Positions 1 through 17,593 of a stretch of 17,593 nt of DNA are shown here, one piece after another. Below the pieces are notes generated by a model that saw only the letters and a list, made by a program, of their open reading frames with translations, had not been told where the DNA came from and did no database searches. The position numbers and the translations under genes were made by a program. Origin of the DNA: Candidatus Micrarchaeia archaeon. GTDB lineage: Archaea > Micrarchaeota > Micrarchaeia > Burarchaeales > JACRGF01. Where the stretch lies: the NCBI GenBank assembly GCA_038870455.1, contig JAWCPB010000024.1, positions 1 to 17,593 on the forward strand, given 5' to 3'. The number at the start of each line of letters is the position of its first letter. Positions within the stretch are counted from its first letter, which is position 1.

Positions 1-350
1 CGGTTGTACTCGTACAGGTTGTTTCCCGAGAGGTTGAAGGACATGTTGAAGGGGCCTGTTGGGGCGGTGTCGAATTCGATCTGGCAGATGCCGCCGTCGC
101 TCTCGTTTGTGATGGCCGCGCCGCTCGCGTTCGTGTAGTTGGCATAGAAATTGATTTGGGAAGAGGAGTTGAGGCCGAGGCTTCCTCCCTCGGGGTCGTT
201 CGAGTCCCAGATGGAGAGATTCGCGGTGGCGCCCGAAGTGTAGTTCGAGTGAATGCCCAGCGCGGCAGCGAGCCTCATTCCATCCAAATCAACGGCAAGA
301 CAGCCAAGCAGCAGCAGGGCTGCCACCGACAGCAATAGCCCGCTTTTCAC
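1..350 (-). CDS. Secreted/surface glycoprotein, N-terminal part only (runs off left edge; not in ORF track)
   Basis: Manual translation from GTG at 350 is open to the edge: MKSGLLLSVAALLLLGCLAVDLDGMRLAAALGIHSNYTSGATANLSIWDSNDPEGGSLGLNSSSQINFYANYTNASGAAITNESDGGICQIEFDTAPTGPFNMSFNLSGNNLYEYN... It has a signal peptide (possible LLGC lipobox), 8 N-x-S/T sequons, and a TATA box 24 nt upstream. Confidence 0.8.
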   Translation of the reverse strand, partial: MKSGLLLSVAALLLLGCLAVDLDGMRLAAALGIHSNYTSGATANLSIWDSNDPEGGSLGLNSSSQINFYANYTNASGAAITNESDGGICQIEFDTAPTGPFNMSFNLSGNNLYEYN

Positions 351-373
351 GCTATGGACTTGGCTGGTGCTCC

Positions 374-381
374 TATATAAA
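374..381 (-). promoter_or_regulatory. Archaeal TATA box (TTTATATA) for the gene starting at 350
   Basis: Plus-strand tatataaa reads TTTATATA on minus, 24-31 nt upstream of the GTG, consistent with a leaderless transcript. Confidence 0.65.
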
Positions 382-399
382 TATAGCTGCGCCCAGCGG

Positions 400-723
400 T
401 TATTTCAGCACGACAGCTGTTCCTGTGGCGGTCACCATGACGTAGCCCTCGAGCACCTCGCTGATGTCCAAATCCACTCCGACAACCGCTTCGCGCCCGC
501 CTCGGAGGCCTTCTTCTTCATTTCCTCCATTGCTTCGGCGCGCGCCTTGTCGAGCTCGCCGATGTAGGAAGCCGCGCGGCCGCCCGTGAGGCTCTCGATG
601 CCCGCGAGGAACCTTCCCAGCACTCCGCGCGTGCGAATCGTCGTGCCGAAAAATGCCGATGACGCGCTCCACCTCACGCCCAGGAATGACGTGCGTGGTC
701 GAGGTGATGATGTCGTTCGCCAT
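400..723 (-). pseudogene. YbjQ/UPF0145 family (putative heavy-metal-binding) protein with two compensating frameshifts (pseudogene or sequencing error)
   Basis: The N-terminus (MANDIITSTTHVIPGREVERVIGI) and C-terminus (AVVGVDLDISEVLEGYVMVTATGTAVVLK) are in the frame of ORF 400..873. The family-typical middle (FGTTIRTRGVLGRFLAGIESLTGG...ELDKARAEAMEEMKKKASEAGA) is in the frame of ORF 432..677. Shifts occur at about 649-653 and about 490-491. Confidence 0.85.
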
Positions 724-746
724 GAAGGGGTTTTGGCGGAGCGGTT

Positions 747-1397
747 TTATTCCTTTGCGTTCCTCCACAGCGCTTGGAACAGCGAGCGCCGGGAGGCCGC
801 GAGCCCGGCGTCGTTGATGAGAACCGCGAGAAAGGCCTCGCCGGCCGTAAACAGCATGGTCTTGTTGCCGCACACGGCGAGCGGCACTCCCACAACAATG
901 GTCTTCGGGAGAAAGCGCGCTCCCTTCAGGCCGGGCTTGCCTTCCGCGAGCACCTTCTTCCTTGCAGGGAGGAGCTGCGCGAGCTTTTCCGCAGGAGGCG
1001 GAAAGCCCAAGAACAGAATCTCCTCCTCGGCCTCGAGCTCTGCGGCAAGCATCCGCAGCCCCTTCTCGCCCTCGAAAACCCTCACGCCGGGGCCCCTGGC
1101 CGCCGGCATCACCAGCGACGGGATGAAAGCCTGAATTTCCTCAATCCTTCCCTGAAGCAGCTTCGCGAGCCTCGCCCTGTCAGCCCAGAACTCCTTGACG
1201 TTGTTGCGGAGTATGAAAGCCACGAGGCCGCGGTGAATAAGGCGGTCGAGCGCGGAATACACGAGCTCCCTGTGGAGGCCCGTTCTCTTGATGAGCGCGC
1301 CCGCGCCGCAGGGCCCGAGCTCGAGGAGCGCGCCCGCCACCCTCGCCTCGACCTCGGTCAGGCCGGCTAGCGCTAGAACCTCCGCCTGGTCGCCCAT
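747..1397 (-). CDS. TrmB-family winged-HTH transcriptional regulator
   Basis: The N-terminal LAGLTEVEARVAGALLELGPCGAGALIKRTGLHRELVYSALDRLIHRGLV is the TrmB HTH pattern. It is followed by a VRVFEGEKGL linker and a short C-terminal domain ending in FQALWRNAK. Confidence 0.85.
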   Translation of the reverse strand: MGDQAEVLALAGLTEVEARVAGALLELGPCGAGALIKRTGLHRELVYSALDRLIHRGLVAFILRNNVKEFWADRARLAKLLQGRIEEIQAFIPSLVMPAARGPGVRVFEGEKGLRMLAAELEAEEEILFLGFPPPAEKLAQLLPARKKVLAEGKPGLKGARFLPKTIVVGVPLAVCGNKTMLFTAGEAFLAVLINDAGLAASRRSLFQALWRNAKE

Positions 1398-1417
1398 GAG
1401 AGGGTTACGCGGGCGGG

Positions 1418-1457
1418 ATTTAAAAGGCTTGTCATGATGTTGTCATGATATGATGAC
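1418..1457 (-). promoter_or_regulatory. TATA box (TTTTAAAT, 1425-1418) plus adjacent repeated candidate operator
   Basis: The TATA box is 21-28 nt upstream of ATG 1397. TTGTCATGAT occurs twice (1429-1438, 1440-1449), and there is an inverted GTCAT-N6-ATGAC at 1442-1457. Confidence 0.55.
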
Positions 1458-1499
1458 CACTTATATGCAGAGAGGAGAACACCCGGAAATAACGCGGCC

Positions 1500-1889
1500 T
1501 CACCAGCTCTGGATGCCAAGCTTGGGGATTCTTGAAAAGTGTTTGATATTTCTCGTGACGAGCGTTGCGTGGTTGGCCTCAACTATACCGGCAATTAGCA
1601 GGTCGCGGATTTCAAGAACCTCGCGCTTTTGGTGCAGCTCGAACGCCAGCTCGGCGGTTTTCTGGGCTGCAGCGTTAGTAAATTCCAGCACTGGGAGAGC
1701 GTGCAGAAGGCGCTGCGCGGCCTGGAGATTATCTGGGCGGCCGCTTTTCCGCGCGCCGAAAAGAAGCTCGAATGCAGTGATCGCGGTGGCAGCGGTTTCT
1801 CCCTCCGTCTCAAGCCGCTCAACTGCTAGGCGCGCGTCCTCGCTCCCCCGGAGAAGCGCCACGAGCAAGTCAGTGTCTAAGACTTCCAC
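1500..1889 (-). CDS. vapC: VapC PIN-domain ribonuclease toxin
   Basis: PIN motifs VLDTDLLV, ITAFELLFG, RDLLIAGI and LVTRNIKHF. The protein is 129 aa and overlaps the upstream antitoxin. Confidence 0.92.
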   Translation of the reverse strand: MEVLDTDLLVALLRGSEDARLAVERLETEGETAATAITAFELLFGARKSGRPDNLQAAQRLLHALPVLEFTNAAAQKTAELAFELHQKREVLEIRDLLIAGIVEANHATLVTRNIKHFSRIPKLGIQSW

Positions 1890-2100
1890 TCCAGCGCCCC
1901 CACAGCTTTTTCAGCTCTCGCTCCATCGCGGCTGCTTCGCGTTCGCTCATCTTCCACTTTCCGAAAAATTCCTTCACCGAAGGCTTTGTTTTCTTGGTAG
2001 CCAGACGAAGGAGCAGCGCGTTAAAGGATTCGCCCACGCGCTTCAAGGATGCGAGGCGCAGGTACACCTCATCGCTGACGCTCAAATTTTTGTAACCCAT
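1870..2100 (-). CDS. vapB: Archaeal VapB-family antitoxin
   Basis: KNLSVSDEVYLRLASLKRVGESFNALLLRL...FFGKW matches the archaeal VapB pattern (K.I.I.DE.Y..L...K...ESFS). It is 76 aa and lies directly upstream of, and overlaps, vapC. Confidence 0.88.
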   Translation of the reverse strand: MGYKNLSVSDEVYLRLASLKRVGESFNALLLRLATKKTKPSVKEFFGKWKMSEREAAAMERELKKLWGRWSGSLRH

Positions 2101-2125
2101 GTGTATGAATCTGTGTATATAGAAA
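2100..2125 (-). promoter_or_regulatory. vapBC promoter/operator
   Basis: A TATA-like TTTCTATATA (2125-2116) overlaps a direct repeat TGTGTAT at 2100-2106 and 2112-2118. Confidence 0.5.
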
Positions 2126-2196
2126 CTTGCGCTGATTGGGCGCGGCTTTTTCCATACGGAACGTGGTCGGGCGGCGGTTCTCTCTGCTGGAATTCG

Positions 2197-2514
2197 CTAA
2201 CGCCTGGCGTGTTGCTTGGGAATGGTTACGCCGTAGGCATAGAGGAACACGCTGGCCGTGGTTGCGGCGTGCGCGGCGAGCAGGAACGCCTCGAGGTGGA
2301 GCCTGCTGATGGGGAGGGGAAAGCTGGAGACGTAGTAAGCGAGCAGCAGGAGCGAGGACAGGAAAAGCGCGGCCGAGGAGGAGGCCAGGGAATAGAACGC
2401 GATGGGGGAACGGCAGTATTTCCTGAAGGAGGCCGCGAACCACCACAGCGAGGCGGAGAGAATAGAGTAGGCGAGCACTTGGGCGATGACCGCGAGCGTT
2501 TCGGCTAGGCCCAT
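2197..2514 (-). CDS. Small membrane protein, about 3 TM helices (105 aa)
   Basis: The start is moved to ATG 2514 (MGLAETLAVIAQ...), preceded by SD-like GGTGGTGGAG and overlapping the end of the upstream gene. There are three hydrophobic segments. Confidence 0.7.
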   Translation of the reverse strand: MGLAETLAVIAQVLAYSILSASLWWFAASFRKYCRSPIAFYSLASSSAALFLSSLLLLAYYVSSFPLPISRLHLEAFLLAAHAATTASVFLYAYGVTIPKQHARR

Positions 2515-2813
2515 GACTCCACCACCATCGAGTTCCTGAGGCGCTTGAGCGCGCCGGCGAGCGCGAGCGAGGCGAGAAGCGAGGATGCTGAGTAGAGGAG
2601 CCTCCATCCCAGCGGAATGTCCGCGCCCTTCTGCAGGTAGGCCACCGCCACGAGAGGCGGGAGCAGCGCGAGCGCTGTCGCGAGAAAGGAAAACTCCCAG
2701 CCGGTGCGCCTATTGGACAGCACTTCGACGCGGTAAGAGAAAAAAGCGATTATCAGCATGGTCAGCCAGGCGAGCATGGCCGCGGCGAGCGCCAGGCCCG
2801 ATTGGGCGAGCAT
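2505..2813 (-). CDS. Small membrane protein, about 3 TM helices (about 102 aa; alternative start 2822)
   Basis: Three hydrophobic segments (LALAAAMLAWLTMLIIAFF, FSFLATALALLPPLVAVAYL, LLYSASSLLASLALAGAL). TATA spacing favours ATG 2813. Confidence 0.7.
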   Translation of the reverse strand: MLAQSGLALAAAMLAWLTMLIIAFFSYRVEVLSNRRTGWEFSFLATALALLPPLVAVAYLQKGADIPLGWRLLYSASSLLASLALAGALKRLRNSMVVESWA

Positions 2814-2834
2814 GAAAGGCATTCGGGAAGGCTG

Positions 2835-2843
2835 TTTTTAAAT
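2835..2843. promoter_or_regulatory. AT-rich TATA element in a divergent intergenic region
   Basis: TTTTTAAAT lies between divergent genes starting at 2813 (-) and 2878 (+), and reads as a TATA box on both strands. Confidence 0.5.
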
Positions 2844-2877
2844 GTGTGCGGCCAATTCAAGGAAAAAGAGTGGGGGA

Positions 2878-3813
2878 ATGAAGGCGATTGTCACGGGCGC
2901 GAGCGGGAGGCTCGGGAGAGCGCTGCTCGCCAGGCTGAGGGGAAGGGCGGGCGTGAGGGCGCTCGTCAGGAGCGAGGAGGCAGCGCGTGCGCTGCCCAAG
3001 GGAGTTGAGGTTTTCTACGGCGATGTGAGGGAGGAGCTTCCACCAAAAGCCTTTGCCGGGGTGCAGGTCGTGTTCCACCTCGCCGCGGTCGTTTCGCCCG
3101 ACGCCAGCGAGGAGGAGCTGAGGGAGGTCAATGTAGAGGGCACTCGGAGGGTGCTCGCGGCCTGCCCGAAAAAACTGAAGAGGTTTGTTCACGTCTCGTC
3201 CATATCGGTTTACGGCAAGAGGCCGGGGGGCGTGGTCACCGAGAGCACGCCTTTTTCACCGTCGGATGGTTACGGATGGAGCAAGCTGTACAGCGAGATG
3301 GCCGTGAAGAACTTTGCGCGAGTTCCATGGACGATTATCAGGCCCGGCGTGATTTACGGAAAGGGCTTCAGGGAAGGCTTTTTCGAAGTGCTCAGCCTCC
3401 TTGAAAAGGGGAGGATGCCGCTCATAGGCCCAGGTGACACCTTTCTCCCCCTCGTGCACGCGCGCGACGTGTGCGACGCCCTGCTGCTCGCGGCAAAGAG
3501 CGAAAGTGCAGTCGGGCGGGCTTACAACATCGTGGGGGAACAGAGGACGCAGGCAGAGGTGCTGGCGAGGGCTGCCAAAGAACTTGGGGTTCCCTTCCCC
3601 CGCTGGAGAATCCCGGCTTGGGCCGCGCTGGGTGTTGTGGCCGCGCTGCGCGCTCTCGGGAAAAAGAAGTTGAGCGCAGAGTACGTGGAGGTGCTGGCGG
3701 CCGACAGGCGGTTCGACTGCACAAAGGCGCGCACGGAGCTGGGCTGGAAGCCGAAAGTAGGGCTGGAGGAAGGAATTAAAGAAGTGATTGAGTGGTATAA
3801 AGGGGTAAGATGA
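2878..3813 (+). CDS. NAD-dependent epimerase/dehydratase (extended SDR family)
   Basis: MKAIVTGASGRLG (TGxxGxxG), VFHLAA, NVEGT, HVSSISVYG, YGWSK (YxxxK) and IIRPGVIYG. The start is set at ATG 2878 after a G-rich SD-like sequence. Confidence 0.92.
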   Translation: MKAIVTGASGRLGRALLARLRGRAGVRALVRSEEAARALPKGVEVFYGDVREELPPKAFAGVQVVFHLAAVVSPDASEEELREVNVEGTRRVLAACPKKLKRFVHVSSISVYGKRPGGVVTESTPFSPSDGYGWSKLYSEMAVKNFARVPWTIIRPGVIYGKGFREGFFEVLSLLEKGRMPLIGPGDTFLPLVHARDVCDALLLAAKSESAVGRAYNIVGEQRTQAEVLARAAKELGVPFPRWRIPAWAALGVVAALRALGKKKLSAEYVEVLAADRRFDCTKARTELGWKPKVGLEEGIKEVIEWYKGVR

Positions 3814-4607
3814 AGGCAGGCAAAGTGGAGAAGTACATTCTCGAAAAAATAGAGCGTGAGGGAGCGCTCATCGGCGTGGTCATAGACCCGCTCGACCACC
3901 CTTCGCCAGAGGCGGCCGTGGCGGCAGCGGGCGGGGCGTGCGCGGCAGGAGCAGATTTAGTAACAGTTGGGGGTAGCACGGGCGCGCAGGGTGAGCTGCT
4001 CGACACAGTGGTGAGGGGGATTAAGGAAAAAGTGGACTGCCCTGTGGTCCTTTTTCCCGGTAACATCGCCACGCTCAGCAGGCATGCAGACGCGGTTTAT
4101 TTCATGTCGCTGCTGAACAGCCGGAATCCCTACTGGATTTCGCAGGCGCAGACGCTCGCCGCGCCCGTGGTCAAGGCACTGGGCATCGAGCCTCTGCCCA
4201 TGGGCTACATAGTGGTCGAGCCCGGCGGCACGGTCGGGTGGGTGGGCGACGCCAACCTCGTGCCCCGCGACAAGCCTAAGATAGCCGCCGCGCTGGCGCT
4301 CGCCGGAGAATTCATGGGGTGCAGGATGATATTCACCGACTGCGGCAGCGCCTCGCCCGCGGGCAGCGTTCCCCTCGACATGGTGAGGGCGGTCAGGCAG
4401 GCCATCAGCGTGCCCTACCTCGTGGCGGGAGGCATTCGCACGCCCAAAGAAGCCGCCGACATCATATCAGCCGGGGCGGACTGGGTGCAGATCGGAACAG
4501 CGCTTGAGAGGGCGGGCGAGAAAGGCAAGGCGTTCAAGGAATTCTTGCGCGCGGTCAAGGAAGCCGGCAGGAGGAGGGTATTGCCTTTTAAAGAAAAAAG
4601 CGCATAA
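3810..4607 (+). CDS. Geranylgeranylglyceryl phosphate (GGGP) synthase, archaeal ether-lipid biosynthesis
   Basis: VIDP, VGGST, PVVLFPGN, ADAVYFMSLLNSRNPYWI, PMGYIVVEPGGTVGWVGDA, AGGIR and GADW motifs of the archaeal (group II-type) GGGPS. ATGA overlap with the SDR gene. Confidence 0.93.
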   Translation: MKAGKVEKYILEKIEREGALIGVVIDPLDHPSPEAAVAAAGGACAAGADLVTVGGSTGAQGELLDTVVRGIKEKVDCPVVLFPGNIATLSRHADAVYFMSLLNSRNPYWISQAQTLAAPVVKALGIEPLPMGYIVVEPGGTVGWVGDANLVPRDKPKIAAALALAGEFMGCRMIFTDCGSASPAGSVPLDMVRAVRQAISVPYLVAGGIRTPKEAADIISAGADWVQIGTALERAGEKGKAFKEFLRAVKEAGRRRVLPFKEKSA

Positions 4608-4613
4608 TTATGC
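4586..4613 (+). promoter_or_regulatory. TATA box embedded in the GGGPS 3' end plus 12-bp palindrome
   Basis: TTTTAAAG at 4586-4593 is 21-28 nt upstream of ATG 4614. A perfect palindrome GCATAATTATGC lies at 4602-4613. Confidence 0.55.
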
Positions 4614-5090
4614 ATGGCAAAACTCTCGCGGCTCCGCCAGCGCTATCCAACACAGCAAGAGTGGGAAAAGCGGAAAGATGAGCTCAAAAAGGCTTTTATT
4701 AAATTCCCTTTTCTTCCCTATCACATCCAACGTCTTGAGGAAAAGGCCGATGCCGCAAATAAATCGCCCTGGTGGAAGAAAAAAGAGTTGATTGAAGAGA
4801 TAAGACAGGATGCAGAGAACATCCAGAAACCTCTTTCGGCCATTGGAGTGAAGATCAAAATTCTCGATGAAAAAGGGGAGGAATGGCCGGAGAATAGGGT
4901 TGAGGTCACTGATGTTGCACGCAAGCTCGCCACGTTAGACTTTGCCAATTTTATCGACAAGAGAGCGAATCAGCTTAAAAAAATTATAACATACGGAAAG
5001 CCGCTCTCCGTGCTCGATAAGCTCGCGAGCGACCTGAAAAAAATGATTGAGGAGGCACTGAAGCCCGTGCAGGGAAAACTTTTCGGGTGA
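4614..5090 (+). CDS. Hypothetical Lys/Glu-rich helical protein (158 aa) with C-terminal QGKLFG
   Basis: Clean ORF with its own TATA box, protein-like composition, and a GTGA overlap with the next gene. No family recognised. Confidence 0.75.
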   Translation: MAKLSRLRQRYPTQQEWEKRKDELKKAFIKFPFLPYHIQRLEEKADAANKSPWWKKKELIEEIRQDAENIQKPLSAIGVKIKILDEKGEEWPENRVEVTDVARKLATLDFANFIDKRANQLKKIITYGKPLSVLDKLASDLKKMIEEALKPVQGKLFG

Positions 5091-5725
5091 AGGTCATGAA
5101 CAGCCAGAAAAGCGGGAAAAAGCCGGCTGAGCTGGTCAATCCCAGCCTGTCCAGAGTCGGGAATAGACTCGTCCTCAAGGACCTGAACCTCGCCTGCAGT
5201 TATGTTTTTGGAAAGGAAGAAGGAGGGCGGTTTCCGTTTTTGTTTAAGATTGGGAAGAGCGCAGAACTGCTGGTCGAGCAGCCTAATGGAAGTATTTCAA
5301 GCGCGGACTTCGAAGAGCTCTGCAGGTTCGTCTCGCAAAACGTCAAAGTCCTTTCGAAACTCGAGGCGAACGAGGCACTCGCGCGCGTCCGGAACGCGTG
5401 CGAGAGGGAAGAGGACAGGAACAAGCTGAAAGTTGATGGAAAAATCAAGGTCGGCAAGACAGGGGAGGCGATCGAGCTGGATTTCCTGGCCTTCCGCATC
5501 GAAGGTGATGGGCGGCTGATTGTCGTGCCAAAGATTGGAACGTTCCTCAGCGCAGGAAAGGCATGGTTCGAGGTGTGGGATGGGAGCCCCAAAGAGAAAG
5601 TGGTTGAAGCGCTGAAGCCTGCTATTGTGAAAGTCAAGTCGGACGCTCCTCCTGATGTAAAGGCCTTTGAGGTCATTGACGGCGGGGTGGTGGTGACGGC
5701 CAGCGCGCCAGCCCAATCTTTTTAA
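5087..5725 (+). CDS. Hypothetical protein (212 aa; alternative start 5096)
   Basis: Coupled to the upstream gene by a GTGA overlap. Soluble, with a mixed alpha/beta-looking sequence. No family recognised. Confidence 0.7.
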   Translation: MKVMNSQKSGKKPAELVNPSLSRVGNRLVLKDLNLACSYVFGKEEGGRFPFLFKIGKSAELLVEQPNGSISSADFEELCRFVSQNVKVLSKLEANEALARVRNACEREEDRNKLKVDGKIKVGKTGEAIELDFLAFRIEGDGRLIVVPKIGTFLSAGKAWFEVWDGSPKEKVVEALKPAIVKVKSDAPPDVKAFEVIDGGVVVTASAPAQSF

Positions 5726-5726
5726 A
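5719..5726 (+). promoter_or_regulatory. TATA box (TTTTTAAA) overlapping the upstream stop codon
   Basis: Located 22-29 nt upstream of GTG 5748. Confidence 0.55.
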
Positions 5727-5747
5727 CTGGTTTACTGAAACGATGTT

Positions 5748-6257
5748 GTGAGCGAAAAGCCGTCAGTGGCATCAAGGGGAATTCCTTCCAGGGAGGCGCT
5801 TTACCTTCCGAGGCACGATAGTCCTGAGCTGCGGCGTTTTCAGGACGGCGAGGTCCCAACGCGCAATGTCTGGAGCCTCGAGGAGGTTGTGAACTTTGTC
5901 TTTCCGGCAAAGTACCAGCGGAAGTATCATGAGGCTGCGGTTGCTTTCCTGAAGTTTCTTTTCGAAAAGCAGAGGGTGAGCGGGGCCGAGACCGGTGAGT
6001 TCGTGCGAAGCGCGGGCATAAGCAAGGCCACTTTTTATAATAGAGTGCTGCTGCGCCTTAAACGCGTGGGGATGGTTAAGGTGGAGAGGGAGACTGTCGT
6101 GGCGCTGGAGAGCAAGCGAAAATACAGGCCCATGTTCATCTCGCTGTCCAAGACTTTTGGAAACTACTTGAACAAGATAGGCGAGTCGTGGCTCGCGATT
6201 GTTGATGACGCGAGGACGAGGAAGCTGGTGGCGGCTCAGGCAGAGGGAATTAAATAA
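5748..6257 (+). CDS. Putative winged-helix DNA-binding protein (169 aa)
   Basis: AFLKFLFEKQRVSGAETGEFVRSAGISKATFYNRVLLRLKRVGMVKVER fits HTH plus wing (GISKATFY...L...G.V). Confidence 0.75.
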   Translation: MSEKPSVASRGIPSREALYLPRHDSPELRRFQDGEVPTRNVWSLEEVVNFVFPAKYQRKYHEAAVAFLKFLFEKQRVSGAETGEFVRSAGISKATFYNRVLLRLKRVGMVKVERETVVALESKRKYRPMFISLSKTFGNYLNKIGESWLAIVDDARTRKLVAAQAEGIK

Positions 6258-6287
6258 GTGGAGGTTGAAAGCCCAGCGGGTGCGGGA

Positions 6288-6548
6288 ATGAAGAAAAAGA
6301 AGATCAAGCTCTCGCCGCAGCAGATCGCTGACTTGGTCAATCAGGCGCTCATCGAGGACTCGCTTGTGCTGGCGGCCACGCAGAGGGGCGTGGGCGGCAT
6401 CGTCGAGAGCTCCGAGGTTGAGAACAGGATGAGGAAGTTCGACGAGAGGCTCCTCGCCGCCAAGCGAATGGGGAAGAGGAGAGTGAAACCGCGGGCTGCT
6501 AGAAAGAGGCGCATTAAGAGAACCGGGGAAAAAGCGCGGAAAAAATGA
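6288..6548 (+). CDS. Small very basic protein with Lys/Arg-rich termini (alternative GTG start 6258)
   Basis: MKKKKIKLSPQQIADLVNQALIEDSL... with tail KRMGKRRVKPRAARKRRIKRTGEKARKK. It fills the gap between the wHTH gene and cdc6 on the same strand. Confidence 0.65.
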   Translation: MKKKKIKLSPQQIADLVNQALIEDSLVLAATQRGVGGIVESSEVENRMRKFDERLLAAKRMGKRRVKPRAARKRRIKRTGEKARKK

Positions 6549-6596
6549 AGATAACGGTATGTCTGGAGCCCCAGTTCGACCCGTGTTTTCGCTGCA

Positions 6597-6604
6597 TTTA
6601 AATA
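6597..6604 (+). promoter_or_regulatory. TATA box (TTTAAATA) of cdc6
   Basis: Located 23-30 nt upstream of ATG 6627. Confidence 0.6.
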
Positions 6605-6626
6605 TCTCTGAAGGCAAGCTTTTTCC

Positions 6627-7739
6627 ATGGGAGGGCTGTTCCACCGCCTGGAGGAGGAAGAGGGGGTCTTCAAGGACGAGCGGGTGCTCCTTCCGGAGTA
6701 CTTGCCCGAAGTGCTTCCCCACAGGGAAAAGGAGATTAGGGAAATCGCGCTAGCGGTGAGGCCCGCCGCGTTGGGAAAAAGGCCGGAGAATATTGTCTTG
6801 ATTGGCCCAGCAGGGACAGGCAAGACTTCCTGCGTCAGGCACGTTTTCAGGGAACTCGCAGAGTACAGCAAGCGGGCGCTGCCCATTTACATAAACTGCT
6901 GGGAGTCACCCACGAGGCACGCCGTACTATCCAAGCTCGCCAAGTCGCTCGGCGAAATCCTTCCGAGGAGGGGCATCGCGACTGACGAGATTGTCGAGCA
7001 GATTGCAGGCGCGCTGCGCAGGGAAAGGCGCGTGCCCGTGCTCGCGCTCGACGAGCTGGATCGTCTGCTCGCAAACCCGGAAGAGGCCGGCGTGCTGTAT
7101 GACTTGGCGAGGGCCAAGGAAACGCTGGGAGGCGATGTGGGGCTCGTGGGAATAACCAACAACGAGGCGTTCTTCGCAGGAATTGACGAGAGAGTGCGCT
7201 CTTCGCTGGGGAGCCGGTCCCTCGCCTTCAGGCCATATTCCCCGCCGCAGCTTAAGGACATTCTCAGGGAGAGGGCGAAAGAGGCTTTCTTCGACGGCTG
7301 CGTTGAGGCTGACGCGCTTGCCGTGTGCGCCGCGCACGGGGCAAAGCACGGCGGCGACGCGCGCGTGGCTATCGAAGCGCTGTGGAGAGCCGGCAGGGAG
7401 GCTGAGAGAGAGGGCGCGAAGGTTGTGAGCGTGCAGCATGTCAGGCGCGCCATAGCCCAAGCTCAGCCGGAGCCGAAAAAACTGGCCAAGCCCGAAGTCA
7501 GGCTAAACGAGATAGAGCAGAGGATAATTGATTTTCTGAAGAAGAGAGGCAAGGTCACCAGCGGCCAGCTGTATGCAGCCTTCGGCCATACTGACAGGTA
7601 CATTCGCGCGCACATCGACCGCCTCGAAAAGCTCGGCATCATAGAGACGCGCATACTCGAGACAAAGGAGGAAACGGGCGGCAGGGGAAAGACGAGGGCG
7701 ATCAGGCTGAAGAGCTGGCCCTTACCCGAGCGCGCTTAA
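6627..7739 (+). CDS. cdc6: Orc1/Cdc6 family AAA+ ATPase (replication initiator family)
   Basis: YLPEVLPHREKEI, Walker A GPAGTGKT, IYINC, Walker B LALDELD, FRPYS..QLKDILRER, sensor-2 GDAR, and a C-terminal winged helix. Confidence 0.93.
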   Translation: MGGLFHRLEEEEGVFKDERVLLPEYLPEVLPHREKEIREIALAVRPAALGKRPENIVLIGPAGTGKTSCVRHVFRELAEYSKRALPIYINCWESPTRHAVLSKLAKSLGEILPRRGIATDEIVEQIAGALRRERRVPVLALDELDRLLANPEEAGVLYDLARAKETLGGDVGLVGITNNEAFFAGIDERVRSSLGSRSLAFRPYSPPQLKDILRERAKEAFFDGCVEADALAVCAAHGAKHGGDARVAIEALWRAGREAEREGAKVVSVQHVRRAIAQAQPEPKKLAKPEVRLNEIEQRIIDFLKKRGKVTSGQLYAAFGHTDRYIRAHIDRLEKLGIIETRILETKEETGGRGKTRAIRLKSWPLPERA

Positions 7740-9027
7740 TGAGCTCGCCGAGCTCGTCTATATGTTGCCTTCTCTGCGACACTCCGAAAAGCGCTAAGCT
7801 CACATCATCTCTACTTCCGCTTATCTCATGGGCAAGCCCTGCGATGGCGCTCGGCAAAAGGCGCCCACGACTTTCAGCGGCAGCCAATATGCTCCTGGCA
7901 TTTGCCAGCGAGGGCTCGCTGGAATTTCTGATTTCTTCTAGCACGGCTTGCAGCTCCGCCTCATCGCTCTGACTCAATGTTCTGTGCACTTCATCAAAAC
8001 TAGCAAGTAACTCATTTATCTCTTTAGTGTTGAGAGGCCCAGAGCTCAAGCGCGCTGTAACATCGCTGAAGAATTGGCTCCATGTGCTCCATTTTGTCTC
8101 AGAGGGCTTCATGTGCTCAAATTCTGTAATATGGTTCCTGAGATAGTCCAGGATGGCCGGAAGGTCGTGTGTGTGCACTTCCTCCTCTCTCTGTCTGCCC
8201 ACAAGGATGCCAGTGTAGCGGCCGATGTTCTCGGTCATATCGTAGGTGTTTATCTCTTTGAGTTTGCCGATGGCCTCTCTCTGGCTTCCTGCGCGAATCA
8301 TCCCGAACGGTGTATTGATTTTCATGGTGGGGTGAATTTTCCTCAGGAGGCCGCGTTGGGGGTGCAGGAAGGGCAGCGCGCCGAAGAGGGGGGCGGCGAG
8401 CAGGCCGAGCGGGCCGGCCGTGAGCAGGCCGGTGAGCCCAGCGATAACGCCGAGCACTATTGCAGAAACTGGTTGCACCCACAATGGCCCGTCTCCCTCA
8501 ATGCTCCAGGCATGCCACCCCATACCCCTGTACAGATTCTTGGTGCGAAGCAGGCGGATGGCGTCAGTGATGCGGGTGTGAATGCCTCTTATAGAAAATT
8601 CATTTGGGGAATAGGGTGGGCTGACAGTCGGGGTGCCGCCTGTGGGATGCACTCCAACCGTCTCCCGCTGCTGCAGATCGTGAATACCGGCTGCAGGTGC
8701 TGTGTCGGCATTTCTTGCCCACTCCGCCCTATCCGAAAGAATCTCGCCGAGCAGCCTTTGGGTGAGCTCAACGGCCTCCCATTCATAATCGAGCTTGACT
8801 TGCTTCCATCTCCTTCGCGCGCTCACAGCTGCGTTCAGGTTTGGGGTTATATTTCGCCAGAACCATCTTTCGGGGTTTATCCATCCGTGATAGGCAAGAA
8901 AGGCGAACGGTCTCAATGACAGGGGAACGTGCGCCCGATAGTTCGCCCTCTCGTGCGCAAGACGGAGTTCTCTCTCTACAAATAGTTTGTCGATTTCAGC
9001 ACGCGCCTGGGCAAGCGGTCGCACCAT
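7702..9027 (-). CDS. Hypothetical membrane-associated protein (441 aa)
   Basis: Long ORF with a central hydrophobic Gly-rich segment (VSAIVLGVIAGLTGLLTAGPLGLLAAPLFGALPFL, about 8469-8365) and a helical C-terminus. It has a TAATG overlap with the upstream gene and a convergent 38-nt overlap with cdc6. Confidence 0.75.
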   Translation of the reverse strand: MVRPLAQARAEIDKLFVERELRLAHERANYRAHVPLSLRPFAFLAYHGWINPERWFWRNITPNLNAAVSARRRWKQVKLDYEWEAVELTQRLLGEILSDRAEWARNADTAPAAGIHDLQQRETVGVHPTGGTPTVSPPYSPNEFSIRGIHTRITDAIRLLRTKNLYRGMGWHAWSIEGDGPLWVQPVSAIVLGVIAGLTGLLTAGPLGLLAAPLFGALPFLHPQRGLLRKIHPTMKINTPFGMIRAGSQREAIGKLKEINTYDMTENIGRYTGILVGRQREEEVHTHDLPAILDYLRNHITEFEHMKPSETKWSTWSQFFSDVTARLSSGPLNTKEINELLASFDEVHRTLSQSDEAELQAVLEEIRNSSEPSLANARSILAAAESRGRLLPSAIAGLAHEISGSRDDVSLALFGVSQRRQHIDELGELIKRARVRASSSA

Positions 9028-9677
9028 TAGAGAATAGTATTTACATTTTCCTCTTTAAATAGCTTACGGCATCGGGCGGACAGTGGGCAGGCAGAACACA
9101 GCGGCCTGCTCTTCAGGCACCACCTCTTGCACAGCTCGACGATGTGCGCATGCGCGGCCTTCATTTTTTCAACATCGCCTTCCAGCTCCCTCTCAAAAAG
9201 CTCCTGTGCCGCCTCATAACCCTTTACCGGAATGGGAAACCTCTGGCACAGCCTCAGGGTATAGGCATCGATCGGCAGCACAGGCTTGTTGAATGCATAG
9301 AGAAGAATTGCATCAGCCGTCTCCTTGCCCACACCATCGAGGGCAAGGAGGCGTGCGCGCAGGGAGGGCAGGGGCAGGGAGTGGTCCAGCCTCAGCCAGG
9401 CCGCAGCCAGTTTTCTCAGCCTCCTGCTCTTCTGCCTCCAGAAGCCGGTGCAGCGGATGAGAGGGCGGATGCGCGCAAGGGGGGCGCGTGAAAGGGAACG
9501 GGGGGAAAGCAGGCGCGCCCTGCGGAGGTTGGCAAGCGCCTTCTTCGCGCTCGTCCAGGTTGTCTGCTGGGTCAGCAGCGCGCCGGCAGCAATTTCGAAT
9601 TTGGTGCTGGCCGGCCACCATCTTTCCATTCCAAAATGGGATGCCAGCCTCCTGCAAACCCACCGCGCGCAATGCAT
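9027..9677 (-). CDS. Endonuclease III-related HhH-GPD DNA glycosylase with [4Fe-4S] motif
   Basis: WWP..TKFEIAAGALLTQQTTW, HhH LDGVGKETADAILLYA, PIDAY (catalytic Asp), and C-x6-C-x2-C-x5-C (CLKSRPLCSACPLSARC). Confidence 0.9.
   Translation of the reverse strand: MHCARWVCRRLASHFGMERWWPASTKFEIAAGALLTQQTTWTSAKKALANLRRARLLSPRSLSRAPLARIRPLIRCTGFWRQKSRRLRKLAAAWLRLDHSLPLPSLRARLLALDGVGKETADAILLYAFNKPVLPIDAYTLRLCQRFPIPVKGYEAAQELFERELEGDVEKMKAAHAHIVELCKRWCLKSRPLCSACPLSARCRKLFKEENVNTIL
9046..9069 (-). promoter_or_regulatory. Candidate internal promoter for the 441-aa gene
   Basis: Minus strand reads CCGTAAGCTATTTAAAGAGGAAAA, with the TATA about 27-33 nt upstream of ATG 9027, embedded in the 3' end of the glycosylase gene. 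Confidence 0.5.
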
Positions 9678-9727
9678 GAGAAATATTTATAAGATTCGGA
9701 AATAAATTTTCTTTTGGGAGGCTTGTT
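9678..9727. promoter_or_regulatory. Divergent promoter region and SD for pdxS
   Basis: An AT-rich 50-bp spacer with TTTATAAG (9686-9693, +), TTTATTT (9706-9700, -) and GGGAGG (9716-9721) before GTG 9728. Confidence 0.55.
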
Positions 9728-10627
9728 GTGAAGAGAGTCAGGCTTTTTGGGACCCAGCGGCTTAAGGAGGGCTTTGCGAGAATGCAGAAGGGAGGGGTGA
9801 TCATGGATGTCACCACTCCGGAGCAGGCAAAGATTGCCGAGAGGGCGGGCGCGGTGGCGGTCATGGCCCTGCATGCTGTGCCCGCCGACATCAGGGCGAG
9901 CGGCGGGGTGGCGAGGATGGCCGACCCGGCGGTCATTGAGGCCATCATGGATGCGGTCACCATCCCTGTCATGGCGAAGTGCAGGATAGGCCACTTCGCC
10001 GAGGCGCAGGTTCTCGAGGCGATTGGCGTGGACATGATTGACGAGAGCGAGGTGCTCACTCCGGCCGACGAGAGCGCGCACATTGACAAGAAGGGCTTCA
10101 AGGTGCCTTTCGTGTGCGGCGCGAGGAACCTCGGCGAGGCCCTGCGCAGGATTGACGAGGGCGCGGCGATGATCAGGACAAAGGGCGAGCCCGGCACGGG
10201 GAACGTCGTGGAGGCGGTGAGGCACATGAAGCTGCTGAATGCTGGCATCGCCGAGCTCGCCGCGCTGCGGGCAAACGACAGCGCGCTGCAGAGAAAGGCC
10301 AAGGAGTACAGGGTGCCGTTTGAGCTCGTGAAGAAAACGGCGCAGCTAGACCGGCTCCCTGTGGTGAATTTCGCCGCGGGGGGCATCGCCACGCCGGCCG
10401 ACGCCGCGCTCATGATGCAGCTGGGAGCCGATGGCGTGTTTGTGGGCAGCGGCATTTTCAAGAGCAGGGCGCCTGAGAAGTTCGCCCGGGCCATTGTGGA
10501 GGCCACGAAGCACTTTGACGAGCCCAAAGTCGTGGCGAGGGTGAGCAGAGGCCTCGGTGAGCCCATGAAAGGGCTTGACGTGAAGCTTCTTTCCGACAGC
10601 GAGAAAATGCAGGTCAGGGGAATTTGA
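9728..10627 (+). CDS. pdxS: Pyridoxal 5'-phosphate synthase lyase subunit
   Basis: [56 protein letters not shown] and [10 protein letters not shown]. Confidence 0.97.
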
Positions 10628-11200
10628 TTGCGCGTCGGAGTCATCGGCGTTCAGGGGGCGGTCAGCGAGCACCTCGCCGCGGTGGAGAGGCTGGGCGCGC
10701 GCGGAGTGTGGGTGAGGCGGCCCGAGCAGCTGAAGGGGGTAAGCGCGCTCATCATTCCGGGTGGCGAATCGACAACCATATCGCGGCTGCTCGCCGAGAG
10801 TGAGCTGTTCGAACCCGTGAAAAAGCTCGGCCAGCAGGGCCTGCCAATCCTCGGCACGTGCGCGGGCCTCATCCTGCTGGCGAAAAAAGGCGACGCGCAG
10901 GTGGCCCGCACGGGCCAGCGGCTGCTGGGGCTCATGGACATGAAGATAACGAGAAATGCTTTCGGCAGGCAGAGAGAGAGCTTTGAGGAAGAGGTGGAGG
11001 TGGCGGGCGTGGGCCGCGTGGTGGGCGTTTTCATCCGCGCGCCGGCCATCGACAAGACTTTTGGGAAATGCATTCCGCTCGCCAGCATTGATGGCCGCAT
11101 CGTGGCCGCGCGGCAGGAAAACCTGCTGGCCACCGCCTTCCACCCCGAGCTCACCGACGACTTGAGGATTCACCAGTTCTTTCTCGATTTCGTCCGATAA
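10628..11200 (+). CDS. pdxT: Pyridoxal 5'-phosphate synthase glutaminase subunit
   Basis: QGAVSEH, PGGESTT, GTCAG (catalytic Cys), RNAFGRQ, FIRAP and FHPE (His/Glu). TTG start directly after pdxS. Confidence 0.96.
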   Translation: MRVGVIGVQGAVSEHLAAVERLGARGVWVRRPEQLKGVSALIIPGGESTTISRLLAESELFEPVKKLGQQGLPILGTCAGLILLAKKGDAQVARTGQRLLGLMDMKITRNAFGRQRESFEEEVEVAGVGRVVGVFIRAPAIDKTFGKCIPLASIDGRIVAARQENLLATAFHPELTDDLRIHQFFLDFVR

Positions 11201-11234
11201 GCATATTTTAAAGAGGAGAAGGCGCAATAATTTT
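11194..11234 (+). promoter_or_regulatory. Promoter of the giant-protein operon
   Basis: TTTTAAAG at 11206-11213 is 22-29 nt upstream of ATG 11235 (leaderless spacing). Confidence 0.6.
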
Positions 11235-14200
11235 ATGCGCGCCGCGCTCGTCCTGCTGTTGTTGGCCGCGCTCGCCGCCGCCGATGAGCAGTGCACGGGA
11301 TGCACGGTCACCAACCTTAACCTCAAACTCTATGAGGCGGAGACGGGCTACCAAGCCGAGGCCGAGCTCAGCTATGTCCGCGTGACGGCAGTCTCGTTTC
11401 CACCCTTTTTTGATGTTGGGAAGATAACGCAGCCCGTGCCCGAGGCTGGGGAGGGCAACAGGCTCGAGCGAGGGCCGCTCGCGGGCGAAAGCATCTCATT
11501 CTACTACTATGATGCAGGGCAGAAGGCTTATGTGCTGCTATGCGGGCCGGTCACCACCGATCCCAATGGACTGGCGGTGTGCAGCCTATCTGGCATTCCC
11601 GCCACGAGCACTTGCACCAACATAAAAGCAAACTACTCGGGCAGGGAAGAGTACAAGCCAAGCGAGAGCGCCAGGCTCATCCACTGCCCGGCAAGCGCCA
11701 TGCCATTCTCACTGACCAACATATTCGGCTCCGAGACGCAGCGCATGGGTTACGCCTGCCTTCCCCTGTTCATACTGGCAGGCCTTTTGTTTTCTTACAT
11801 GTACGTGGTTGGCAAGAGTCCCCTCACGTTGTTTGATATTACCACCCCGCGCTTGCCCAAGCCCAAGAAGCTGGCATTCAAAAGAGTGAGAAGGCCGGAG
11901 GGCTGGAAACAGGCCACTCGGGTATACGGGCTGGCGAGCATTGGTTTTGCCAGCACGTTTGCCCGCATCTCCGAGGCATACGCCAAGCAGCTCAAAGAGG
12001 TCGCTCATAGCATGCTCCAGCCATCCGAGGCAAACGCCGTGGCCAGGGATATTGACAGCGCGCTGGCAAAGAGAAAATCTGAAGAGAGGGCGCTAGCGCT
12101 CGAGGCCGTGTATGACCGACTAGTGAGGGAATACAGAAGACAGGGCGAGCCCTCCGCGCTCGCGTTTGCCATGAGCAGGCTCCAAAGGACGCGCTACGGC
12201 GTGCTGCGTTTTGTCGAATCCGAGAAGGTGCACGCCGAGGCAGAGAAGATAGTGCACGCGGCCGCAGGCATACCGCGCTGGACGACAAGAGGCATCCGAA
12301 TTCCGGGCACAAGATACTATGCTCAAGTTCCCGGGCTGGTGTTTGCTGGCGAGGCGTACGGCTCGGTGAAGATGGTGGTAGGTGTGGGGTTGAGAGCGCT
12401 GCGGGCCGGCACAGCCGGCCTCGCCCTTCTCGGTGTGAAAGCGGCAAAACGGGTCACTCACATCCCAACAGGCGCCGAGGAATGGCTGCGGAGGCAGGCA
12501 GGCTTTCTCACCCAGCTGGCAGGGCAGTACGTGGTCGACCACCAAGAGGATCTGCGGGAGATTGTCGAACACAAGATGCCCAACGAGGTGAAGGCGCAGC
12601 TCATCCTGAGGCTCAGCCGGGAGCTCGCCGCCACAGCAAAGCTGCTCAATGCAAGCGACATCGAAGTGCTGCGCGTGCGCGCGCTCAACCCGGAGAATGG
12701 TGACAGGCGCTTCGAGGAGCTGTCCAATGTGGCGGCCAACGCCCACACAGCGCTGTTGGGTGAGTTCAACAGGCTATATGCCGATGCCGAGAATCCGGCG
12801 ACAGCAGCCCGACTCGCCGCGCTGAATGGCATGATGATGGAGCTGACAGAGGCGTGGAGCACGTGCATGAGCCACTGGAATAACCTGAGCCTGATAGAGG
12901 CGGAATGGCGGGGGCGGCGCATGAGCGAGGAGGATTACCACAGGAGGGTGAGGGAGATTGCCGATGAGGTGCTCGCATTCAACCAGCGCTTCATTGAGAG
13001 GGAGAGACAGGAAGCTGCCCGGCAAGGGAGATATCCCACCACTGCCGATGTGGAGTGGGAGCTTGACAGGCAGTTTCTGCTCACCGACCCTCATGAAAGG
13101 AGGTTTGAGACTTTCTCCAGGCTTACAAGTGATTTGGCACGCAGGCCCACGCTGAATTTGGGGGAATTTGAGGAGAGGGCGCGGACTGGCGTCATCAATG
13201 CTCTTGGCGATGGGGCTGCGGACTACAGGGAGGGAGTGCTCGAGCGCACCTACGGCCCGCTTGGTGAGGCGCGCAGGCAGCAGATCATGCTGGAGGAACT
13301 CAGGGAGCTGGCGAGAAGGCGCGGCATCGGCGTGACCGCCGAGAGTCTCGAGGAGCTGAGGGCACAACTCATTCAGCAGGGCGGCGAGGAGTGCGTGCGC
13401 GACATCGCGGTTATCGAGAGGACGTGGCGCGAGCGGTATGTCGATGAGCAGAGGCTTCACATGCTCGAGGGATTCGCCGAGCAGCAGGGCATACAGAATC
13501 TCGCAGAGCTCGCGCGCAGGCAAGACATGCTGCGCGCGGTGGGCGAGTCGATGGAGCGCGTGATGGGAGAATACAACAGGCCGCGCGAAAACGCAATCAA
13601 CGCGCTCGCCGATGAGCTCATCAGCGCGGGCGTGCTGGACGCGGGCGTGAAGAAGCGGCCGCTGGCGCAGAGGATAATGCGCATTTCTGAGGCCGAGTCA
13701 AACAACAGAAGGACAGTCAACATACTGCTGAGGGCGGCCAGAAAGGCTGGGCGCATCAGGGAGGACCTCACGCGGCTCAGGTTCGTGGATGCTGCGCTCC
13801 ATGATGAGCTTCGCACGGCCGATCCTGCAAGGAGGGAGGAGTTGCTGCGTGTCAACCTTGAAAGGCTTTTCGATGCCGGCTGTCTGGTTCACGTCGGAGC
13901 TACAGAGGGCGCCACCGTGCGCAGGAGGGACTTCTGGAGCCTGGTGGACATACTCGAGAGCACGGGGCTGGCGCGTAGGGAGCGCGGCCGGGTGATCGTT
14001 GAGACGGAGGGCGAGCGGGCCGAGATCATCGACACAAGAAGAAGGCTCGATGAGCTCGGCGTGCTGAGGCCCGGAGGGGCGGTCACCTATGAGATGACAC
14101 AGCAACTGCCCATGATAGCGCAGGCAACGGGCTGGTACGTCTTCCCGATTGACGATCCCAAGGCAATCAACACCATCAGACTATCCAAAGACGACGTGCC

Positions 14201-16616
14201 CATCAACGTCGAGCTGTGGTTCAGATGGGCCGATGGCACGGTGGAGAGGTATGATCGCAACAAGCACGCCGCGGCCCTCAGAAACAGACAGGGCGAGCTC
14301 ATGGCCCAGGCCAGGAAGCCGCTCACCCTGCGCGAGGCGTTCGAAAAGCCGAGCGTGTACTCCCTCTACGGATTAATTGAGAGTCACACCCTTCATCCTC
14401 TGCTGGCAGGCCTTGAGCGGGTGGTGATGGCCGCGACCATGCCGCGCGTGCAGGAGCTGTACGCCGCCAAAGCCTTCATAGAATACTCATCGCAAGTTGC
14501 ACGTGAGTTCAAATCAGAATGGGAAAAGGGTCTTTACAGCCAGTGGATGGCCGACCTGCTCAAGGAGGGAGGCACGGCTACCAGGAGCAACTTCACAATG
14601 TTGCGCGATCTGATGAGAGCCATCGATGCCGGGGGCGGCGCCGAGTACAGGGATGTTGATGGGTACTTTGGGGAACTGACAAGAGCGTTCGGCGCGCAGA
14701 GGCTCGGGGAGGAACAGGGAGGCGTGATGGTGTTCCAGAGGGCAAGAGTCGAGGAGGTGCTGAGGGGGGTGGAGAGAGAGCTGGGCGAGCTCGCCCGCTA
14801 CAACGCCGTGTACGAGGAGAGGTACAAGACGCACGGCGAGCGACTGGACCTTGAGGAGACGGTGATACCCTCACTGCTCCAGGAGAGGGAGGAGCTCCGC
14901 AGGCGCATGCAAAGATACGTGGGGCTGGCCGCGGCCGCCAGAGGAAGGGGCGATGAGACGCTGGCGGCATCGTATGAGAGAACGGTGGAGAACACAAGGA
15001 GGGAAATTGAAAGGTTGGATGAGAGGATCGCGAGAGCCAGGAAGAAGGCCGAAATCCTCCGCCTGCGCGAGAAGGCGTGGTGGCAGCTGAACAGCGATCT
15101 CAGAAGATACAGGCGACAAGTCAGAGAAAGGCGCGCCGAGCTTACCGAGAGAGAAGAGCTCGCGCTTACCAAGAGAGAAGAGCTCGCGTTTGAAAAGAGA
15201 GAAGAGCTCGCGTTTGAAAAGAGAGAAGAGCTCGCGTTTGAAAAGGAGATCGTGGAGGGACTTTCGGATGCGCTGTACTTCATGTATCACGTAGAGACCG
15301 TACGCCTTCCCATGCGCTACAAAACGCCCAGAGCGCACTCGGCGGCGTACGGCGCCTCGCTGTTCATTCCGGGCGGCTATGTGTGGGGGCCCATGAGTTA
15401 CCTGCATCCCATCGACCACATGGCCGGCAAATCATCGATGGGCTTCCTGTGGGGGCTCACGCTGAGCATGGAGGACCGCTTTGGGCACAGGTTCTTCAGG
15501 CTCACCAGGCCGTTCATACTGGCACGCCAAGGCATTCCATTCACCACCGACCCTGTGCAGGGCTACAAGCCGCACTCCTGGCTCAAGGCCACGTGGTACC
15601 TGATTAAGGGCGAGACATTCACCAGACCGGGCGAGGCTCTCGTGCCGAGGTACAAGAACAGGATTTACCTCGATGAGCTCAGGGGATATCGGTGGAAGCT
15701 CAGCCCGGCCGGCCGCTATCCACGCGAGGAGAGGTTTGCCGGCTGGCACGGGCTCGTGCCATGGCTCTCATACATGCTGAACGAGACGACCGGGGTGAGG
15801 GATGAAAACATGGCGTTCACCTTCCTCAAGGACAGGCTTCAGCAAATAACGCCCGAGCAGTCAAGGGACCTTGAGCTGCGCTCAAGAGGGCCTTTCTCGC
15901 CCGCCAACTACAACACTTGGTACACCACCTACCGCGGGCCCAATGCCATAAGGATGGGTGCTGCGATGGCGCGCTTTATCACTTTCAACTACCCACACCT
16001 GGCCACCCCCGCCTTGAGGGAAGCGGCAGAGCTCGAGCTGCTGCTCAAAAGCCGGAGCCTGCCTGAGCAGCTGAAGATGCTTGAGGATGAGTACGAGTTC
16101 CTCAAGCCCTGGAGGCAGCTCTCGCTCGCTTACGCCATGCCGCCCATCGCGATGTACGAGCTGACGCGGTGGCTGGTAGCCAAGGCGAGCTATCGCTCCA
16201 CATACGAGGAGCGCGAGAGGGCTCTTCAAAGCGGGCTGTGGAGAGTGAGCGCGGGCTTCAGGCGCAGATTCTGGGGATATCTGGGCCTCAGCGCGGTGAA
16301 GTGGACGGCCATTGCGGCGGCCGGAGTCACGGCCGGTCCGGTGGGCGCGGGCGCGGCCTACGGTGCATGGAGCTACATCAACTCTTATTATCCTGTCTAT
16401 CCACCCAACACGCTGGCGCAATGGTTCATGAAAAGGCGGGCCTCGCAGAGATACCCGCAAACGCATACCGATTACGCCTGGAAGACGGCGGAATGCCCGC
16501 ACTGCGGAAGTCACATCGGCGTGTTTGCACACTGGTGCCCGCACTGCCGCCAGAATGTTGACATGGGATGGCGGGCTCGGTGGGCGAGTCAACTCTCTGG
16601 TGGGGTGAGTCACTGA
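11235..16616 (+). CDS. Giant (1793 aa) membrane protein: signal peptide, Cys-rich ectodomain, TM helix, long helical/coiled-coil region, hydrophobic hairpin, C-terminal zinc ribbon
   Basis: Uninterrupted 5.4-kb ORF. Signal MRAALVLLLLAALAAA; 6 Cys in a beta-rich region (aa ~17-170); TM aa ~173-192 followed by GKSPLTLFDITTPRLP; Glu/Arg/Leu-rich body; hydrophobic aa ~1679-1715; CPHC-x10-CPHC at aa 1754-1771. Confidence 0.88.
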   Translation: MRAALVLLLLAALAAADEQCTGCTVTNLNLKLYEAETGYQAEAELSYVRVTAVSFPPFFDVGKITQPVPEAGEGNRLERGPLAGESISFYYYDAGQKAYVLLCGPVTTDPNGLAVCSLSGIPATSTCTNIKANYSGREEYKPSESARLIHCPASAMPFSLTNIFGSETQRMGYACLPLFILAGLLFSYMYVVGKSPLTLFDITTPRLPKPKKLAFKRVRRPEGWKQATRVYGLASIGFASTFARISEAYAKQLKEVAHSMLQPSEANAVARDIDSALAKRKSEERALALEAVYDRLVREYRRQGEPSALAFAMSRLQRTRYGVLRFVESEKVHAEAEKIVHAAAGIPRWTTRGIRIPGTRYYAQVPGLVFAGEAYGSVKMVVGVGLRALRAGTAGLALLGVKAAKRVTHIPTGAEEWLRRQAGFLTQLAGQYVVDHQEDLREIVEHKMPNEVKAQLILRLSRELAATAKLLNASDIEVLRVRALNPENGDRRFEELSNVAANAHTALLGEFNRLYADAENPATAARLAALNGMMMELTEAWSTCMSHWNNLSLIEAEWRGRRMSEEDYHRRVREIADEVLAFNQRFIERERQEAARQGRYPTTADVEWELDRQFLLTDPHERRFETFSRLTSDLARRPTLNLGEFEERARTGVINALGDGAADYREGVLERTYGPLGEARRQQIMLEELRELARRRGIGVTAESLEELRAQLIQQGGEECVRDIAVIERTWRERYVDEQRLHMLEGFAEQQGIQNLAELARRQDMLRAVGESMERVMGEYNRPRENAINALADELISAGVLDAGVKKRPLAQRIMRISEAESNNRRTVNILLRAARKAGRIREDLTRLRFVDAALHDELRTADPARREELLRVNLERLFDAGCLVHVGATEGATVRRRDFWSLVDILESTGLARRERGRVIVETEGERAEIIDTRRRLDELGVLRPGGAVTYEMTQQLPMIAQATGWYVFPIDDPKAINTIRLSKDDVPINVELWFRWADGTVERYDRNKHAAALRNRQGELMAQARKPLTLREAFEKPSVYSLYGLIESHTLHPLLAGLERVVMAATMPRVQELYAAKAFIEYSSQVAREFKSEWEKGLYSQWMADLLKEGGTATRSNFTMLRDLMRAIDAGGGAEYRDVDGYFGELTRAFGAQRLGEEQGGVMVFQRARVEEVLRGVERELGELARYNAVYEERYKTHGERLDLEETVIPSLLQEREELRRRMQRYVGLAAAARGRGDETLAASYERTVENTRREIERLDERIARARKKAEILRLREKAWWQLNSDLRRYRRQVRERRAELTEREELALTKREELAFEKREELAFEKREELAFEKEIVEGLSDALYFMYHVETVRLPMRYKTPRAHSAAYGASLFIPGGYVWGPMSYLHPIDHMAGKSSMGFLWGLTLSMEDRFGHRFFRLTRPFILARQGIPFTTDPVQGYKPHSWLKATWYLIKGETFTRPGEALVPRYKNRIYLDELRGYRWKLSPAGRYPREERFAGWHGLVPWLSYMLNETTGVRDENMAFTFLKDRLQQITPEQSRDLELRSRGPFSPANYNTWYTTYRGPNAIRMGAAMARFITFNYPHLATPALREAAELELLLKSRSLPEQLKMLEDEYEFLKPWRQLSLAYAMPPIAMYELTRWLVAKASYRSTYEERERALQSGLWRVSAGFRRRFWGYLGLSAVKWTAIAAAGVTAGPVGAGAAYGAWSYINSYYPVYPPNTLAQWFMKRRASQRYPQTHTDYAWKTAECPHCGSHIGVFAHWCPHCRQNVDMGWRARWASQLSGGVSH
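15141..15245 (+). repeat. In-frame 24-bp tandem repeat (KREELAFE units)
   Basis: AAGAGAGAAGAGCTCGCGTTTGAA occurs exactly three times (15171-15194, 15195-15218, 15219-15242), preceded by a variant copy GAGAGAGAAGAGCTCGCGCTTACC (15147-15170) and a partial CTTACC. Confidence 0.95.
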
Positions 16617-17593
16617 AAAAATCAGTTTTGTTGCTCGCGCTGCTACTGGCTGGCTGCCTTCAGAGCATGCTGTGGCGGCATGAAGACGTGTTAGCTGGCG
16701 CACAGCCCAACACTCAACTGAGCAGCGTTGCCGGCACTGATGAATGCTATGACACCGGCCCGTGCCTGTGCTTTGTTTGCACCAACAAAACCTCGGGATG
16801 GTGGATTTTTGCCGAAACATCGCTGGCCGAAGGCAACTGCACATTCATGTCCTGCAGTGGTGGTAATCCCAACGATCCTTTTTACATAAGCAACATCCTG
16901 TCTGACGAGAACACCTACCTCAAAACATTCATGATCGGGCAGGGCGCCACTTTTGCGGAGTTTGATGAGGCCAATCAGTATGTGGGGGCGCTTCCGCTGG
17001 CGGTCAAATGGCTAGTGAGAACCGATGGCCAGCCTCCTTACATCCCAAGCCGGAAGATGACCGAGTGCTATCTCGGGCACAACGTCATTCCGGCCTATGT
17101 GATTTATACAGGCGGAAAGCTTGGTGCGGCGAGCGGGTCGGCCTTCGCCGCGCAACTTGCGGCCGAATTGAAAGACGTCGGGCCGGTCATTGTGGTGCCC
17201 GAGGCCCGCTTTGACGCCACCAACTCGGGCGAGGTGGGCGCGGTGATGGCCGAGGCGGCCGCGCTCAAGGCAGGCTGCCCGAACTGCCTTGTGGCGTTTG
17301 TTCCCCGAGATGACCAGGCATTTGGGAATAAAGAAGCAGTGATGAGTGCGCTCTCACAAGCCAACATAGATTTGGTGGGCAGGGGAGTTCTGCTCAATGA
17401 GCTGAGCGCGCGCGAGCCGCCGTGCGATGCCGAGGAGGCGCTGCTCGAGGACATCGTGCCCTTTGCCAGAGAGGCGATGAAGTACTTCCACAAGCCGACA
17501 ATCATACTCTTCTATGGCGCCAGCGAGGGAGGCGCGTGCGGGCTGACCCGGCAGCAAATTGCCGATTTCAATGATTACATCATGCGGAACATC
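16613..17593 (+). CDS. Cys-rich lipoprotein with possible glycoside-hydrolase-like TIM-barrel region (partial, runs off right edge; not in ORF track)
   Basis: Manual translation is open for 327 codons: (M)KKSVLLLALLLAGCLQSMLWRHEDVLAG...DECYDTGPCLCFVCTNKTSGWW...GNCTFMSC...GPVIVVPEARFD...LKAGCPNCLVAFVP...IDLVGRGV...KPTIILFYG... It has an LAGC lipobox. The likely CTG start has SD GGGGTGA at 16602-16608; alternative starts are ATG 16568 and GTG 16580. Confidence 0.82.
   Translation, partial: MKKSVLLLALLLAGCLQSMLWRHEDVLAGAQPNTQLSSVAGTDECYDTGPCLCFVCTNKTSGWWIFAETSLAEGNCTFMSCSGGNPNDPFYISNILSDENTYLKTFMIGQGATFAEFDEANQYVGALPLAVKWLVRTDGQPPYIPSRKMTECYLGHNVIPAYVIYTGGKLGAASGSAFAAQLAAELKDVGPVIVVPEARFDATNSGEVGAVMAEAAALKAGCPNCLVAFVPRDDQAFGNKEAVMSALSQANIDLVGRGVLLNELSAREPPCDAEEALLEDIVPFAREAMKYFHKPTIILFYGASEGGACGLTRQQIADFNDYIMRNI

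Follow-up and report, generated by a model that had tools for sequence, protein, structure and literature searches.

Archaeal Ced/Ted DNA-import systems and bacterial T4SS contain a VirB2 pilin, a VirB6 channel and a VirB4 ATPase (PMC9905601); the accessible part of that account does not mention DPANN. Wall hydrolases of conjugative T4SS (VirB1, PrgK and TraG(pIP501) types) carry SLT, and those of monoderms and Patescibacteria often add M23, CHAP or LysM; VirB1 homologues with added M23/LysM domains are described in Patescibacteria T4SS (PMC12102498). The giant bitopic 'SPEARE'-type proteins of Nanohaloarchaeota combine an Ig-repeat ectodomain, a TM, a VirB4/TraG-like ATPase and a coiled coil (PMC10266531). 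Large SLT-domain proteins of Woese- and Pacearchaeota have been proposed to breach partner walls (PMC8204110).

No published description of a gene module joining the two genes reported here, BIG and LIPO, to an array of membrane-protein genes was found in the literature. The window, which is the whole stretch of 17,593 nucleotides analysed, comes from a tiny symbiotic archaeon of the Micrarchaeia. Its ORFs and their translations include BIG, an A-type paralogue encoding a 1793-aa bitopic giant protein (11235..16616), and the 5′ 342 codons of LIPO, a gene for a Cys-rich lipoprotein that the end of the contig truncates (16568..17593) and that is recognised also by its orthologue. These and all features below are on the + strand. 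We propose, at about even confidence, that BIG and LIPO are accessory to a T4SS/Ced-like envelope machine and form a module in which BIG is a cytoplasmic hub docked at the membrane and LIPO an outer part that binds or cuts glycans. The proposal builds on the observed BIG-LIPO pairing, the array neighbourhood, an array-pilin-ATPase operon elsewhere and the LIPO barrel.

The giant ORF claimed at 11235 was confirmed and ends in the stop TGA at 16614-16616. An A/T-rich box, AAGCATATTTTAAAGA ... GCAATAATTTT, is read directly 5′ of the start codon (11195..11234), with AAGCATATTTTAAAGA ~27 nt 5′ of the ATG. The last ~50 nt 5′ of the ATG are kept in a genus-mate, DNA further upstream is unrelated, and a family-mate also has a TTTAAA box. 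Previously called a promoter, this conserved box is present and remains a putative one; its position implies that the BIG mRNA would be leaderless or near-leaderless. Against the genus-mate, dN/dS for the whole gene is 0.20 (1764 codons).

BIG begins with a predicted signal peptide at aa 1-16 (MRAALVLLLLAALAAA; 11235..11282), marked by a hydrophobic segment at aa 3-21 and putatively cleaved. A small exported beta-type ectodomain bearing Cys follows at aa 17-172 (11283..11750), delimited by Cys positions and conserved columns. Cys residues of the exported part are at 20, 23, 103, 116, 127 and 151. The Cys and TDxxG columns are conserved across 23-26 homologues, aa 104-146 give a weak Pfam Big_3_5 match (14.4 bits, under the cut-off), and ectodomain dN/dS is 0.12 against the genus-mate. 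Hydropathy and conservation place a TM helix and juxtamembrane signature, C-L-P...MYxxGxxPLxLFDITTPRLPxPK, at aa 173-215 (11751..11879). The helix, aa 174-192, is the single strong one in BIG (Kyte-Doolittle 2.11) and is followed by GKSPLTLFDITTPRLPKPKK. All 23 aligned homologues share motif residues G193, P196, D201 and P205, and dN/dS over aa 173-215 is 0.03 against the genus-mate, the strongest constraint in the protein. This is also the only region detected class-wide with the single protein as query. Among 185,579 species genomes, 13 of 25 pattern matches have the exact motif in context, and all 13 records are Micrarchaeota-type. Judged from these sequences, the motif is conserved beyond chance. 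Cys positions, hydropathy and invariant residues thus bear out the Cys-bearing exported domain and single TM helix with a juxtamembrane motif described in the earlier note.

A fast-evolving Arg/Glu-rich region, predicted to be cytoplasmic, occupies aa 216-1240 (11880..14954) and is recognised by composition and by a dN/dS of 0.17-0.36 against the genus-mate. Searches by phmmer and HMM iteration found no homologues of it outside its own family. Residues 216-1690 contain 12.7% R, 10.8% E, 11.1% A, 11.1% L and 3 Cys only. AF2 suggests a long single helix or coiled coil at aa 1241-1350 (14955..15284), seen as helix 2-112 of a modelled piece with a pLDDT of about 68-84. The ~1500 aa claimed to be helical are Arg/Glu-rich as described, but the stretch modelled as a helix, at moderate confidence, is limited to aa 1240-1350. 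TRF finds a 24-nt tandem repeat in this helix (15148-15249, 4.3 copies, REELAFEK units), and its copy number differs from that of the genus-mate, leaving a 24-aa gap.

An aromatic-rich C-terminal cytoplasmic domain is defined by family conservation at aa 1351-1683 (15285..16283). Of all parts of BIG it is conserved best in the family (E 2.7e-48 to a family-mate), has a dN/dS of 0.079 against the genus-mate, and aligns with orthologues from four families of the order; only 4 matches occur among 1.84 billion representatives. AF2 was unusable here (pLDDT <50), and the BIG fold prediction, at pLDDT 45, gave no usable fold. The second Gly/Ala-rich hydrophobic region that had been noted exists at aa 1684-1715 (16284..16379) but does not reach the TM threshold; flanked on both sides by positive charges, it is possibly a re-entrant membrane hairpin. 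The terminal zinc ribbon of the earlier note is a putative one: its two CxxC knuckles are present as CPHC-x10-CPHC at aa 1754-1771 (16494..16547, placed by its Cys), and Pfam DZR gives 13.6 bits, below its cut-off of 27.3. The ribbon Cys (alignment C515, C518, C529 and C532) are conserved in 10 aligned BIG sequences, a regex finds the ribbon in 8 of 26 homologues, and AF2 pLDDT over it is about 62-71. About 1600 of the 1793 residues are predicted to be cytoplasmic because of the positive charges after the TM helix, the putative zinc ribbon and the distribution of Cys (3 in 1475 cytoplasmic residues versus 6 in the 156-residue ectodomain). This argues against BIG being a large surface protein.

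Pfam, NCBIfam and PDB-sequence searches with BIG returned no match, and similarity to T4SS components or any other family was undetected. BIG thus has no full-length match to a characterised family in these searches, and the pair's description as uncharacterised stands. Of 201 sampled Micrarchaeota genomes, 81 encode homologues that have the N-terminal module. A VirB6/TrbL or TraG-type polytopic protein (at least 5 TM helices) was considered and rejected, as BIG has one strong TM helix, no polytopic core and no Pfam match; the VirB6/TraG analogy drawn earlier is dropped. An SMC-like or ABC-type coiled-coil ATPase was likewise rejected: BIG has no Walker A ([AG]xxxxGK[ST]) and no Pfam or NCBIfam match, and the pattern is sporadic and non-conserved in homologues (4/26). 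Like SPEARE-type proteins, BIG is a giant single-pass DPANN protein linked to T4SS-type genes and has a cytoplasmic coiled-coil part. However, its ectodomain has ~155 aa, not thousands, it contains no P-loop and no AAA or TraG Pfam match, and sequence similarity to SPEARE-type proteins is undetected. In FimV/HubP polar hubs, a single TM helix links a small exported domain to a very long, charged cytoplasmic region with little sequence conservation, and an element at the C-terminus is conserved. BIG matches this architecture, by analogy only between a bacterial system and an archaeal protein; it was rejected as a FimV/HubP hub, with no LysM and no FimV C-terminal motif detected (Pfam, E up to 1). 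A ruler or scaffold role for BIG is compatible with the data.

The genus-mate LIPO orthologue is 632 aa long and 88% identical; a search of this assembly did not recover the remaining 3′ part of the window's gene. The 'CTGA' overlap with BIG that had been claimed would follow from a LIPO start at the in-frame CTG at 16613. The overlap exists, but upstream of that CTG the LIPO frame offers two further start codons, ATG at 16568 and GTG at 16580, and the N-terminus of the orthologue is likewise MAGSVG..., so a 49-nt overlap from ATG 16568 is more likely. The signal peptide ends in KKSVLLLALLLAGC (LLAGC, Cys30), which fits the lipobox [LVI][ASTG][GA]C; its L-A-G-C is translated from 16646..16657. 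Lipobox-like xxGC/xxAC is present in 16 of 18 aligned family members. LIPO is classed as a lipobox lipoprotein, and lipidation is predicted.

The AF2 model of the orthologue (pLDDT 71, pTM 0.76; pLDDT 80-96 over most of the barrel) contains a GH-A-like (beta/alpha)8 barrel at aa ~72-443, of which the window holds the start (16781..17593, to aa 342). Foldseek matches the model to GH2, GH39 and GH5 at E 1e-8. VIA-align against 1uuq gives a Z of 20.7 and an rmsd of 3.5 over 283 aligned residues, and the best 50 VIA-align rows are all GH-A-type barrels. On this model, LIPO has a clan GH-A (beta/alpha)8 barrel fold. It resembles clan GH-A (GH5, GH2, GH39 including PslG, GH10, GH26 and GH53) with Z 17-21 over ~260-300 residues and in having, at the modelled end of strand 4, a Glu (Glu211) in 31 of 38 sequences. 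Unlike clan GH-A, it has Glu at the nucleophile position after modelled strand 7 (Glu321) in only 11 of 38 sequences, this lineage's orthologue among them; it has a Cys-rich N-terminal sub-domain with seven near-invariant Cys; and no sequence-level match to GH-A families was found. The hydrolase character of LIPO is doubtful.

Pfam SLT matches at E <=1e-3 occur in 6 of 37 LIPO family members. Three of these score 23.2, 20.7 and 19.5 bits (cut-off 21.3); among the other three, the lowest E is 2.2e-5. Peptidase_M23 is added in 2 of 37. The genus-mate orthologue has no match to Pfam SLT (PF01464), and the window lineage's protein has no Pfam match at all. The SLT-like part sits past the window end, where model pLDDT is 37-76. 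Its catalytic position is Glu in 18 of 38 sequences and Asp in 5, Ser follows that position in 21 of 38, and the orthologue has E-G there. The family profile matches the lytic transglycosylase 9vi7_A (E 0.0014). A partly degenerate SLT-like domain in the C-terminal part is weakly indicated. This genome contains no detected FtsW/RodA and one Mur-ligase-type gene only, so a murein-type LIPO target would be foreign.

In 40 of 44 A-type loci across Micrarchaeia, LIPO is the next gene 3′ of BIG and has the same orientation. These loci are the window, 23 fetched earlier (19 paired) and 20 fetched later (all 20 paired). The linkage of the two genes is thus conserved in related genomes, and overlaps of 4-8 nt are frequent among the loci. 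Of 61 relatives, 33 carry both genes and 20 lack both; BIG occurs alone in 5 and LIPO alone in 3. In family f8, however, LIPO is not adjacent to BIG in any of 4 loci, which counts against a module. The 632-aa LIPO gene of the genus-mate is followed by an 85-aa ORF and then a convergent response-regulator gene. The operon, taken in the earlier note to continue past the window, ends after LIPO in this closest relative, with no ATPase, pilin or further Cys-rich gene behind it.

Six paralogous membrane-protein genes stand in a row within 20 kb of BIG-type genes at 33 of 66 loci. The array lies in the fetched stretch (<=20 kb) at 18 of 22 loci of B or other type and at 15 of 44 A-type loci; its absence from the other 29 argues against a module. 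The A/B split has an SH-aLRT of 90 in a quick tree, with many families in each clade. Of 20 B-type loci, 13 have a giant LIPO paralogue with the array on one side and BIG-B on the other, so array, LIPO and BIG form a duplicated module. The array is also present in 37 of 38 BIG-positive genomes. In families f13 and f17, 4 of 5 loci have the order pilin homologue, 243-aa membrane protein, six array genes, two 277-aa proteins and VirB4-like ATPase. The BIG profile found nothing in 56 f13 and 36 f17 genomes, and a LIPO protein search found nothing in five f13 genomes and one f17 genome. Because these families keep the pilin-array-ATPase operon without BIG or LIPO, neither would be needed for the core. 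In this genome the pilin scores 30.1 bits for Pfam T4SS_pilin (cut-off 26.6) and is two genes from an ATPase matching DUF87/HerA, AAA_10 and P-loop_TraG; Pfam CagE_TrbE_VirB was not found (genome 90% complete). BIG-LIPO, the array (C1) and the pilin and ATPase genes (C3) are on three contigs here, and the pair has its own promoter-like box, both again against a module. The link to an apparatus suggested earlier holds in relatives, where the pair adjoins genes for a multi-protein membrane apparatus. Atlas placed the six paralogues in unnamed archaeal clusters only, with a CedA1 lead of 0.78, below the 0.9 bar. The array is followed by two FtsZ genes, an arrangement examined in this genome only.

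With BIG and LIPO as accessory parts, the envelope machine would be Micrarchaeota-specific, with a core of six paralogous polytopic membrane proteins belonging to a T4SS/Ced-like gene set that also encodes a VirB2-like pilin and a VirB4/HerA-like ATPase. As in Ced/Ted and T4SS, the array operon holds such a pilin, such an ATPase and polytopic membrane proteins; unlike those systems, it has six paralogous membrane proteins, not one, and BIG and LIPO are additions without a Ced or Ted counterpart. LIPO would be lipid-anchored on the outer face and may bind or cut the partner's or the cell's own envelope glycan at the machine site, like VirB1/PrgK-type hydrolases. It resembles VirB1-type hydrolases in being exported, membrane-tethered and encoded with T4SS-type genes in relatives, and in the SLT and M23 of some members. 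In context, LIPO adjoins the array in 15 of 44 A-type loci, and the array is accompanied by pilin and ATPase in 4 of 5 f13/f17 loci. It differs from VirB1 in that its conserved core is a GH-A-like barrel, which VirB1 proteins lack, most members have a weak or degenerate SLT part, which gives no Pfam match in this lineage, its anchor is a lipobox rather than a TM helix, and its producer apparently makes no murein. BIG would cross the membrane once, its small, putatively disulfide-bonded ectodomain facing LIPO or the envelope and its invariant TM/juxtamembrane motif docking it to the membrane core. The cytoplasmic part, with the C-terminal domain, hairpin and zinc ribbon, may be a hub or tether that places the machine or couples it to cytoplasmic partners. 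In the window lineage, the pair would have moved away from the array and would have its own predicted promoter.

Three other readings were weighed against this accessory module. In one, considered unlikely, BIG and LIPO are a self-contained envelope-remodelling pair outside any secretion machine: LIPO trims the cell's own surface glycans or S-layer glycoprotein, and BIG is a transmembrane regulator or landmark (FimV/HubP or FtsEX-EnvC style) acting from the cell interior to position or switch LIPO, for instance during division. The pair does stand alone here with its own promoter-like box, in the genus-mate LIPO is the last gene of its operon, the fetched stretch contains no array at 29 of 44 A-type loci, and the f13/f17 array operon runs without BIG or LIPO. 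The architecture of BIG, by itself, recalls polar hub proteins, and two FtsZ genes follow the array. Yet both BIG/LIPO paralogue types recur beside arrays (33/66 loci, 18/22 for the B type), 37 of 38 BIG-positive genomes have arrays, no LysM, FimV motif or ATPase partner was found, and the FtsZ neighbourhood was examined in this genome only. A quite unlikely reading makes LIPO an offensive or host-directed wall hydrolase, with BIG its anchor or export helper, breaching the wall of a bacterial or archaeal partner for attachment or feeding. Such a role is proposed for large DPANN SLT proteins (PMC8204110), and it would suit the SLT (6/37) and M23 (2/37) members, the lytic transglycosylase profile match and a genome without detected FtsW/RodA and with one Mur-ligase-type gene. 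The murein-type signatures are weak, however, and most members lack them, those of this lineage among them; what all members conserve is the barrel, which has no conserved second catalytic Glu; LIPO would be lipid-anchored to its producer rather than released; and 1600 cytoplasmic BIG residues would be left without a role.

The last reading, which we hold very unlikely, takes BIG as a component that handles substrates or couples them to a T4SS-like channel by accepting DNA or protein; nucleic acid would be bound at the membrane by the zinc ribbon and the basic helical part. BIG carries no Walker A or other NTPase, relaxase or helicase signature to go with such a task, although it is membrane-anchored beside channel genes in relatives. 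Its putative C-terminal zinc ribbon is conserved across families of the order, but the regex matches only 8 of 26 homologues; and BIG is Arg-rich (R 12.7%), but Glu is nearly as frequent as Arg.

The window is an entire contig of 17,593 bases in an assembly of 1.04 Mb and 90% completeness. Its gene content is archaeal and includes GGGP synthase (PcrB), Orc1/Cdc6, a TrmB regulator, and PdxS/PdxT. G+C is 0.50-0.55 at 4001-6257 and ~0.60 in the remainder, and the low-G+C stretch holds three co-directional ORFs (4614-5090, 5087-5725, and 5748-6257) without Pfam matches. Also without Pfam matches are a 352-aa ORF at 1450-2508 (+) and a 441-aa ORF at 7702-9027 (-), which shares an overlap with the end of Orc1/Cdc6 and is followed by an HhH-GPD glycosylase gene. 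The gene for BIG, a giant single-pass protein, occupies 11235-16616 on the forward strand, beginning 34 nt beyond the pdxT stop codon. Immediately 5′ of BIG is an A/T-rich box. The ~50 nt directly 5′ of its ATG are kept in the closest relative (the genus-mate), where the DNA beyond is unrelated. The box and the conserved upstream ~50 nt would fit a gene with its own promoter and a near-leaderless mRNA.

ORF calling and translation gave BIG a length of 1793 aa. The protein opens with a hydrophobic segment (aa 3-21), and Cys occupies positions 20, 23, 103, 116, 127, and 151 of the exported stretch that follows. A single strong transmembrane (TM) helix spans aa 174-192, and GKSPLTLFDITTPRLPKPKKLAFKRVRR comes straight after it. 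Arg (12.7%), Glu (10.8%), Ala, and Leu abound in the ~1600 residues after this motif, which have only three Cys ahead of a terminal CPHC-x10-CPHC. Positive charges past the helix, the very low Cys content, and this putative zinc ribbon make it probable that the bulk is cytoplasmic. Basic residues flank both sides of a Gly/Ala-rich hydrophobic stretch (aa 1684-1715), which falls under the TM threshold and may be a re-entrant hairpin. A 24-nt tandem repeat encoding REELAFEK units (15148-15249) is present in a different number of copies in the genus-mate. The dN/dS of BIG versus the genus-mate is 0.20, with purifying selection over the full length. Constraint is tightest in the TM-motif stretch (dN/dS 0.03) and aa 1351-1690 (0.079), and loosest in aa 461-900 (0.36). 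An AF2 model of aa 1240-1793 from a 10-row alignment had a mean pLDDT of 45 and a pTM of 0.19; moderate confidence was reached only for the zinc ribbon and a single helix of ~110 residues.

Searches with BIG against Pfam, NCBIfam, and PDB sequences returned no match above threshold, and an ESM Atlas search with the whole protein returned no usable match. Just two to three relatives were found by word-index homologue search, the closest homologue being a Candidatus Micrarchaeia protein (named per the database source). Exhaustive phmmer with aa 1330-1793 (464 residues) against 1.84 billion representatives gave four matches, one of them to the zinc ribbon alone. Class-wide recognition from a single BIG protein is limited to aa ~80-290, comprising the ectodomain, TM helix, and motif. 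Across 23 aligned homologues G193, P196, D201, and P205 are invariant, and a near-invariant Cys opens the TM helix. The C-terminal domain, hydrophobic stretch, and zinc ribbon are alignable across four families of the window's order. An exact motif scan of 185,579 species genomes gave 25 matches, of which 13 have TM context and are all Micrarchaeota-type records. The other 12 are bacterial records and are attributed to chance because they are out of frame or lack TM context. The giant ORF and lipoprotein gene that the earlier note had pointed out are real, and no named family explains them. SMC-like, S-layer, VirB6/TraG, and SPEARE-type identities were rejected for BIG because defining features are missing; the note's VirB6/TraG analogy falls on the same ground, and its surface-protein reading does not agree with the ~1600 residues predicted to be cytoplasmic. 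At one locus (L040, G013 contig C5), two neighbouring giant ORFs of at least 3480 aa and at least 3098 aa lie on the same strand, with the BIG TM-motif near the N-terminus of the first and a six-gene array of membrane-protein genes ~20 kb off on the same contig.

LIPO, a Cys-rich lipoprotein gene, overlaps the 3′ end of BIG by 49 nt when read from ATG 16568, with GTG 16580 and CTG 16613 as in-frame alternatives. The earlier note had placed the start at CTG 16613; the longer overlap from ATG 16568 is more likely. The protein has a lipobox (LLAGC, Cys30) and is interrupted by the contig end after 342 codons; a search of the same assembly did not find the remaining part. Sixty-six loci with a BIG-type gene were examined and typed by gene order and a quick tree of N-modules. 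The tree separates A and B paralogue types (SH-aLRT 90), with many families in each clade, and the window's BIG is of A type. LIPO lies immediately 3′ of BIG on the same strand in 40 of 44 A-type loci, which upholds the proposed linkage in related genomes; the four exceptions all belong to family f8. Among 61 relatives, 33 have both genes, 5 BIG alone, 3 LIPO alone, and 20 neither, counts to which no statistic is attached because related genomes are not independent. The ATPase and pilin genes expected downstream of LIPO did not appear: no third gene is conserved 3′ of LIPO across the examined loci, and the unit in the genus-mate is closed by a convergent response-regulator gene.

Pfam, NCBIfam, and PDB-sequence searches with LIPO gave nothing above threshold. 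The LIPO orthologue in the genus-mate has 632 aa and is 88% identical. Its AF2 model (18 family rows; pLDDT 71, pTM 0.76) predicts a clan GH-A-type (beta/alpha)8 barrel at residues ~72-443. Foldseek aligned the model to GH2, GH39, GH5, and PslG at E 1e-8. VIA-align gave a Z of 20.7 and an rmsd of 3.5 over 283 residues, with GH-A-type barrels in all top 50 rows. In 38 family sequences aligned with hmmalign, seven Cys are kept in 37-38 and the end of strand 4 is Glu in 31. The nucleophile of retaining GH-A enzymes sits after strand 7; the post-strand-7 position is Glu in only 11 of the 38. The C-terminal part of LIPO is weakly SLT-like. Pfam SLT matches 6 of 37 family members, mostly around the cut-off, Peptidase_M23 matches 2 of 37, and the LIPO protein of the window lineage has no Pfam match. 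The family profile matches a lytic transglycosylase at E 0.0014, and the E-S catalytic position of the SLT-like part is Glu in 18 of 38 sequences. In two orthologues (L022:7252-10020 and L023:10353-13283), a Peptidase_M23 domain (best E 2.4e-25) lies at the C-terminus, in addition to the barrel and SLT-like part. A predicted complex between LIPO aa 31-632 and the ectodomain of BIG (aa 17-172) speaks neither for nor against binding (score 0.00, mark 0.32; controls not folded).

Many relatives encode six paralogous polytopic membrane proteins in a row adjoining BIG. Genes of this array occur within the fetched stretch (<=20 kb) at 15/44 A-type loci and 18/22 B-type or other loci. The array is also present in 37 of 38 BIG-positive genomes, the lone exception being 71% complete. 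A 1130-1660-aa Cys-rich lipoprotein, a LIPO paralogue, lies between the array and BIG-B in 13 of 20 B-type loci (L076, L079-L083, L085-L090, and L092) and shares the barrel motifs FxxGxGxxFxEFE and GIIG with LIPO; Pfam detected nothing in 11 of 11 of these giants tested. Because the array/LIPO/BIG neighbourhood occurs in both A and B types, the array, LIPO, and BIG are taken as an eight-gene module that was duplicated early. An Atlas search with the six paralogues yielded unnamed archaeal clusters and, below threshold, a lead to CedA1, and nothing else. The window's genome has a single array (contig C1:21978-33229, L052, minus strand), followed by a gene for a 436-aa FlaI/VirB11-type ATPase and then two consecutive genes for FtsZ paralogues. 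This ATPase was dropped as a candidate conserved array partner because the adjacency is confined to family f1; orthologues of other families are on other contigs.

Families f13 and f17 had no BIG profile match (0/56 and 0/36 genomes). Four of their five loci (L093-L095 and L097) encode, in one operon, a pilin homologue, a 243-aa membrane protein, the six array proteins, two 277-aa proteins, and a VirB4/HerA-like ATPase. The 243-aa protein has six TM helices and the 277-aa paralogues have one; the operon also encodes a ~790-aa protein whose TM helices are near residues 10 and 550. None of the 243-, 277-, and ~790-aa proteins was matched by the profiles of BIG, LIPO, and the array or by the pilin and ATPase queries. 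The pilin of the window's genome (contig C3) scores above the Pfam T4SS_pilin cut-off (29.6 bits; TrbC 26 bits), and its gene is two genes from that of a 522-aa ATPase matching DUF87, AAA_10, and P-loop_TraG. The C3 locus (L051:9700-16254) encodes, in order, the VirB2-like pilin, a 270-aa protein, the 522-aa ATPase, a 253-aa protein, and an 876-aa protein; a glycosyltransferase-methyltransferase gene upstream overlaps that of the pilin. The Pfam CagE_TrbE_VirB model found no match in the window's genome. Phmmer with this pilin and VirB4-like ATPase found neither at 65 BIG loci (L014-L018, L022-L041, and L053-L092).

By analogy, the function of LIPO would be most like that of the VirB1/PrgK-type hydrolases of conjugation systems. 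Those of Patescibacteria often have extra M23 or LysM domains (PMC12102498). In contrast to VirB1/PrgK-type hydrolases, the conserved core of LIPO is a GH-A-like barrel, and the window lineage's LIPO fails the SLT model. Excerpts of PMC8204110 note large SLT-domain proteins in Woese- and Pacearchaeota, and those of PMC10266531 describe giant bitopic Nanohaloarchaeota proteins with a VirB4/TraG ATPase domain. Unlike the latter, as far as those excerpts describe them, BIG has neither a giant ectodomain nor an ATPase. The defining parts of Ced/Ted systems are VirB2-, VirB6-, and VirB4-like, and DPANN are unmentioned in excerpts of PMC9905601. Full-text literature searches turned up no paper describing the BIG-LIPO pair or the six-gene array; supplementary tables might list the families unnamed.

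The leading reading, held at about even chances, assigns BIG and LIPO to a T4SS/Ced-like envelope machine as a lineage-specific accessory module. The outer part would be LIPO, anchored by lipid and binding or cutting glycan. BIG would be a single-pass hub whose invariant TM-juxtamembrane motif docks to the membrane core and whose giant cytoplasmic part tethers or positions the machine. The analysis shows the gene pairing, the neighbourhoods, and the LIPO fold; docking, a hub function, and action on glycans are inferred. Gene context in relatives supports the earlier idea of a machine component. Counting against the accessory-module reading, the f13/f17 core operon lacks BIG and LIPO, most A-type loci have no array nearby, and BIG is unlike any T4SS part. 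The pair also stands alone in the window's genome, and the catalytic residues of LIPO are poorly conserved. One alternative, in which the two proteins remodel the envelope as a self-contained pair and BIG serves as landmark or regulator, is unlikely. A host-wall-breaching hydrolase with its anchor is a rather improbable alternative. A coupling role for BIG in nucleic-acid handling is very improbable, and the protein has no Walker A motif.

A broader proposal, which is somewhat unlikely, combines BIG, LIPO, and the six paralogues in a new type of trans-envelope machine restricted to Micrarchaeota, conjugation-derived but no longer a conjugation system. Such a machine would have a hetero-hexameric channel that connects to a glycan-gripping lipoprotein on its outer side and, on its inner side, to a giant membrane-docked hub whose role is to position or gate the channel. 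The symbiont would hold its host and take up host material through it, and the ancient A/B duplication would have produced two machines with different partners or cargo.

To our knowledge, almost no molecular parts by which DPANN attach to hosts and draw on them are known for Micrarchaeota. LIPO provides a concrete handle: it is an exported lipoprotein, has a recognizable sugar-enzyme fold, and lends itself to expression and assay. BIG provides another, since its invariant TM-juxtamembrane motif can serve to probe for the membrane partner. Purifying selection acts on this giant throughout, yet only ~40 of its residues are conserved class-wide. If the link to the six paralogues, pilin, and VirB4-like ATPase holds, the module would represent conjugation-type machinery elaborated, in this lineage, into a symbiosis organelle, parallel to what was found for Patescibacteria.

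FtsW/RodA was not found in the window's genome (G000), which has just one Mur-ligase-type gene. Its contig C4 encodes a stand-alone 489-aa protein with a clear SLT domain (L050:11273-12742, -; 58.8 bits), whose gene sits among MFS transporter and phosphoglycerate kinase (glycolysis) genes. On the same contig, an MCM helicase gene is interrupted by a LAGLIDADG-bearing intein (L050:1296-5000).
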